From an uncultured Verrucomicrobia subdivision 3 bacterium (GTDB taxonomy: Bacteria > Verrucomicrobiota > Verrucomicrobiia > Limisphaerales > UBA11358): a stretch of 64,000 nt of DNA. Of the stretch, positions 1 to 64,000 are shown in pieces. The stretch spans positions 4,514 through 68,513 of the forward strand of contig CAIKKJ010000091.1 of NCBI GenBank assembly GCA_903827955.1. The letters are read 5' to 3'. Made by a program: the position numbers and the translations under genes. The notes under the pieces are model-generated. The model had not been told where the DNA came from and searched no databases. It saw only the letters and a program-made list of their open reading frames with translations. Positions within the stretch are counted from its first letter, which is position 1. The number at the start of each line of letters is the position of its first letter.

Positions 1-1
1 G

Positions 2-1009
2 GTCTACGGCCAGACCAGAAGTTATGGGGCCGGTTCCACGGCCTTCACCAGCAGCGGCCTCCAAAATGGGGAGACCATCGGTTCCGTGACCATCACCGCC
101 AGCGGCGGCACCGTCACCAACGACCCGGTCGGCAGTTACTCACTCACGCCGAGTGCGGCCACCGGCGGCACCTTCAATGCCGCCAACTACAGCATCAGTT
201 ACGTCAACGGCACTTTGAACGTGAGCGCAACGGCTGCCGCCCTCACGGTGACCTCCACGAAAAATCCCGCCGGTTATCAAGACGCCGTGGCCTTCATCGC
301 CACGCTGCCGGCGGACGCCACCGGCTCGGTGGTCTTCTGCACCACCAACGGGGCGTTCAGCACCAATGCCGTCAGCGGCGGCAGCGCCAGCAGTGCGGCA
401 CTCACCAGCCTGCCGCGCGGCACGAATATCATTACTGCCAGCTACAGCGGCGACAGCATTTACCAGTCCGCCAGCAACACCTTCGCACAGGTGGTCACCA
501 ACCATCCGCCGGTTGCGGGCAACGCCAGTTACACGCGCAGCCCCGGCATCTACTCGCTGCGCATCGGCTACAGCCAGCTCTTCACCAACGTCAGTGACGT
601 GGACGGTGACGCGTTCACCGTGATCGCCACCGGCGTGAGCACCAACGGCATCAATATCACTCGCGGGGCCAACTCGTTGACCTATCAAAACACCAACTAC
701 GTCAACGACCAGTTCACCTATACCGTCAGCGATGGCCACGGCGGCTCCGCCACGGGCACCATCTATCTGCTGACCAGCAACACCGCTATGTTCGGCCAGA
801 CCAACCCGCAGCTCATCACCACCAACGGCACCGCCGTCATCCATTTCGTGGGCATCCCCGGTTACAGCTACACCGTCCAGCGCACCGCCGACCTCCTCAC
901 TTGGAGCGACCAACTGACCACCAACGCCCCGCTCACCGGCCTCTTCCAATATACCGACCTCAACCCGCCACAACCTTCAGCCTTCTATCGCTTGCAATGG
1001 AATCCGTGA
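2..1009 (+). CDS. C-terminal part of a large secreted adhesin-like repeat protein (MBG-type domain, bacterial Ig-like domain, cadherin-like domain, terminal FYRL module); the 5' end lies outside the window
   Basis: The frame is open from nt 2 (VYGQTRSYGAG...NYSISYVNGTLNV looks like an MBG domain). It is followed by an Ig-like stretch (LTVTSTKNPAGYQDAV...ITASYSGDSIYQSAS) and a cadherin-like stretch (NHPPVAGNASY...DVDGDAFTV...YTVSDGHGGSATG). It ends ...SAFYRLQWNP. Confidence 0.7.
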   Translation, partial: VYGQTRSYGAGSTAFTSSGLQNGETIGSVTITASGGTVTNDPVGSYSLTPSAATGGTFNAANYSISYVNGTLNVSATAAALTVTSTKNPAGYQDAVAFIATLPADATGSVVFCTTNGAFSTNAVSGGSASSAALTSLPRGTNIITASYSGDSIYQSASNTFAQVVTNHPPVAGNASYTRSPGIYSLRIGYSQLFTNVSDVDGDAFTVIATGVSTNGINITRGANSLTYQNTNYVNDQFTYTVSDGHGGSATGTIYLLTSNTAMFGQTNPQLITTNGTAVIHFVGIPGYSYTVQRTADLLTWSDQLTTNAPLTGLFQYTDLNPPQPSAFYRLQWNP

Positions 1010-1275
1010 AAATAAATTCAGGTGGTGAGAAATTTTGGGTGGCCTCGCCGGCGCCTTGGCTGGCTGGCGTATCACGCTGGCGCGGTCATTGTGAATCCAA
1101 TTTTCTGGTAACACGAACCGCTTGGCCGGTGGTTGTATTTGAGTGAATCTGATGCCCGTTCGCACAAGATTCATCCTTATTTTGACGGTCCATTGAACAC
1201 GCCATTCACCTCGGTTTAATTGTCTTTTATGCGTTTCTTGCGCCGCGGACGGCAAAGCGTTGAAACGGTCCGATT

Positions 1276-2217
1276 TTATTTCCCCGCTTCAATCCCCGCA
1301 AACAAACTTTCCAGCGTGTTCAGCGGCGCGCCGGCCTTTGGTTGCAACACGGCCCGCAGATAATCAATCGCGTCGGGAATATTTTTCACCGACTTCGGCA
1401 GCAGCGCGCCCGCCGCGTTCGCGTGGCCGCCGCCCTGCAATTTTTCCGCCACCTTCAACGCTTCGCCATCGCGGCTGCGGAAACTGGCGATGACGAGGTT
1501 GTTCGCGCGCTTGAACAGCGTCACCAGCACGGGAAATTTTGTCGCACGCTGTTCGAGCAGTTGATGCACGACGAGGTTGGTGTTGCCGATGACGATTTCG
1601 ACGTGGCCGACCGTCGGTGAAATTTCCGTGACAAAATTTTTGCTCCACGCAAAACCGATCGGATCTTCCACGCGGCGTTTCACCGCCATGACTTCGAGCA
1701 GTGGATGGTCGAGGAGTTTTTCGAGGTCGTTGCCGATGAGCGCGTGCAGATTCCAGAACTGATAAACCTTCACCAAGTTTGCATAATCACAGGCGGTCGT
1801 GAACTGCGGATCGTTTTCCAAGAACAAATCCGCGACGTTGTTCAGATGCACGAGCCGGTCAAGCGCAGGCGATCCCAACCCGTGCTCGCGGCAAATTTCG
1901 TAAACAATCAGACCGGCGGATTTTTTTGTATCGTGGATGAGCCGCGCAAATTTCGGCGGCCAGTTCGTCGCGTGATGGTCAAATACCACCCAATTCGCCT
2001 TGTCCAGCCGCTGCTCAAAGGTGAAGTCTGCGACCCACGCGGATTTTTCGCGCAGCTCGCGCGTCTTCCAGTAATTGTAGTGATACGCCTCCAGCGGCAC
2101 GACAACGCCGAAAAGTTTTTTGGCAAGCCGTTGCAACAGCGCGCCGGCGACGTAGCCGTCCAAATCGCTTTCATGCGTGAAGATGACTTCGGGCTGGATG
2201 AATTCGGTCATGGCCAA
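1276..2217 (-). CDS. DHH/DHHA1 family phosphoesterase (NrnA-like)
   Basis: 313 aa with THESDLDGYVAG, the DHH motif VVFDHHATNW and the DHHA1 motif GGGHANAAGA. Confidence 0.8.
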   Translation of the reverse strand: MAMTEFIQPEVIFTHESDLDGYVAGALLQRLAKKLFGVVVPLEAYHYNYWKTRELREKSAWVADFTFEQRLDKANWVVFDHHATNWPPKFARLIHDTKKSAGLIVYEICREHGLGSPALDRLVHLNNVADLFLENDPQFTTACDYANLVKVYQFWNLHALIGNDLEKLLDHPLLEVMAVKRRVEDPIGFAWSKNFVTEISPTVGHVEIVIGNTNLVVHQLLEQRATKFPVLVTLFKRANNLVIASFRSRDGEALKVAEKLQGGGHANAAGALLPKSVKNIPDAIDYLRAVLQPKAGAPLNTLESLFAGIEAGK

Positions 2218-2417
2218 AAACTAAAACAAGCCGCGGCGCGTGGCGAGCCGGGAAATTACCGTTTCTGGCATCATCGCAAAGCTGGATCGGTAAACCATTT
2301 TGGCCTTGAAATGGTGAATGACTGCCGGTCATTCAGTCGGTTTGCGTCAAAACTCCAGCCAATAAACCTTGCCTTTGATGATTGCTTTCCTAAACTGTCC
2401 GACCGTTTTTTCAAATT

Positions 2418-2753
2418 ATGCACGTGAATTATTTTAGTGGAATTTTGGCGGAGGGGGCAACCACCGGCGGCCCGCCGCAGAATCCGATCATGGCGTTTCT
2501 GCCGATGATTTTGCTGGTCGTCGTCTTTTATTTCATCCTCATCCGCCCGCAGCAAAAGCGTGCCAAGGAACTCGCCAAGCTGGTGGATTCCGTCAAGTCT
2601 GGCGACAAGGTTGGCACGGCCAGCGGCATCATCGGCACGGTCGTCACGGTCAAGGACAAGGTGGTCACCTTGCGCTCGGCCGATTCCAAATTTGAAGTCA
2701 CCAAGTCCTCGATCACAGAAATTCTCGAATCCGGAAAATCCACAGAATCCTAA
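2418..2753 (+). CDS. yajC: Preprotein translocase subunit YajC
   Basis: Single TM helix followed by the YajC signature FYFILIRPQQKRAKE...SGDKVGTASGIIGTVV. Lies 6 nt upstream of secDF. An alternative ATG is at 2490. Confidence 0.85.
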   Translation: MHVNYFSGILAEGATTGGPPQNPIMAFLPMILLVVVFYFILIRPQQKRAKELAKLVDSVKSGDKVGTASGIIGTVVTVKDKVVTLRSADSKFEVTKSSITEILESGKSTES

Positions 2754-2759
2754 TCGGCC

Positions 2760-5318
2760 ATGAAGCACAACAATCTCAACTGGTTTATCGTCGTCATTTG
2801 CGTCGTCCTCTGGGCGTTTTACGAAATCAATCCGCCGATGTCGCGTGATTTGCTGGAGACGTTCTCCAGCCAGGCGCAAAAGACCGATGCCGCGTTCAAG
2901 GACATCGTCACGCGCGCGACGGAATTGCAGAAGACCGGCAATGTCAGCACCTTTGCCGCGCTGCAAACGGCCGTCGGCACGAATGACCTGCAAAAATATT
3001 TTCCCAACTACAATGCCGCCAACCAGGTGCGCCCGAATCTTTACATCCTGAACCGCCTCCAGCGCGCGGCCTCCGGCAAGATCAAGCTCGGCCTCGATTT
3101 GCAGGGCGGCACGGCTTACCTCGTGGAAATGAACACCAGCGTGCTGGACAACGGCACGAACAAGGCCTCCGAGCAGGAAGTCAGCGGCGCGTTGCAGCAG
3201 GCGGTGGAAGTGCTCCGCAAACGTATTGATAAATTCGGCGTCGCGGAACCGGTCATCCAAGCGGCGGGCAACAACCAGATTTTGATCCAGATGCCCGGAC
3301 TTTCCCCGGCGGACAAGGCGCAGGCGCAAACCAACATCCAGCGCTCCGCGTATCTCGAATTCCGCATGGTGCACGACCGTAGTTCGGATATCGTCGAGTC
3401 TTCGACCGGTAATTTGCTCGGCCCCGTGCCGCCCGGTTATGAAGTCTTGCGCCACGTCGAGCAGTTGCCCGGCGGCAAACAGCAGATTGAAGCCGTGGTC
3501 ATCAAGAAACGTCCCGGCACCGGCAGCGCGCCGGATTATCTCGCTGGCGACATTATCAAAAACGCGCAACTCGCCTACGGCAATCTCGGTGAATTGCAGA
3601 TTCATTTCGACTTGAATGCTGAGGCCGGCAAAAAATTCGGCGACATCACCCGCAACAACATCGGTCACCGCATGGCCATCATTTTGGACGGCGACCTTTA
3701 TTCCGCGCCGAACATTGAAAGCCCGATTGAAACCGGCAGCGGCATGATCACCGGCCATTACTCACCGGAAGAGGCTCGCACGCTGGTCAACGTGTTGCAA
3801 AATCCGCTGAAAGCTCCGTTGCACATCGCCTCATCAAAAGACGTGGAGCCGACGCTCGGTAAGGACAACATCCGCAGCGGCATCAACGCCTCGATGTATG
3901 CCGTCATCTTCGTTTCCATTTTCATGCTCGGTTATTATTTCCTCGCCGGTCTCGCGGCGAACATCGCGCTTATCACGAACGTCATCATCCTGCTCGGCGT
4001 CATGTGCGCGGCGGGCACGACCTTCACCCTGCCTGGCATCGCGGGCGGTGTGCTCACCGTCGGCATGGCGGTGGACGCGAACGTGTTGATCTACGAACGC
4101 ATCCGTGAAGAACTTGCCAAGGGAAAATCTTTGCGCGGCGCGATCGACGCCGGTTATGGTCGCGCGTTTGCGACCATCTTCGACTCGCACGTCACCACGC
4201 TTATCTCATCTGTCATCCTCATCTGGATGGGCACGGGTGAAATCAAAGGCTTCGGTGTGACGCTGACGATTGGTGTCGCGGCGAGTTTGTTCACGGCCTT
4301 GGTTGTGACGCGGCTCATCTTCAATTTCCTGACGGAACGCAACATCATCACGAAGTTGCCCATGCTCCATTTCATCAAGGCGACCAAGGTGAACTTCATG
4401 GCCGCCGCCAAGCCGTTGTTCATCATCACCTGGTTGTTTGCCATATTGGCCATCGGCTACGGCGGGTTTGTGCGCGGCGAAAAATTATTCGGCGTGGACT
4501 TCCTCGGCGGCGACAGCACGACCTTCAGCTACGCACAGAAGCAGAGCCAGGAACAGATCAGCTCCGCGCTCGCGGCGGTGGACATCAAGGATGCACAAGT
4601 GCAATACCAGAAGGATGTCAGCACCGGTTCCGAATCATTGAACGTCACGTCGCCTTCCGGCACGGCGGAAAAAGTGAAGTCTGCGCTTGCCGATAAATTC
4701 CCGCAGGCACAGTTCAAGGCCGTCGGCGGTTACAGCGTCGGCGCGAGCGTCGGCATGGAGATTCGCAAATCAGCCGTCATCGCGGCGATTTGTGCCATGT
4801 TTGGTATTTTGGTTTACGTCGCATTCCGCTACGAATTTTCCTTCGCCATCGCCGCCGTCATCGCGGTGTTGCACGACGTGCTGTTCACCATCGGCGTGTT
4901 CTGCATTGCAAATCAAGTTTCCGGACGCCAGTTCAGCGCCACTGTTGTCGCCGCGGTGCTGACCATCATCGGCTTCTCGATCAACGACAAGATCGTCATC
5001 TTCGACCGTATCCGCGAAGACCTGAAACTTGGCATGCGCGGCACGTTCAAGGAAATCATCAACATCGCGTTGAACCAGACGTTGAGCCGAACCATCATCA
5101 CCAGCGGCACGGTGTTCATCGCCACGGCAGTGCTGTTCTTCTGGGGCGGTGGCGCGATCAACGACTTCGCCTTCACCTTCCTCGTCGGCATTCTCGTCGG
5201 CACTTACTCGTCCGTATTCGTGGCGAGCGTGATCGTTCTGTGGTGGCACAAAGGCGAGAAACCGCAGATTGGCGCGTCGCAAGCCGGAATGCAGAATACC
5301 GAATCAGCAAAAGTCTGA
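2760..5318 (+). CDS. secDF: Fused protein-export membrane protein SecDF
   Basis: 852 aa. SecD-like periplasmic domain (LGLDLQGG, AVEVLRKRIDKFGVAEPVIQ) followed by two 6-TM SecD/SecF blocks (DANVLIYERIREE and NDKIVIFDRIRED). Confidence 0.95.
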   Translation: MKHNNLNWFIVVICVVLWAFYEINPPMSRDLLETFSSQAQKTDAAFKDIVTRATELQKTGNVSTFAALQTAVGTNDLQKYFPNYNAANQVRPNLYILNRLQRAASGKIKLGLDLQGGTAYLVEMNTSVLDNGTNKASEQEVSGALQQAVEVLRKRIDKFGVAEPVIQAAGNNQILIQMPGLSPADKAQAQTNIQRSAYLEFRMVHDRSSDIVESSTGNLLGPVPPGYEVLRHVEQLPGGKQQIEAVVIKKRPGTGSAPDYLAGDIIKNAQLAYGNLGELQIHFDLNAEAGKKFGDITRNNIGHRMAIILDGDLYSAPNIESPIETGSGMITGHYSPEEARTLVNVLQNPLKAPLHIASSKDVEPTLGKDNIRSGINASMYAVIFVSIFMLGYYFLAGLAANIALITNVIILLGVMCAAGTTFTLPGIAGGVLTVGMAVDANVLIYERIREELAKGKSLRGAIDAGYGRAFATIFDSHVTTLISSVILIWMGTGEIKGFGVTLTIGVAASLFTALVVTRLIFNFLTERNIITKLPMLHFIKATKVNFMAAAKPLFIITWLFAILAIGYGGFVRGEKLFGVDFLGGDSTTFSYAQKQSQEQISSALAAVDIKDAQVQYQKDVSTGSESLNVTSPSGTAEKVKSALADKFPQAQFKAVGGYSVGASVGMEIRKSAVIAAICAMFGILVYVAFRYEFSFAIAAVIAVLHDVLFTIGVFCIANQVSGRQFSATVVAAVLTIIGFSINDKIVIFDRIREDLKLGMRGTFKEIINIALNQTLSRTIITSGTVFIATAVLFFWGGGAINDFAFTFLVGILVGTYSSVFVASVIVLWWHKGEKPQIGASQAGMQNTESAKV

Positions 5319-5330
5319 TTCACTGTTTCA

Positions 5331-6296
5331 ATGCTCGGTTTCATCCAAATCACGCTGCTGCATTGGGCGGGGTTTGTCTTGTGCGTCCTTTTTTTTCTGG
5401 CGCTTGACCTCGGCGTGCTGCATCGCGGCCCGCGTGTGGTGAAGTTCAAGGAAGCCCTGCGCTGGTCCATCTTCTGGTGCATCCTTGCGATGCTTTTCGC
5501 AATCGCCCTCGTGCCGTTGCGCGGGCGTGAAGAGGCGGTGGAGTTCGTCACTGGCTACGTCATTGAGCTGTCGCTTTCGATGGACAATGTTTTTGTCATC
5601 GCGCTCATTTTTGCCTTCTTCCGCGTGCCGTCACAATTTCAGCATCGCGTTTTGTTTTGGGGCATCATGGGCGCGCTGGTCATGCGCGGGGCGATGATTC
5701 TGGCTGGCGCCGCGCTGGTGCAACGTTTTGAGTGGACGCTTTATCTCTTCGGCGCGTTCCTGGTTTTTACGGGGATCAAAATGATTTTCACCGATGACGA
5801 AGGCGTGGAGCCGGAAAAAAATCTCGTCATCAAACTTGCACGAAAATGTTTCCCCATCGCCGAGGGAACGCACAATGAAAAATTTGTCGTCCGTGTTAAT
5901 GGCCGTAAGTTGCTCACCTCGCTCGCCCTCGTGCTGCTCATGGTCGAGACGACCGATTTGATCTTCGCGCTCGATTCGATCCCCGCGATTTTTGCGGTGA
6001 CCACGAAGCCGTTCATTGTTTTCACCTCGAACGTCTTTGCCATTCTCGGTCTCCGCTCGCTCTACTTCGTGCTGGCGGGGGCGATTGATTATTTTCGCTA
6101 CCTCAAAGTCGGCCTGTCCGTGGTGCTGGTGTTCGTTGGTGTGAAGATGCTTCTCGCCCCGCACGGCGATGGTGCGCCTCTATGGTTTCAGTTGGAAATC
6201 CCGACGTTTTTCTCGCTCCTTATCATCGCTGCCATCCTCACCACGGCCATTCTGGCCTCCGTCGTGGCGACGAAACGCGAGCACAGCCGCAAGTGA
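5331..6296 (+). CDS. TerC family integral membrane protein
   Basis: 321 aa, multi-TM, with TerC signatures ELSLSMDNVFVIALIF and ETTDLIFALDSIPAIFAVT. Starts 12 nt after the secDF stop. Confidence 0.9.
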   Translation: MLGFIQITLLHWAGFVLCVLFFLALDLGVLHRGPRVVKFKEALRWSIFWCILAMLFAIALVPLRGREEAVEFVTGYVIELSLSMDNVFVIALIFAFFRVPSQFQHRVLFWGIMGALVMRGAMILAGAALVQRFEWTLYLFGAFLVFTGIKMIFTDDEGVEPEKNLVIKLARKCFPIAEGTHNEKFVVRVNGRKLLTSLALVLLMVETTDLIFALDSIPAIFAVTTKPFIVFTSNVFAILGLRSLYFVLAGAIDYFRYLKVGLSVVLVFVGVKMLLAPHGDGAPLWFQLEIPTFFSLLIIAAILTTAILASVVATKREHSRK

Positions 6297-6362
6297 CCGC
6301 TTTTTGCAGCGGATAATTTCTCCGCCTTTTATCCGTGTCCATCCTTGTCCATCCGTGATTTA

Positions 6363-8075
6363 ATGCCCGTGATGAAATTTCGCTGGAACCTCGCGCCACC
6401 GCAGCCGCTCCTCACCGACTCGCTCGCTGTGCAGTTGAAAATTTCACCGCTCCTCGCCCAGTGTCTCGTCAACCGGGGTTTCAGTGAGCCAGCGGTCATC
6501 GAGAACTTTCTCTCGCCGCGCCTCAAAAATCTTGCCGACCCGTTTCTGCTGCCGAACATGGACGCCGCCATCACACGACTATTGCTCGCGCGCGAACACG
6601 GTGAGCCCATTGTCATATTTGGCGATTACGACGTGGACGGCGTGACCAGCACTACGATTCTTTTGGAGGTTCTCCGCGCGCTTGGCTGGTCGGCGGACGC
6701 CTATCTGCCGAACCGCATGGACGAAGGCTACGGCTTGAGCCGCGACGGCGTGGAAAATTGTCTGAAAAAATTTCCGGTTAAATTGTTGCTCGCCGTGGAC
6801 TGCGGTTCGACCGCCGTGGAAACCATTGCGTGGATGAAAGGGCAGGGCGTGGAGGTTATCGTCCTCGACCACCATCAAGTTTCCAACCCCGCACCCGTTG
6901 CGGTGGCATTGGTGAATCCGCAACTCGGGAAAAATTTCACCGAACTCTGCTCCGCCGGCCTCGCGTTCAAGCTCGCACACGCTCTCGTCAAGCGCGGACG
7001 CGAAACCGGCCTGGCGGGCGCAGCGGAATTTGATTTGAAGCCGCTGCTGGATCTGGTCGCGCTTGGCACCATCGCCGATTTGGTTCCGCTGGTTGGCGAA
7101 AATAGAATCCTGGTCACTGCAGGTTTGGAAAAATTAAATTCAACCAAGCGTCCCGGAATCCTCGCGCTGAAAGAAGTCGCGCAGTCGCCGGAAAAACTTG
7201 GCACGCATGATGTGGGCTTCCAACTCGCGCCGCGACTGAATGCCGCCGGACGTTTGGAGTCGGCGGAAGAATCATTGCGTCTGCTGCTGGCTGAAACGCA
7301 GGAACAGGCCATGCCGATTGCGCAAAACCTCGACGCGCGCAACCGTGAGCGGCAGATGATTGAAAAAAAAATCACCGAGCAAGTCATCGGCGTGGTGCGG
7401 TCGAAGTTTGATGCGGCGAAAGATTTTGTCATCGTCGAGGGCGAATTGCTGTGGCACATCGGCGTCGTCGGCATCGTGGCGTCGCGCGTGCTGTCGGAAT
7501 TTTACCGGCCCACGATCATCATCGGCGGCGAGAACGGCGAGATGCGCGGCTCGGGCCGCAGCATCGCGGGTTTTGATCTGGCGGCAGCGTTGCGCGAGTG
7601 CGACGATTTGCTCGTGAAACACGGCGGTCACGCGATGGCTGCGGGCTTGAGCATCAAGCCGGAAAAAATGGATCTGCTGCGCCAACGGATGAACGAACTC
7701 GCACGGCTAAAATTGAAGCCGGAAGATTTGCAGCCGCCGTTGCGCCTCGATGCGGAGATTGGATTGGCGGATTTGAATCTGGATTCGCTCGCCGAGTTGG
7801 AGAAATTAAAGCCGACCGGCATGGGCAATTCCGCCGTGCAATTTTGCGCGCGGAATCTAACGCACAAAAAACCGCTGCTCCGCATGGGCGCGAACAAACA
7901 GCACGTAAAGCTCTGGGTCACGGACGGCACGGCCACTCACGAAGCGGTGTGGTGGAATGCGGGCAACGGTTCGCTGCCAGTCGGAAAATTTGATCTCGCC
8001 TTCGCGCCCGGCGTGAATGAGTTTAACGGCCGGACGACGGTGCAGTTGAAAGTGCTGGACTGGCGCGCGGCTTAG
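6363..8075 (+). CDS. recJ: Single-stranded-DNA-specific exonuclease RecJ
   Basis: Motifs GDYDVDGVTS, VIVLDHH, GNRILV and GGHAMAAG (DHH plus DHHA1), with a C-terminal OB-like tail. Start is uncertain (TTG 6345, ATG 6363 or ATG 6372). Confidence 0.95.
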   Translation: MPVMKFRWNLAPPQPLLTDSLAVQLKISPLLAQCLVNRGFSEPAVIENFLSPRLKNLADPFLLPNMDAAITRLLLAREHGEPIVIFGDYDVDGVTSTTILLEVLRALGWSADAYLPNRMDEGYGLSRDGVENCLKKFPVKLLLAVDCGSTAVETIAWMKGQGVEVIVLDHHQVSNPAPVAVALVNPQLGKNFTELCSAGLAFKLAHALVKRGRETGLAGAAEFDLKPLLDLVALGTIADLVPLVGENRILVTAGLEKLNSTKRPGILALKEVAQSPEKLGTHDVGFQLAPRLNAAGRLESAEESLRLLLAETQEQAMPIAQNLDARNRERQMIEKKITEQVIGVVRSKFDAAKDFVIVEGELLWHIGVVGIVASRVLSEFYRPTIIIGGENGEMRGSGRSIAGFDLAAALRECDDLLVKHGGHAMAAGLSIKPEKMDLLRQRMNELARLKLKPEDLQPPLRLDAEIGLADLNLDSLAELEKLKPTGMGNSAVQFCARNLTHKKPLLRMGANKQHVKLWVTDGTATHEAVWWNAGNGSLPVGKFDLAFAPGVNEFNGRTTVQLKVLDWRAA

Positions 8076-8129
8076 TAGCGTCAGGCATCTCTGCCGTCCG
8101 AAAAATAGAGATACGGAATTTTCCAAGCG

Positions 8130-8260
8130 CGTCTTGGACTGCGGCGGGAAGCGCAGCGCCACGCCGCTTTCGTGCGTTCGGAAGTCATCGGTTTTTTTAA
8201 CGCGCCATGTGCGTCCGAAAGCGGTGTCGCCGCTTCGCTTTGCCACCGCAGTCCAAGACG
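8130..8260. repeat. Long imperfect inverted repeat (arms 8130-8172 and 8216-8260) between the convergent recJ and permease genes
   Basis: The left arm cgtcttggactgcggcgggaagcgcagcgccacgccgctttcg pairs with the right arm cgaaagcggtgtcgccgcttcgctttgccaccgcagtccaagacg. Hand pairing gives about 38 bp with a few mismatches or bulges and a 43-nt spacer. Confidence 0.85.
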
Positions 8261-8265
8261 TTTTC

Positions 8266-9597
8266 TTACCGTCCGCCACTAAAGTTGCTCCAGCCGCTCC
8301 AGGCATTCATGTTCACCGGCGGCGGGCGGTAGGCGTGGCTGCTGGACTTGAGCAATCGCCGGGTGATTTCAATCGCGAGCACAATGCAGGCGAGCGCGAT
8401 GAGCGTGATGACCGAGTGGGGAATGACCAGCGAGCGGAACAGCACCGGGCCGAGTTGCGGTGCCATCATCAGAAACATGGACACCACGAGGCTTTCAACT
8501 CTTAATCCGCGCCAGACGATGAACGGCACGCTCAGAGCCAGCGTCGTGGCGAAGGTGAGGCAGTTCGTTGGAAACGGCATAAAGTCGCTGTGCATTGAAA
8601 AATTTCCCGAGGCCACTTGATAGGCGATGCCGACGACGAGCACGGGAGCGACGGGCAGCAGCACCAAAAATATGGCGAGGGCGGAGGCGGAAATCGGCAG
8701 CGTTCTCAATTGCCGCAATTGCAAAACCATTGGTGCCAGCAAAGTCATGAAAATAAAAAAGACACCAAAGCTGCTGAAGGCGGGGAAAGCGGCCTCGAAC
8801 ATTTGTTTCGGCGAGAACGTCAGGGTTTTGCCTTGAAACAATTGCAGCAGCAGCATCATGGTCGTGAAAATCACGGCAAACCGCGTGAACTGGAGGAACA
8901 AAACTTGAATGAGATAGGGCATTCCGCCAAAGCCGGACGGCGCGCGATATTGGCCGGGTGTGCGTTTGCCAAGCTGGATGCCCGGTCGGAACGTGGCGCG
9001 TTGCACTACAAAATGTTCGGCGCGGAACCAGCCAGCCAACGTCAGGACTACTCCGACCAGCATGACGGAAATTCCCTCGGTCGTGGAAAAATTTGGCGGC
9101 ACGAAAATCATTCCGAACATGCAGATCATGCTGAAACTGTATCGCAGCCAGCCGGCCAGATTTTGCGGAAAAACCGGGATTAGACCGACGAACGAGAAGA
9201 ACATCGTGCCCAGGTAAATCGTGCTGGTGAATGCCGTCAGCGCAAAGTTTTCCCAGGGAAATTCTTTGTGTGTGTGGAGGGAGCGAAGCAACATCCCGGT
9301 CGCCGCCGTTGCCATGAGCAATATCGCTGGCAACGCCACGGACACAATCCACCACGCCGCGCCAATTTGTCGGGTGGTCACCGGCAAGGTCGTCTGCACC
9401 CGGCTGAGGCCGCGCTGCAAATCAAAATTCAGTTGCATGGCGCCTGCCCACATGACGAACGAGAACATCGTGACAGCAGAAGCTTTGGACATGGATTCGT
9501 TGCCGACCATCGCGCCAACCAGACAGCCGTTGGCGACGTTGATGATGATCCACAGCCAGCCCCAGCGTTTCAGGTGGTTAAAAATGATGCGGTTCAT
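8266..9597 (-). CDS. Polytopic membrane protein, putative permease partner of the upstream ABC ATPase
   Basis: 443 aa, hydrophobic throughout (roughly 10-12 predicted helices by eye). Its start overlaps the ATPase stop by 4 nt (ATGA). I recognise no family motif. Confidence 0.6.
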   Translation of the reverse strand: MNRIIFNHLKRWGWLWIIINVANGCLVGAMVGNESMSKASAVTMFSFVMWAGAMQLNFDLQRGLSRVQTTLPVTTRQIGAAWWIVSVALPAILLMATAATGMLLRSLHTHKEFPWENFALTAFTSTIYLGTMFFSFVGLIPVFPQNLAGWLRYSFSMICMFGMIFVPPNFSTTEGISVMLVGVVLTLAGWFRAEHFVVQRATFRPGIQLGKRTPGQYRAPSGFGGMPYLIQVLFLQFTRFAVIFTTMMLLLQLFQGKTLTFSPKQMFEAAFPAFSSFGVFFIFMTLLAPMVLQLRQLRTLPISASALAIFLVLLPVAPVLVVGIAYQVASGNFSMHSDFMPFPTNCLTFATTLALSVPFIVWRGLRVESLVVSMFLMMAPQLGPVLFRSLVIPHSVITLIALACIVLAIEITRRLLKSSSHAYRPPPVNMNAWSGWSNFSGGR

Positions 9598-10475
9598 TTG
9601 ACTTCCTCCTCTTTCACGAGCGCCACGAACAAATCTTCGAGCGTCAGGCGCGTGAGCGAAATGTTTTCCGCGCCGCGTGTTTGCAGCCAGTCCTGACCGC
9701 TGGTCTTTTGGTCAACCAGTGCGTGCCAGCGGTTTTCGTTTCGCTTCAGGACGATGAAACCATCACGATTGTGAAACGGTGTTTTGTTCTCGGAGAAAAA
9801 TTCTGCCATGCGAAAACGGTCAACGACTTCGTCCATGCGGCCTTCGAGCAGCAGTTTTCCGTTCTTGATCATGCCGACGTGGTCGGCGAAGCGTTCGATG
9901 TCGCTCAAACTATGCGAGGAAATCAGCACGGTGCGCTCGCCATCCTCGACGGCCTTGAGTAGCTCGGCAAAAACTTGCTGCTTGGAAACGGGGTCAAGAC
10001 CGGTGGTCGGTTCGTCGAGGATCAAAATTTCCGGCCGACGCGCGAGGGCGAGGAGCAGACTCAATTTCATTTTCGCGCCAAAGGAGAGTGTGGCGATTTT
10101 GTCGGTGTCGCTCAAACCAAACGCTTTCATGAGCGTGGCGCAATAGGCGTCGTCCCAGTTTGGATAAAATCCGCGCACGAAGCGGATGGCTTTGCCGACT
10201 TTGCCCCAGACCATGAAATTCAAATCGGGGCTGACGTAGGCGGCGCGCTGCTTGATTTGAACTTCGGCGCGCTGGTGGTTGAGGCCGAGCACGCGGATTT
10301 CGCCGCCGTCGGTTTTGCCCATGCCAAAAATCAGGTCAATGGCAGTAGTTTTGCCCGCGCCGTTTGGCCCGATGAGGCCGTAGATGGCGCCGCGCGGCAC
10401 GGTCAAATCGAGCGGGCCGAGTTTGAAGGCGGGATAATTTTTTACGAGTCCACGGATTTCGATGGCGTTGTTCAT
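9594..10475 (-). CDS. ABC transporter ATP-binding protein
   Basis: Walker A GPNGAGKTT, signature LSFGAKMKL, Walker B ILILDEPTTGLD, H-loop SSHSL. 293 aa. Confidence 0.9.
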   Translation of the reverse strand: MNNAIEIRGLVKNYPAFKLGPLDLTVPRGAIYGLIGPNGAGKTTAIDLIFGMGKTDGGEIRVLGLNHQRAEVQIKQRAAYVSPDLNFMVWGKVGKAIRFVRGFYPNWDDAYCATLMKAFGLSDTDKIATLSFGAKMKLSLLLALARRPEILILDEPTTGLDPVSKQQVFAELLKAVEDGERTVLISSHSLSDIERFADHVGMIKNGKLLLEGRMDEVVDRFRMAEFFSENKTPFHNRDGFIVLKRNENRWHALVDQKTSGQDWLQTRGAENISLTRLTLEDLFVALVKEEEVK

Positions 10476-10476
10476 G

Positions 10477-10875
10477 TCATTTTCCTTTGATGATTTTTTG
10501 AGCGAGTTCGAGAATTTCTGATTGTTTCAACCCCGCTTCCGCCGCTTCCTGCGCGGCTTCGCGGAAAAGTTCCTGCGCGACGTTAAGCTTGGCTTCGCGG
10601 CTGCGGTCATGGCCAAGGTCGGCGACGAACGTGCCGAGTCCCTGCCGGCGATAAATGATTCCTTCGCGCTCCAACTCTTCGTAGGCGCGTTTGACGGTGA
10701 TGACGCTGACGAGCAAATCCTCCGCGAGTTGGCGGAAGGAGGGCAGCGACGCACCGGGCTTGAGCCGACCTTCGCTGACCTCGCGCTTGAGGCCGTCCAC
10801 GATCTGCTGGTAGAGCGTGCCGGGCGCGGCAGGCGAAATCGGGCCGAGGATGAGTTTTTTATTTGCCGGAGCCAT
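10477..10875 (-). CDS. GntR family transcriptional regulator, short YtrA-like subfamily
   Basis: 132 aa. Winged-HTH sequence LPSFRQLAEDLLVSVITVKRAYEELEREGIIYRRQGLGTFV with only a short helical C-terminus. Ends 1 nt before the ABC ATPase start. Confidence 0.85.
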   Translation of the reverse strand: MAPANKKLILGPISPAAPGTLYQQIVDGLKREVSEGRLKPGASLPSFRQLAEDLLVSVITVKRAYEELEREGIIYRRQGLGTFVADLGHDRSREAKLNVAQELFREAAQEAAEAGLKQSEILELAQKIIKGK

Positions 10876-10965
10876 TTGTTACTACTGTGTATAACAGATA
10901 TAAACAGCATGTCAACCAGAAAAATTACATTCTGTTTTCCGGGTGGGTTATTAGACTGCTGCGAA

Positions 10966-11646
10966 ATGAATTCTGTCATCATCGTCGCCGCCGGCAAAGG
11001 CACGCGCATGGGCGCGAAAGTGGACAAGCTCTGGCTTGAAGTCGCTGGGCGGCCAGTAGTCGCGCACACTTGGAAACAATTCAACGATGCGTCGTGCGTG
11101 GATGAAATCATCCTCGTTGTGCGCGACGGGATGCAGGCTGAATTTCAAAAGCTGGCGGCGGAATATAAATTTCAAAAACCATTCAAGCTCGTGGTTGGCG
11201 GTGCGGAACGGCAGGACTCCGTGTGGAATGGTCTCGAGGCGATTTCGGCCAAAACTCAAATCGTTGCCATCCAGGACGCGGCGCGGCCGTGCACCACGGA
11301 AGAAGTGATCGCGGACACGATTGCCGCTGCGCGAGAAACGGGTGCAGCGGTTGCGGCGCAGCAAGTGACGGACACAATCAAGGAGACGGCGGATGGAAAA
11401 ATTATTTCTCGCACGGTGGACCGCTCGAAATTGTGGTCGGTGCAGACGCCGCAGACATTCCGCGTGGCCGTCATCCGCGAGGCCATCGCCACGGCGCGGT
11501 CGAAAAATTTGATTCTCACTGATGACACGGCGGCGTGCGAACTCATCGGCCAGCCGGTGCGATTGGTGAAAAGTGCTTCGCCAAATCCGAAGGTGACGGT
11601 GCCGGCGGATTTGCCGTTCGTTGAAAGTCTGTTGAAAAAAGCCTGA
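10966..11646 (+). CDS. ispD: 2-C-methyl-D-erythritol 4-phosphate cytidylyltransferase
   Basis: MNSVIIVAAGKGTRMGAKVDKLWLEV...VAIQDAARP...VQTPQTF. The longer ORF from 10522 overlaps the gntR gene and is rejected. Confidence 0.9.
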   Translation: MNSVIIVAAGKGTRMGAKVDKLWLEVAGRPVVAHTWKQFNDASCVDEIILVVRDGMQAEFQKLAAEYKFQKPFKLVVGGAERQDSVWNGLEAISAKTQIVAIQDAARPCTTEEVIADTIAAARETGAAVAAQQVTDTIKETADGKIISRTVDRSKLWSVQTPQTFRVAVIREAIATARSKNLILTDDTAACELIGQPVRLVKSASPNPKVTVPADLPFVESLLKKA

Positions 11647-11666
11647 CTCTGGTAGATTTTGCGCCC

Positions 11667-12983
11667 ATGAAACGCCGCCTGATTTTTAGCCTCGTCATCG
11701 CCGTGCTGCTGGTGAACCTCGCCATCGGCGCGCAGATTTACCTGGCGGCGGCTGGCAGCGCAAAAAATCCGCATGACTTGGAGGGCCCGGAGTTGCAGTT
11801 GTTTTCTGAAGTGCTGGAACGCGTTCATAACGAATACGTGGACGGCAAGGACATGACTTACCAGCAGCTCGTCCACACATCGCTCAACGGCATGGTCAAG
11901 CGCCTCGACCCGCACAGCGAGTTTCTTGATGCGACTTCCTACCAGCGGTTGCAGGACGATACGGAAGGCCAGTTTGGCGGTCTGGGTTTGGTCGTTTCCA
12001 TGCGCGATGGCTGGGTCACGGTTGTCACCCCGATGGAGGACACGCCGGGTTTTCGCGCGGGTATTCTCACCGGCGATCGCATCATGAAAATCGGCGGCAA
12101 GAGCGTGGAAAAAGTTCCGCTCGATGAAGTCGTGAACCAGTTGCGCGGCGAGCCGGACACGAAAGTCACCGTTACCCTGCAACGACCGGCGACCGGCGAG
12201 ACGAAAGATTACACGCTCAAGCGCGCCGTCATCCAGATGGCGATGGTCAAGGACGTGAACGGCAAAAAAGAATTTCCGCTGGATGAAAACCGGGTTGGTT
12301 ACGTCCGTCTGACGCAGTTTGGCGATCAGACCTCCGAAGAACTGGAGGCCGCTTTGCAAAAATTGCAGCGGCAGGGGATGCGCGGCTTGGTGATGGATTT
12401 ACGCTGGAATCCCGGCGGCCTGCTGGACGAGGCGGTGACCGTTTGCCAGAAATTTCTCCCGCGCGGCCAACTGGTCGTCTCCACCGAGGGCCGGCACATG
12501 CTCGAAAAATTTTACGCCAAGGGCTCCGGCGATGAATTGAACGGCATGCCCATCGTTATTCTTGCAAACCTCGGCAGTGCGAGCGCGGCGGAAATAGTCA
12601 CCGGTTGTCTGCAGGATTTACATCGCGCCGTGGTGCTGGGTGAAAAGACTTTCGGCAAAGGTTCGGTGCAGACGATTTTTCCGCTCGATGACGGTTCGGC
12701 GCTCAAGCTCACCGTGGCAAAATATTACACGCCGAGCCACAAGGTCATTCACGAGCACGGCATCATGCCGGACATTCTGGTGCCGATGACCGATGCAGAA
12801 GAGGCTGCGCTCATCCTGCAACGCTCGCCCGGCGGCGTTGAATCGTTGCCGGAAAAAAAACAGATGGAGATCCGCGCCATTCACGACACGCAATTAGAGC
12901 GCGCCGAAGATTTGCTCAAGGGGCTGATTCTCTACCGCACGATGAGCGGCGGCGCGAAACCAGAAAAAGTCGCCGCCAAGTAA
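11667..12983 (+). CDS. Carboxy-terminal processing protease (S41 family)
   Basis: N-terminal TM/signal sequence, PDZ region (GLGLVVSMRDGWVTVVTPMEDTPGFRAGILTGDRIMKIGG) and S41 core (LVMDLRWNPGGLL, GSASAAEIVTG, GKGSVQT). Confidence 0.9.
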   Translation: MKRRLIFSLVIAVLLVNLAIGAQIYLAAAGSAKNPHDLEGPELQLFSEVLERVHNEYVDGKDMTYQQLVHTSLNGMVKRLDPHSEFLDATSYQRLQDDTEGQFGGLGLVVSMRDGWVTVVTPMEDTPGFRAGILTGDRIMKIGGKSVEKVPLDEVVNQLRGEPDTKVTVTLQRPATGETKDYTLKRAVIQMAMVKDVNGKKEFPLDENRVGYVRLTQFGDQTSEELEAALQKLQRQGMRGLVMDLRWNPGGLLDEAVTVCQKFLPRGQLVVSTEGRHMLEKFYAKGSGDELNGMPIVILANLGSASAAEIVTGCLQDLHRAVVLGEKTFGKGSVQTIFPLDDGSALKLTVAKYYTPSHKVIHEHGIMPDILVPMTDAEEAALILQRSPGGVESLPEKKQMEIRAIHDTQLERAEDLLKGLILYRTMSGGAKPEKVAAK

Positions 12984-13991
12984 ATGACCCTGCTCGCGCT
13001 TGAAACTTCCTGCGATGAAACCAGCGCCGCCGTCGTGCGCGATGGAAAAATTCTGTCCAACGTCGTCTCGTCACAAATCAAGCTGCACGCGGAATATGGC
13101 GGCGTCGTGCCTGAGCTTGCGGCCCGCGAGCATCTGAAAAATCTTTTGCCCGTGGCCCAGTCGGCGTTAAGTGAGGCGGGGATTTCCCCGTCAGCATTGG
13201 ATGCCGTTGCCGCCACGCAAGGGCCGGGACTGGCGATCGCCTTGCTTGTGGGCTTCAAGGCGGCCCAGGCCTTTGCCTTTGCGTTGAACAAGCCGTTCAT
13301 CGGCATCAACCATCACGAAGCGCACCTGTATTCGCCGTGGATTGGCCAGTTTGAAAAATTTCAGCCCAACCTGTCGCTGATCGTCAGCGGCGGGCACACG
13401 ATGCTGGTGCTGGTGGAATCCGAACTGAAACATCGCGTGCTCGGTGGGACGATTGACGATGCCGCCGGTGAATGTTTCGACAAGACCGGCAAGCTCATGG
13501 GCCTCGCGTATCCCGCCGGCCCGGTTATTGACAAACTGGCGGAGCAGGGGAATCCAACCGCCTACGATTTTCCGCGCCCGTTGCTGCATGATGCCAACGA
13601 CGATTTCAGCTTCAGCGGCCTGAAAACTTCCGTGCGTTATTTTATCCGGGACAATCCGGCGTTGCTGGACGACGATAAAAAAATACGGGACCTCTGCGCC
13701 AGCGTGCAGGCCGCCATTGTAGAAGTGCTGGTGAAGAAAACCATCCGGTCCGCGAAACGCAACGGTGTCCGCTGCATCACCGCGTCCGGCGGCGTGACGT
13801 GCAATTCCGGCCTGCGAAGAGAGTTGGAGCGCGCCTGCCAAAAAAATGGTTTAACACTACGGCTGGCGGAGAAAAATCTTTGCACCGATAACGCTGCAAT
13901 GATCGGGATTCTGGCCGGACGCAAGTTGCTGGCCAACGTGCCGCCCCCGGCTTTCGATGAAGAAATCAAGCCCGGCTGGGCGCTGGTTTGA
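12984..13991 (+). CDS. tsaD: tRNA N6-adenosine threonylcarbamoyltransferase TsaD
   Basis: LALETSCDETSAAVV, INHHEAHLYSP, SGGHT and ASGGVTCNSGLR. The start abuts the protease stop. Confidence 0.95.
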   Translation: MTLLALETSCDETSAAVVRDGKILSNVVSSQIKLHAEYGGVVPELAAREHLKNLLPVAQSALSEAGISPSALDAVAATQGPGLAIALLVGFKAAQAFAFALNKPFIGINHHEAHLYSPWIGQFEKFQPNLSLIVSGGHTMLVLVESELKHRVLGGTIDDAAGECFDKTGKLMGLAYPAGPVIDKLAEQGNPTAYDFPRPLLHDANDDFSFSGLKTSVRYFIRDNPALLDDDKKIRDLCASVQAAIVEVLVKKTIRSAKRNGVRCITASGGVTCNSGLRRELERACQKNGLTLRLAEKNLCTDNAAMIGILAGRKLLANVPPPAFDEEIKPGWALV

Positions 13992-14018
13992 TCGCCCGCC
14001 GGCTTCACGGCGTCGTTG

Positions 14019-14182
14019 ATGGCGGCGGTGAAGTGGTATCTGCAACACATCTACGAGAAGCTCCACGTCCATTCGCGGATGGCGGCGGCGCTGAAATTCA
14101 AGCAGGGGGCAGGGTTCGTAATACTAACCACTCGGCTAGGTAGGCAAAATCGCGTTCGAGGTTATGATGCATTCAAGCCATG
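14019..14182 (+). pseudogene. Possible remnant of a LuxR/FixJ-type HTH gene (only the recognition-helix end is present)
   Basis: Reading on in frame after the tsaD stop gives ...AAVKWYLQHIYEKLHVHSRMAAALKF..., which resembles the C-terminal helix of LuxR-type HTH domains (xTVKxHxxxIxxKLxVxSRxxA). No upstream part of such a domain exists. Coordinates are approximate. Confidence 0.3.
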
Positions 14183-15907
14183 ACAACACCCCTAACCGGA
14201 CAACCGTCTCGTAACGCCCAAAACCTAGAAACCATGAAAACACCAGAACTGACCAAAGCCAGTATTGTAGCCAATCGCATCAAAACATTTTTCGCGAGCA
14301 TGGCCGTGGCCGCCATCGCCAGCAGTGCCAGCGCGGACACCACCAACTTGTTTCCGAACGGAGATTTTTCCGTCGCCGGCCCGACGGCTGACTGGGTGGA
14401 AAACAACTGCTGCGGAAATTTCGTTTATACCTATCCGACCTCGGGCGGTAACCCAGGCGGATATGGCACAATTAACAACCAGGGGCCGGTCAGTTACTAC
14501 GGCATCTGGGTCAATGGCGATTCCGTCCCGCTCACGCTGACTTCAATGGGGCTTACCGCTGGCCAGACCTACACGTTTGTCGAGGACATGAAAATCATTT
14601 CCGGCACTTCGATTGGTGGATTCAAGATTGATTGGTTCGACGGTCTCAATGCCCAGGTAGGCTCCACGGGCGACATGTATCCATCCACTGCCGGGCATAA
14701 CACGGCTAACTGGGAAACCTATTCATTCTCCATCACAATCCCCTCGGGCGCGGTCGGAATGAAAATAGTTCCGGAATGGGGTGGTTTGTCCGAAGTAGCC
14801 TTTGATAACATCGGAGTGGTTCTTCCCACAACATCGCCTTTGGCTGCGTCCATCACCTCTCCAGTGAACGCGACCACAGTCGGCACCAATTTCACGATCA
14901 ATGCCAGCGCCTCTGTTTTGCCGGGAGCAGTAACCAATGTGGCGTTTTATGATGGCACCACGCTGCTTGGCAACGACACCACGTCGCCTTACAACTTTGC
15001 CGCAACGGGTGTTTCGGTCGGTTCTCATTCATTGAAGGTCGTGGCCAAGGCTAACACCGGCGGTGCCGTTACCTCATCCGTCGTCACAGTGAACGTGGTT
15101 GCTGACCCTTACTTTTTTACAGTTGATCCCACTAAGACGTGGGTGGGCTACATGAATTGGTATGAAACTCCGCAAAATGGCGGCGGTTTTACCCCTGGCG
15201 GTTTTTGGGGCACGGCTGATTTGCGCGCAACTTTTTCTGGCTCAGTATTGAGCTTATTGCCGAACACGATTGGGGATCCTGCCGGCTACTGGTATGTCAG
15301 CACGGGTAACAATTCCGTGGGGAACAAAATCATGGATGCCAATATGTATGTTGAGCCTGGTTCTTTGCCGGGCGTGACCATGACGTTCGCTGGCACTTGT
15401 AACAACAATACGATGACAACCAACGGCGCCTTTGCTGGGCCAGTAAACCCTGCGGGCAACGGCTGGACCTGCGTGGCCTTCATCAAAGATTATGCGCCAG
15501 ACTTTTCGTCCTCAGTCAGTGTGACAACGCCTTTGACCAACGGCCAGCCGTTCACCATTAGCTTGGCAACTATCAACGACCCGGCACGCCATATTCAGTA
15601 TGGCTTTGAAACTTTCGGCCCGTGCGTCTGGGCCAGCGACACGTCTCTGGCAGGTTACGGCAATGTGCAAGTTGGTCCGCTGGTCGGCTCGCCGACATCG
15701 GTGGCCATCACTCCGAGCCTGAACGGTGGCAACTTGCGTCTCGCGTTTCCCACCCAAACCGGGTTCACCTACACCGTCCAATACAAGACCAACCTGTTAA
15801 GTGCTACTTGGACAACCTTGACGACCACCAATGGAACCGGCTCAACCGCCGTCGTGACCAGCGGCATCAGCGGCGCCAATCGTTTCTACCGTTTACAAAT
15901 CCAGTAA
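14180..15907 (+). CDS. Secreted carbohydrate-binding-module protein (CBM4/9-like domain, Ig-like domain, unknown domain, FYRL C-terminal module)
   Basis: Signal peptide follows an internal Met (MKTPELT...AIASSASA, likely start about 14234). CBM-like region NLFPNGDFS...WVEN...AFDNIGV. Ig-like region [20 protein letters not shown]...[12 protein letters not shown]. Ends NRFYRLQIQ. Confidence 0.6.
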
Positions 15908-15920
15908 CGGTAAAACAAAT

Positions 15921-15950
15921 TCGGGCCGACACCTTCGGGTGTCGGCCCGA
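15921..15950 (+). other. Perfect 13-bp stem-loop with a TTCG tetraloop between the CBM gene and the pseudopilin-like gene
   Basis: tcgggccgacacc-ttcg-ggtgtcggcccga. No downstream T-tract; the next start codon is 11 nt away. Confidence 0.6.
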
Positions 15951-15960
15951 CAAGCAATCA

Positions 15961-16734
15961 ATGAAAATATCCACCCCATCATCGCGATTGGCCTTCACCT
16001 TGATTGAACTGCTGGTGGTCATCGCCATCATCGCGATTCTGGCGGCGATGCTGTTGCCCGCGCTGGCCAAGGCCAAGGAAAAAGCAAAGGCGATTGCGGA
16101 CGTCAACAATAACAAGCAAGTGAGTTTGGGGATGATGATGTATGTGGGCGATAACAGTGATTATCTGCCACCATTGAACGACAAAAACTTTGCCAGCCAC
16201 AGCGCCAACTGGTGGTATAAAATCTTGGACAGCGGGAATTATTTGACGAGCAGTTCACAATCAAACAATGTCTGGCGCTGCCCGGCGGTGTTGGATGCGG
16301 ACATAGACCCCGGCACGGTGAGTTATTACAGCTCTCCCTGTGAAGGGTATGGTCCGCTCGAGGACACGACCAATCCCGACAAAGGAATCATCCGTTACTA
16401 TTTGGATCTGTCCGGCAAGCCGCAAGGCGCCCGCAAAATGAACTCCATCAGCCGCACCAGCCAAATATGGTTAATTGGCGATGTCGGGCGTCCGAAATCA
16501 GGCGGAAATGTCAACAAGCTACCTACCAGCTACTACACCGACATCACTGTCATCAAGCCGGTCATCAATCCGGCTCCCGGTTCCGGCTGGACAACGGTTC
16601 CGGTCAACAAGCAGGCCGCCTGCCGCCACAATGGCCGCGCGAACTACTCGGCGTGCGACGGTCATGTCGAAGCTGGCAAGTGGTCGGACTTGAGCACTGA
16701 TATCAATGACGTATTCGCCATCACTTCCTTTTAA
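15961..16734 (+). CDS. Prepilin-type N-terminal cleavage/methylation domain protein, H-X9-DG (DUF1559-like) family
   Basis: [33 protein letters not shown] at the N-terminus. C-terminal [14 protein letters not shown] matches H-X9-DG exactly. Confidence 0.85.
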
Positions 16735-16776
16735 AGCCCAAATTTAGCCTACCCTGAAAGTTTGTATTTATTCGCC

Positions 16777-16959
16777 ATGAAGAGAACATTTCTGTCCGCA
16801 TTTCTGGCTACCGCCACCGCCGGTCTGAAACTTGCCGCCCAACCCGCCACGTGGAAAAAACTCGCCGATGATTTTCAGGCGCAGACCTTGCAGACGCGGG
16901 ACAACTTTCCGTTGATCACCTCACCGGCGAACCGCAGTTCCCGGCTGGCAATGGATTAG
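16777..16959 (+). CDS. Small ORF with a signal-peptide-like N-terminus; possibly a gene remnant
   Basis: MKRTFLSAFLATATAGLKLAAQP... 60 aa with no recognisable domain. Sits in the 246-nt gap before GH16. Confidence 0.2.
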   Translation: MKRTFLSAFLATATAGLKLAAQPATWKKLADDFQAQTLQTRDNFPLITSPANRSSRLAMD

Positions 16960-16980
16960 GCTACGGTTTATTTTCAAAAA

Positions 16981-18591
16981 GTGATGCGTCTGAATCTTTT
17001 GACCACTTGGTCTCGTTGTTTCAATTGCATCGGGTTGCTGGCGGCATTGGTGCTGGCGGGTGAACTTCACGCTGCCGGCGTGTTGAGCAATCCGGGCTTT
17101 GAGTCCGACGCGCCCGGACAGCATCAAAATCTTCTCGGTTGGACATGGTATGGCCAGCCGTGGGGAAACACGTTCAACGAGACCGGCGCGGACGCCCGCA
17201 GTGGAAATAATTTTTTCAAAGTTTTCCAAGGCTTCACCGGCAGCGTGAATTACAACGGCGTTTATCAGGATTACATTTCCGGGCCGGGCGCAACTTACAC
17301 GGCGGACGGCTGGGCGTTCACCGCCACGGCCGATGCGCTCGACGGACAAAACCTCGCGTGGATTGAAGTCAGTTTCCGCGATGCCACCGGCGGAATGCTT
17401 TCGCTGTATCGTTCCGCGCTCATCACGACCAACACCATCGCCACCGGCGCGTTTCCCAAAAGCCTCTGGAACAATCTCCGCGTCACGAACCAATGCAACA
17501 CGAGCACCTTTGCGATCACCAATACGGTGACGAAACTTGTCGCGCCCGTCGGAACTTTTTATGTGCGCTACCAGTTGGTGTTTCAGGGCGATGCGAATAA
17601 TTCCGGCGGCTCCGTTTATTTTGACGACTTGAACCTCGCACAAATCAGCGGCACGGCCTACGGAGATTATAACATCGTCTGGAGTGACGAGTTTGACGGC
17701 ACGGCTATCAAGACGAACCTGTGGACTTACGACACCGGCACGGGCGGCTCAAATCCCGGCTGGGGCAACAACGAGCTGGAAAATTACACCAGCCGCGCCA
17801 CCAACGCCTTCGTCACGAATGGTCTTTTGCACATCGTCGCCCGCAAGGAATCGCTCGGCGGCGCGAGCTACACCTCAGCGCGGATGAAATCGCAAGGTTT
17901 ATTCGCCGCGAAATTCGGGCGCATCGAATGGCGCGCGGCGCTGCCGACGGGTGTGGGTTTCTGGCCCGCGCTGTGGCTACTCGGCACGAACATCACGACG
18001 CTTGGCTGGCCGGGCTGCGGGGAGGTGGACGTGCTGGAAAATGTCGGCAGCAATCCGCTGATGGCGCAGGCTAGCATCCATTCCGGCAGCGACGCCACGG
18101 CGATTTACAATTTCACCGACGGCAATACCACGACTAATTTCCACACCTATACGTTCGACTGGACGACCAATGCAATGTTGTTTTATGTGGACGGCCATCT
18201 TTACCAGACGCAGACGAGCTGGGGCACTTCCGTGGGCGGCCAAAGTTATCCGTTCCCGTTCAACCAGCCGTTCTTCTTCATCATGAACCTTGCCATTGGC
18301 GGCAATTACATCGGCAACCCGACCACCAGCGCCATCAACGCCGGCAGCGTGTTTCCCGGCGAAATCCAGGTGGACTACCTCCGCATCTACAACGTCACCG
18401 CGCCATTCCGCATCGGTGTGAATAAAAGTGGTGCAAACCTGCTGCTGACTTGGCCGAGCAATATCGTCTGCCGGATGCAGTCACAGACTAATTTACTCGT
18501 GAGCAACTGGGTTCAAATCGGGACGGCTTCCAATTCGCTGCCGGTGGCGGCGCCTGCCGGTAATGTTTTCTATCGCTTGGTGTCGCCGTGA
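16981..18591 (+). CDS. Secreted GH16 beta-glucanase (laminarinase-like) with an N-terminal CBM4/9-like domain and FYRL C-terminal module
   Basis: Signal peptide present. CBM-like region VLSNPGFES...VYFDDLNL. GH16 core GWGNNELENYT with catalytic motif GEVDVLE (ExDxxE). Ends NVFYRLVSP. Confidence 0.9.
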   Translation: MMRLNLLTTWSRCFNCIGLLAALVLAGELHAAGVLSNPGFESDAPGQHQNLLGWTWYGQPWGNTFNETGADARSGNNFFKVFQGFTGSVNYNGVYQDYISGPGATYTADGWAFTATADALDGQNLAWIEVSFRDATGGMLSLYRSALITTNTIATGAFPKSLWNNLRVTNQCNTSTFAITNTVTKLVAPVGTFYVRYQLVFQGDANNSGGSVYFDDLNLAQISGTAYGDYNIVWSDEFDGTAIKTNLWTYDTGTGGSNPGWGNNELENYTSRATNAFVTNGLLHIVARKESLGGASYTSARMKSQGLFAAKFGRIEWRAALPTGVGFWPALWLLGTNITTLGWPGCGEVDVLENVGSNPLMAQASIHSGSDATAIYNFTDGNTTTNFHTYTFDWTTNAMLFYVDGHLYQTQTSWGTSVGGQSYPFPFNQPFFFIMNLAIGGNYIGNPTTSAINAGSVFPGEIQVDYLRIYNVTAPFRIGVNKSGANLLLTWPSNIVCRMQSQTNLLVSNWVQIGTASNSLPVAAPAGNVFYRLVSP

Positions 18592-18742
18592 ACTTTTTGG
18601 TTCCGGTTATGTTCTTCCGGCGGCGTGTCCGTGACTACGACATTAATCAGATGGCGTCCCGGAAACCTTTCTGGCATTTTTTGACTATCCCGCCACGCGA
18701 AATTTTTGCCGGGCGTGATGCTTATTTAACACCAAAAAAACC

Positions 18743-19384
18743 ATGAATCGTTTGCATCTCAACCTGTGTGTTCTGGCCGCAGCCACAATGTTCGCCGTCG
18801 GCTGCCAGTCCGAAAAATCTTCCGCCTGCAGCCAGCCTGCGGCTACTCCGTCACCCATGGCCGCCGCTCCAACTGTGGCTCCTGCCGCTGTCTCCGCTCC
18901 GCCGGCGACTGTCGCGTTGCCAGCGGACGAACGCAAAATCATCCGCATCAAGGCGGGAGTGTCGACACCGGTCACAGATTCCGCCGGTAACGTCTGGCTG
19001 CAAGATCAAGGTTTTGAGGGCGGCGAAATGGTGGAACGCCCCGATGCAGAAATTGCGAATACAAAAGATCCAGTCATCTATCGCGCCGAACATTTTTCAA
19101 TGGAAGGATTTTCCTGGCCGCTTGCCAACGGCAAGTATCAGGTGAAACTACATTTCTGCGAAACCTACGAAGGCATCACCGGACCGGGCGAACGCGTGTT
19201 TTCAATCAATGTTCAGGGACAGGAGTTGAAGGATTTCGATGTCTGGAAAAAAGCTGGCGGTTTGCTCAAAGCCTACGTTGAGACCGTGAGTGTCGAGGTC
19301 ACAAATGGCAAGCTGGAAATTAAGTTCACCAGCAATGTTGAAAACCCGGAAATCAACGGCATCGAAATCATTCCCGCTGGCTGA
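18743..19384 (+). CDS. Lipoprotein consisting of a malectin-like carbohydrate-binding domain
   Basis: Lipobox MFAVGC and a Pro/Ala-rich linker. Then IRIKAGVSTPVTDSAGNVWLQDQGFEGG...YRAEHFS...GKYQVKLHFCETY...RVFSINVQGQ...DVWKKAGG...NPEINGIEIIP, typical of malectin domains. Confidence 0.75.
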   Translation: MNRLHLNLCVLAAATMFAVGCQSEKSSACSQPAATPSPMAAAPTVAPAAVSAPPATVALPADERKIIRIKAGVSTPVTDSAGNVWLQDQGFEGGEMVERPDAEIANTKDPVIYRAEHFSMEGFSWPLANGKYQVKLHFCETYEGITGPGERVFSINVQGQELKDFDVWKKAGGLLKAYVETVSVEVTNGKLEIKFTSNVENPEINGIEIIPAG

Positions 19385-19566
19385 AATGGATCGGGTGGAG
19401 TTCGCGAACTCGATGTTTGCCAGCATCGTCAATGCTCCGCCGAACCCAGCGAACGTATCCTTGTTTCTGTCGATTGAAACGCTGGCCGAGTTTTTCATAC
19501 AGCCCGGCTAGGATACGACGTTTGTCAGATTTCAGTCCGATGTTTTTTTGAGGATAATTCGTCCGG

Positions 19567-21186
19567 ATGTTCCCGCGATTTTTTTCCATGCCTGCTCGCG
19601 CCACGGTGATGGCGGTTGTGCTTGAGGTGCTCCCCTGTTGTTTTTTTGCCCGCGCGGAAGCCGCTTTGCCCATGCGTGAAATCTCGGCGGACTTCAATGA
19701 AACCAAAGGTCTGCACAGTGAAGTCTGGCGCGAATGCATCGGCGCGGGACGAGCCAACGAGGGTTTGCGTGCCGACTGGCAACGGCAGTTGAAGTTGGTT
19801 CAGGATGAAATCGGTTTCCGCGAAATCCGCTTTCACGGTTTGCTGCACGACGATATGGGCGTTTATTCGGAGACGAAAACCGGACAACCCATTCACAACT
19901 GGCAATATATTGACGAGCTTTACGATTCGCTGCTCGTGCTGAAGCTGCGGCCGTTGGTCGAGTTTGGCTTCATGCCGAACGCGCTTGCGGTCGGAAAGAA
20001 AAAAATGTTCTGGTGGAACGGCAACGTCACGCCGCCGAAGTCCTACGAGAAATGGGACAGCTTGATTGAAGCTCTGGTGCGTCACTGGACGGAGCGTTAC
20101 GGTGCGGATGAGGTGGCGAACTGGAATTTTGAAATCTGGAACGAGCCGAACTATCCCGGCTTCTGGGGGCCGCGCGATCCCAAGCAGCCGAAGGCAGAAT
20201 ACTTCGAGCTTTACGCGCACACGGCGGCGGCGGTGAAAAAAGTGAACGCCACCTATCACGTCGGCGGCCCGGCAGGCGCGGGGCCGGACTGGGTGGCGGA
20301 TCAAATCAATTTTTGCGTGTCTAATTCCGTGCCGCTTGATTTCATCAGCTACCACGCCTACGGCCTCGGCGACGGCCCGTCGGGCTTGGATCAATTCGGC
20401 GACCGCCTGTTGTATCTTTCCCCCAATTTACATTCGCCTGCCGACATCGCGAACAGCCAGCGCGGCGTAATTGACGGTTCTCCACTACCGCATTTGCCGA
20501 TTCATGTCACGGAATGGAGTAGTTCGTATTCGCCGCGCGACCCGGTGCATGATTCCTATTTTTCCGCGCCCTACATCCTGGAGCAGTTGAAGCGCACGGA
20601 AAACGGCATCGCCTCGATGTCCTACTGGGTGTTCACCGACATCTTCGAGGAGAACGGCCCGCCGCCGACGCCGTTTCATGGCGGCTTCGGGCTGCTGAAT
20701 TTGCAAGGCATCCGCAAACCCGCGTTTTTCGCGTATCGTTTTTTGAATCAGCTTGGCGCGACGGAATTGAAAAATGCCGACCCGCAATCGTGGGTCTGCC
20801 GCGATGAAAACGGCGGCGTGCAGGTTCTATGTTGGAACCTGACGCATTCGGCTGGTGGCAACATTTCCAACCAGGAATTCTTCCGCAAAATCCAGCCCGC
20901 TGGCGATGCTGCGACGGTGCAGTTGAAGCTGGCGCATCTGCCGCCCGGGAATTATCACGCGCAATTTTTTCGCGTCGGTTTTGAGAAAAACGACGCCTAC
21001 ACTGCCTACTTGAAAATGGGCGCACCTTCACAGTTAAGCCGTGAGCAGGTGCGCGAGCTGGCCGGGATTGCTGCCGGCGCGCCGGAAATGGAAAGAGATT
21101 TCTCGGTGGACGATTCGGGAAATTTCTCGACAGCGCTCACGCTCCGCACCAACGATGTCTGGCTCGTGAAGCTGGCTCTAAAATAA
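19567..21186 (+). CDS. GH39 family glycoside hydrolase (beta-xylosidase-like)
   Basis: Signal peptide present. REIRFHGLLHDDMGVY, acid/base motif NFEIWNEPNY, nucleophile motif IHVTEWSSSY. Confidence 0.85.
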   Translation: MFPRFFSMPARATVMAVVLEVLPCCFFARAEAALPMREISADFNETKGLHSEVWRECIGAGRANEGLRADWQRQLKLVQDEIGFREIRFHGLLHDDMGVYSETKTGQPIHNWQYIDELYDSLLVLKLRPLVEFGFMPNALAVGKKKMFWWNGNVTPPKSYEKWDSLIEALVRHWTERYGADEVANWNFEIWNEPNYPGFWGPRDPKQPKAEYFELYAHTAAAVKKVNATYHVGGPAGAGPDWVADQINFCVSNSVPLDFISYHAYGLGDGPSGLDQFGDRLLYLSPNLHSPADIANSQRGVIDGSPLPHLPIHVTEWSSSYSPRDPVHDSYFSAPYILEQLKRTENGIASMSYWVFTDIFEENGPPPTPFHGGFGLLNLQGIRKPAFFAYRFLNQLGATELKNADPQSWVCRDENGGVQVLCWNLTHSAGGNISNQEFFRKIQPAGDAATVQLKLAHLPPGNYHAQFFRVGFEKNDAYTAYLKMGAPSQLSREQVRELAGIAAGAPEMERDFSVDDSGNFSTALTLRTNDVWLVKLALK

Positions 21187-21191
21187 TTTTT

Positions 21192-23540
21192 ATGGCGAAG
21201 TTGCAAAACAAAAATTTAAACCCACGAAAATTGGCGCTGCCAGCCTACAAGAATCCTGCGTTGCCCATTGCGCGCCGCGTCAAAGATTTGCTGTCCCGCA
21301 TGACACTGGAGGAAAAAGCCGCGCAGATGGTGAGCATCTGGCAGGAAAAGGCGGCGAAAATTCAGGATGCGGACGGACGGTTTGATCCGGTCAAAGCGAA
21401 GAAACATTTCGGCCACGGCCACGGCATCGGGCAGATTGCGCGGCCCAGCGACGCAGGCAGCAAGCCGAGCGACGCCGGCGTCGGCAGCACGCCGCGCCAG
21501 ACAGCGGAGCTGACGAACGCCATCCAGAAATTTTTCATCCAGGAGTCGCGGCTGGGCATCCCCATTTTTTTTCATGAAGAATGTCTGCACGGCCACGCCG
21601 CCATCGGTGCGACAAGTTTTTCGCAGCCCATCGGTCTGGGCGCGACATTCAATCCGGCGCTGGTGGAAAAACTTTACGCTGTCGCGGCGGCGGAGACCCG
21701 CGTGCGCGGCGCGCATCAGGCGCTCACGCCGGTCGTGGACGTGGCGCGCGATCCGCGCTGGGGCCGCGTGGAAGAAACTTTTGGCGAAGATCCGTTTCTC
21801 GTCACGCAACTCGGCCTCGCGGCCGTGCGTGGTTTCCAGGGCGACAACCAATTTCAGAACCGCCGCCATGTGCTTGCGACGCTGAAACATTTTGCCGCGC
21901 ACGGCCAGCCGGAGTCCGGCCAGAACTGCGCCCCGGCGAACGTCTCGCTACGTGTGCTGCGCGAGACGTTCTTGCAGCCGTTCAAGGAATGCATCCAGCA
22001 GGCGGGCGCGGCGAGCGTGATGGCGAGCTACAACGAGATTGACGGCGTGCCGTCGCACGCGAGCGAATGGCTGCTGCGCGATGTATTGCGGAAAGAATGG
22101 GGGTTCAAAGGTTTTGTCGTTTCAGACTACTACGCAATTTGGGAGCTGGGCCATCGTCCCGATACGCACGGACATTTTCTCGCGGCGGACAAAAAGGAAT
22201 CGTGCGCGCTCGCGGTGCGGGCGGGTGTGAACATCGAATTCCCCGAACCTGACTGCTATCTCCACCTCGTCGAACTCGTCCGCGAAAAAGTTTTGCAGGA
22301 ATCGCAGCTCAATGATCTGGTCGCGCCGATGTTGCATTGGAAATTTCAGATGGGGCTGTTTGAAAATCCGTTCGTGGATCCTGACGAGGCCGGGCGAGTG
22401 GTGAACTGCGCCGCGCATCGCGAGCTGGCTTTGCAAGGTGCGCGCGAAACCATCACGCTGCTGAAGAATAAAAAAAATCTGCTGCCGCTCAATCCAAAAA
22501 ATCTGAAAACCATTGCGGTTATTGGCCCGAATGCCGACCGCGAAATGCTCGGCGGTTACAGCGGCAAGCCGGCGCAGTTTAAAACGGTGCTGGCGGGCAT
22601 TCGCGCCCGTGTCGGCGAAACGGTAAAAGTGACTTATGCCGAAGGTTGCAAGATAACCGTCGGCGGTTCGTGGAACATGGATGCCGTCACGCTGCCGTCG
22701 GCGGTGGAAGACCGTCGTCAAATTGCTCAAGCGGTGAAGGCGGCGGAGCAGGCGGACGCCGTCGTGGTCTGCATCGGCGGCAATGAACAGACCTCGCGCG
22801 AGGCGTGGTCGCTCGCGCATCAGGGCGACCGCACGACGCTTGATTTGATTGGCCGCCAGCAGGAATTGGTGGACGCGCTGCTTGCCACCGGCAAGCCGGT
22901 CATTGCCGTGTTGTTTAACGGCAGCCCGCTCGCCGTCACCTCGCTGGCGCAAAACGCCCCGGCGATTTTGGAGTGCTGGTATCTCGGTCAGGAATGCGGC
23001 CAGGCCGTCGCGGAAGTTTTGTTCGGCGACGTGAACCCCGGCGGCAAATTGCCCATCAGCGTGCCGCGTTCCGTCGGGCATCTGCCGGCGTTTTACAATT
23101 ACAAACCTTCGGCGCGGCGCGGCTATTTGTTCGATGACGTTTCACCGCTGTATCCGTTCGGCTTCGGTTTGAGCTACACGACCTTCGCGTTTAAAAACGT
23201 GCGGTTGAAGAAGAAAAAAATCCGCGCGAAAGATTCGACGCAGGTTTTAGTGGACGTGACGAACACTGGCAAGCGCGCGGGAACGGAAGTGGTGCAAATG
23301 TATGTCCGCGACTGTGTGAGTTCTGTGACGCGGCCGGTGAAAGAGTTGAAGCGCTTCCAAAAAATTTCGCTCTTGCCGGGTGAAACCAAAACCGTGGCAC
23401 TCGACATCTCGCCGGATTCGCTGGCGTTTTATGATATCAACATGAAATACATCGTGGAGTCCGGCGACTTTGAAATCATGGTCGGCAGCTCGTCGCGAAA
23501 CGAAGATTTGCAGAAGGTAATTTTGACGGTGACAAAATAA
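21192..23540 (+). CDS. GH3 family beta-glucosidase/beta-xylosidase
   Basis: MTLEEKAAQM, KHFAAHGQPESGQN, nucleophile region GFVVSDY, plus C-terminal alpha/beta and FnIII-like domains (FGFGLSYTTF). Confidence 0.95.
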   Translation: MAKLQNKNLNPRKLALPAYKNPALPIARRVKDLLSRMTLEEKAAQMVSIWQEKAAKIQDADGRFDPVKAKKHFGHGHGIGQIARPSDAGSKPSDAGVGSTPRQTAELTNAIQKFFIQESRLGIPIFFHEECLHGHAAIGATSFSQPIGLGATFNPALVEKLYAVAAAETRVRGAHQALTPVVDVARDPRWGRVEETFGEDPFLVTQLGLAAVRGFQGDNQFQNRRHVLATLKHFAAHGQPESGQNCAPANVSLRVLRETFLQPFKECIQQAGAASVMASYNEIDGVPSHASEWLLRDVLRKEWGFKGFVVSDYYAIWELGHRPDTHGHFLAADKKESCALAVRAGVNIEFPEPDCYLHLVELVREKVLQESQLNDLVAPMLHWKFQMGLFENPFVDPDEAGRVVNCAAHRELALQGARETITLLKNKKNLLPLNPKNLKTIAVIGPNADREMLGGYSGKPAQFKTVLAGIRARVGETVKVTYAEGCKITVGGSWNMDAVTLPSAVEDRRQIAQAVKAAEQADAVVVCIGGNEQTSREAWSLAHQGDRTTLDLIGRQQELVDALLATGKPVIAVLFNGSPLAVTSLAQNAPAILECWYLGQECGQAVAEVLFGDVNPGGKLPISVPRSVGHLPAFYNYKPSARRGYLFDDVSPLYPFGFGLSYTTFAFKNVRLKKKKIRAKDSTQVLVDVTNTGKRAGTEVVQMYVRDCVSSVTRPVKELKRFQKISLLPGETKTVALDISPDSLAFYDINMKYIVESGDFEIMVGSSSRNEDLQKVILTVTK

Positions 23541-23541
23541 A

Positions 23542-25047
23542 ATGAACAATCCCCAAAAACTCTCGTTCGTCGAAAAGGCCGGCTACAGTTGCGCCGATGC
23601 TGGTGCGAATTTCGTCTTCATGACGATGATTTTGTTCCAGACGAATTTTTACACCGACGTCTTTGGTCTGACCGCGAGCGCCGCCGCCGCGATTTTGCTG
23701 TGGCCGCGCCTGTGGGATGCGGTGGCGGATCCCATCGTGGGAATTCTTGCCGACCGCACGGACACGCGCTGGGGGAAATTTCGTCCGTGGGTTTTGTTCA
23801 CCGCCGTGCCGTGGGCGGTGGTCATGGTGCTGGCCTACACCACGCCCAAAGGCTGGAGCATGGGCGCGCTCATCGCCTACGCTGCCATCACGAACACGCT
23901 GCTCATGTCCATCTATTCGATGAACAACATGCCCTACGCCGCGTTGGGCGGCGTGATGACGGGCGATATCAACGAGCGCACGAAATTAAATTCCTTCCGC
24001 TTCATCGCCGTGAACGCCGCGCAATTCATCGTCGGCGGTTTCACGCTGCCGCTGGTCGCCAAATTTGCCGCCGGTTCCGACCGGCAGCACGGCTGGCAGA
24101 TGACGATGACCATTTGGGCAATGCTGTGTCTGGTTTTATTTGTCATCACGTTTGCGACCACGAAGGAACGCATCAAGCCGACCACGCGGGAAAAATCCTC
24201 GCCGAAACAGGACTTCACCGACCTGCTGAAAAACAATCCGTGGAAGGTGATGTTCGCGATGACGCTGGTCCACTTTGCTATCCTCTCGTTCCGGGGCGGC
24301 GCGCTTTACAATTATTACCACCACTTTGCCGACCGCGCGGCGATGTTTGACTTCGTGCAGAAGCTCGGCCTCGTCGTCCCGGCGGGCGCATCGGCCAACG
24401 GCCTGATGGAAACGCTGGGCTACATCGTCCACGGTGACCGGGCGGAACTGGCGAATTCAAATGTTGCGGATGTGTTCAATAGCATCATCAATATGCTTGG
24501 CACGGCGGTGACTATCATCGTCATTCTGCTGTCCGCACCGCTGGCGCAAAAATACGGGAAGAAAGCCGTGGCCATCGCCGGCTTTGCGCTCTCCACTGTC
24601 AATGCGCTCGGGTTTTATCTGCTCGCGCCGACGAACACCACGGGCATGGTGCTGTTCACGGTGGTCGGTTCGATTGTTTATGCGCCGACGATTCCGCTGG
24701 TGTGGGCGATTTTTGCGGACGTGGCAGATTATTCCGAATGGCGGACGGGGCGGCGGTTCACCGGCATGGTGTTTGCGACCATCGGCTTTGCGCTGAAATC
24801 CGGCCTCGCGCTCGGCTCGGCGGGTTTCCTCTGGATCATGGCGGGAATTTTCAATTACGACACGAAACTGCCGGACGCGCTGTCGGCAGTGCAAGGTTAT
24901 CGTGCGTGCAGCGGTTTGGTGGTGGGAGTAATGTTCGGCATCTGCACGCTGCTGCTGCTGACGTATCAGTTAAACAAGCGGGTCACGATTCAAATGGCGG
25001 ACGAACTTGCGGAACGCCGTAAAAAGTTTGCGGCGCAGGCAAATTAA
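23542..25047 (+). CDS. Glycoside-pentoside-hexuronide (GPH) family cation symporter
   Basis: 501 aa, about 12 TM. N-terminal LSFVEKAGYSCADAGANFVF and DAVADPIVGILADRTDTRWGKFRPW are typical of MelB/XylP/YicJ-type transporters. Confidence 0.85.
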   Translation: MNNPQKLSFVEKAGYSCADAGANFVFMTMILFQTNFYTDVFGLTASAAAAILLWPRLWDAVADPIVGILADRTDTRWGKFRPWVLFTAVPWAVVMVLAYTTPKGWSMGALIAYAAITNTLLMSIYSMNNMPYAALGGVMTGDINERTKLNSFRFIAVNAAQFIVGGFTLPLVAKFAAGSDRQHGWQMTMTIWAMLCLVLFVITFATTKERIKPTTREKSSPKQDFTDLLKNNPWKVMFAMTLVHFAILSFRGGALYNYYHHFADRAAMFDFVQKLGLVVPAGASANGLMETLGYIVHGDRAELANSNVADVFNSIINMLGTAVTIIVILLSAPLAQKYGKKAVAIAGFALSTVNALGFYLLAPTNTTGMVLFTVVGSIVYAPTIPLVWAIFADVADYSEWRTGRRFTGMVFATIGFALKSGLALGSAGFLWIMAGIFNYDTKLPDALSAVQGYRACSGLVVGVMFGICTLLLLTYQLNKRVTIQMADELAERRKKFAAQAN

Positions 25048-25054
25048 AGGACTT

Positions 25055-26170
25055 ATGAAAAATATTTTTATGCTGGGCGGCCTTTGGTTGGGACTGGTTT
25101 TGCCGGCCAGTGCAGACGCTACATCATTGACCTTGAAGGAGGTGTTCAAGGACGCATTTCTCGTCGGGGCAGCCATCAATCGCGCGCAGATTTTTGAGGA
25201 GGACGCTCGCGGCGTGTCCATCATCAAGGAGCAATTCAACGCCATCAGTCCGGAAAATATTTTGAAATGGGGGCTCATTCACCCATTGCCCGGCCAGTAT
25301 GATTTTGAACCGGCCGACCGCTATGTTCAATTTGGCGAGTCCAATAAAATGTTCGTCGTCGGGCACACGCTGATCTGGCACAGCCAGACGCCGGCTTGGG
25401 TTTTTCAGGATGATCAAGGCCAGCCGCTGACGCGTGAGGCCTTGCTGGCGCGGATGCATGACCATATCGCCACGGTCGTCGGCCGTTACAAAGGTCGCGT
25501 AAAGGGCTGGGACGTGGTCAACGAGGCGGTGGAGGAGAATGGCCGGCTGCGCCAGACACCGTGGCTGAAAATCATCGGTGAGGATTATCTGGTGAAGGCC
25601 TATGAGTTCGCGCACGAGGCGGATCCGCAGGCGGAGCTTTATTACAACGACTATTCACTCGAAAATTCCGCCAAGCGCGCCGGAGCCATTGAACTGGTGA
25701 AAAAGTTGCAGGCGGCAGGGGTGCAGCTGACCGGCGTGGGGTTGCAAGGACATTACAAACTGTCTTCGCCCTCCGTGCGGCAGGTAGATGAAACCATTTC
25801 TGATTTTGCTAAGCTGGGTGTGAAAGTGATGATTACCGAATTAGACGTAGACGTGCTGCCCTCAGCCTCCCGTTCGATGAGCGCCGACGTCACGCGGCGG
25901 GAAAAATCCGGCGCGCGGATGAACCCGTTCACCAACGGCCTGCCGGACGAAGTGCAGCAAAAACTGGCCGCGCGTTATGGGGAATTGTTCGCGGTCTTTC
26001 TCAAGCATCACGGCACGGTGGCGCGGGTGACGTTTTGGGGCGTGACGGATGCCGACTCGTGGCTGAACGACTGGCCGGTCTTCGGCCGCACCAGTCATCC
26101 GCTGTTGTTTGACCGCGCAGGCCGGAGGAAACCGGCATTCGATGCCATTGTGCGCGGCCCTAAAACTTAA
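25055..26170 (+). CDS. GH10 endo-1,4-beta-xylanase
   Basis: Signal peptide MKNIFMLGGLWLGLVLPASA. GHTLIWHSQTPAW, acid/base motif WDVVNEAV, nucleophile motif MITELDV. Confidence 0.95.
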   Translation: MKNIFMLGGLWLGLVLPASADATSLTLKEVFKDAFLVGAAINRAQIFEEDARGVSIIKEQFNAISPENILKWGLIHPLPGQYDFEPADRYVQFGESNKMFVVGHTLIWHSQTPAWVFQDDQGQPLTREALLARMHDHIATVVGRYKGRVKGWDVVNEAVEENGRLRQTPWLKIIGEDYLVKAYEFAHEADPQAELYYNDYSLENSAKRAGAIELVKKLQAAGVQLTGVGLQGHYKLSSPSVRQVDETISDFAKLGVKVMITELDVDVLPSASRSMSADVTRREKSGARMNPFTNGLPDEVQQKLAARYGELFAVFLKHHGTVARVTFWGVTDADSWLNDWPVFGRTSHPLLFDRAGRRKPAFDAIVRGPKT

Positions 26171-26250
26171 GCGTTTCCGTTTCGGCCGCAACGGTGGGAA
26201 AGAATGAAATTGCTTTCGTTCACGAAACGCACAATGCTTTTTGCCATCAA

Positions 26251-26616
26251 ATGAAAAAGATTTTCTTGTCCGCAGTTTTGTTGCTGGCCTGGTGCGTGCC
26301 TGGATGCAGTTGGTTTCACCTCCACGGCTCGGCGGCGGGCAAGCCGGCAAAAGCCATCGCCAAACCTGCAGCGGTCATCATGCCCGACATGTCGCTCGCG
26401 GCCAAGGTCGTCACTGTCAACACCGTGGGGCGTTTTGTGGTGCTGAATTTCCCTGCCGACAAAATGCCGAAGCTGCAGCAGACCATGTTTCTCTACCGTT
26501 CCGGTTTGAAGGTGGCCGAGGTGAAAATCACCGGGCCGCAGGATCAGGAAAACAATATCGTGGCCGACCTCGTCTCCGGCGAACCCAAGATGGGTGATAG
26601 CGTCCGCGCGGACTGA
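26251..26616 (+). CDS. Small lipoprotein, unknown function
   Basis: MKKIFLSAVLLLAWCVPGCS lipobox. 121 aa with no recognised domain. Confidence 0.5.
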   Translation: MKKIFLSAVLLLAWCVPGCSWFHLHGSAAGKPAKAIAKPAAVIMPDMSLAAKVVTVNTVGRFVVLNFPADKMPKLQQTMFLYRSGLKVAEVKITGPQDQENNIVADLVSGEPKMGDSVRAD

Positions 26617-26618
26617 AC

Positions 26619-26945
26619 TTACTTCGCGCCCTTCGGTAATCTTTCCACGAACGATTGCACCGTTTTCGGCAGCGATTCTTTTTTGTAAGGCGAGTGGAGA
26701 TTGAAATAAATCCCGCACAACGGCCGTTCGCCGTCGGCTTGGCTCAAGATGACCGTCACTTCCTTGTCCAGCGCGATACCGTGGCGCATACCCGCCGCGC
26801 GACTGGCGTAGGCCTTGATGGCCTTTTGCACGAGCGACGTAAGGGATTCTGCAAATTCATCCGGCGTCTTGTGCAGGCACACGACGTAACGGTCAAAATT
26901 CCGCAACGCCTCGGCAATCTCTGGTTGGAACGTGTCCACGGTCAT
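26619..26945 (-). CDS. Hypothetical cytoplasmic protein, unknown function
   Basis: 108 aa ORF 39 nt downstream of yggS on the same strand. No motif recognised; it does not resemble YggT or YggU. Confidence 0.45.
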   Translation of the reverse strand: MTVDTFQPEIAEALRNFDRYVVCLHKTPDEFAESLTSLVQKAIKAYASRAAGMRHGIALDKEVTVILSQADGERPLCGIYFNLHSPYKKESLPKTVQSFVERLPKGAK

Positions 26946-26984
26946 ACTGTAACATAATCCATATCGGCAGATTTTCGATTTAAT

Positions 26985-27692
26985 TTAGTCGGCTGCTGCT
27001 GCCCGGATGATTTTCTGGCGCTCGCCAAACAGCGCTGTGCCCACCCGCACGATGGTCGCGCCTTCCTCGATGGCGATTTCAAAATCCCCGCTCATGCCCA
27101 TGCTCAACTGGGGCAGGGGAGCGCCGAGAAGTTGCTCGCACTCCAATTTCAACCCGCTTAATTTTTGAAAATATGGCCGCACCTTTTCCGCCGCCGGCAT
27201 GAACGGCGGGATAGCCATCAGTCCGTGGATTTCAATGCGCGGCAGTGCGTTCAATTCGCTCAACTCCGCCAGCAGTTTTTCCGGGGCGTAACCAAATTTG
27301 CTGCCCTCGCCGGCCACGTTCACCTCTAGTAGAATCGGCATCGTCTTGCCCGCCTGCTCCGCGCGTTTGGAGATTTCCCGTGCGATGGCGAGGCTGTCCA
27401 CGCCTTGGATCATTTCAAACAACTCCACCGCGTCGCGCACCTTGTTCGATTGCAGATGCCCGATGAATTGCCAGCGCGCCTTGCTCGGCGACAGCGGGAT
27501 TTTGGCCTTCGCCTCCTGCACTTTGTTTTCGCCAAAAAAAATCTGCCCTGCCTCCACTGCCGCGCGGATGGTTTCCGGCGGATGCGACTTGGAGACGGCC
27601 AGCAACGTTACGGAATTTTCTTCGCGTCCCGCCCGTGCGCACGCGGCGGCCATGCGTTCGCGGATGGAATTTAAGTTGTCGGCAAAGCTCAC
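26985..27692 (-). CDS. yggS: YggS family pyridoxal-phosphate homeostasis protein
   Basis: LLAVSKSHP, FGENKVQEA, WQFIGHLQSNKV and LSMGMSGDFEIAIEEGATIVRVGTALFG. Confidence 0.9.
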   Translation of the reverse strand: MSFADNLNSIRERMAAACARAGREENSVTLLAVSKSHPPETIRAAVEAGQIFFGENKVQEAKAKIPLSPSKARWQFIGHLQSNKVRDAVELFEMIQGVDSLAIAREISKRAEQAGKTMPILLEVNVAGEGSKFGYAPEKLLAELSELNALPRIEIHGLMAIPPFMPAAEKVRPYFQKLSGLKLECEQLLGAPLPQLSMGMSGDFEIAIEEGATIVRVGTALFGERQKIIRAAAAD

Positions 27693-27792
27693 GCTTGAAA
27701 ATTAACAGCAAAGGAACTAAAAAACAAAGTTTCAAAACCGCCGGTTGAAATTATTCTTTGTTCCTTCGTTCCTTTGTTGTTTAACTTTCGCC

Positions 27793-28206
27793 ATGAATTA
27801 CTGGCTCGTGAAATCTGAACCCGAAGCGTATTCGTGGTCGCAATTTTTGAAGGACGGCAAAGCCGCGTGGACCGGCGTCCGCAATTTTCAAGCTAGAAAC
27901 AACCTGCGTGCGATGAAAAAAGGCGATGCGGTTTTTTTCTACCACAGTGTCAGCGACAAACAGGTTGTCGGTCTCGCCAAAGTCGCAAAGGAATTCTATC
28001 CCGACGCCACCGCCGAGGAAGGCGACTGGTCGTGCGTGGATCTCGCGCCGGAAAAAACTTTCGCCCAGCCCGTCACGCTGGAGGTCATCAAAACCGATGC
28101 GGTGCTGAAAGAAATGCCGCTCGTCCGGCAGTCGCGCCTGTCCGTCACGCCGCTCACGCTGGCGCAGGCTGACCGGTTGCTCAAGCTCGCGTCCGCCAAG
28201 CCTTGA
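27793..28206 (+). CDS. EVE (PUA-like) domain protein
   Basis: MNYWLVKSEPEAYSWSQF...WTGVRNFQARNNLRAMKKGDAVFFYHS...VVGLAKV is the canonical stand-alone EVE pattern. Confidence 0.85.
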   Translation: MNYWLVKSEPEAYSWSQFLKDGKAAWTGVRNFQARNNLRAMKKGDAVFFYHSVSDKQVVGLAKVAKEFYPDATAEEGDWSCVDLAPEKTFAQPVTLEVIKTDAVLKEMPLVRQSRLSVTPLTLAQADRLLKLASAKP

Positions 28207-28214
28207 ACTACGCG

Positions 28215-29084
28215 ATGCCTGGCGATTATCAACTGGCCACGCTCGCGAACGGCGGCAAGACGCTTTTTTCCGCCAGCTACGGCGAGAAGATGCATCCCGG
28301 CCTCGGTCCGGCGGCGGAGGCGGAACTGCTTTACGTCCGCCAGTTGCAAATTTGCGAACGGCTGAAAAATAATTCCGGGGAGTTTGTCATCTGGGACATC
28401 GGCCTTGGCGGTGCGGCGAACGCCACGGCGGTCCTGCGCGCTACGAAAGAAATTCCAGGCACGCTTCGCCTCCTGAGTTTTGACAACACGGCTGAGCCGT
28501 TGGCGTTCGCCCTGAAAAATGCCAACGCGTTAAAATATTTGGACGGCTACGAAGAGCAAATTGAAAAATTACTGCGTTGGCCATGCATCGAATTTCAGAA
28601 CGGCGTTTCAAGCGTCCACTGGGAATTTTATGTGGAAGATTTTCCGGCTTGGTTGTCGGTCAGAGAACAGAGACCTAAAAAACTGGAGCCAAGTCCGCAC
28701 GCCATTTTTTACGACGCCTTTTCGCCCGCAAAAAATCCGGCGATGTGGACGTTGCCGGTGTTTGAAAATCTTTTCCGTGCGCTAGATTCCGCGCGGCCGT
28801 GCGCGCTCACGACGTATTCGCGCAGCACGCTGCTACGCGCCACGCTGCTGCTGGCGGGATTTTTCGTGGGGGCTGGCGGCGCCACCGGCATGAAGGAAGA
28901 AACCACTGTGGCGGCGAATGATTTGGGCCTCATCGCCGCGCCGCTTGGGCAACGCTGGCTGGAACGTGCGTTGCGTTCTGACAGCGCCGAGCCGCTGCGC
29001 GAACCGGTTTATACCCGCGCCAAACTCTCGTCGGCGACGATAGAAAAACTGCGGCAACATCCGCAGTTTAATTCGGGAATATAA
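28215..29084 (+). CDS. MnmC-N-terminal-like SAM-dependent methyltransferase (DUF752 / Methyltransf_30-like)
   Basis: IWDIGLGGAANA and FYDAFSPAKNPAMWT resemble the MnmC motif FLDGFAPAKNPDMW. A TTG at 28203 would overlap the EVE stop; the ATG is at 28215. Confidence 0.7.
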   Translation: MPGDYQLATLANGGKTLFSASYGEKMHPGLGPAAEAELLYVRQLQICERLKNNSGEFVIWDIGLGGAANATAVLRATKEIPGTLRLLSFDNTAEPLAFALKNANALKYLDGYEEQIEKLLRWPCIEFQNGVSSVHWEFYVEDFPAWLSVREQRPKKLEPSPHAIFYDAFSPAKNPAMWTLPVFENLFRALDSARPCALTTYSRSTLLRATLLLAGFFVGAGGATGMKEETTVAANDLGLIAAPLGQRWLERALRSDSAEPLREPVYTRAKLSSATIEKLRQHPQFNSGI

Positions 29085-29134
29085 GGCGTTGGTCGTATCC
29101 GCTGCGGGTGTTTTTCTGCCACGGTTGCATAATC

Positions 29135-29183
29135 TACATTTGTAAATAATGCGCTTGACAAAATTTACAATTGTAAAGATAGT
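29135..29183 (+). promoter_or_regulatory. Putative sigma70-type promoter with two BlaI/MecI-type TACA/TGTA operator dyads upstream of blaI
   Basis: Dyad 1 is TACATTTGTA (29135-29144). -35 TTGACA at 29155-29160. Dyad 2 is the perfect palindrome TTTACAATTGTAAA (29164-29177) filling the 17-nt spacer. -10-like GATAGT at 29178-29183. ATG at 29190. Confidence 0.6.
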
Positions 29184-29189
29184 CGCGCC

Positions 29190-29579
29190 ATGCCCGCACC
29201 GAATGTTGAACTCACTGAGTCTGAATGGTCCGTCATCAAGGCCGTCTGGGAAGCTGAACCCTGCACCGCACCCGCCATCCAGGAAAAACTGTTCAAGCCG
29301 ACCGGTTGGCATTATTCGACCGTCCGCACGTTGATGGATCGCATGGTCACCAAGGGCGTGCTGCGGGCGAAGAAGCAGGGGAAGCTGACCATCTACCAGT
29401 CCGCCGTCACCCGCGCACAGGCGCAGCACGGTGAACTTTTTTACGCGCTCAAGCACGCCTTCAACGGCGCGCTTACGCCGATGGTGCAGTGTCTTTTGGA
29501 GAGCAAAGACTTGAACGCTGCGGAACTGGCGGAACTGGAATTGCTCATCAAGGCGAAGAAAAAATCCGCGAAGAAATAA
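29190..29579 (+). CDS. blaI: BlaI/MecI/CopY family transcriptional repressor
   Basis: 129 aa. LTESEWSVIKAVWEAEPCTAPAIQEKL...WHYSTVRTLMDRMVTKGVLRAKKQGKLTIYQSAV is a winged helix of the penicillinase-repressor family. Confidence 0.9.
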   Translation: MPAPNVELTESEWSVIKAVWEAEPCTAPAIQEKLFKPTGWHYSTVRTLMDRMVTKGVLRAKKQGKLTIYQSAVTRAQAQHGELFYALKHAFNGALTPMVQCLLESKDLNAAELAELELLIKAKKKSAKK

Positions 29580-29597
29580 TCCACCAAAAGGCGCGAC

Positions 29598-32285
29598 ATG
29601 AACTCCTTTATCGAAACTTTGAACCAGTGGGGTGGAAATTTTTTGAACTTCGCGTGGCCGATGTTCTGGCAATCGAGCTTTCTCATCGCGTTATTATTGG
29701 CGTTGGATTTTTTGCTGGCGCGGAAAATTCGCGCGGCCGTGCGATATGCGTTGTGGTTGGCAGTGCTGGTGAAATTGCTGCTGCCGCCCGCGCTGGCGCT
29801 CCCCACAGGTGTCGCGTGGTGGCTGATTCCCGCGCCGCCCGTGGCGAAAGCGTTGCCGGTAAAACATTTCACCGTCACTTACGACGACGCACCCGCGCAA
29901 CCTTACGTCGCGCCGCTGACGGTGGCCATGCCCGCACCGCCGGTGCAATTGGAATTGGCGGGTTGGGCGTTGCTCGCCTCCGTCGTCATCAGCGTTGGAT
30001 TGCTGGTGTGGCTGGCTTTGCGCTGGTGGCAAGTCGCATGGATGGTGCGCAGGGCGACGGCGGCGGAAGAATTTTCTGAAACGCTGGACGAGGCCTTGCG
30101 CTTGGCTGGTGTTCGCGTCGCGCGTTTGAAAATCGTTGAAGGCAAGATGTCGCCCGCGGTTTGCGGGTTGTTGCAGCCGGTGATTTTGCTGCCGCGCGAA
30201 TTGGCGGAAAAATTATCGCCCGCACAGCTTCGCGCCGTGCTGCTGCATGAAATTTTTCACCTGCGGCGCAAGGATGTCTGGGTGAACTGCGCGCAGGCGT
30301 TGCTGCAAATTTTTTACTGGTGGCATCCGTTGCTGTGGTTTGCGAATGCGCACGTCCGCCGCGTGCGCGAGGAAGCCGTGGACGACGCGGTGATGCTGGC
30401 ACTGCGCGACGACGCGGACGGCTACGCGCCCACATTGTTGGAAGTGGCGAAGCTGGCGTTCCGGCGTCCGCTGCTGAGCATCGGCCTCGTGGGCATCATG
30501 GAATCGCGGAGCGCGTTGCGGCAACGGATTGAGCGGTTGGTGGATTTCCGCGCGCCACGTCAGGCAGGGCTGACGCTAGCGTCGCTGTGCGGGGTTTTTG
30601 TTTTCAGCGCGGTGGCCTTGCCGATGGGCGAAGCGCCGCATGTTGCAGAGGGCAAAGGAATTTCATCTCCGGCTATTTCAACTCCGCCAACGGTCGCGCC
30701 CGGCACAAATACGCCACAGGTTTTGATCCAGGCGGAATTTTACCGGATGCAGTTTGCCGATTTTCAACGGGTCGCTTCCGCCGCCAAGTTGGGAGCGGTC
30801 AAGCCGGGTGGAATTGAAAATTTCAAGCAGTTCGTTCAAGGTTTGAAAGCCGCCGGCTTCAAGCCGTTTTCCCGGCCACGGGTGGTGACGAACAACGGCA
30901 TTCGCGCTCAATTCTATGTTGGCAATGAGACGAACTCGGTTGAATTCGACTGCCAGCCTTTCGTGACCAATGGGCTAATCAATCTGACAAGCACCATTAT
31001 CAAGGTTAGTTCGGCGACGGAAAACTCCGCATACATCCATTTTGCCGACGAAATCACTTTGGACAATGGTGGAGGCCATGTGTTTTCCATAAAACCAGTA
31101 GACAGAACGAACGGAAGCAACATCGTTGTGGCGGCCATAAGCGCAGAAATCGTCACCAACAAATCACAATTCCAGCAACGCTTGCAGACCATCATCCAGC
31201 GGGCGAACGATACGAATTCTGTCGTGAGTGGAAACGGCACAAACTTGTTTTTCACGCGGACATACAAAGTGGACACGCGAAGTTTCACCACCAGCTTGAA
31301 GCAGGCGGAAGCGGAGTTGGATGACAAGACAAATTCGGCGGCGGCAGTTTCAGCGGCGGTGCGGAAATTTTTTGCGTGGCTGGGCGTGGACTTGGAATTG
31401 CCCGCCGGCAAGACGATTTTTTACAATGACCGGAACGGGATGTTATTTGTGCGGGCGACGGAGAAGGATTTAGACTTCATTGAGCGGGTCATCCAGACGC
31501 TTAATTACGCGCCGCCGCAAATTCACATCAAGACGCGGTTTGTGGAAGTGCCGAAGGGAACAGTCGCGGATTTCACCAGCCTGCTCAATGCGTCCAACGC
31601 GGCAGCGGAAAGTTTCTCGGGAGTGCTCAACCCGGCGAACGCGCGGAAGGTTTATCGTTCACTGACGGAGCAAAAAAAATCTGAAATTTGGGGCGAGCCG
31701 GAAGTGATCACGTTGAGCGGGCGCCAATGCCAGATGCGGGCAACGCAAGTGCTCACGGTGGTCACCAACTTTGTGTATCAAGAGAGCATCACGAACAACG
31801 CGGGCGCGGTAGTTCCTCAAATAGGAACGTTCGAGACCGGCCCGGTGGTGGATGTCGTTCCGCACGTCTTGGCCGACGGTTACACCATCAATTTGGCGGT
31901 GACAACAACGTTGACGGAATTTTTGGGCTATGCCAGTCCGCCAGATGTGCCGAACGTCGTGAAAAATGAAAACCGGGTTCAGTTGCCAGTCGTTCTGCCG
32001 CGCTTCAACCAACGCCAGGTCACGGCGAATCTAAATTTGTGGGACAACCAGACGGCCGTGCTTGGCGGCATGAGTATAAAAAATATCATCAAAGACAAGA
32101 CGCCGGTGCTAGGCAGTGTGCCGTTGATGGGGAGGATGTTTCAAAGTGAGCACACGAACGAGACGGAAATTCTCGTCTTCGTCACCGCCACCATCGTTGA
32201 CCCAGCGGGCAATCGCGTCCACACGGAGGATGAATTGCCGTTTGCGCAAAAGGGCGTTCCGCCGCAGCCAATGCCTTCGAAGTAA
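29598..32285 (+). CDS. M56 (BlaR1-like) membrane metalloprotease fused to two tandem secretin-like domains
   Basis: 895 aa. N-terminal TM helices and zinc motif LLHEIFHLRRKD (HExxH, residues 217-221), then a further TM helix (GLTLASLCGVFVFSAVAL). C-terminal region carries PPQIHIKTRFVEV, VVDVVPHVLADGYTINL, RQVTANLNLWDNQTAVLGGM, TPVLGSVPLMGRMFQ and ILVFVTATIV (secretin hallmarks). A degenerate copy lies upstream (PQVLIQAEFYRM...RPRVVTNNGIRAQFYVGNE...NIVVAAISAEIV). Confidence 0.85.
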   Translation: MNSFIETLNQWGGNFLNFAWPMFWQSSFLIALLLALDFLLARKIRAAVRYALWLAVLVKLLLPPALALPTGVAWWLIPAPPVAKALPVKHFTVTYDDAPAQPYVAPLTVAMPAPPVQLELAGWALLASVVISVGLLVWLALRWWQVAWMVRRATAAEEFSETLDEALRLAGVRVARLKIVEGKMSPAVCGLLQPVILLPRELAEKLSPAQLRAVLLHEIFHLRRKDVWVNCAQALLQIFYWWHPLLWFANAHVRRVREEAVDDAVMLALRDDADGYAPTLLEVAKLAFRRPLLSIGLVGIMESRSALRQRIERLVDFRAPRQAGLTLASLCGVFVFSAVALPMGEAPHVAEGKGISSPAISTPPTVAPGTNTPQVLIQAEFYRMQFADFQRVASAAKLGAVKPGGIENFKQFVQGLKAAGFKPFSRPRVVTNNGIRAQFYVGNETNSVEFDCQPFVTNGLINLTSTIIKVSSATENSAYIHFADEITLDNGGGHVFSIKPVDRTNGSNIVVAAISAEIVTNKSQFQQRLQTIIQRANDTNSVVSGNGTNLFFTRTYKVDTRSFTTSLKQAEAELDDKTNSAAAVSAAVRKFFAWLGVDLELPAGKTIFYNDRNGMLFVRATEKDLDFIERVIQTLNYAPPQIHIKTRFVEVPKGTVADFTSLLNASNAAAESFSGVLNPANARKVYRSLTEQKKSEIWGEPEVITLSGRQCQMRATQVLTVVTNFVYQESITNNAGAVVPQIGTFETGPVVDVVPHVLADGYTINLAVTTTLTEFLGYASPPDVPNVVKNENRVQLPVVLPRFNQRQVTANLNLWDNQTAVLGGMSIKNIIKDKTPVLGSVPLMGRMFQSEHTNETEILVFVTATIVDPAGNRVHTEDELPFAQKGVPPQPMPSK

Positions 32286-32336
32286 TTTTGTGTGGTGGAA
32301 TTGATCGCGTTGCGACTCATCAGTTGGTCCCACTAA

Positions 32337-33170
32337 TCAATGAGCTGTTTCCAAAATTTTTCCGAGAATCTTGCGGATGTCTTCGTTGTGCTGCTGCGAA
32401 GCGATCCCGAAGGCGTGGACGATATCCACCAGAAATGCGCCGTTCTCGCGGTTGAAATCGTAAAATACCGTCTCCTTGGATTTCGCCTTGGAAGGGGGGC
32501 GCGGGGAGCCGTCCATCGCGAGCAGTTCATCCATCGGCAGGCAGACGTATATCATCGCCTGATAACCGACGGCGCGTTGCTTTTGTTTGAGTTGGATTTG
32601 CACGGAGCCGTGCGGCGTGGTCTTGGTGAACTGCGGCAGCTTTTGCACTGCGCTTTGAAAACCATCCGCCGTGGTGTTGGTAGAAACTTCCACCTCCACG
32701 GCGCGGCTTTCTTCAAACGTTCCCGTGGAATTCTTTTTCAATAATTCCACCTCGTGCACCAATTCGTTGGTGGAAAGCAATCCCAGCCGCACCGCTTCAA
32801 AAATAATTTTGGAAAGTTCGTGGCCGTATTTCGTCTCGCCTTTGCGGGTGAATTTGATTTCGGGAACGACCGTGATGTCCTTCGGGTCGGGCGTGTCATA
32901 GCCGATCTGCCATTCAAGATAATGTTTTTTACCGAGTAAAACTTTTGACGGCGCGACGGGGAGTCCGAAACCGTCCAAAGATTTTTCCTTCACGCGCACC
33001 TTGCCAGTCACATCGGTGAGCGGCAGACGGACACGCACGGAGTTAGTCAGCGTCTCGATGCGGACGAGCTTATATTCCGCATCGGTGCTGAATGCATGCA
33101 GTGCGAACCCGCAAAAGATGATTGCGATGGTGATGGTTTTTCGCATAAAGCTTTTAGACAGCATCAACAA
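32337..33170 (-). CDS. Secreted hypothetical protein
   Basis: 277 aa with N-terminal signal peptide (KTITIAIIFCGFALHAFS). No recognisable domain. Visibly lower GC than its neighbours. Confidence 0.5.
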   Translation of the reverse strand: MLMLSKSFMRKTITIAIIFCGFALHAFSTDAEYKLVRIETLTNSVRVRLPLTDVTGKVRVKEKSLDGFGLPVAPSKVLLGKKHYLEWQIGYDTPDPKDITVVPEIKFTRKGETKYGHELSKIIFEAVRLGLLSTNELVHEVELLKKNSTGTFEESRAVEVEVSTNTTADGFQSAVQKLPQFTKTTPHGSVQIQLKQKQRAVGYQAMIYVCLPMDELLAMDGSPRPPSKAKSKETVFYDFNRENGAFLVDIVHAFGIASQQHNEDIRKILGKILETAH

Positions 33171-33218
33171 GATTGTCAGGATTAGTTCCGAGGCAATCCT
33201 GTTAATTCTGTCTTGAAA

Positions 33219-35765
33219 TTATTCCGGTCGCACGATGGAAACCACGAACGCATCGGGCTTCAAGTATTTGTTCGCGGCGGCCTTGACCTGTTCCAGTGTG
33301 ACGGCTTCGTATTTTGCATCGTCGAGTTCCGCGCGTTGCCAGCCGAGGTTGTAAAGCTCGTCGAGGGCGCTGGTGGACGCGAGGTTGCAGAGGTCGGCGC
33401 GCGCGATTTTTTTTCCGCCGATGATTTTAGCTTTCGCGCGTTTCAGCTCGTCAGCCGTCAAACCTTCCGTGCGGAGTAATTCCGCTTCCTTGAACAATTC
33501 CGCTTCGACCTGCGCGGCCTTCGTCGGTTCGGTGCCGGTGTAAAACGCGAAGTAGCCAGGCGCAAGGCCCACGAAATTTTGTGCGCCGACGTAATAAGCC
33601 AGGCCGAGCTGTTCGCGGATGCGGAGAAACAAGCGCGAGCCGAGGTCGCTGCAACATTCTTGCAACAGGTCGAGCGCGTATTTGTCGTCACTGTGAATGG
33701 TCGTGCCGGGAAAGCCGATGACGAGCACGGCTTGTTTTTTGTCGCGAGTTTCTTCCACGCGCTTGGGCGAATTGATGATGTTTGATTGTGAGCTGAGCGC
33801 AAAGGTGGTGGATTTTTTCCAGCCCGCAAACGCTTTTTCCACCGCCGCTCGCACCGCGCCAGTTTTCACGTCGCCGAAAATGGCCAGCACGCAATTATTC
33901 GGCACGGCGAATTTTTGGTGAATCGCCTTTAAGCCCGCCGGCTTGAGTTTGGTGATGGTTTCCTCGGTGCCAAGTGAATCGAGACCGTAGCCTGTGTTGC
34001 CGAAAAGCGCCTTGCGCATCGCGAGGCTCGCGCTCTTCAGCAGTTCATCTTTGCGCGCTTGAATGCTGGCGACCTGGACTTCCACTTCGCGTGCCAATTC
34101 ATCGGCGGGGAAAGTTGGATTCAAAATCACATCGGCCAACAAATTTAGGCCGGTGGCGAAATCGTCGCTCAACACTTCCGCATTCACGCCAAAGCTGTTG
34201 TTGCCGCCGTAGCTGTCAATGTGGCCGCCGACGGATTCGATTTCCGTCGCAATTTTTTCTGCGTTACGCGTGGTCGTGCCTTTGATGAGCAGCTTGGCGA
34301 GCAACGTGGTCGAGCCGTTGTTCTCGGCGGTTTCCGCGAGGACGCCGCCTTGGAACACGGCGCGGAATTCTACGAACGGCAGGCGGTGATCCTCCTTTAC
34401 CAAAAGTTTCAGACCGTTCGGCAGTTCAATTTTCTGGATCGGATGGTCGGTGTTCAACTCGACGTTCGCCTTGAGTTTGGGCGATGCGCCTTCGGGCAAC
34501 AGCGCGTAAAGCGTGCGGTTTTCCACCGTGAGATAATGTCGCGCGACGCGCTGGACATCGTTGGTCGTCACCTTCTTCACGGCGGCGAGGTAACGTTCGG
34601 AAAAATTCAGGTCATTCGCCGCGAGCCAGTTGCCGCCGAGATTTTGCGCCTGGCCTTCCATCGTCTTGCGCGAGGACAGCGTGGCGGAAATGAACTGCTT
34701 GATGGCCTTCTGCAATTCATCGGCGGAGACGGACATGGATTTTACTTTTTCAATTTCGGCGAGAATCGCGGTGTTCGCGGCTTCGAACTTGTCGCCATCC
34801 ACCATAGAGCTGACCCCGAATAATCCCGGCAATCCCGGGCTGTAAGTCCACGCGTCCACATGGTGCACAACGCCCTGACGTTCGCGCACTTGCTGGAACA
34901 AGCGCGAACTGCGGCCGCTGCCGAGCAGCACGGCGAGCACGTCCAGCACAGGAACGTCGGCGTGACGCAGTTCGGGAATGTGCCACGCAAAATGCACATG
35001 GCCGAGTTCCACCTTGGATTCCTCGATGATTTCTCGCGCAGCCGTCTGGCGCGGTTCGAGCGGCAGCACGCTCGGCGGCATCGGCTTGGATTTGCTGGCG
35101 GCGTAGGCGGTTTTGATTTGCGCGACGACGTCGGAATTATTCACATCGCCGGCGACGACGAAGAAGACATTGTTCGGCGCGTATTTTTCCGTGTAGTAAT
35201 TGCGGATGTCGTCCGGCTTCACGTCGTTGAAAATATCCGGGTAACCGATGATCGTGAATCGATACGGGCTTTTCGTGTAAGCCGTTTCAAACAGCCGGCG
35301 GCTCGCCCGACGGCCCGGATCGTCGTGGCACATATCCATTTCGCGGCGGATGACATCCATCTCCTTCGCGAGTTCGTCCGGCGGCAACGTCGCGTGCTGC
35401 ATGATGTCGCACAAAATATCAATCGCTTTCACCGCGCCGGTGTTCGGCACGTCAATGTGATAGACCGTGCGGTCGAAACTCGTGTAGGCGTTCATGTAAC
35501 CGCCCGCCTCCTGCACTTCTTGGTCAATGCGACTGCCCGCGCGCGTCGTCGTGCCTTTGAACAGCATGTGTTCGAGGACGTGCGAAAGGCCCGCGCCGAG
35601 CCAGCGATCTTCGTGAATGCTGCCGGCCATCGCCCACGCCTGCGCGCTGACGACCGGCGCGTTGTGGTCTTCGCGGACGATGATGACGAGGCCGTTGTCG
35701 AGTGTGGTCAGCGTGACGCCGGGCGGAATGGAAGGGATGGCGGCGGTGGAAATTGGTTTGCTCAT
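33219..35765 (-). CDS. M16 family (pitrilysin/insulinase-like) zinc peptidase, double-unit fusion
   Basis: 848 aa. Inverted zinc motif HVLEHMLFKGT (HxxEH) in the first half; the second M16-like half lacks the motif. Confidence 0.9.
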   Translation of the reverse strand: MSKPISTAAIPSIPPGVTLTTLDNGLVIIVREDHNAPVVSAQAWAMAGSIHEDRWLGAGLSHVLEHMLFKGTTTRAGSRIDQEVQEAGGYMNAYTSFDRTVYHIDVPNTGAVKAIDILCDIMQHATLPPDELAKEMDVIRREMDMCHDDPGRRASRRLFETAYTKSPYRFTIIGYPDIFNDVKPDDIRNYYTEKYAPNNVFFVVAGDVNNSDVVAQIKTAYAASKSKPMPPSVLPLEPRQTAAREIIEESKVELGHVHFAWHIPELRHADVPVLDVLAVLLGSGRSSRLFQQVRERQGVVHHVDAWTYSPGLPGLFGVSSMVDGDKFEAANTAILAEIEKVKSMSVSADELQKAIKQFISATLSSRKTMEGQAQNLGGNWLAANDLNFSERYLAAVKKVTTNDVQRVARHYLTVENRTLYALLPEGASPKLKANVELNTDHPIQKIELPNGLKLLVKEDHRLPFVEFRAVFQGGVLAETAENNGSTTLLAKLLIKGTTTRNAEKIATEIESVGGHIDSYGGNNSFGVNAEVLSDDFATGLNLLADVILNPTFPADELAREVEVQVASIQARKDELLKSASLAMRKALFGNTGYGLDSLGTEETITKLKPAGLKAIHQKFAVPNNCVLAIFGDVKTGAVRAAVEKAFAGWKKSTTFALSSQSNIINSPKRVEETRDKKQAVLVIGFPGTTIHSDDKYALDLLQECCSDLGSRLFLRIREQLGLAYYVGAQNFVGLAPGYFAFYTGTEPTKAAQVEAELFKEAELLRTEGLTADELKRAKAKIIGGKKIARADLCNLASTSALDELYNLGWQRAELDDAKYEAVTLEQVKAAANKYLKPDAFVVSIVRPE

Positions 35766-35876
35766 TTCAAATAATGGAACAAGCAGCGTAACGGGAAACG
35801 CGCGACGGGAAAAGCAATTTGGCGTGGTAACGGGCGAAGAATGTTCCGTGTTACGCTGGCTAGTGCTGGCGCAGGA

Positions 35877-36851
35877 TTAATTCACCGCCACCGGCCAGCC
35901 GCTCGACCAGTCGATTTTGCCGATTGCCAGTCGGGAGCGGCCGCGCGTTTCGGCGTCGTAATAGTGATAACTGAACTGCGTCAAGCCGTTCGTGTTGCCG
36001 TCGTCCACGATGCCGATGTGGCCGGGGCCGATGAAGCGCCCGCTGCTGGCAAGAAAGGGCGAGCCGCCGCCGGTGGCGAGGTCGTTGCCGTCGCGGTCGC
36101 GATACGGGCCGGTGATTTTTTCGGCGCGGCCCACGCGGACTTCGTAGGTGCTGTCGGTTCCCTGGCAGCACTGGCCCCAGTTGACGAAGAGGTAATAAAA
36201 TTTTCCATGCCGCGTGAGACACGCGGCTTCGATGGAATGATTCCACGCGAGTTGGATTGGGGGTAAGTTGGTGTTCGCGCGCAGGCCGGTCTGCGGGTCG
36301 AGCTCGGTCAGAAAAATTCCTTTCCAATACGAACCAAACGCGAGCCAGAGTTTGCCGTCGGTGTCGAAAAACACGCTGGGGTCAATGGTGTTGAAGGGCA
36401 TCCCGTTCGTGGAGGCAATCACCGCGCCGACATCTTTCCAAGAATAATTTGTCGCTGTCACGTCCAGCGTTGGGGAGACGGCGAGACCGATGACGGAGAT
36501 TTGTTTCTGCCAAGTGGAGCAGGAGTAGTAGAGGAAAAATTTTCCGTTCACGCGCACCACGTCCGGCGCCCAGACGGTGCCGTCGAATGTGGGAACCCAA
36601 TGTTTCGTCCATGCGGGAACGGTGGCGAATATGGCATCGCCGTTCGTCCAGTGGATCAAGTCCGGCGACGATTTGGTGCGGATGCCCGGCCCGGTGTTGA
36701 AGCTAAAATAGTGTCCGTGATCTTTTTGAATGGTGGACGGGTCGTGGGAAAATGTCTGGCCTTCCAGATTCAGCGGCGTGAAATTAGTTTCCGCGCCACT
36801 CGCGGCCTTGGCTATGAACAAGGTGAGAGCGAGGAGAAATTTCATTGGCAT
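35877..36851 (-). CDS. GH43 family glycoside hydrolase (endo-arabinanase-like five-bladed propeller)
   Basis: Signal peptide MPMKFLLALTLFIAKAASG. HDPSTIQKDHGHYFSF, WAPDVVRVNGKFFLYYS, IDPSVFFDTDGKLWLAFGSYW and EAACLTRHGKFYYLF. The start ATG overlaps the upstream GT2 stop (TGATG). Confidence 0.85.
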   Translation of the reverse strand: MPMKFLLALTLFIAKAASGAETNFTPLNLEGQTFSHDPSTIQKDHGHYFSFNTGPGIRTKSSPDLIHWTNGDAIFATVPAWTKHWVPTFDGTVWAPDVVRVNGKFFLYYSCSTWQKQISVIGLAVSPTLDVTATNYSWKDVGAVIASTNGMPFNTIDPSVFFDTDGKLWLAFGSYWKGIFLTELDPQTGLRANTNLPPIQLAWNHSIEAACLTRHGKFYYLFVNWGQCCQGTDSTYEVRVGRAEKITGPYRDRDGNDLATGGGSPFLASSGRFIGPGHIGIVDDGNTNGLTQFSYHYYDAETRGRSRLAIGKIDWSSGWPVAVN

Positions 36852-37582
36852 CAATTTTTCTCGCGCGGAAAACGGCGGCAGCCGTTTTGTAGCAGGAGCC
36901 ACCAGACCATCCAGAACGCTTCGACGACGATGTGGCGCGATAGTTTGGACGTGCCTTCCACGCGGTCGGCAAACGTGATGGGCACTTCAGTGACGCGAAA
37001 GCCTTCGCGCCACAGGCGGTGCGTGAGTTCGATTTGGAAGCTGTAGCCGTTGGCACGCACGGCGTCGAGTTCGATGGCTTGCAGCGCGCGGCGGCGGAAA
37101 CATTTGTAGCCACCGGTCGGGTCGGTGAACGGCATTCCCGTGATAAGCCACACGTAAATGCCCGCGCAACGGCTCAAGAGCAGTCGCTTGAGCGGCCAGT
37201 TCAGCACGCGCACGCCGCCGGTGTAGCGCGAGCCGATGACAAGATCGTTTTGAGCGGCGGCTTTCAGGAAGTTGGCGATTTCATCCGGGTCGTGCGAAAA
37301 ATCGCAGTCCATCTCGAAGATGAATTCGTAATTTTTTTCCAGCGCCCATTGAAAGCCGGCGATGTAGGCGCGGCCAAGGCCGTTTTTTTCCGAGCGATGC
37401 AGGACGTTGATCTGCGGATGTTTTGCGGCGAGTTCGTCGGCGAGTTTGCCGGTGCCGTCGGGGGAATTGTCGTCCACCACCAGCACGTCCACGGCGACGG
37501 GCAGCGACAAAAGTTTCGCAGCCATGCGCGGGAGGTTGTCCCGTTCATTGTAGGTCGGCACGATGATGAGCGTCTGGTTCAT
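36851..37582 (-). CDS. GT2 polyprenol-phosphate mannosyltransferase (Dpm1/Ppm1-like)
   Basis: MNQTLIIVPTYNERDNL, VLVVDDNSPDGTG and EKNGLGRAYIAGF. The longer ORF from 37636 is probably not used. Confidence 0.85.
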   Translation of the reverse strand: MNQTLIIVPTYNERDNLPRMAAKLLSLPVAVDVLVVDDNSPDGTGKLADELAAKHPQINVLHRSEKNGLGRAYIAGFQWALEKNYEFIFEMDCDFSHDPDEIANFLKAAAQNDLVIGSRYTGGVRVLNWPLKRLLLSRCAGIYVWLITGMPFTDPTGGYKCFRRRALQAIELDAVRANGYSFQIELTHRLWREGFRVTEVPITFADRVEGTSKLSRHIVVEAFWMVWWLLLQNGCRRFPREKN

Positions 37583-37673
37583 GCGGCGGCGCAGATTGTT
37601 AAAAAACTTGGACGCAAAAACAAGGCGGCAGTTCAATCTGGTTATTCGCGCGGAAAAAAATTATCATGGCGGC

Positions 37674-39272
37674 GTGTCAAATCTCATCGCCATCGTCGGT
37701 CGGCCAAACGTCGGCAAGTCTGCGCTGTTCAACCGCATCATCAAAAAGCGCCTGGCCATCGTCCACGACATGCCCGGCGTGACGCGCGACCGTGTGACGT
37801 CCGAGGCCGAGTGGCGCGGCAAATCATTCACGCTAGTGGACACCGGCGGCATCGGCCTGTTGAAGCGCGAGAAGTCGGATGACATCATCGTCAAGGCAGC
37901 GTTCGAGCAGGTGGAAATCGCCATTGAATCCGCGAACGTCATCATCCTCGTCGTGAACGTCATTGACGGCATCGTGCCGCTGGATCGGGAAGTGGCGTCG
38001 CGATTGCGGAAGAGCGGCAAGCCGATTCTTGTCGCGGTGAACAAGGTGGACACGCACCGGTTGGAGGAGCAGGCGAATGAATTTTTGCGGCTTGGTTTCG
38101 ATAAGATTTTTCCCGTGACCGCAATTCACGGCGACGGCGTGGCGAACATGATGGACGCGGCGGCGGCGTTGTTGCCAGCCAATGCCGCAGAACCAATTGC
38201 AAGTGATGAGGAAGTGGCCGAGCTGGTCGAAGGCGAAACGCCCGAACCCAAGCCCAAGACTCCGGAACCCTTGAAGCTTGCCATCGTCGGCCGGCCCAAC
38301 GTTGGCAAGTCTTCCATCATCAACGCGCTGACCAATTCCCAGCGAGTCATCGTCTCGCCGATTCCCGGCACGACGCGCGACGCGGTGGACGTGCCGTTTG
38401 AGGTGGAGACGGACGGCGTGCGCCAGAAATATATTTTGATTGATACCGCCGGGATGCGGAAAAGCCGCCGCGTGGATGACACGGTGGAATTTTTCAGCGT
38501 GCAGCGTTCCGAGGAATCCATCGCGCGCAGCGATATCACGGTGCTGGTGATCGACGCCGAGGCGGGCATCACCGAGCAGGACAAAAAAATCGCCGACACC
38601 ATCGTCGAGCAGCGGCGTGCGTGCATCATCGTCATCAACAAATGGGATTTGTTCGACAAGGAAGTTCGCGAGGCGCGCGAGGAGGAGATAGAGAAACGCA
38701 ACGCAAAGAAGCGGACGGAAGGCCAGGCGAAAAATTTGACGACGCTGGCGGAGTTCGCCGGCTGGGTGCAGAAAAAATTATTTTTCCTCGACTACGCACC
38801 GGTGATTTTCACCTCGGCGAAAACGAATTTTCATCTGGACCGCCTGCTCGAAGCCGTGCGTTTCGTGGCGGCGCAACTGCAGCAGAAAATCCCAACCTCG
38901 ATTTTGAACCGCACCATCCGCGACGCCGTCGAGCGCCGCCAGCCGGTGAGCGCGGCAGGGCATCGCCTGAAATTTTTCTACGCCACGCAGGTGCGACAGG
39001 CGCCACCGACGTTCGTGTTGTTCGTGAACCGTGATGAGTTATTTTCGGACCAATACAAAAAAAATCTGACCGGCGAGCTGCGCACCGCCTTCGGCTTCGA
39101 AGGCTGTCCGATTCTCATCGTGCCAAAGGCGCGGCCAAAAACCATCGAACCCGTGCGGAAATTCCGCGCCAAACCCGGCCAGCCGCAGGCCGTGGCGGAT
39201 TCCTATCAACAACGCCGCCGGGAAAAATATTCGCGCACCGGCCGCGCGCATCGCCCCAAAACTAAGCGGTAG
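37674..39272 (+). CDS. der: Ribosome-biogenesis GTPase Der (EngA)
   Basis: Two G domains (IAIVGRPNVGKSALFN...DTGG...NKVD and LAIVGRPNVGKSSIIN...DTAG...NKWD) plus a KH-like domain. Start inferred at a GTG just before the first G1 motif. Has an acidic/Pro-rich inter-domain linker and a basic C-terminal tail. Confidence 0.95.
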   Translation: MSNLIAIVGRPNVGKSALFNRIIKKRLAIVHDMPGVTRDRVTSEAEWRGKSFTLVDTGGIGLLKREKSDDIIVKAAFEQVEIAIESANVIILVVNVIDGIVPLDREVASRLRKSGKPILVAVNKVDTHRLEEQANEFLRLGFDKIFPVTAIHGDGVANMMDAAAALLPANAAEPIASDEEVAELVEGETPEPKPKTPEPLKLAIVGRPNVGKSSIINALTNSQRVIVSPIPGTTRDAVDVPFEVETDGVRQKYILIDTAGMRKSRRVDDTVEFFSVQRSEESIARSDITVLVIDAEAGITEQDKKIADTIVEQRRACIIVINKWDLFDKEVREAREEEIEKRNAKKRTEGQAKNLTTLAEFAGWVQKKLFFLDYAPVIFTSAKTNFHLDRLLEAVRFVAAQLQQKIPTSILNRTIRDAVERRQPVSAAGHRLKFFYATQVRQAPPTFVLFVNRDELFSDQYKKNLTGELRTAFGFEGCPILIVPKARPKTIEPVRKFRAKPGQPQAVADSYQQRRREKYSRTGRAHRPKTKR

Positions 39273-39558
39273 AAAAGCGTCCGGTTGATGGTTTTTTTGC
39301 CGGAAGATTTCAGTGGCGCGTGAGAATTCCATTGATTTTATTTACGAAAATTGCGCTGCAACTTTTTTTGTAAAAATGTCTTGAAAGCCACAACGGGTGG
39401 TATCATGATGACCTCCGTCACCCAATTAGTTGGGGATTGCGGTTTCCTTGGGAATTCTGCGTATCCGATCAAATTGGGCTGTTTTTTTGCCAGACCTGGA
39501 GATTTCTTTCGTTCTCGAAACCACTGGTCTAAACCGTAACCGTAACCTGTTAAAAACC

Positions 39559-42500
39559 ATGATTGATGCACGCGAGGATGTTTTGACGTCGGCACCTGCC
39601 GCCGGACGCCGCCAAGGACAAAAAGTTTCCAGCTCACGCGGAATGAAGCCAGCCAAATCCGAATCCAAAAAATCGCTGCGCATTGAGCGCGTGTTCAGCG
39701 ACTCGAAGGTCAAGCCCTTCGACCAGATCGAATGGGACAAGCGCACCGCCGAAATCACCGACGACGCCGGCAAGGTCATCTTCAAGCAGGAAAATGTCGA
39801 GGTGCCGAAGTCTTGGTCGGTGCTGGCGACGAAAGTGGTCGTGTCGAAATATTTTTACGGCGAGCAGCACACCAGCGAGCGCGAAACTTCCGTCAAGCAG
39901 CTCATCCACCGCATCACGCGGACGATTTCCGATTGGGGTATCGCGGACGGATATTTCAGCAAGGCGGACGGCGAGATTTTTTACGAGGAACTCACTTGGC
40001 TTTGCTTGAACCAATACGGCGCGTTCAATTCGCCGGTGTGGTTCAACGTCGGCCTCCATCACGAATACGGCGTCGGCAAGAAATCCGGCAAGGGCAACTG
40101 GTTTTACAATCCCAAGACCGGCGAGGCCGAGCGCGCCGCGACACAATACGAGTATCCGCAGGGCAGCGCTTGTTTCATCCAGTCCGTTAAGGACGACATG
40201 GAATCCATCATGCACCTCTGCTATAGCGAGGCGATGCTGTTCAAGTATGGTTCCGGCACCGGCACCGATCTTTCGCCGATTCGTTCGAGCCGCGAAAAAT
40301 TGAGCGGCGGCGGCCGCCCGAGCGGACCGATGAGTTTTCTGAAGGTTTATGACCAAGTTGCGAATGTCGTGAAGTCCGGTGGCAAGACCCGTCGCGCCGC
40401 GAAGATGAACACGTTGCGCGACTGGCATGGCGACATCGAAGAATTCATTGATGCCAAGCAGAAAGAAGAGAAGAAGGCTTGGGCGCTCATTGAGCAGGGT
40501 TACGACGGTTCTTACAACGGCGATGCCTACGGCAGCGTGATGTATCAGAACGAAAATCTTTCCGTCCGCGCCAGCGACGAATTTTTTGAAGCCGCACTCG
40601 CGGGCAAAGAATGGTGGACCAAGACCGTCAAGGGCGACAAGCCGCTCCAGAAAAAAGACGCGAGCAAGTTGCTTGATAAAATCGCAGAAGGCACGCACAT
40701 CTGCGGCGACCCCGGTATTCAATACGACGGCGCGATCCAGAAGTGGCACACCTGCAAAGGCACCGAGCCGATTCACTCCACGAATCCGTGCAGCGAATAC
40801 GTTTTTGTCAACAACACCGCGTGTAATCTCGCGTCGTTGAACTTGATGAAGTTCAAGCGCGCCGACGACAAGTTTGATGTGGAACGCTTCAAAGCCGCGT
40901 GCCGTATTTTTATCACCGCGCAGGAAATTCTCGTGGACAACGCGAGCTATCCGACGAAAGAAATCGCGGAAAATTCCCACATCTTCCGCACACTTGGCCT
41001 CGGCTTTGCGAATCTCGGTTCGCTCTGCATGAGCTACGGCTTGCCTTACGATTCCGACGAAGGCCGCGCGCTCGCTGGCGCAATCACGTCCATCATGACT
41101 GGTCATGCTTACGAGCAGTCCGCCGAAATTGCCGCGACGACAGGCGCATTCAAAGGCTATCACGATGCGCGTTGCGCGGGTGTGGAAAAAACTGTCTCCA
41201 AGGACAACGTCGAATCTATGCTCGGCGTCATTAAGCTCCACCGTGACGCCGTGGAGACGATTCAACCGAGCGCGGAATTTAATTACCTCAAGACCGAAGC
41301 CCGCAAAACGTGGGACAGCGCGCTCGCCAAAGGTAAGCAACACGGCTACCGCAACGCCCAAGTCACCGTGCTCGCGCCAACCGGCACCATTGCCTTCCTT
41401 ATGGATTGCGATACGACCGGCGTCGAACCCGACATTGCGCTCGTGAAATACAAACTGCTCGCTGGTGGCGGCATGTTGAAGATCGTCAATCGCGGCGTGC
41501 CTGATGCGCTCCGGCGTCTCGGCTACAGCGAGACCGACAACAAGCAAATCATCGCGCACATTGAGAAGTTTGACACGATTGAAGACGTCGAAGAAAACGG
41601 TGAGACCATCAAGAGTGGACTCAAGGCCGAGCATATGCCTGTGTTCGATTGCGCATTCAAGCCGTCGCGCGGCAAGCGCAGCATCGGTTACATGGCGCAT
41701 TTGAAAATGATGTCCGCCGCGCAGCCGTTCATCAGTGGTGCGATTTCCAAGACCGTCAACATGCCGAGCGAATGCACCGTCGCTGAAATCCGCGATACTT
41801 ACGTTCAGGCGTGGAAGATGGGTTTGAAGTGCGTGGCGATTTATCGCGACGGCTCCAAACGTTCGCAACCGCTCAACACCAAGAAGACCAACGAAGGCGG
41901 CGACAAATCCGCCGCCGCTGCGCCCGCGCTCGACGCCCGCATCAAGGAACTCGAAACCGAAGTCGTCAAACTGCGCGCCGAATCCGGCAAGCCGTTGCGC
42001 CGTCGCCTGTCCGACACGCGTCAGGCGCTCACGCACAAGTTCGACATCGCCGGCCACGAAGGTTATCTCACCGTCGGTCTGTTCGATGACGGCGCGCCCG
42101 GCGAACTGTTCATCACGATGGCCAAGGAAGGTTCCACCATTGGCGGCTTGATGGACAGCATCGGCACGCTCACCAGCATGGCGTTCCAATACGGTGTGCC
42201 GCTGGATGCGCTCGTCCGCAAGTTTGCGCACCAGCGCTTCGAGCCGAGCGGTTTCACGAAGAATCCGGAAATCCGCAACGCCTCGTCCATCACGGACTAC
42301 GTTTTCCGCTGGCTCGCGTTCCAGTTCATTCCCGGCTACCGCGAAAGCGTGGCTGGCCCGCGTAACCAGCCCGAGCTCGTCATGCCCGGCTTGATCGAGG
42401 AAATGAAAAAGCAGATCAACCGTCCCGTGCCGGAACTGCCGATGGCCGACGACACCGACATCATTGAATTGAAAAAAACGTCCGTCCGCCGCTCACAGAC

Positions 42501-42624
42501 GCTGACCTCGATGATTACGAATCAACAGGACGCACCGACGTGTCCGAACTGCGGCAATGTCGTCGTCCGCAACGGTGCGTGCTACAAATGCCTGAACTGC
42601 GGCGAAAGCCTCGGTTGCTCGTAA
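39559..42624 (+). CDS. nrdJ: Adenosylcobalamin-dependent (class II) ribonucleotide reductase
   Basis: LRIERVFSD near the N-terminus, active-site region NPCSEYVFVNNTACNLASLNL, and C-terminal Cys cluster CPNCGNVVVRNGACYKCLNCG. Alternative start at ATG 39643. Confidence 0.95.
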   Translation: MIDAREDVLTSAPAAGRRQGQKVSSSRGMKPAKSESKKSLRIERVFSDSKVKPFDQIEWDKRTAEITDDAGKVIFKQENVEVPKSWSVLATKVVVSKYFYGEQHTSERETSVKQLIHRITRTISDWGIADGYFSKADGEIFYEELTWLCLNQYGAFNSPVWFNVGLHHEYGVGKKSGKGNWFYNPKTGEAERAATQYEYPQGSACFIQSVKDDMESIMHLCYSEAMLFKYGSGTGTDLSPIRSSREKLSGGGRPSGPMSFLKVYDQVANVVKSGGKTRRAAKMNTLRDWHGDIEEFIDAKQKEEKKAWALIEQGYDGSYNGDAYGSVMYQNENLSVRASDEFFEAALAGKEWWTKTVKGDKPLQKKDASKLLDKIAEGTHICGDPGIQYDGAIQKWHTCKGTEPIHSTNPCSEYVFVNNTACNLASLNLMKFKRADDKFDVERFKAACRIFITAQEILVDNASYPTKEIAENSHIFRTLGLGFANLGSLCMSYGLPYDSDEGRALAGAITSIMTGHAYEQSAEIAATTGAFKGYHDARCAGVEKTVSKDNVESMLGVIKLHRDAVETIQPSAEFNYLKTEARKTWDSALAKGKQHGYRNAQVTVLAPTGTIAFLMDCDTTGVEPDIALVKYKLLAGGGMLKIVNRGVPDALRRLGYSETDNKQIIAHIEKFDTIEDVEENGETIKSGLKAEHMPVFDCAFKPSRGKRSIGYMAHLKMMSAAQPFISGAISKTVNMPSECTVAEIRDTYVQAWKMGLKCVAIYRDGSKRSQPLNTKKTNEGGDKSAAAAPALDARIKELETEVVKLRAESGKPLRRRLSDTRQALTHKFDIAGHEGYLTVGLFDDGAPGELFITMAKEGSTIGGLMDSIGTLTSMAFQYGVPLDALVRKFAHQRFEPSGFTKNPEIRNASSITDYVFRWLAFQFIPGYRESVAGPRNQPELVMPGLIEEMKKQINRPVPELPMADDTDIIELKKTSVRRSQTLTSMITNQQDAPTCPNCGNVVVRNGACYKCLNCGESLGCS

Positions 42625-42642
42625 AAATCCCAAATCACCAGC

Positions 42643-42680
42643 AAGCCGGAGAATTTATTTTCTCCGGCTTGTTTCATTTT
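42643..42680 (+). terminator. Rho-independent terminator after nrdJ
   Basis: aagccggagaa-tttatt-ttctccggctt (11-bp perfect stem) followed by gtttcatttt. Confidence 0.8.
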
Positions 42681-42713
42681 GACAGCGCCGTGAAACCGGT
42701 TCAAAGTCCACCC

Positions 42714-43346
42714 ATGAAAATAATTCTTCCGGCACTCTGCCTGGGCGTTTTCATTTTGATCGGCTGCGGCAGTCTGCCGGCGAGCAAGCCGGTCAAACAA
42801 ACTTGGTCGAGCTTTGATTTGCCCTCCGAGCATTCGCCCAAGCAATTCAAGCCGGGGCAGATGGATTTTTCAGGGGTGGATGTGAGTCAGGCGCTGGTGT
42901 TTTATCAAAAACTTTCAGGGCGGACGGTGGTGCGGGGAATTTTGCCGGACGGAATGATTCGGATAAAAAGCGAGACGCCGCTCACGCAAATCCAAGTCTT
43001 GCAGTTGCTCGACACGCTGCTGGCGGAACAAGGTGTGGCGATGATTCCAACGGGAGAAACGATTGTCCGCGCCGTGCCGGTGGCACAGGCCGTTTCGGAA
43101 AACCCGCCGGAGATCAATCTGCCGTGGGGCTTGCTGCCGGAATCAAAATCCGTCATGACCCGCACCATTCATCTGAAAAAACTGAAGCCGTCGGAAGTCC
43201 TGCCCGTGCTGGCGCCGCTCGCCGGTCTGCCCAACAGCATTTTGGCCGTGGATCGCCAGCACCTGCTCATCCTTCGCGATTATTCCGCCAACATTCGCCG
43301 CCAGTTGCAGCTATTGGAGGAATTGGAGGCGAAGGCATCTCGATAA
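42714..43346 (+). CDS. Lipoprotein composed of secretin N0- and N1-like domains only (no secretin pore domain)
   Basis: Lipobox FILIGC. N0-like: MDFSGVDVSQALVFYQKLSGRTVVRGILPDGMIRIKSETPLTQIQVLQLLDTLLAEQGVAMIP. N1-like: TRTIHLKKLKPSEVLPVLAPLAGLPNSILAVDRQHLLILRDYSANIRRQLQLLEELE. Stops about 210 aa in. Confidence 0.7.
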   Translation: MKIILPALCLGVFILIGCGSLPASKPVKQTWSSFDLPSEHSPKQFKPGQMDFSGVDVSQALVFYQKLSGRTVVRGILPDGMIRIKSETPLTQIQVLQLLDTLLAEQGVAMIPTGETIVRAVPVAQAVSENPPEINLPWGLLPESKSVMTRTIHLKKLKPSEVLPVLAPLAGLPNSILAVDRQHLLILRDYSANIRRQLQLLEELEAKASR

Positions 43347-43465
43347 TTGCTAGGGTGGCATATGCCGTTCACTCCCGCCCCTGTGCCTCCAGATGGCACA
43401 ACTTCTGGTTTTGATATTTTGCCGAAGACGATTTAACCTCTCAATTCATCAGCTCGCATAACAAA

Positions 43466-44281
43466 ATGAAAACACATTCCATTGCTTCCCGCCGGAATTT
43501 TTTCCGCGCGTTCACGCTCATTGAACTGCTCGTTGTCATCGCCATCATCGCAATTCTCGCGGCGATGCTGCTGCCGGCATTGTCAAAGGCAAAGGAAAAA
43601 GCCAAGCGCATCAATTGCGTGAGCAACCTCAAACAATGCGGCGTCGCCATAGCAGTGTATGCCACCGACAACCGCGATTTCTTGCCGCAGGCGCCGGATC
43701 CGAACAACACCACGATGGGCAACCCGCTTTCAGCCAAGGCCGGCGGTGACCTTTGGGATTTGCCCAATGCCATCGGCAATGCCATCGCATCAGGCAAAAT
43801 GGATATTTGTTTTTGCCCAAGCAGCTATGCTTCCAAGGAAAAGGGGAACCTGCTCCAGTTTTGGAATTTTCAGTCCGCCGCCCCTTACACCAGCGAGGGC
43901 GGTTACAAGTCCACGGGATACGTCTGGATGATGAAGCGCAACGACAACACTAATCCGAACAACCCCACGATGAATCCCAACCCCGCCCGCCCGCGAAATC
44001 TTATTCTGAAACTTTCGCGGCAGGCCAACAGCAACGTCGCCATTGCCGATACGGAACTGGGTGCAGACATCACCATTTCCGACGGCCCCAATCGCAACAC
44101 CGCAAAATTCACGGGCGTCTATTCAGGGACGCTTCCGCAGGGATTCAACAGCAATCACATGAATTCTAGACGGCCGGAGGGTGGAAGCATTCTCTTCCAA
44201 GACAGCCACGTTGGCTGGCGGCCATTCCGTGACATGGACTGGATTACTTATGATGGGAACAACCGGTATCAGTGGTTTTGA
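43466..44281 (+). CDS. Prepilin-type N-terminal cleavage/methylation domain protein, degenerate H-X9-DG family member
   Basis: [33 protein letters not shown]. The C-terminal motif position reads [14 protein letters not shown], so the His is replaced by Arg and DG by DS. Confidence 0.8.
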
Positions 44282-44309
44282 TTCCGCAGATATTTTGCCA
44301 AACTTTTCC

Positions 44310-44348
44310 AAGCGTTGAAGCGCCCGCCGCTTCAACGCTTTGATTTTT
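44310..44348 (+). terminator. Rho-independent terminator after the second pseudopilin-like gene
   Basis: aagcgttgaagcg-cccgc-cgcttcaacgctt (13-bp perfect stem) followed by tgattttt. Confidence 0.85.
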
Positions 44349-44355
44349 CCCGCGC

Positions 44356-45051
44356 TTGAACTATGTTGCGCCCATGAGCGACAACACCACCTTCGTCCAC
44401 GAAGACCCGTGGCGCATCTTCCGCATCATGGCGGAGTTTGTGGACTCGTTCCAGACGATGTCCCAAGTCGGCCCCGCCGTGACCATCTTTGGCTCGGCGC
44501 GCACGAAGCCGAGCGACAAATATTATCGCGCCGCGCAGGCCATCGCCAAAGGACTTGCCAAGCACAACCTTGCCACCGTCACCGGCGGCGGGCCGGGCAT
44601 CATGGAGGCGGCGAATAAGGGCGCGGCGCACGCCGGTGGAAAATCCGTCGGTCTCAACATCGAACTGCCGCACGAGCAAGGCGGGAACAAGTTCGCGAAC
44701 GTGCCGATTCATTTCCATTATTTTTTTGCGCGCAAAGTCTGCTTCGTGAAATACAGCCTCGGCTTCGTGTTTATGCCCGGCGGTTTCGGCACGCTGGATG
44801 AATTTTTTGAAGTGCTCACGCTCGTGCAGACGCAGCGTATCCCGCAATTCCCGCTGATTCTTTTCGGCAGCGAGCATTGGAAAGGTTTGCTGGCGTGGAT
44901 GAAAACGCGCCTCGAAAAAGACAAGTTCATCAGCCCCGGCGACCTCGACCTCATCAAACTCACGGACGACGTGGACGAGGTCATTAAAATCATCCGTGAC
45001 TACGAACGCCGCATCGGCCATCCGGGAACGCCGCCGCAGGCGTTTGCGTAA
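44356..45051 (+). CDS. LOG family nucleotide 5'-monophosphate nucleosidase (TIGR00730-type)
   Basis: VTIFGSARTK, TGGGPGIMEAANKGA and PGGFGTLDEFFEVLTLVQT. Confidence 0.9.
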   Translation: MNYVAPMSDNTTFVHEDPWRIFRIMAEFVDSFQTMSQVGPAVTIFGSARTKPSDKYYRAAQAIAKGLAKHNLATVTGGGPGIMEAANKGAAHAGGKSVGLNIELPHEQGGNKFANVPIHFHYFFARKVCFVKYSLGFVFMPGGFGTLDEFFEVLTLVQTQRIPQFPLILFGSEHWKGLLAWMKTRLEKDKFISPGDLDLIKLTDDVDEVIKIIRDYERRIGHPGTPPQAFA

Positions 45052-45068
45052 TCACACCGGATTTTCGC

Positions 45069-45275
45069 ATGAAATTGACCAACGACAGCTATGTCATTTT
45101 GATTGGCACGAAAAAATTTACCGAACGCTATCAGCGCGACAAAACCGGTTGGTTGAAAATTTCTGCACGTGGCCGAACGTTTCGGATGACCGCTGAACAG
45201 GTTCTGAACCACGTCCTGCCCGCTCTAGCTGGCGTGAAACCCGACCTGACCATCAAAGTCGAATACCAAGGTTAA
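45069..45275 (+). CDS. Small hypothetical protein, apparently translationally coupled to pabB
   Basis: 68-aa ORF whose TAA overlaps the pabB ATG (TAATG). No domain recognised. Confidence 0.4.
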   Translation: MKLTNDSYVILIGTKKFTERYQRDKTGWLKISARGRTFRMTAEQVLNHVLPALAGVKPDLTIKVEYQG

Positions 45276-46732
45276 TGCGCCCGCTAATCCAAGAAATCCG
45301 AACCGCGCACACGCCGGAGTCGCTTGTCGAAAATCTTCAGGGCGAAAACGGAATCGTGTTGCTGCGCACGTCGCAGTTTGATTCGCCGGCGGCGCGCTAC
45401 TCGTTCGTTGCGGTCAATCCGTTTCTTACCTTCCGCAGCTTCGGCTCGCGCTGCGAAATTTCGAACTCCCAAGTCCAATTCGGCAACCCGTGGCATTTGC
45501 TCGATGCGCTGATGGCGCGCTATGAACTGCTGGATGAAATTGATTCACCGTTCCCGCTCGGCGGCGCGTTTGGCTACTGGGGCTACGACCTGAAAAACTT
45601 CACCGAGCCGAAACTCCCGCGTCGCGCGGTGAACGATCTGGAGTTACCCGATTGCCACGTTGGTTTCTACGACAGCCTCGCGGTCTTCGATCACCAACTC
45701 AGCAAGGTTAGCATCATTTCCACCGGCCTGAACGCCGACGGCTCGCGGAGTGAGGCACGGGCAAAGGCGAAGTTGCATTTCTGGCATTCAATCCTTACAA
45801 CGCAAGAATTGCCACAGAGGCGCAGAGATACTGAGGAGGGAAATAACTCTAATTCTCCGTGCCTCTGTGCCGCTGTGGCCAAACCTGAATCTAATCTTTC
45901 CAGCAGTGATTTCATTGCTGCCGTTGAACGCGCCCAGTGCTACATCCGCGCCGGCGACATTTATCAGGTCAACCTCTCACACCGGCTCACGGCGCAGGGC
46001 GATTTTGCCGGCTGGGAACTGTTTGAAAAATTGAGCGCCGTTTCGCCTGCGCCGTTTTCCGCGTTTCTGGATTGCGGTGATTTTGAAATCGCCTCGTCTT
46101 CGCCGGAACAATTTCTGCGCATGAGCGGCGCGCATATCCAGACGCGCCCCATCAAAGGCACGCGTCCGCGCGACAGCGACCCGACGCGCGACGCGCAGCT
46201 CGCCTACGAATTGCAGACGAGCACGAAGGAACTTGCCGAGTTGGTGATGATCACCGACTTGCTGCGAAATGATCTGGGCAAAGTTTGCGAATATGGTTCC
46301 GTGCAGACGCCCGATCTGGCGCGACTGGAGAAATTTGCGCAGGTGCAGCATCTCGTTTCCACCGTCGAGGGACGGCTGCGGAAGGACGTGACGCATTTTG
46401 CCGCGCTGGCGTCCAGTTTCCCCGGCGGCAGCATCACCGGCGCGCCGAAATTTCGCGCGATGGAAATCATTGACGAGCTGGAACCGGTTTCGCGCGGACC
46501 GTATTGCGGCGCGATGGGCTACCTCGGTTTCAACCGCGAGAGCCAGTTGAGCATCGCCATCCGCACGGCCGTTTGCGCGGCGGGGAAAATCCATTTTAAC
46601 GTCGGTGCCGGGATTGTGGCCGATTCCAATCCGGCGGCGGAATACGAGGAAACATTGGCCAAGGCGCGGGGTTTCTTGGCCGCGTTGCAATTGACCTCGC
46701 CGCAATCAGAAACCGCCGCGCCGGATCGCTGA
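45275..46732 (+). CDS. pabB: Aminodeoxychorismate synthase component I (chorismate-binding enzyme family)
   Basis: GDIYQVNLSHR, PEQFLRM...IQTRPIKGTRPR and GGSITGAPKFRAMEIIDELEPVSRGPYCGAMGY. Followed by a class IV aminotransferase (pabC-like), which supports PabB over TrpE. Confidence 0.85.
   Translation: MRPLIQEIRTAHTPESLVENLQGENGIVLLRTSQFDSPAARYSFVAVNPFLTFRSFGSRCEISNSQVQFGNPWHLLDALMARYELLDEIDSPFPLGGAFGYWGYDLKNFTEPKLPRRAVNDLELPDCHVGFYDSLAVFDHQLSKVSIISTGLNADGSRSEARAKAKLHFWHSILTTQELPQRRRDTEEGNNSNSPCLCAAVAKPESNLSSSDFIAAVERAQCYIRAGDIYQVNLSHRLTAQGDFAGWELFEKLSAVSPAPFSAFLDCGDFEIASSSPEQFLRMSGAHIQTRPIKGTRPRDSDPTRDAQLAYELQTSTKELAELVMITDLLRNDLGKVCEYGSVQTPDLARLEKFAQVQHLVSTVEGRLRKDVTHFAALASSFPGGSITGAPKFRAMEIIDELEPVSRGPYCGAMGYLGFNRESQLSIAIRTAVCAAGKIHFNVGAGIVADSNPAAEYEETLAKARGFLAALQLTSPQSETAAPDR
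45811..45879. repeat. 69-nt imperfect palindromic element lying in frame inside pabB
   Basis: gccacagaggcgcagagatactgagg...ctccgtgcctctgtgccgctgtggc. Hand pairing gives 21 Watson-Crick plus 3 G-T pairs out of 27. The length is a multiple of 3. It encodes PQRRRDTEEGNNSNSPCLCAAV in the variable linker before GDIYQVNL. Confidence 0.7.
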
Positions 46733-46824
46733 GCTTGCCGGTTTCGGTGAACAAGTGCGGTGATTTTCTGCTCGCACACCTTGCGGAAATTGCTATTTTT
46801 ATTCTCATAGGAAACGGGATTCCC

Positions 46825-47664
46825 ATGGTTGTCTTTCTCAATGGAAAATTTGTGCCGTCGTCCAAGGCCGTCGTGCCTGTGAACGACCGCGGCTTCATGT
46901 ATGGCGACGGTTTGTTTGAGACCATGCGCGTTATCAACGGACGGCCCTTCCGCTTTGCCCAGCACCTCGAGCGCATGGTGCGTGGCGCGGACTACCTCAA
47001 AATCCCGCTGCCGTTCACGCACAAAGAACTGGAGAAGATTGCTGCGCAGCTCATTGAAAAAAATGAAATGACTGATGCGGTGCTGCGCATCACTCTGACG
47101 CGTGGTTCGGGTGAACGCGGCTACACGCCAGCGCATACGGAAAAGCCGCTGCTGGTCATGACGCTGCATCCGTTGCCGGCGCAGCGCGATGATTCCGGTC
47201 TGCGCTGGAGCATGATTACCTCGTCGTATCACATTCCCGCGAGCGGCGCGATCTCCTCCTTCAAGACCACGAGCAAAATTCTGCACGTCTTTGCGCGCAT
47301 CGAGGCGCACGAACGCGGCGCGGACGAGGCGTTGCTGCTGAACACCAACGGCGAGGTGGCGGAGACGGCGGGCGGAAATATTTTTTGGGTGTTTCAGGAC
47401 AAGATTTGCACCGTGCCGACGGGGCGCGGCGTGTTGCCGGGCATCACGCGCGCCGTGGTGTTGGAAGTCTGCCAGGCGCTCGGCCTCGAAACGAACAAAC
47501 GCGTGATCAAGCCGCAGCACTTACGGAATACGGAGGGAATTTTTGTCACGCAAAGCGTCCTTGGCATCGTTCCCATCTTGGCGTTTGATGGCGAAGCGGT
47601 GCGGCCTTCGCCATTGGTAGATCAGATTGCCTCCGCCTATCACGCCGCGTTGATGAAGGAATAA
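46825..47664 (+). CDS. pabC: Class IV aminotransferase, probable aminodeoxychorismate lyase
   Basis: MVVFLNGKFVP...VNDRGFMYGDGLFETMR and GVLPGITR. Position is directly after pabB. Start chosen at the internal ATG. Confidence 0.75.
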   Translation: MVVFLNGKFVPSSKAVVPVNDRGFMYGDGLFETMRVINGRPFRFAQHLERMVRGADYLKIPLPFTHKELEKIAAQLIEKNEMTDAVLRITLTRGSGERGYTPAHTEKPLLVMTLHPLPAQRDDSGLRWSMITSSYHIPASGAISSFKTTSKILHVFARIEAHERGADEALLLNTNGEVAETAGGNIFWVFQDKICTVPTGRGVLPGITRAVVLEVCQALGLETNKRVIKPQHLRNTEGIFVTQSVLGIVPILAFDGEAVRPSPLVDQIASAYHAALMKE

Positions 47665-47675
47665 TTCTTGGCTGA

Positions 47676-48806
47676 ATGCACGCGATGGCTAGATTGTTGT
47701 CCGTGCCGCTTCTGGAAAAAAAGCCTCTCACGTCCAGCCGCAGCCGCTTCGGGGATTTTCTGGCGGTGTTGCTGCTGCTTGCCATCCTCGCGGGACTCGG
47801 TTGGTTGTGGTTGCAGCAAAAACATCCGAAGTCGCGTGCGCATAAAATTTCCTCGGTGAATTCCCTCGCCACTGCCACTTCGCCGTTGCCGGTGGAAAAA
47901 CCAAAACCCAAACCGCTCGTCATTCCACCACAGTCGGTAACGGATTTTCCGCGTCCAGTGCGGGACGTGTTTGAAGCGCAAGTGGCGTTGGCGCGGCGTG
48001 GCATTTCGCCGGGTTCGCTGGACGCCGCCATCGGCTCGCAAACACGCGCGGCGATTGCGGCATTTCAACATTCGCAAAAACTTTCCGAATCTTCCACGCT
48101 CGACACGAACACGCGGGCGATGCTCCTGCTCGACGCGCCGATGCTGGCGGATTACACGGTGACCACGAATGATCTTGCGCGGCTCCAGCCGATTGGCAAA
48201 ACGTGGCTGGAGAAATCGCAGCAGTCCGCGCTCGACTACGAAACCATTTTGGAACTCGTCGCGGAGCACGCGCATTCGCATCCGCTGCTGATTCAGAAAT
48301 TAAATCCCGCCGTGAACTGGACGAATGTTGCCGCTGGAACCGTTTTGAAAATTCCCGACGTCAATTATCCCGAATCATCGGACAAGGCGGCCTTCGTAGT
48401 CATTCATCTGGCGCAGAAATTTCTGGAGGCGTTTGATGTGCAAACCAACTTGATGCTGCATTGCCCGTGCAGCATCGCGGCGAAAGTCGAGAAGCGTCCC
48501 GTCGGCGAATTGCACGTCGCGGTCGTCGCGCCGGATCCGAATTACACTTTCGACCCAGCGGTGTTTCCCGAATCGCCGGAAGCGCAGGTTATCGGACATA
48601 AATTGATTTTGCCACCCGGCCCGAACAATCCCGTTGGCCTCGCATGGATCGGCCTCGACAAGCCGGGCTACGGCATGCACGGCACGCCCGTGCCGGAGCA
48701 GGTTGGCCGCACGGAATCGCACGGCTGTTTCCGGCTGGCAAATTGGGACGCGCAGTTTTTGGTGAACGTGGTTTGGGTGGGAATGCCGGTGACGGTCGTG
48801 CCGTGA
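47676..48806 (+). CDS. L,D-transpeptidase (YkuD domain) with a peptidoglycan-binding domain
   Basis: TM anchor. PG-binding-like sequence VALARRGISPGSLDAAIGSQTRAAIAAFQ. Catalytic motif YGMHGTPVPEQVGRTESHGCFRL. Confidence 0.85.
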   Translation: MHAMARLLSVPLLEKKPLTSSRSRFGDFLAVLLLLAILAGLGWLWLQQKHPKSRAHKISSVNSLATATSPLPVEKPKPKPLVIPPQSVTDFPRPVRDVFEAQVALARRGISPGSLDAAIGSQTRAAIAAFQHSQKLSESSTLDTNTRAMLLLDAPMLADYTVTTNDLARLQPIGKTWLEKSQQSALDYETILELVAEHAHSHPLLIQKLNPAVNWTNVAAGTVLKIPDVNYPESSDKAAFVVIHLAQKFLEAFDVQTNLMLHCPCSIAAKVEKRPVGELHVAVVAPDPNYTFDPAVFPESPEAQVIGHKLILPPGPNNPVGLAWIGLDKPGYGMHGTPVPEQVGRTESHGCFRLANWDAQFLVNVVWVGMPVTVVP

Positions 48807-48865
48807 ACGCACTCGACAAAATTTTAGGACGGAACTAACTTCGAACTGAAAATCCCAACAGCGTT

Positions 48866-49120
48866 ATGTTAGAAATGTTCAAATATCATCTGCATTGGAA
48901 ACACGATGGTAAAATGTATGTTGATGAATTGCCCGGCACTTCGGTGACCGATGTGGTTGATTATTTTAACGACAATAAACGTTCAGATGTTTCGCTGGTT
49001 CGTGTGGAATTGGTTGGCGCGGATGAAGGCGGAGTTCGTGAATTTGTTTGTTCGCCTAATTCGCCTTTCAGTCCGTTGATTGCGCGGCGCAGGCTTGATC
49101 GAGATGAAGATGCTCGCTAG
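48866..49120 (+). CDS. Small hypothetical protein (orphan, AT-richer than its surroundings)
   Basis: 84-aa ORF with no motif recognised. Codon composition is visibly AT-richer than the flanking genes. Confidence 0.35.
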   Translation: MLEMFKYHLHWKHDGKMYVDELPGTSVTDVVDYFNDNKRSDVSLVRVELVGADEGGVREFVCSPNSPFSPLIARRRLDRDEDAR

Positions 49121-49209
49121 TTGCGATTCCAAACTATCCACCAAATTATCATTGCCCGCTGGCGTGGTTCGGTAAAAGCTGTGGGCGAACTTAAACAAAG
49201 GAAATTATT

Positions 49210-49821
49210 ATGACTGCTGGAATTATTGCATTGATTGTGTTGGGCGGCCTGCTCGTGCTCGCCATCATCGTGGCGATGGCCGTGATTGGCATCTACAACA
49301 AGCTCGTTACGATGCGCAATCGCTACAAAAATGCCTACGCGCAGATTGACGTGCAGCTCAAGCGCCGCTACGACCTCATCCCGAATCTCGTCGAGACCGC
49401 CAAGGGCTACATGAAGCACGAGAGCGGCACGCTCACCGCCGTCACCGAGGCGCGCAACATCGCCTACGCCGCGTCCAAGAGTGCTGCGAGCAATCCCGGC
49501 GATGCCGCTGCGATGAAAAATCTCGTCTCCGCCGAAGCCGGTTTGGGCGGTGCGTTGAGCCGCCTGATGGTCGTGAGCGAACAATATCCCGACCTCAAGG
49601 CCAACCAGAACATGATGCAGCTCACCGAGGAATTGACCTCGACGGAAAATAAAATTTCCTTCGCGCGTCAGGCTTACAATGATTCCGTGATGACTTACAA
49701 CACCGACCGCGAAGTGTTTCCGAGCAACCTCATCGCCGGAATGTTCAACTTCACGGCGGCGGAACTGTTCGTCATCGACAAGCCGGAAGAGAAGAACGCG
49801 CCGAAGGTTTCGTTCTCCTGA
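49210..49821 (+). CDS. lemA: LemA family membrane protein
   Basis: N-terminal TM helix, then YNKLVTMRNRYKNAYAQIDVQLKRRYDLIPNLVETAKGYMKHE and ...RQAYNDSVMTYN. AGGA-like RBS upstream. Confidence 0.9.
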   Translation: MTAGIIALIVLGGLLVLAIIVAMAVIGIYNKLVTMRNRYKNAYAQIDVQLKRRYDLIPNLVETAKGYMKHESGTLTAVTEARNIAYAASKSAASNPGDAAAMKNLVSAEAGLGGALSRLMVVSEQYPDLKANQNMMQLTEELTSTENKISFARQAYNDSVMTYNTDREVFPSNLIAGMFNFTAAELFVIDKPEEKNAPKVSFS

Positions 49822-49824
49822 TTC

Positions 49825-49898
49825 TTGGGAGGGACGGCGTGTCGCCGTCCCTCACTTTTCAAATTTATTTTGGGACGGCGACACGCCGTTCCTCCCAA
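49825..49898. repeat. Near-perfect 27-bp inverted repeat filling the lemA / M48 intergenic space
   Basis: Arms 49825-49851 and 49872-49898 pair at 26 Watson-Crick positions plus 1 G-T. Each arm also contains its own 9-bp hairpin (gggacggcg-tgt-cgccgtccc). The right arm ends 1 nt before the M48 ATG. Confidence 0.9.
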
Positions 49899-49899
49899 A

Positions 49900-51855
49900 A
49901 TGGATTTCTTCGCCCAACAAGATCACGCCCGCCGCCAGACGAAACGACTCATTGTTTATTTCGTTCTCGCCGTCATTTCCATCATCGTGATGATTTACGG
50001 CATTGCGGTCTTTGCTTCGTTTTATGTGGCGCAACAGTCGTCGCGCCATCACTTCGATTACGGAACGCCCGCCCCGTTTGCGTTGTGGCAGCCGGGCTTG
50101 TTCGCCATGGTTGCGCTGGGAACGATAACGGTGATTTTTCTCGGCAGCGCGTGGAAGACGATGGCGCTCTCCGCCGGCGGCAGCGCGGTGGCAGAATCGC
50201 TCGGCGGACGTTTGGTGAATCCCAATTCCAACCAGCCGGACGAACGCAAGTTGCTTAATGTCGTCGAGGAAATGTCCATCGCGTCCGGCGTGCCGATGCC
50301 GCAGGTTTACGTTTTGGAAAACGAAGACGGCATCAACGCCTTCGCCGCCGGCCACTCGCCGAGCGATGCCGCCATCGCCGTCACGCGCAGTTGCATGACG
50401 AAACTTTCGCGCGATGAATTGCAAGGCGTCATCGGCCACGAGTTCAGCCACATTTTGAATGGCGACATGAAGTTAAACCTCCGGCTCATCGGAATTCTCT
50501 TTGGAATTTTTTGCATCGCCACCATCGGACGGATTCTCCTGCAAATGCGCGGCAGCAACAGCCGCGATAAAAATCCGCTGCCGATAATCGGCATCGCGCT
50601 GCTCGTCGTCGGTTCGCTCGGGCTTTTCTTTGGCCGCCTGATTCAGGCCGCCGTCAGCCGCCAGCGAGAATTTCTCGCCGACGCCTCGTCCGTGCAATTC
50701 ACGCGCAACCCCGGCGGGCTTTCCGGCGCGCTACAAAAGCTCGGCGGCTACGGTTCCGAAGTCCATTCGCCGAACGCTTCCGACGCGAGCCATCTGTTTT
50801 TTGGCAACGCGCTGACGAGTTCGTTCATGGACGCGCTGGCCACGCACCCGCCGCTGGAAGAACGCATCAAGGCGATTGACCCGATCTGGGATGGAAAATT
50901 CCAGCGCGTGCCGGATGACCGGGTGGAAAAACTATTTGAGCGCGCCAAGCCGAAATCTTCCGCGCCGATTTTTGATCCAAAACTTGCGGCCATTCTCACC
51001 GCCGTTGGGAGCGATGCGCCGCCGGTCATCCAATCTAACTCGGTGATGCCGAACCTCGGCAATCCCACGCCGCTGCATTTGAAATACGCCGAGCAATTGC
51101 GCGAATCGTTTTCAGAAAATCTAAAAGCCGCCGCCCGCGAGCCGCTCGATGCCGTCGCTTTGATTTACGCGCTGCTGTTGAGCGACGACGCATCACAACG
51201 CGCGTCGCAGCTCGCCGGTTTGTCGGAACACGCATCGCAGGCCATCGCGGAAAAAACGGCATCGCTGTTCCCGGAAGTTTCCCAGGCCGCCACGCGTGCG
51301 CGTCTGCCGCTTGTGAATCTTGCCATCGGCGGTTTGCGGCAACTGGACGCAACGCAGTTCAATAATTTTTCGCAGACGCTCGAATGGCTCATCGGCAGCG
51401 ACGGGCGTGTGGAGCTGTTTGAGTTCGTGCTGCAAAAAATTGTCACTCGCCATCTCGCGCCGAAGTTCGGTGGGGCGCGGAATAACACCGTTCAATTTTA
51501 CACGCTCAAGCCGCTCGTGCCGGATTGCGCGATGATTTTGTCCGCGCTGGCAAATGTGGGCAGTGCAGACGGCGAAGAAATTCAGAAGGCTTTTGCGAGC
51601 GGTGCGCCGTTTTTGCGCGCGCCGGAAAATTCTGGTCTGCTGCTGCTGTCGGCGAATGATTGCGGCGTGGAACAAGTCGGCGCGGCGCTCGACCGCTTGA
51701 CGCTGGCGGTTCCCATCATCAAAAAAAATCTGCTGGAAGCCTGCACGCGGGTCGCCGGGGCGGATGGCGTGTTGCTGGAAGCGGAGGCCGAACTGCTCCG
51801 CGCCATCGCTGATACGCTGGATTGTCCGATGCCGCCGCTGGGCGTGGGAGAATGA
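49900..51855 (+). CDS. M48 family (HtpX-like) membrane metalloprotease with a long C-terminal extension ending in a TerB-like motif
   Basis: TM helices, zinc motif GHEFSHILNGD (HExxH), third-ligand region REFLADASS. About 330 extra residues ending AGADGVLLEAEAELLRAIADTLDCP. Confidence 0.85.
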   Translation: MDFFAQQDHARRQTKRLIVYFVLAVISIIVMIYGIAVFASFYVAQQSSRHHFDYGTPAPFALWQPGLFAMVALGTITVIFLGSAWKTMALSAGGSAVAESLGGRLVNPNSNQPDERKLLNVVEEMSIASGVPMPQVYVLENEDGINAFAAGHSPSDAAIAVTRSCMTKLSRDELQGVIGHEFSHILNGDMKLNLRLIGILFGIFCIATIGRILLQMRGSNSRDKNPLPIIGIALLVVGSLGLFFGRLIQAAVSRQREFLADASSVQFTRNPGGLSGALQKLGGYGSEVHSPNASDASHLFFGNALTSSFMDALATHPPLEERIKAIDPIWDGKFQRVPDDRVEKLFERAKPKSSAPIFDPKLAAILTAVGSDAPPVIQSNSVMPNLGNPTPLHLKYAEQLRESFSENLKAAAREPLDAVALIYALLLSDDASQRASQLAGLSEHASQAIAEKTASLFPEVSQAATRARLPLVNLAIGGLRQLDATQFNNFSQTLEWLIGSDGRVELFEFVLQKIVTRHLAPKFGGARNNTVQFYTLKPLVPDCAMILSALANVGSADGEEIQKAFASGAPFLRAPENSGLLLLSANDCGVEQVGAALDRLTLAVPIIKKNLLEACTRVAGADGVLLEAEAELLRAIADTLDCPMPPLGVGE

Positions 51856-51861
51856 TTATTC

Positions 51862-51924
51862 GACAGGATTAACAAGATGGACAGGATTGGAGAACAGAAT
51901 CCTGAAAATCCTGTTCATCCTGTC
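51862..51924. repeat. Imperfect 27-nt inverted repeat between the convergent M48 and pheT genes; probable bidirectional terminator or REP-like element
   Basis: gacaggattaacaagatggacaggatt-ggagaacag-aatcctgaaaatcctgttcatcctgtc. 22 of 27 positions pair. Followed by aaaattttt. Confidence 0.8.
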
Positions 51925-51935
51925 AAAATTTTTAA

Positions 51936-54386
51936 TCAAGCCCGCAGTTCTGCCTGCAATTGCGTCTTCAGCGCCCCCATGATTTTTTCATGCGCGGAAT
52001 TCACGTCGGCATCGGTCAGCGTTTTGTCCATCGCGCGGTAGGTGAACGCGTAAGCCATGCTCTTTTGCCCGTCCGGTACGGACTTGCCACGGAACACGTC
52101 GAACAATTCCACGGTTTCCAAATTCGCGGCCTTCGTCTGCTTCACCGTTTGCAACACGGCCTCGTGCGTTGTCGCTTCTGGCACGAGCATCGCGACGTCG
52201 CGGCGGCTGGAGGGGAATTGCGGCAATGCCCTGAACGACTTGCTGGCATTGCGCTTGGCGAGCAGCAAATCCAGATTGAATTCCGCAAGGAAAACCGCGT
52301 CGCGTAAATCGTATTTCCTCGCGAGCGTCGGCAATAACTGGCCGAGTTCGCCGAGCGGAACTTTGCCGCCGAGCGTGACGCCGGCGGATTCCAGAAACAG
52401 CGCGGTGCTTTCCGTGCGCTTGCCGAACGCGATGCCGCGCAGACCGAATTGCTCCAGCAAATCTTCGGCGAGACCTTTCAAATCGGACGCGTCGAACTTC
52501 GCGTCGCGTTCGCCGCCGCTCCAGAAGGGCAGGGCGCGCGCGCCGGTGATGGCGATGGCGATGTTGCGATTTTCTTTCGTCTGGCCGTTCACGTTGGTAA
52601 ACACGCGGCCGATTTCGAACAGCGCCACGTCGTAATTTTTTCGGCTGACATTGTGCCGCAGCGAATGAATCAAGCCGGGCAACAAACTCGGCCGCAGCAC
52701 ATCCATGTCGCTGCTCAACGGATTGGCGAGCGCGACAATTTCTTCTGGCTGCTGGTTTCTGACTTCTGACTTCGCGATGAGCGTTTGCCCCTGCGCCTCG
52801 TTCAAGCCAAGCCCGGCGAGGATGCGGCGCACTTCGCCGATTTGGTCATACACGGCGTCGAACTCATTCGTGCCGAGCGCACCGCGCGGCGGCGTGCTGG
52901 GAATTTTATCAATGCCATAAAGCCGGCCGACTTCCTCGATCAAATCCACTTCGCGCTTCATGTCCACGCGCCACGAGGGGATTTTGAAAGTGCAGTTGCC
53001 GGGCGATTGTTCGGTCACCGTCATGCCCAATTTGACTAGCGAAGAAATTTGATCTGGATGCGAAATGCCGATGCCCAGCAAATCTTTCGACTTCGCGAAG
53101 TGCAACGTGATTTCCTTCGGTGTCGGCGGATTGGGGAAATTATCAATCGCGTGGCCGAGCAATTGTCCGTTCGCCAGATCGCAAATCAACTGCGCGCAAC
53201 GACGGCTCGCCCAATCGCAGATGCCCACGTCGCCGCCGCGCTCGAAGCGATAGGACGAATCCGTGCGCAGTTCCAGCTTCTTGGAAGTCGCGCGGATGTT
53301 TTGCGGTTTGAAGTATGCGCTTTCAATCAGCACGTCCACGGTGCGGTCATTGATCTCGGAATTTTTTCCGCCCATGACACCCGCAAGCGCGACAGCTTGC
53401 GCCTCGTCGGCGATGAGCAGCATCTGATTCGTCAACGTGCGTTCCTTGCCGTCGAGAGTCGTGAATTTTTCGCCTTCGCTCGCGCGGCGGACAATAATTT
53501 TTGGCGTGTTTGTTCCACTGGCCTTGAGCAGATGATAATCAAACGCGTGCAATGGCTGGCCGCTTTCGAGCATCACATAGTTCGTGATATCCACGACGTT
53601 GTTGATGCTGCGGAGGCCGACTTTTTCCAACGTGCTGCGCAACCAGTCGGGGCTGGGGCCGACTTTGACCTGGCGAACGATGCGCGCGGTGTAGCGCGGG
53701 CAAAGTTCCGGCTCGTCGTTCTGCACGCTGACCAAACCGTTGATCGGCTCGGACTCCGTGTTGAGAAATTGAATCGTGGGAATCTTCAGCTCGTTGCCAG
53801 TCACCGCCGCGATTTCGCGGGCGATGCCGATGACGCTGTTCAAGTCGGGGCGGTTCGGCGTGACTTCCAAATCATAAACCACATCGCTGCCGCTGCGGCC
53901 GAGAAATTCTCCGAACGGTTTTCCAACGGTTGCGTCGGCGGGCAAAATCAAAAGGCCGTCCTCTTTTTTTAACCCGATGCTTTCGGGATCGAGTTGCAAT
54001 TCCTCGTGCGAGCAAAGCATGCCGTGCGATTCCACGCTGCGAATTTTGCCGACCTTGATGGTGAAGGGCTCTTTGTCGCCCGCCTTCATGGGCAGGGAAG
54101 CGCCGGGCAGGATCAGTGGCACTTTGTCGCCCGCCTTGAAATTCTGCGCGCCGCAAACGATCTGACGCTCGCCCGTGCCGTCGTTGACGCGGCAGACGGA
54201 GAGCTTGTCGGCGTTAGGATGCTTCTCGCGCGTGATGACCTGCGCCACGACGATGCCGTCGAACGCGCCGGAGATTTTCTGCACGCCCTCGACTTCGAGG
54301 CCGAGCATGGTGAGGCGTTCGGTGAGTTCTTCGGGCGACCAGTTGAAATCAACGTATTGTTTGAGCCAGTTTAAGGTGACTTTCAT
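51936..54386 (-). CDS. pheT: Phenylalanine--tRNA ligase beta subunit
   Basis: MKVTLNWLKQYVDF start, tRNA-binding OB domain, B3/4, B5 and anticodon-binding-like C-terminus. 816 aa. Confidence 0.95.
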   Translation of the reverse strand: MKVTLNWLKQYVDFNWSPEELTERLTMLGLEVEGVQKISGAFDGIVVAQVITREKHPNADKLSVCRVNDGTGERQIVCGAQNFKAGDKVPLILPGASLPMKAGDKEPFTIKVGKIRSVESHGMLCSHEELQLDPESIGLKKEDGLLILPADATVGKPFGEFLGRSGSDVVYDLEVTPNRPDLNSVIGIAREIAAVTGNELKIPTIQFLNTESEPINGLVSVQNDEPELCPRYTARIVRQVKVGPSPDWLRSTLEKVGLRSINNVVDITNYVMLESGQPLHAFDYHLLKASGTNTPKIIVRRASEGEKFTTLDGKERTLTNQMLLIADEAQAVALAGVMGGKNSEINDRTVDVLIESAYFKPQNIRATSKKLELRTDSSYRFERGGDVGICDWASRRCAQLICDLANGQLLGHAIDNFPNPPTPKEITLHFAKSKDLLGIGISHPDQISSLVKLGMTVTEQSPGNCTFKIPSWRVDMKREVDLIEEVGRLYGIDKIPSTPPRGALGTNEFDAVYDQIGEVRRILAGLGLNEAQGQTLIAKSEVRNQQPEEIVALANPLSSDMDVLRPSLLPGLIHSLRHNVSRKNYDVALFEIGRVFTNVNGQTKENRNIAIAITGARALPFWSGGERDAKFDASDLKGLAEDLLEQFGLRGIAFGKRTESTALFLESAGVTLGGKVPLGELGQLLPTLARKYDLRDAVFLAEFNLDLLLAKRNASKSFRALPQFPSSRRDVAMLVPEATTHEAVLQTVKQTKAANLETVELFDVFRGKSVPDGQKSMAYAFTYRAMDKTLTDADVNSAHEKIMGALKTQLQAELRA

Positions 54387-54442
54387 TTTCTAAATTAATT
54401 CAGTTTCTTAAAAATGTTTGAAGAACCGCACGTCGTTCACAT

Positions 54443-54835
54443 TCATAACGATTTTGCCAGCGGCAGGATGTCGTCAAAATGTTTGTCGCAGTGTTCCAAT
54501 TCCAAATCGTGCGTCACCACACAGGCGGCGATGACGATGTCATTGGATGGCGCAGTGATTCCCGATTGGCGGCAGCGAAACGCCAGTTTGCGCGCCAGTT
54601 TCCAAACCTCGGCATCCAAGGCAAACGAGGATAATTCCACTTCGAGTTCATCCAAAGCTTTGCGCTCTTTGCCAACCCGAACACCGTTCCACAATTCCAC
54701 CGCAATCAGGTCGCACCAGGCCGCCTCACCAGCGGCGAGCAAATGCTGGACGCGCAGCGCGGGCTCGGTCTGCCGCCCGCGCAAAAAATCAATCCAACTG
54801 GAAGAATCAATCAGCGTCACTTTGCGGCCTCCCAT
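54443..54835 (-). CDS. vapC: PIN-domain toxin VapC
   Basis: VTLIDSSSWIDFLRG..., with acidic PIN residues (D near the N-terminus, E in IAVELWNG, D in NDIVIAACV, E/D near the C-terminus). An alternative GTG start at 54820 would give a GTGA overlap with the vapB stop. Confidence 0.85.
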   Translation of the reverse strand: MGGRKVTLIDSSSWIDFLRGRQTEPALRVQHLLAAGEAAWCDLIAVELWNGVRVGKERKALDELEVELSSFALDAEVWKLARKLAFRCRQSGITAPSNDIVIAACVVTHDLELEHCDKHFDDILPLAKSL

Positions 54836-55041
54836 TTGCGGTTTTCACGCATAACTTTTAAGTCAGCCTGCGTCATGAAATTTGGCATCGAGCCATGCAG
54901 CCGTTTGGCCAGCGCGGCGAGCCGATGACGACGGTTGAAATCTTCCACCGCACCCACGACGGCCTCGCGCTTGGTCTTCGCGCCGGTGAATTTCATGGCT
55001 TCTTCCATGGCCAGTTCAGGAATATCAATGGTTGTTTTCAT
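54817..55041 (-). CDS. vapB: VapB-type antitoxin (DUF2191-like)
   Basis: MKTTIDIPELAMEEAMKFTGAKTKREAVVGAVEDF matches the MRTTIDIDDxLLxEAxxLTGxxTKxEAV pattern. Confidence 0.8.
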   Translation of the reverse strand: MKTTIDIPELAMEEAMKFTGAKTKREAVVGAVEDFNRRHRLAALAKRLHGSMPNFMTQADLKVMRENRKWEAAK

Positions 55042-55059
55042 GCTTCCAAAATACTTTGA

Positions 55060-55094
55060 TTTGGAATCCTGTCAATTCAATCTAGGAATCCAAA
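55060..55094. promoter_or_regulatory. Candidate VapB operator: 10-bp inverted repeat just upstream of vapB
   Basis: tttggaatcc (55060-55069) and ggaatccaaa (55085-55094) are inverted copies with 1 mismatch, spaced 15 nt. They begin 19 nt upstream of the vapB start codon. Confidence 0.3.
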
Positions 55095-55242
55095 GCTGCT
55101 TCAAGAGCCATGTAAATTGCCCGTCAAACTAACCGAACAGAGTTTGCCGCGCCAGCCGCGAATGTGTGCGTTCTGAATAACCGGTGAATGGCTTGGGAAA
55201 ATCTTTCAATATGAAATTCTTTTTCTTGGCGCGCATGGCATC

Positions 55243-56751
55243 ATGCTGTCAGACATGATTGATTCCGTTTCTGATTCTTTTCCCGGCGGCGCGGGCGGTG
55301 GTGCGGGTGCCGATTTCAAAAAATCGCGCCGGCAAAAGCCGTCGCTGTCGGAGCGCGGCGCGGCGAACCTGGACCGGTTGCCGCCGCACGCGCCGGACAT
55401 GGAGCAGGGGGTGTTGGGTTGCATCTTGATTTCACCGAACGAATGTCTGGGCGAGTGCGTGGAGAAGTTGAAGGACGATGGCAAGGAGGCGTTTTACGAT
55501 CTGCGGCATCAGACGATTTACGAGACGCTGGGCACGATGTTCAATGCGCGGCAGCCGATTGATCTGATCACGGTGCAGCAAAATTTGAAGGACCGGCAGT
55601 TGCTGGAGCAGGTGGGGGGCATCGCGTATTTGTCGCAGTTGCAAGACAGCGTGCCGAGCGCGGCGAACCTGGGTTTCTATCTGGAGGTAGTGAAGGAAAA
55701 ATACCTGCTGCGGAAAATGATCCAGACGTGCAGCGGGGTGGTGGGGCGAATTTACGATTACGAGGGCGAGGTGGATCAACTTTTGGACGAGGTGGAAAAG
55801 GAAGTGCTCCGCGTGAACGAGTCGCGCGTGCAGACGAATGTCCGAGGCGTGAAGGATTTGGTGAATCACGCGATCAACACGCTGGAAAATTTTTTCAACC
55901 GGCAGGGGCAGTTGAGTGGCTTGCCGACGGGCTTTGCCGATTTTGACAAGATGACGGACGGGTTGAAGGGCGGGGAAATGATCGTCATTGCGGCGCGGCC
56001 TTCGATGGGCAAGACGTCGCTGGCGATGAACATCGCGGAACACGTCGCCATCGAGGCGAAAGTGCCGGTGGGGGTGTTCTCGCTGGAAATGAGCGCGGAG
56101 TCGCTGATGCTGCGCATGATGTGTTCGCTGGCGCGGGTGAACATGCGTTCGATCCGCGACGGGTTCATGAGCGAGTCGGATTTTCCGAAAATTCTGGCGG
56201 CGGCGGGGCGGCTGAGCAACTCGAAGCTGTTCATTGATGACTCGGCGGGGCTTTCGATTTTGCAGCTGCGGGCGCGGGCGCGGCGGATGGCGCAGCAGCA
56301 TGACATCAAGTTGTTTGTAATTGACTATTTGCAGTTGCTCCATTCTACTGCGCGACGTTCGCAGGACAATCGTCAGCAGGAAATCGCGGAGATTTCCAGC
56401 GGCATCAAGGCGCTGGCAAAAGAGCTGAATGTGCCGGTCATCGTGCTGGCGCAGTTGAACCGCGAGATTGAGAAGGACAAGAGCCGCAAGCCGCGCATGA
56501 GCGACCTGCGTGAGTCCGGTTCAATTGAACAGGATGCCGATCTGGTGGGTCTGCTATACAAGCCGAATGCGGGTGATGAAGACGACGCTTCGGCGGCACC
56601 GGATGAAAGCGAAGGCTTGGCGGTGAACCTGCTGATCGCCAAGCAGCGCAACGGCCCGACGGGCGATGTGAACCTGACATTCTTGAAACCATACACACGA
56701 TTTGAAAGCGCCGCGAAGTTCAGCAACGAAGACGTTCCGGACGGCCGTTAA
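55243..56751 (+). CDS. dnaB: Replicative DNA helicase DnaB
   Basis: LPPHAPDMEQGVLGCILISP, Walker A ARPSMGKTS, FVIDYLQLL and ELNVPVIVLAQLNRE. Confidence 0.95.
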   Translation: MLSDMIDSVSDSFPGGAGGGAGADFKKSRRQKPSLSERGAANLDRLPPHAPDMEQGVLGCILISPNECLGECVEKLKDDGKEAFYDLRHQTIYETLGTMFNARQPIDLITVQQNLKDRQLLEQVGGIAYLSQLQDSVPSAANLGFYLEVVKEKYLLRKMIQTCSGVVGRIYDYEGEVDQLLDEVEKEVLRVNESRVQTNVRGVKDLVNHAINTLENFFNRQGQLSGLPTGFADFDKMTDGLKGGEMIVIAARPSMGKTSLAMNIAEHVAIEAKVPVGVFSLEMSAESLMLRMMCSLARVNMRSIRDGFMSESDFPKILAAAGRLSNSKLFIDDSAGLSILQLRARARRMAQQHDIKLFVIDYLQLLHSTARRSQDNRQQEIAEISSGIKALAKELNVPVIVLAQLNREIEKDKSRKPRMSDLRESGSIEQDADLVGLLYKPNAGDEDDASAAPDESEGLAVNLLIAKQRNGPTGDVNLTFLKPYTRFESAAKFSNEDVPDGR

Positions 56752-56754
56752 AAA

Positions 56755-59223
56755 ATGAAATCCATCATCAGACCTCTGGGTGTTTCCCTCGCACTGGGCT
56801 GCGCCACCGTCGCGCTCGGCCAGACCGCCGGGCCAAAAATTGACCGCGTGGACATCAAGTTCGTCGGGCCGTCGTCCATCAGCGAAGATTTCATCCGCTC
56901 CAACCTCCGGCTCAAGCCGGGCACAACCTATATCCCCGGCCAGACGCAGGATGATGTGCATTCACTTTACGGCACCGGTCAGTTTTACAACATCCGTGTG
57001 TCAGTGGATCAGGCGGATGACGGCGGCGTGGTGCTGACCTACACGGTGCAAGCCCGGCCGCGCGTCACGGAAATCAAGCTAGAAGGGAACAAAAAACTTT
57101 CCGACACCAAGCTGAAGAAAAAAATCACCGCCAAGATCGGCGAGCCGCTGGATGAACAACGGCTGTTCACCGACGTGCAGGAGATCAAGAAACTTTACGA
57201 GAAAAACGGGTTGGCTGAGACCAAGGTGAAGTATGTCCTCAACATCGAGGAAGTGACCGGTCATGGCACGGTGGTGTTTCATGTTGAGGAAAGTCCCAAG
57301 GTCAAGATCAAGGACGTGGAATTTCTCGGCGCAAAAGCCTTTCCGCAGAAAAAATTGCGCGGTGAAATCAAGACGCAGCGCCGCTGGATGTTTTCATGGA
57401 TCACCGGCAGCGGCTTTTTCAAGCAGGATGAATTTGATGGTGACCACGATATCCTCTCGGATTTTTACCGCAACCACGGCTACCTGGATTTTGAGATCAA
57501 GGATGTGAAGCTGGATCATCCCACACCGGATGCGCTGGTCGTAAAATATTTTGTCAACGAAGGCCAGCAATACAAAGTCGGCTCGGTCAAATTTACCGGC
57601 AGTAAGATTTTTTCTGACGCGGAAATCGTCAAAGGCCTGCGCGACATCCACGACTACGAGCATCTGAAAAGTAAGCTTGGGCCGGACAGCCTGCCGATGG
57701 ATGCGGGCGATATTTTCACGCCGGAAGGCTTGAGCAAAGATACCGAGGCAGTGCAGGATTTTTACGGCAGCAAGGGCTATGTGGATGTGACGCAAGGTCA
57801 GGCACTGCGCGTGTTGCGCGTGCCGAACTTGGAAAAGAGCACGATGGATCTGGAATACCAGTTTGATGAATCCCAAAAATCCTACGTCCAGAAAGTTGAA
57901 ATCCGCGGCAACCTCAAGACCAAGGACAAGGTCATCCGCCGCGAACTTGCGATTTCCCCCGGCGACGTGCTGGACATGGTGCGTGTCAAAATCAGCAAAC
58001 AGCGTCTTGAAGGCTTGCAGTATTTCGACAAGACCGATTTGTCGCCGGAGCCGACCGACCCGCCGATTGCCGGTAAAAAAAATCTCATCATCAACGTCAG
58101 CGAACAGAACACCGGCAACTTCAGCATCGGCGCCGGATTCAGTTCTGTGGATGCGCTCGTTGGTTACGCGGAAGTCACACAGGGAAATTTTGATCTGTTT
58201 CATCCGCCATATTTCACCGGCGGCGGCCAGAAGATGCGGGTGAAAGTCCAACTCGGCACCAAGCGCCAAGATTACGAACTGTCATTCATTGAACCGTGGT
58301 TTCTCAACCGCAAGCTCTCGCTCGGCGTCGATCTCTACCGCCACAGCCTGAACTTTGAAAGCCCGAACAACATTTACAACGAGACCCGCACCGGTGCCAA
58401 AGTTAGCTTGAGCCGCGCACTGGGCAGCGACTTCCTGATCGGCAGCGTCAACTACACCATCGAAGATGTGGGCATCGCATTGAACAGCCCGTGGCACGCG
58501 TTGCAGTTGGATTCGTTTGGAAATCCGATCACGGACAACCTTGCTCCCGGCGCGATTTTGAGCGAGACGGGCGACCATCTTTACCAACGTTTCGGCGGTT
58601 CGCTGGCCTATGACACCCGCAACAGCGTGCAATTGCCGAACCACGGCCAGCGCTCTGAACTCACCGGCGAAATCAGTGCGGGCGACAAAACCTATTACAA
58701 ACTGGAACTGCACACTTCGTGGTATTGGCCGGGCTTGTTCAAAGGTCACGTCATTGAAGCCGGCGGTCGCGTCGGCATGGCCGACTCCCTGTCTGGCGGC
58801 GATGTGCCGTTCTACGACCGTTATTATTTGGGTGGTCTGTATTCCTTGCGCGGCTTTAAATTCCGTAACATCGCCCCGCGTGAACCCAATCTTTACGTTG
58901 ACCCAACCGGCAATTCCACTTTTGCCGAGCCTATCGGTGGCGACAGCTACTGGTTTGGTTCCGTGGAATACAGCGTGCCAATTTTGGAAAAGGATTCCGG
59001 CCCCAGCCTCCGTGTGGCCATGTTCTACGACATTGGCGCAGTTTCCGAATCCTCCTATTCGTTCAGTGGCGATTACCTCGACAACTGGGGCTTCGGCATC
59101 CGCCTGAACATCCCGCGCCTCGGTCCGCTGCGCTTGGATTACGGCATACCGATCACGCAGGACAAATACAACAGCGGCGGGGGTAAATTCCAGTTTGGTG
59201 TCGGCTACACACGCGATTTTTAA
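56755..59223 (+). CDS. bamA: Outer membrane protein assembly factor BamA
   Basis: Signal peptide, five POTRA-like repeats (IDRVDIKFVG..., VTEIKLEGNKKL..., IKDVEFLGAKAF..., VGSVKFTGSKIF..., VQKVEIRGNLKTKD...) and an Omp85 barrel ending FQFGVGYTRDF. Confidence 0.95.
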   Translation: MKSIIRPLGVSLALGCATVALGQTAGPKIDRVDIKFVGPSSISEDFIRSNLRLKPGTTYIPGQTQDDVHSLYGTGQFYNIRVSVDQADDGGVVLTYTVQARPRVTEIKLEGNKKLSDTKLKKKITAKIGEPLDEQRLFTDVQEIKKLYEKNGLAETKVKYVLNIEEVTGHGTVVFHVEESPKVKIKDVEFLGAKAFPQKKLRGEIKTQRRWMFSWITGSGFFKQDEFDGDHDILSDFYRNHGYLDFEIKDVKLDHPTPDALVVKYFVNEGQQYKVGSVKFTGSKIFSDAEIVKGLRDIHDYEHLKSKLGPDSLPMDAGDIFTPEGLSKDTEAVQDFYGSKGYVDVTQGQALRVLRVPNLEKSTMDLEYQFDESQKSYVQKVEIRGNLKTKDKVIRRELAISPGDVLDMVRVKISKQRLEGLQYFDKTDLSPEPTDPPIAGKKNLIINVSEQNTGNFSIGAGFSSVDALVGYAEVTQGNFDLFHPPYFTGGGQKMRVKVQLGTKRQDYELSFIEPWFLNRKLSLGVDLYRHSLNFESPNNIYNETRTGAKVSLSRALGSDFLIGSVNYTIEDVGIALNSPWHALQLDSFGNPITDNLAPGAILSETGDHLYQRFGGSLAYDTRNSVQLPNHGQRSELTGEISAGDKTYYKLELHTSWYWPGLFKGHVIEAGGRVGMADSLSGGDVPFYDRYYLGGLYSLRGFKFRNIAPREPNLYVDPTGNSTFAEPIGGDSYWFGSVEYSVPILEKDSGPSLRVAMFYDIGAVSESSYSFSGDYLDNWGFGIRLNIPRLGPLRLDYGIPITQDKYNSGGGKFQFGVGYTRDF

Positions 59224-59224
59224 G

Positions 59225-61705
59225 ATGAAATTTTTCTCGAAACTCATTGGTGCAGCCGCCGTGACAATGGCTATCACTTGGTCAGCGCCCGCCGCCGTGA
59301 ACCTCGGCAACCTGCCGCTCTGGTTTGAAGCCGGCCACGACCAGTCAGCTGCGACGTTCGTTGCCCACGCGCAGGACTCGGAATTTTCCGTTACCAAGTC
59401 CGGTGCGGAATTTGTTTTGTCCAAGCCCGGCAGCCACAATGAAAGCGTGCGGATGACCTTTGTCGGTGGCGCTGCCGGCGCAATGCTCGCGGGCGAAAAT
59501 GTGCTAGCGGGAAAAATTAATTACCTCCTCGGCAACGAATCGGCACAATGGCGGGCGTGCGTGCCGACATTTGCCCGGGTTCAGCTGACACAGATTTATC
59601 CCAGCGTGAATGTTGTCTATTACGGCAGCCAGCAACAATTGGAATACGACTTTAATCTCGCAGCAGGCGTGAATCCGGAGACCATAGCCATTCAATTCAA
59701 CGGCGCGGAAAAAATTTCCATCAACTCGCAAGGCCAGTTGGTGATTCAGCTTCAGGCCGGCCAGATCATTCAGCACGTGCCCATCGCTTACCAGATGGTT
59801 GGGGGCATCCGCCACGAAATCAAAGCTGGTTACAAGATTCTTGCTGCCGGCACGGTGACTTTTGCCATCGGTCAATTTGACCGCGCGCAGCCATTGGTGA
59901 TTGACCCTGTCTTGAGTTACTCGACTTATTTTGGTGGCAACTCCGGTGACAAGGCGTGGGCTATCGCCGTCAATCCTACTGACAATTCCATCTACCTCGC
60001 CGGCCAGACATTTTCCACGCAGATTTCCAACAACATTCCGTTCGCCAAAAACGTCACCTATACAAACTTTGGCGGCGGCAGCATTCTTGGCGATGCATTC
60101 GTGGCCAAGTTCGACAGCACGGGAACCAATCTGATTTATTGCACCTATCTCGGCGGCAGTGCCGATGACGCAGCTTATGCCCTGACGGTGGATTCGGATG
60201 GTCACGCCTTCGTGGCCGGGGCGACCGACTCGACCAACTTTCCTGTGAAAAACGCCTTGAGTTACGGTGCATTCAGCGGCACGAATATTCATGGTGTCAT
60301 TGAACCCACGCTGAAAGTTCATCCGCTGGATGCCTTCGTCACGGAACTTTCTGCCGACGGCGCTTCACTGGTTTACTCCACTTACCTTGGCGGGAGCAGT
60401 TGGGATTCGGCCTACGCCATCGCCATTGACACCGTGGGAAATGCGTTTGTCACCGGCAGCACATATTCCAGCAATTTTCCGGTAACTGCCGCCGCTGTTT
60501 TGAACCATCTTGCGACCACGAATAATTTTTACGCCAACTATAACGCCTTCGTCGCTGAAATCGCGGCGAATGGTTCGACTCTGAATTACTCCACCTATCT
60601 TGGCGGCACCAACCGCGATGTCGGCCGTGCCATCGCCTACAACAATGGTTATGTTTTGGTCGCCGGTTCAACCACCTCGACTAATTTCCCGTGGGTCAAC
60701 GGCCTGGCCTCGTCGCGCTTTCTCAACGGCTTTCCCACCAACGCCACGCCCGGCTCGGATGCGTTTGTGACCATGTTCACCACGTCGGGAACTAATCTGG
60801 CGCTACAATATTCCACCTTCCTCGGCAGCACGAACAACGATCTTGCCACCGGCATCGCGGCGGACGCTTCGGGTAACGCCTACGTCGTCGGCTGGACAAC
60901 CTCGACGAATTTCCCCGTCACCACCAACGGCGTGCAATTGTCTTCTTATGTGCGCACAAACCTGACGGCTTTTGTTTTTGCCACGAATGCGTTCCTGACG
61001 GAAATTTCTGTGAACGGTGGCACTGCATTCAACGCCTTCTCGCAAGTTTTCGGCGGCCGTGGCGTGGATGTAGCCAATGGTGTGGTGCGGGACAGCGCGG
61101 GAAATATTTTTGTGGTCGGCTCAGCCACTTCCACCAACCTTCCGGTGACCCGCGGAACCATCTTCGGTTCGCTGCGTGCGACCAACTTCGGTGGTTCGGA
61201 CGTGTTTGTCACTGCCTTCAAATCGGATTTCAGCGGGCTGCTCTACGGAGCGTATCTGGGCGGACGGCAGGATGATTTTGGCAACGCCATCGCCGTGGAC
61301 ACCGACGGCAACGCCATCGTCACCGGCCAGACGCTCTCGACCAACTTCCCAGTCTACGGTTCATGGTCCACCAATTTCCCCGTTTCGCACCGTATGCTGG
61401 TCGGAACCAATGACGCATTTATCGCAAAAATTTTGACCGGCACATCTATCGCAAAAATTTTGACCGGCACATCTCCCGTGCTGCAGGCGGCGGCATCTGG
61501 CACGAACGTCCTCGTCTACTGGCCTGCGGTCAGCGACGTGACCCCAGCTGCGCTCGGCGTGGAAACCACGACCGATCTGTTGCGGCCGGCTGGCCCTAAC
61601 TGGGTTGTTGTCACCAATCCCGTGCCGGTGCTGACCAACGGGAATTACACTTATACTTTCACGCGGACAAACCTGATGCGGTTTTTCCGGTTTCATCCAT
61701 TTTGA
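59225..61705 (+). CDS. Secreted SBBP (beta-propeller) repeat protein with FYRL-like C-terminal module
   Basis: Signal peptide MKFFSKLIGAAAVTMAITWSAPA. N-terminal PLWFEAG...NYLLGNESAQW...QLEYDF region. At least 7 repeats of the YSTYLGG..D.a.AIAvD..GNAfVtG.T.S.NFPV type. Ends MRFFRFHPF. The ATG is 1 nt after the bamA stop. Confidence 0.8.
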   Translation: MKFFSKLIGAAAVTMAITWSAPAAVNLGNLPLWFEAGHDQSAATFVAHAQDSEFSVTKSGAEFVLSKPGSHNESVRMTFVGGAAGAMLAGENVLAGKINYLLGNESAQWRACVPTFARVQLTQIYPSVNVVYYGSQQQLEYDFNLAAGVNPETIAIQFNGAEKISINSQGQLVIQLQAGQIIQHVPIAYQMVGGIRHEIKAGYKILAAGTVTFAIGQFDRAQPLVIDPVLSYSTYFGGNSGDKAWAIAVNPTDNSIYLAGQTFSTQISNNIPFAKNVTYTNFGGGSILGDAFVAKFDSTGTNLIYCTYLGGSADDAAYALTVDSDGHAFVAGATDSTNFPVKNALSYGAFSGTNIHGVIEPTLKVHPLDAFVTELSADGASLVYSTYLGGSSWDSAYAIAIDTVGNAFVTGSTYSSNFPVTAAAVLNHLATTNNFYANYNAFVAEIAANGSTLNYSTYLGGTNRDVGRAIAYNNGYVLVAGSTTSTNFPWVNGLASSRFLNGFPTNATPGSDAFVTMFTTSGTNLALQYSTFLGSTNNDLATGIAADASGNAYVVGWTTSTNFPVTTNGVQLSSYVRTNLTAFVFATNAFLTEISVNGGTAFNAFSQVFGGRGVDVANGVVRDSAGNIFVVGSATSTNLPVTRGTIFGSLRATNFGGSDVFVTAFKSDFSGLLYGAYLGGRQDDFGNAIAVDTDGNAIVTGQTLSTNFPVYGSWSTNFPVSHRMLVGTNDAFIAKILTGTSIAKILTGTSPVLQAAASGTNVLVYWPAVSDVTPAALGVETTTDLLRPAGPNWVVVTNPVPVLTNGNYTYTFTRTNLMRFFRFHPF
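61421..61474 (+). repeat. Perfect 27-bp tandem duplication inside the SBBP gene
   Basis: atcgcaaaaattttgaccggcacatct occurs twice back to back, giving IAKILTGTS-IAKILTGTS in frame. Confidence 0.95.
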
Positions 61706-61749
61706 TTTTCTGCTGGTATCGCCAAAAAATTCTGATTTCCTTTTTGCCC

Positions 61750-62361
61750 ATGAAAAATTTACGCCTCATTGTTGTCGCCGCCGTCCTGCTGACGGTCGCA
61801 GTTTCCGCCTCGGCCCAGACCAAGATCGCTAGCGTGGACATGAAAAAAGTGTTCAACGCCTATTACAAGACCAAGATGGCGCAGTCTGCGCTGGACAAGG
61901 ATAAAACCGATTTGCGCAAGGAATTGCAGGACATGGCCGAAGCTTTGAAAAAGGCGCAGGCCGATTATAAGCAGACGCTTGATCAGGCGAACGATCAGGC
62001 CATCTCTGCCGACGAGCGTGAGAAGCGCAAATTGTCCGCGCAGGATAAGGCCAAGGATGTGAACAGCCGCCAGGTCGCCATCGAGCAGTATCAGCGCCAG
62101 GCCGAGACGCAACTTGCGGACAAGAGCCAGCGCATGATTGGCAACCTCGTTAAGGAAATTCAGGAAGCCGTGGCCGGCAAGGCCAAGGCCGGCGGTTACA
62201 CCCTCGTCGTGAATTCCGCCAACACGGAGACGTTTGTCTTCGCCAGTCCGGACAATGACATCAGCGCCGCCGTGGTTTCCCAGTTGAATGCCGGCGCCCC
62301 GATTGACGTGGTCAAGCCGGCGGCAAGCCTGCCGTTCAAAATCAGCACCAACGCCCCGTAA
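61750..62361 (+). CDS. skp: Periplasmic chaperone Skp (OmpH family)
   Basis: Signal peptide MKNLRLIVVAAVLLTVAVSASA, then KIASVDMKKVFNAYYKTKMAQSALDKDKTDLRKELQ and a coiled-coil Lys/Gln/Glu-rich body. Confidence 0.85.
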   Translation: MKNLRLIVVAAVLLTVAVSASAQTKIASVDMKKVFNAYYKTKMAQSALDKDKTDLRKELQDMAEALKKAQADYKQTLDQANDQAISADEREKRKLSAQDKAKDVNSRQVAIEQYQRQAETQLADKSQRMIGNLVKEIQEAVAGKAKAGGYTLVVNSANTETFVFASPDNDISAAVVSQLNAGAPIDVVKPAASLPFKISTNAP

Positions 62362-62446
62362 GCATCCGTTTTTAAAAAATTCCTGCTTGCTACCATCCGT
62401 ATGGATGCGTATAGTTCGCGCTCTTTTGCTATTGAATTAAATTTTT

Positions 62447-62662
62447 ATGCGTCGTCCAAAAGGTATTAAAACGAAGAAAGCCGCAGCTAAGCGGTTCAAA
62501 ATCACCGCCACCGGCAAAGTCCTGCGCGCCCGCGCCGGTCGCCGTCACTTGGCCCAGACCAAAAACGCCAAGCGCCTCCGCCGTCTCGGCAAGGCTGCCG
62601 TCGTGGACAAGACGGATGTCTATCGCATCACGCAGAGCATGCCGTTCAGCCATCGCGGCTGA
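62447..62662 (+). CDS. rpmI: 50S ribosomal protein L35
   Basis: KTKKAAAKRFKITATGKVLRARAGRRHL... Confidence 0.95.
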   Translation: MRRPKGIKTKKAAAKRFKITATGKVLRARAGRRHLAQTKNAKRLRRLGKAAVVDKTDVYRITQSMPFSHRG

Positions 62663-62697
62663 TTTTTCACCGACCATAATTTTAACCATCAACTAAA

Positions 62698-63081
62698 ATG
62701 CGCGTTACCAACTCACCCGCTTCCCGCAAACGTCGTGGAAGAATGCTGACAGCCGCCAAAGGCTTCCGTCTCAAACGTTCCAAACTTTACCGCTACGCCT
62801 CCGACGCCGTGGATCATGGCCGCCAGTATGCCTACCGCGACCGCCGCACGAAGAAGCGCACCTTCCGTTATCTCTGGCAGATCCGCATCAACGCCGCCGT
62901 GCGTGAAGCCGGTCTGACCTACAGCCGCTTCATCGAAGGTCTCAAGGCCGCGAAATGCGAACTCGACCGCAAGGTGCTAGCCGATATCGCCGCGCAGGAC
63001 GCCGCCGCGTTCACAGACATCGTGAACATCGCCAAGGCCGCGCTGAAGAACAAGCCCGCCGCCACCTTGGCCAAGGCCTGA
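62698..63081 (+). CDS. rplT: 50S ribosomal protein L20
   Basis: [34 protein letters not shown]...[22 protein letters not shown]. Confidence 0.95.
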
Positions 63082-63100
63082 ACGATTTGAAATTCACCAG

Positions 63101-63135
63101 ACGGGCGGACTGAAAAGTTCGCCCGTTTTTCTTTT
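63101..63135 (+). terminator. Rho-independent terminator or attenuator after rplT
   Basis: acgggcg-(12-nt loop)-cgcccgt followed by ttttctttt. Confidence 0.7.
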
Positions 63136-63237
63136 GGTAGGGCGAGGAATGGTGGCCGTCTGACAAGATCACGGGCCACGATTGCCAAAAAGAATTCTGT
63201 AAATTTTGTTAATTCTGTCTCACTCTTTCGGAAAGCT

Positions 63238-64000
63238 ATGTCGTTCTTGAATGAAATTGAACCACTGAAACAAACCGCGCTCGCGGAACTCATTGCCGCG
63301 CCCGACCTCGCCGCGCTGGAGCAGACCAAGGGCGCGTGGATTGGGCCAAACGGCAAATTCACCGCGTTGATGAAACAGCTCGGCACGCTCTCCAAGGAAG
63401 AAAAGCCAGCCGCCGGCAAACTCATCAACGCCGCCAAGCAAGAACTCGAAGCTGCGCTCGCCTCGCGCCGCGAGGAATTAGAACTGAAAGCCGCACTGCC
63501 GAAAGAGCCGACCGATTTCACTCTGCCCGGACGCCGCCGCGCGCTCGGTAAATTGCATCCGCTCACGCAGGTCACCGACGACATCGTCCGCGCGTTCCGC
63601 AAGATCGGTTTCGCCGTCGCCGACGGGCCGGAGATTGAAGACGAGTATCATTGCTTCGACGCGCTCAACACGCCCGCCGACCATCCCGCACGCGATTCGC
63701 AGGATACCTTTTATCTCAACACCACCGACAAACGCCTGCTCCGCACGCACACTTCGTCCGTCCAAATCCGGGTAATGGAAAAACAACCGCCGCCGATTCG
63801 CATCATCGTGCCGGGCCGCGTGTATCGCCGCGACAACGCCGACGCCACACACAATCCCACGTTCCACCAGATCGAGGGACTTTACGTTGATAAAAATGTG
63901 ACTGTTGGTGATTTGAAAGGCACGGTGGAATTTGTTTTCCGCGAACTCATGGGCAGCGATGTGAAGATCCGTTTCCGTCCGCATTATTTCAGCTACACCG
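63238..64000 (+). CDS. pheS: Phenylalanine--tRNA ligase alpha subunit (3' end outside the window)
   Basis: My own translation from ATG 63238: MSFLNEIEPLKQTAL...LHPLTQV...FDALNTPADHPARDSQDTFYL...LLRTHTSSVQIR...GRVYRRDNADATHNPTFHQIEGLYV. The frame is open to the window end. It is absent from the ORF track because it has no stop. Confidence 0.95.
   Translation, partial: MSFLNEIEPLKQTALAELIAAPDLAALEQTKGAWIGPNGKFTALMKQLGTLSKEEKPAAGKLINAAKQELEAALASRREELELKAALPKEPTDFTLPGRRRALGKLHPLTQVTDDIVRAFRKIGFAVADGPEIEDEYHCFDALNTPADHPARDSQDTFYLNTTDKRLLRTHTSSVQIRVMEKQPPPIRIIVPGRVYRRDNADATHNPTFHQIEGLYVDKNVTVGDLKGTVEFVFRELMGSDVKIRFRPHYFSYT

Follow-up and report, generated by a model that had tools for sequence, protein, structure and literature searches.

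What does a secretin do on a signalling protease of the inner membrane? The question arises from two adjacent genes in a 64-kb stretch of DNA (the window, the whole stretch that was analysed), whose host belongs to an abundant, little-studied group of polysaccharide-degrading soil and freshwater Verrucomicrobia. Two-gene switches of the BlaI/BlaR1 type control penicillin resistance in staphylococci; here the repressor gene is followed by a single reading frame for an M56 protease and secretin-family modules. The pair is read, with rather more confidence than doubt, as an autoregulated proteolytic switch of the BlaI/BlaR family with a PilQ-derived secretin unit as its input.

A conserved gene joining an M56 protease to secretin-family domains

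An open reading frame check bore out both genes of the initial annotation at their coordinates, blaI first and with a gap of 18 nt. The peptide motifs quoted there were all present and in the same order. The genes and the features of the protease part were as follows.

29190..29579, + strand: blaI, a 129-aa winged-helix repressor of the BlaI/MecI/CopY family (ORF list, Pfam, NCBIfam)
29598..32285, + strand: M56-secretin fusion gene, 895 aa (ORF list, Pfam, NCBIfam, homologues, contigs)
29598..30635, + strand: M56 protease module of BlaR1 type, aa 1-346 (Pfam, hydropathy)
30246..30260, + strand: HEIFH zinc-binding motif, aa 217-221; H217, E218 and H221 invariant in the alignment
30369..30386, + strand: EEAVDD, aa 258-263, the ExxxD motif with the third zinc ligand; invariant in the alignment
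30561..30635, + strand: TM4 with the motif A338-V-A340/L-P-M-G344, aa ~322-346; candidate signal-peptidase I site

The repressor was matched by Pfam Penicillinase_R (PF03965) with E=1.2e-27 (97 bits, cutoff 22.6), and its 90%-identity cluster holds 184 members. The 895-aa protein was read with identical sequence on 14 contigs from several ENA samples, its module order was the same in all 120 listed homologues (nearly all with precomputed matches to PF05569 and PF00263), and fused ORFs with a full secretin domain were present in at least 42 GTDB genomes; this contig and homologue evidence already refutes a frameshift or misassembly joining separate protease and secretin genes, an explanation given practically no weight. 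The fusion is a conserved gene of Limisphaerales-type Verrucomicrobiota and no one-off. Its family counted 1,817 representatives at E<=1e-30 in a 50%-identity library, the architecture is common to hundreds of Verrucomicrobiota homologues, and BlaI was encoded immediately 5' of the fused gene in 33 of 36 related loci. A genome scan by sequence pattern detected one copy per genome among the matches listed (80 of 228). JGI product names of several listed homologues already give both domains; the fusion, whose domains are annotated in databases, is a variant within the BlaIR family. The initial annotation knew of no characterised example, and a literature search likewise found no paper describing or testing such a protein.

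Peptidase_M56 (PF05569) was matched at aa 22-313 (E=3e-36, 125.6 bits, cutoff 31), and four transmembrane segments were predicted by hydropathy at aa ~22-45, 48-72, 118-145 and 322-346, confirming the BlaR1-like module with membrane helices and HEIFH that had been described for this protein. The active site is predicted to lie on the cytoplasmic side, in the loop that joins TM3 to TM4, and the C-terminal part to be extracytoplasmic. HExxH was intact in 120 of 120 listed homologues; the ExxxD motif was defined for BlaR1 in bioRxiv 10.64898/2026.08.03.742534. A single-sequence phmmer search of the M56 part against PDB sequences gave no match, and a family profile built from 20 sequences reached the S. 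aureus BlaR1 structure 8EXP with E=1.1e-3.

Promoter, operators and regulated targets

The dyads noted earlier at 29135-29177 proved to be two perfect TACAnnTGTA boxes, placed within the blaI promoter region as follows.

29095..29111, + strand: terminator-like hairpin then T-run, 3' of the upstream methyltransferase gene (consensus scan only)
29135..29144, + strand: operator box 1, TACATTTGTA, TACAnnTGTA of BlaI/MecI/CopY type, directly 5' of the -35 hexamer
29155..29160, + strand: -35 hexamer TTGACA; GCTTGACA kept in 37 loci
29166..29175, + strand: operator box 2, TACAATTGTA, within the 17-nt promoter spacer
29178..29183, + strand: -10 hexamer GATAGT, ending 6 nt 5' of the blaI ATG

By consensus scan only, the hairpin separates upstream transcription from the blaI promoter. 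Because the -10 hexamer ends so close to the ATG, the blaI mRNA is probably leaderless or nearly so. Two TACAnnTGTA boxes were observed in the window against 0.07 expected, both in this promoter and flanking the -35 hexamer. An equivalent box was found 56 nt 5' of the blaI ATG in 35 of 36 related loci, in an arrangement nearly identical base for base; the promoter consensus was kept across 37 loci, and no further TACAnnTGTA box occurred in 629 kb of flanks of the related loci. Since the operator arrangement recurs in this way, the operon is very probably an autoregulated BlaIR module. BlaI dimers would occupy both boxes, one abutting the -35 hexamer and the other lying within the spacer, in a promoter of sigma-70 type, and would there repress the blaI-blaR transcript.

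Other BlaI targets were sought with strict and relaxed boxes over 1.36 Mb (window and loci), which gave three relaxed, chance-like matches only. The pilus loci had no operator boxes, except for one in L026, which we take to be a truncated fused locus. Among the matches listed from a metagenome scan with ATCTACANNTGTAAAGA, 116 of 121 came from low-GC contigs (mean GC 0.38) and were not followed by a BlaI gene; the other 5 of 121, on contigs of 55-61% GC, were the same blaI promoter. No regulated target besides the operon itself was found in the window, the related loci, the pilus loci or the metagenome matches listed.

The genes called within 10 kb of the window copy included no pilus, T2SS, T3SS, T4P or other secretion genes; this, and the failure of these searches to find a second target, count against the proposed switch. 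No defence-system match (PADLOC) was found for BlaI or the fusion. Neighbours of the 42 fused loci were a peroxiredoxin, an aconitase and a CDP-alcohol phosphatidyltransferase-like gene, all absent from the window. Their reading as an operon was rejected, and the recurrence was read as synteny of orthologues.

The predicted periplasmic modules and their possible roles

The part after TM4 (~550 aa) is predicted to be periplasmic and has three domains.

30699..31172, + strand: module A, a truncated secretin-derived domain, aa 368-525 (predicted structure, Foldseek)
31248..31553, + strand: N domain, Secretin_N-like, aa 551-652; its last strand, PPQIHIKTRFVEV, runs on into the secretin domain
31662..32213, + strand: secretin domain, aa 689-872 (Pfam model covered from position 2 to 169 of 169)
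32100..32141, + strand: hallmark secretin motif TPVLGSVPLMGRMF, aa 835-848 (VP.LG..P..G..F)
32199..32270, + strand: C-terminal tail DPAGNRVHTEDELPFAQKGVPPQP, common to the free PilQ secretins of the lineage

Pfam Secretin (PF00263) was matched at aa 689-868 (E=7e-21, 75 bits, cutoff 27.5). The structure of the N and secretin domains (N+S) was modelled with a pLDDT of 79, and the top 38 Foldseek PDB matches were all secretins (E from 1e-11 to 2e-5), led by BfpB (1e-11) and followed by PilQ, GspD, InvG and pIV; TM-scores were low (~0.3), as expected for a monomer model. The family profile matched many solved secretins, and the profile matches to PilQ, pIV and BfpB extended into the N domain. Strands and helices alternate in that region of the model, and its match to Pfam Secretin_N was weak and below cutoff (aa 580-635, 18.1 bits, cutoff 28.2). 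Pfam search and monomer structure prediction thus both upheld the secretin-like nature of the C-terminal region.

Module A (~150 aa) gave no Pfam match and lacks the VPxLG motif. Its predicted structure (pLDDT 87.7) had secretins as its top 5 Foldseek matches, at TM-scores of only 0.3-0.47. Alignments with hhalign were short, with 27 columns aligned to the C-terminal secretin profile and 15 columns to the N-domain end. Among the fetched loci every occurrence of the module was in an M56-fused ORF, apart from one contig-edge fragment. Judged by its predicted fold, module A is a secretin-derived remnant. The earlier description of a BlaI/BlaR1-type pair with secretin modules replacing the penicillin-binding sensor stands; its two tandem secretin-like domains are reduced to one full secretin, the C-terminal copy, preceded by the shortened remnant.

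By sequence comparison the secretin unit is a paralogue of the type IV pilus PilQ of the lineage and is PilQ-derived. The best NCBIfam match was to the Amuc_1098 type IV pilus secretin family (NF042912), partial and at 125 bits against a cutoff of 750. In the same genomes, free secretins are encoded in a pilM operon (PilM_2, 5.9e-38) and have the same C-terminal tail. With Verrucomicrobiota PilQ (Amuc_1098 family) the fusion shares a secretin domain, preceded here by the Secretin_N-like domain, and the tail DPAGNRVH..DELPFA..P.QPP, and it is ~34-44% identical to free secretins from its clade. Free PilQ of the clade has a signal peptide, whereas the fusion has neither an N-terminal signal peptide nor the TPR region; its gene lies outside the pilM operon, is joined to the M56 protease and carries the extra module A. 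In a midpoint-rooted NJ tree of secretin domains neither the fused nor the free group was monophyletic.

In the proposed mechanism the second gene product would be a four-helix M56 zinc protease of the inner membrane with its HEIFH/ExxxD site in the cytoplasm. The secretin unit would most likely oligomerise at the outer membrane or within it, by itself or with PilQ, and the protein would link both membranes. A change in the secretin unit (assembly, gating, occupancy or envelope damage) would be passed through TM4 to activate the protease, which would then cleave BlaI and so lift the repression of the operon. Signalling through the secretin module is considered fairly probable, and a true outer-membrane ring formed by the unit is put forward tentatively. 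It is doubtful that a single polypeptide spans the envelope, as a PilQ-type outer-membrane ring covalently tethered, subunit by subunit, to M56 proteases. That assembly, gating or occupancy of such a channel (by pilus, DNA, phage or secreted polymer) leads to repressor cleavage is also considered unlikely.

The geometry of a ring of 12-15 tethered subunits with a dimeric protease is awkward and counts against the proposal; the S. aureus BlaR1 protease was reportedly dimeric in published cryo-EM work.

Alternatively, the secretin modules may stay periplasmic, tethered to the inner membrane, and bind a ligand or protein with no outer-membrane channel, a reading to which a low probability is assigned; recruitment of the secretin fold as a sensor scaffold is likewise thought improbable. 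Of 120 homologues, 33 retained the hallmark motif P.LG..P..G..F, as did 8 of the 42 fused GTDB genes, a loss in ~75-80% of fused homologues; free PilQ had it in 33 of 33 cases. Secretin domains of the fused proteins evolve fast and differ from one another much more than those of free PilQ do (0.565 against 0.318). Together these sequence trends suggest that constraints on the domain have been relaxed or altered and speak against a conserved pore, and the motif loss in most family members argues for a non-canonical use of the domain; both count against the proposed switch. Module A indicates that the lineage tolerates heavily reduced secretin-like domains, the modules upstream of N-S are highly variable, as expected for a sensor, and many different C-terminal sensor domains occur on M56 proteins (PMC13492132). 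However, the window's copy keeps the motif along with its nearly full-length Pfam match, the N-S unit is terminal in 120 of 120 homologues, and N-S and the PilQ-type tail were kept in every homologue examined. Nor does motif loss exclude a pore, because BfpB, a true secretin, also aligns with degenerate sequence in the motif region (by our reading of the alignment).

Less probable still is that TM4 acts as an internal signal peptide cut by signal peptidase I after A340 (A-V-A/LPMG). The cut would leave a sensor-less inner-membrane M56 protease and a free 555-aa secretin assembling in the outer membrane, and the fusion would ensure that an inducible second secretin is expressed along with its own regulator. 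TM4 has a positively charged n-region (R..PRK) and a short hydrophobic stretch (~18 uncharged residues), then A-V-A and L/V-P-M-G; among 117 homologues the three A-V-A positions were kept in 113, 108 and 116, and P, M and G each in 117. Sensor-less BlaR proteins exist (bioRxiv 10.64898/2026.08.03.742534). Free PilQ is split into two genes in 22 genomes; the product of the second has a signal peptide of its own, so the lineage exports secretin parts separately. Release of the secretin would also agree with the operon itself being the only regulated target found. Against cleavage, the PMG that follows the putative cut is invariant, which is uncommon at cleavage sites and more in keeping with a structural motif. 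S. aureus BlaR1 carries a comparable LMGQ behind TM4 and is not known to be cleaved there, and internal signal-anchor helices are rarely cleaved in nature. If the parts separate, there is moreover no obvious reason for a conserved fusion. The A-V-A/LPMG site may soften the topological paradox of an inner-membrane-tethered secretin.

The possibility that signal peptidase releases the secretin at this site, behind a TM4 that is short and hydrophobic, counts against the proposed switch. A canonical beta-lactam sensor controlling a beta-lactamase or PBP, suggested by the family names BlaI and BlaR1 only, can be set aside with near certainty, as the Pfam search gave no transpeptidase/PBP domain (PF00905), NCBIfam blaR1_generic scored 101.4 bits against a cutoff of 400 and the genes called within 10 kb included none for a beta-lactamase or PBP.

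The fusion is an unusually informative BlaIR sensor, being a well-folded, recognisable outer-membrane channel module with a known ancestor, PilQ. Base-level positions are available for the operator, the promoter, the catalytic residues and the candidate processing site. Should the secretin unit reach the outer membrane, the protein would offer a minimal model for relaying outer-membrane events to gene expression and would be, to our knowledge, the first inner-membrane-anchored secretin. If the envelope-spanning reading were true, it would be a one-protein trans-envelope signalling device, for which we know of no described counterpart. Should the outer membrane not be reached, the secretin fold would have been reused as a periplasmic sensor.

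Comparison with known systems

Among the closest known systems are S. aureus BlaR1/BlaI and MecR1/MecI (BlaR1 structures 8EXP-8EXT), which have the same winged-helix repressor, the same four-TM M56 protease with HExxH and ExxxD, and the same TACA/TGTA dyad operator overlapping the promoter of an autoregulated operon. They differ in their penicillin-binding (transpeptidase) sensor, absent here and replaced by the secretin-family modules. The order here is blaI then blaR with no divergent resistance gene, and because the organism is diderm the sensor faces the periplasm and outer membrane. CopY/TcrY copper repressors share the repressor fold and the operator consensus (cop box TACAnnTGTA), but the repressor here lacks the C-terminal CxCxxxxCxC metal site (only two isolated Cys in 129 aa), scored 75.1 bits against a cutoff of 121.95 for NCBIfam CopY_TcrY (TIGR02698) and has a protease as its partner where CopY/TcrY have a copper ATPase.

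The proposed switch would resemble trans-envelope signalling by FecA-FecR-FecI, in which an event at the outer membrane is passed on through the periplasm to regulated inner-membrane proteolysis and alters transcription. That system uses three proteins, with a sigma/anti-sigma pair and site-1/site-2 proteases, whereas here one polypeptide would both sense and cleave the repressor.

BlaIR-type switches form a large family in which most signals are unknown; most BlaR homologues are without a beta-lactam domain, and 96% lie near a BlaI (PMC13492132). CenIR of C. difficile (PMC13492132), PvmSR of P. aeruginosa (bioRxiv 10.64898/2026.08.03.742534) and mycobacterial BlaIR belong to this majority class and have the same BlaI and M56 pair, no beta-lactam-binding domain and an unknown signal. 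Their sensors are short, unstructured or missing, in contrast to the well-folded, three-domain, 550-aa module of pilus-secretin origin. The nine M56 architectures with at least 100 InterPro entries listed in PMC13492132 do not include a secretin. InterPro architectures do include M56 fusions to TonB_C or TonB-receptor Plug domains (PMC13492132), which likewise join M56 to a domain whose normal activity is at the outer membrane or in concert with it. By analogy this suggests trans-envelope signalling by M56 proteins joined to outer-membrane-associated domains; in the present fusion the partner is a secretin, normally a 12-15-mer channel.

Domain composition and recurrence of the operon

Both open reading frames of the initial annotation (29190-32285) were present at their coordinates, 18 nt apart, and the peptides quoted from them were all found in the order stated.

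29190-29579, +, blaI, 129 aa
29598-32285, +, M56-secretin fusion gene, 895 aa

BlaI was assigned to Penicillinase_R (Pfam, E=1.2e-27). The Pfam searches proposed for the fusion protein matched Peptidase_M56 at aa 22-313 (E=3e-36) and an almost full-length Secretin model at aa 689-868 (E=7e-21); Secretin_N was matched only below threshold, at aa 580-635. The best NCBIfam matches, blaR1_generic for the N-terminus and the Amuc_1098 family (type IV pilus outer-membrane proteins) for the C-terminus, were far under the equivalog cutoff, and the fusion does not count as an Amuc_1098 PilQ equivalog. Four transmembrane (TM) segments were located by hydropathy at about 22-45, 48-72, 118-145 and 322-346, with HEIFH (aa 217-221) in the TM3-TM4 interval. 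The topology predicted from hydropathy follows the BlaR1 plan, with aa 347-895 placed outside the cytoplasm. HExxH was kept in 120/120 homologues, and H217, E218, H221 and E258-D263 (ExxxD motif) were invariant in a 20-sequence alignment. A profile search of PDB sequences with the fusion matched S. aureus BlaR1 (8EXP) across the catalytic core. The locus is an M56/BlaI family member on every feature that could be tested, and the structural interpretation first given to the pair was largely right. The fusion protein is not a beta-lactam sensor and the BlaI is not a CopY.

Fourteen contigs, drawn from several ENA samples, carried the identical 895-aa protein. Searching 5.8 billion proteins gave at least 1,117 significant matches among the 8,000 candidates scored. 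PF05569 and PF00263 were precomputed on nearly all of the 120 homologues listed (770-1,492 aa), for which the named sources were Verrucomicrobiota, Verrucomicrobiae or Limisphaerales MAGs and the existing annotation, where named, was only 'M56 family metallopeptidase' or a double COG name. In a 50%-identity library 1,817 representatives had E<=1e-30, the best 150 of these all exceeding 486 bits. An assembly artefact was ruled out by the 14-contig recurrence and by the domain pair shared among homologues; the M56 and secretin parts are not two genes joined in error, a possibility that the initial annotation had raised.

BlaI is very conserved, its 90%-identity cluster having 184 members against 2 for that of the fusion protein; the two genes of the operon evolve at very different rates. 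Many homologues aligned at 60-76% identity across only ~39% of the fusion query, a span equal to the length of the M56 region, and the M56 part of the fusion seems far better conserved than its periplasmic part.

Periplasmic modules and their relation to PilQ

Query-built profiles defined three modules in the periplasmic part of the fusion.

aa 368-525, module A, truncated secretin-derived domain
aa 551-652, module N, Secretin_N-like domain
aa 689-872, module S, secretin domain

A structure prediction, as suggested initially, was made for aa 545-895 as a monomer (AlphaFold2; pLDDT 79, pTM 0.65). The best 38 PDB structural matches were all secretins: BfpB (1e-11), PilQ, GspD, InvG and pIV. TM-scores against PDB secretins were low (about 0.3), as is usual when a protein that folds fully only in the ring is modelled as a monomer. 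The sequence profile of the fusion also matched solved secretins, at positions ~600-883.

Module A had no Pfam match, and only its start was aligned with S by profile comparison. A PDB profile search returned pIV with marginal significance (E=0.027) in three collinear pieces, which correspond to the secretin domain's start, its 'PRI.T.SG' segment and its end. The model of module A was confident (pLDDT 87.7, pTM 0.79) and its best five structural matches were pIV, InvG (three chains) and GspD (TM 0.3-0.47). From the collinear pieces and the structural matches, module A is judged to be a secretin-derived domain cut down to about 150 residues. Of the two tandem secretin-like domains described initially, S is complete and A is a reduced version lacking the VP.LG motif. 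Among the fetched loci, module A was found only in M56-fused ORFs and one fragment truncated at a contig edge. The C-terminal N-S unit was present in 120/120 homologues and A in 100/120; extra N domains, partial secretin stretches and TPR and HEAT matches differed from species to species.

A GTDB scan of one genome per species found 228 relatives, of which 80 loci were listed (handles L003-L082). The listed loci were nearly all from Verrucomicrobiota, some with obviously wrong MAG labels, and formed two classes: fused genes, of which the listed loci gave about 44 and never more than one per assembly, and free secretins. Labels on carriers, including the protein record P0126, were Bifidobacteriaceae, Candidatus Sulfotelmatobacter, Acidoferrum, Aquilonibacter, Planctomycetaceae and Paceibacterota; the bins have probably been assigned to the wrong taxa. 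Free secretins were 740-990 aa, with a Sec signal peptide, a TPR region (Pfam matches checked in one example), N domains and S. Since a PilM gene (PF11104, 5.9e-38) and genes for other conserved membrane proteins lie upstream of them, the free secretins are the type IV pilus PilQ of the clade. Nine assemblies had one fused and one free locus each, among the 80 of 228 loci listed. Past the secretin domain, fused and free proteins carried the same distinctive tail, 'IVDPAGNRVH.DDELPFAQ..IP.QPP', from which the fused secretin module is judged to be a PilQ paralogue with about 34-44% identity.

In 22 Verrucomicrobiota genomes the free PilQ was split into two adjacent genes on the same strand.

L016, 8345-10654 and 10670-11326
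L039, 8360-10657 and 10661-11329
Further loci: L022, L041-L044, L055, L056, L060, L064, L066, L069-L072, L074, L076-L079, L082

The first gene (about 740-800 aa if complete) encoded the signal peptide, TPR region, N domains and first ~45 secretin-domain positions. The second (about 200 aa) began with a Met and a Sec signal peptide of its own and encoded the remainder of the secretin domain; in the single example checked, Pfam Secretin was matched at positions 14-168 (E=1.3e-26). Because the stop codons and the gaps (3-18 nt) differ from genome to genome, the arrangement is not a sequencing error but a conserved 'split secretin'.

Promoter, operators and neighbouring genes

The dyads noted at 29135-29177, within the 105-nt intergenic region 5' of blaI, were two perfect copies of TACAnnTGTA, the classic BlaI/MecI/CopY operator consensus.

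29135-29144, box 1, perfect TACAnnTGTA, upstream of the -35 element
-35 element, TTGACA
29166-29175, box 2, perfect TACAnnTGTA, in the 17-nt spacer
29178-29183, -10 element, GATAGT, ending 6 nt before the blaI ATG

The 64-kb window, in which 0.07 boxes would be expected, contained only these two. The distance from -10 to ATG was about 6 nt in all 37 loci compared, which implies that the blaI mRNA would be leaderless. The 70-nt promoter cassette was kept almost base for base in the 37 loci. A box lay 56 nt before the blaI start in 35/36 related loci, and a second, 25 nt before the start, was strict in 14 loci and TACGnnTGTA in most others. BlaI was directly upstream of 33/36 fused genes. Predicted autoregulation of the operon is well supported.

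No further TACAnnTGTA box was found in 629 kb of flanking DNA of related loci, in the pilus loci or before the xylan cluster or GH43 gene of the window. Relaxed boxes were at chance level only, and among the listed matches of a metagenome scan those on high-GC contigs were all the same blaI promoter. No second BlaI target was found in the window, related loci, pilus loci or listed metagenome matches.

The following genes surround the operon.

19567-26170, +, xylan-type utilisation cluster (GH39, GH3, MFS transporter, GH10)
27745-28206, +, EVE-domain gene upstream of blaI (E=2e-43)
28203-29084, +, Methyltransf_30 gene (MnmC-like SAM methyltransferase), directly upstream of the blaI promoter
32337-33170, -, type II restriction-enzyme-like protein, 277 aa, downstream, adjoining the fusion gene
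35877-36902, -, GH43 gene
M16 peptidase gene, downstream, other strand from the fusion gene

The EVE-domain and Methyltransf_30 genes overlap by 4 nt and look like a two-gene unit. The 277-aa protein (PADLOC REase_II, 3.2e-24; Pfam R.Pab1, 1e-13) had no DNA methyltransferase among the scanned neighbours or genes called within 10 kb and is apparently an orphan nuclease. The operon is flanked by xylan-type glycoside hydrolases, as is typical of polysaccharide-degrading Verrucomicrobia. In other genomes the fused gene usually had peroxiredoxin and aconitase beside it; none of the neighbours above recurred there, and no functional link was drawn from them. The same-strand order AhpC/TSA peroxiredoxin, blaI, M56-secretin gene, aconitase was conserved in many genomes.

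Peroxiredoxin upstream: L003, L006, L010, L013, L017, L024, L027, L028, L030, L031, L047, L058, L067, L068
Aconitase downstream: L004, L006, L012, L013, L017, L020, L023, L024, L027, L028, L030, L031, L033, L037, L040, L046, L058, L075

This synteny was read as an orthologous location, but a redox or iron link is conceivable.

Proposed function and known M56/BlaI systems

If the pair works as its homologues BlaR1/BlaI do, the predicted cytoplasmic zinc site would be activated by a change in the extracytoplasmic module, and the activated M56 protease would cleave BlaI and derepress the operon. The secretin unit, by itself or jointly with PilQ, would act in a secretin-like manner at the outer membrane, the fusion coupling both membranes; this is argued from the intact C-terminal N-S unit and the PilQ-type tail kept in every homologue. 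An envelope-linking sensor is the reading we somewhat favour, doubt about true membrane insertion included.

The same conservation speaks against the secretin modules sensing without forming a channel, as does the P.LG..P..G..F hallmark still present in the window's copy. However, this hallmark was kept in 33/33 free PilQ and only 8/42 fused GTDB genes and 33/120 fusion homologues, which counts against a conserved pore, and the far greater divergence among fused S domains than among those of PilQ (0.565 against 0.318) fits a sensor, or diversifying pressure on a surface. We consider this second reading rather unlikely.

Release of the secretin part by signal peptidase I after TM4 is improbable: a charged n-region, only about 18 uncharged residues, a nearly invariant A-V-A and then (L/V)-P-M-G make a textbook predicted site, but the invariance of PMG and the similar motif in BlaR1, which is not cleaved there, argue for a structural role.

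No mention of an M56-secretin fusion was found in the literature searched, in agreement with the initial annotation, which knew of no characterised example. A survey of about 15,000 M56 proteins in 254 architectures found 96% near a BlaI and a beta-lactam-binding domain in only about 6% (PMC13492132, 2026). Secretin was absent from the nine of these that had 100 or more entries (no domain, TonB_C, TP, M23, Plug, CarbopepD_reg_2, DUF4825, Amidase_3 and others) (PMC13492132). BlaR proteins lacking a sensor have been investigated in P. aeruginosa (bioRxiv 10.64898/2026.08.03.742534) and mycobacteria. The plan of the TM segments predicted for the fusion, and the placement of HEIFH among them, is that of BlaR1.
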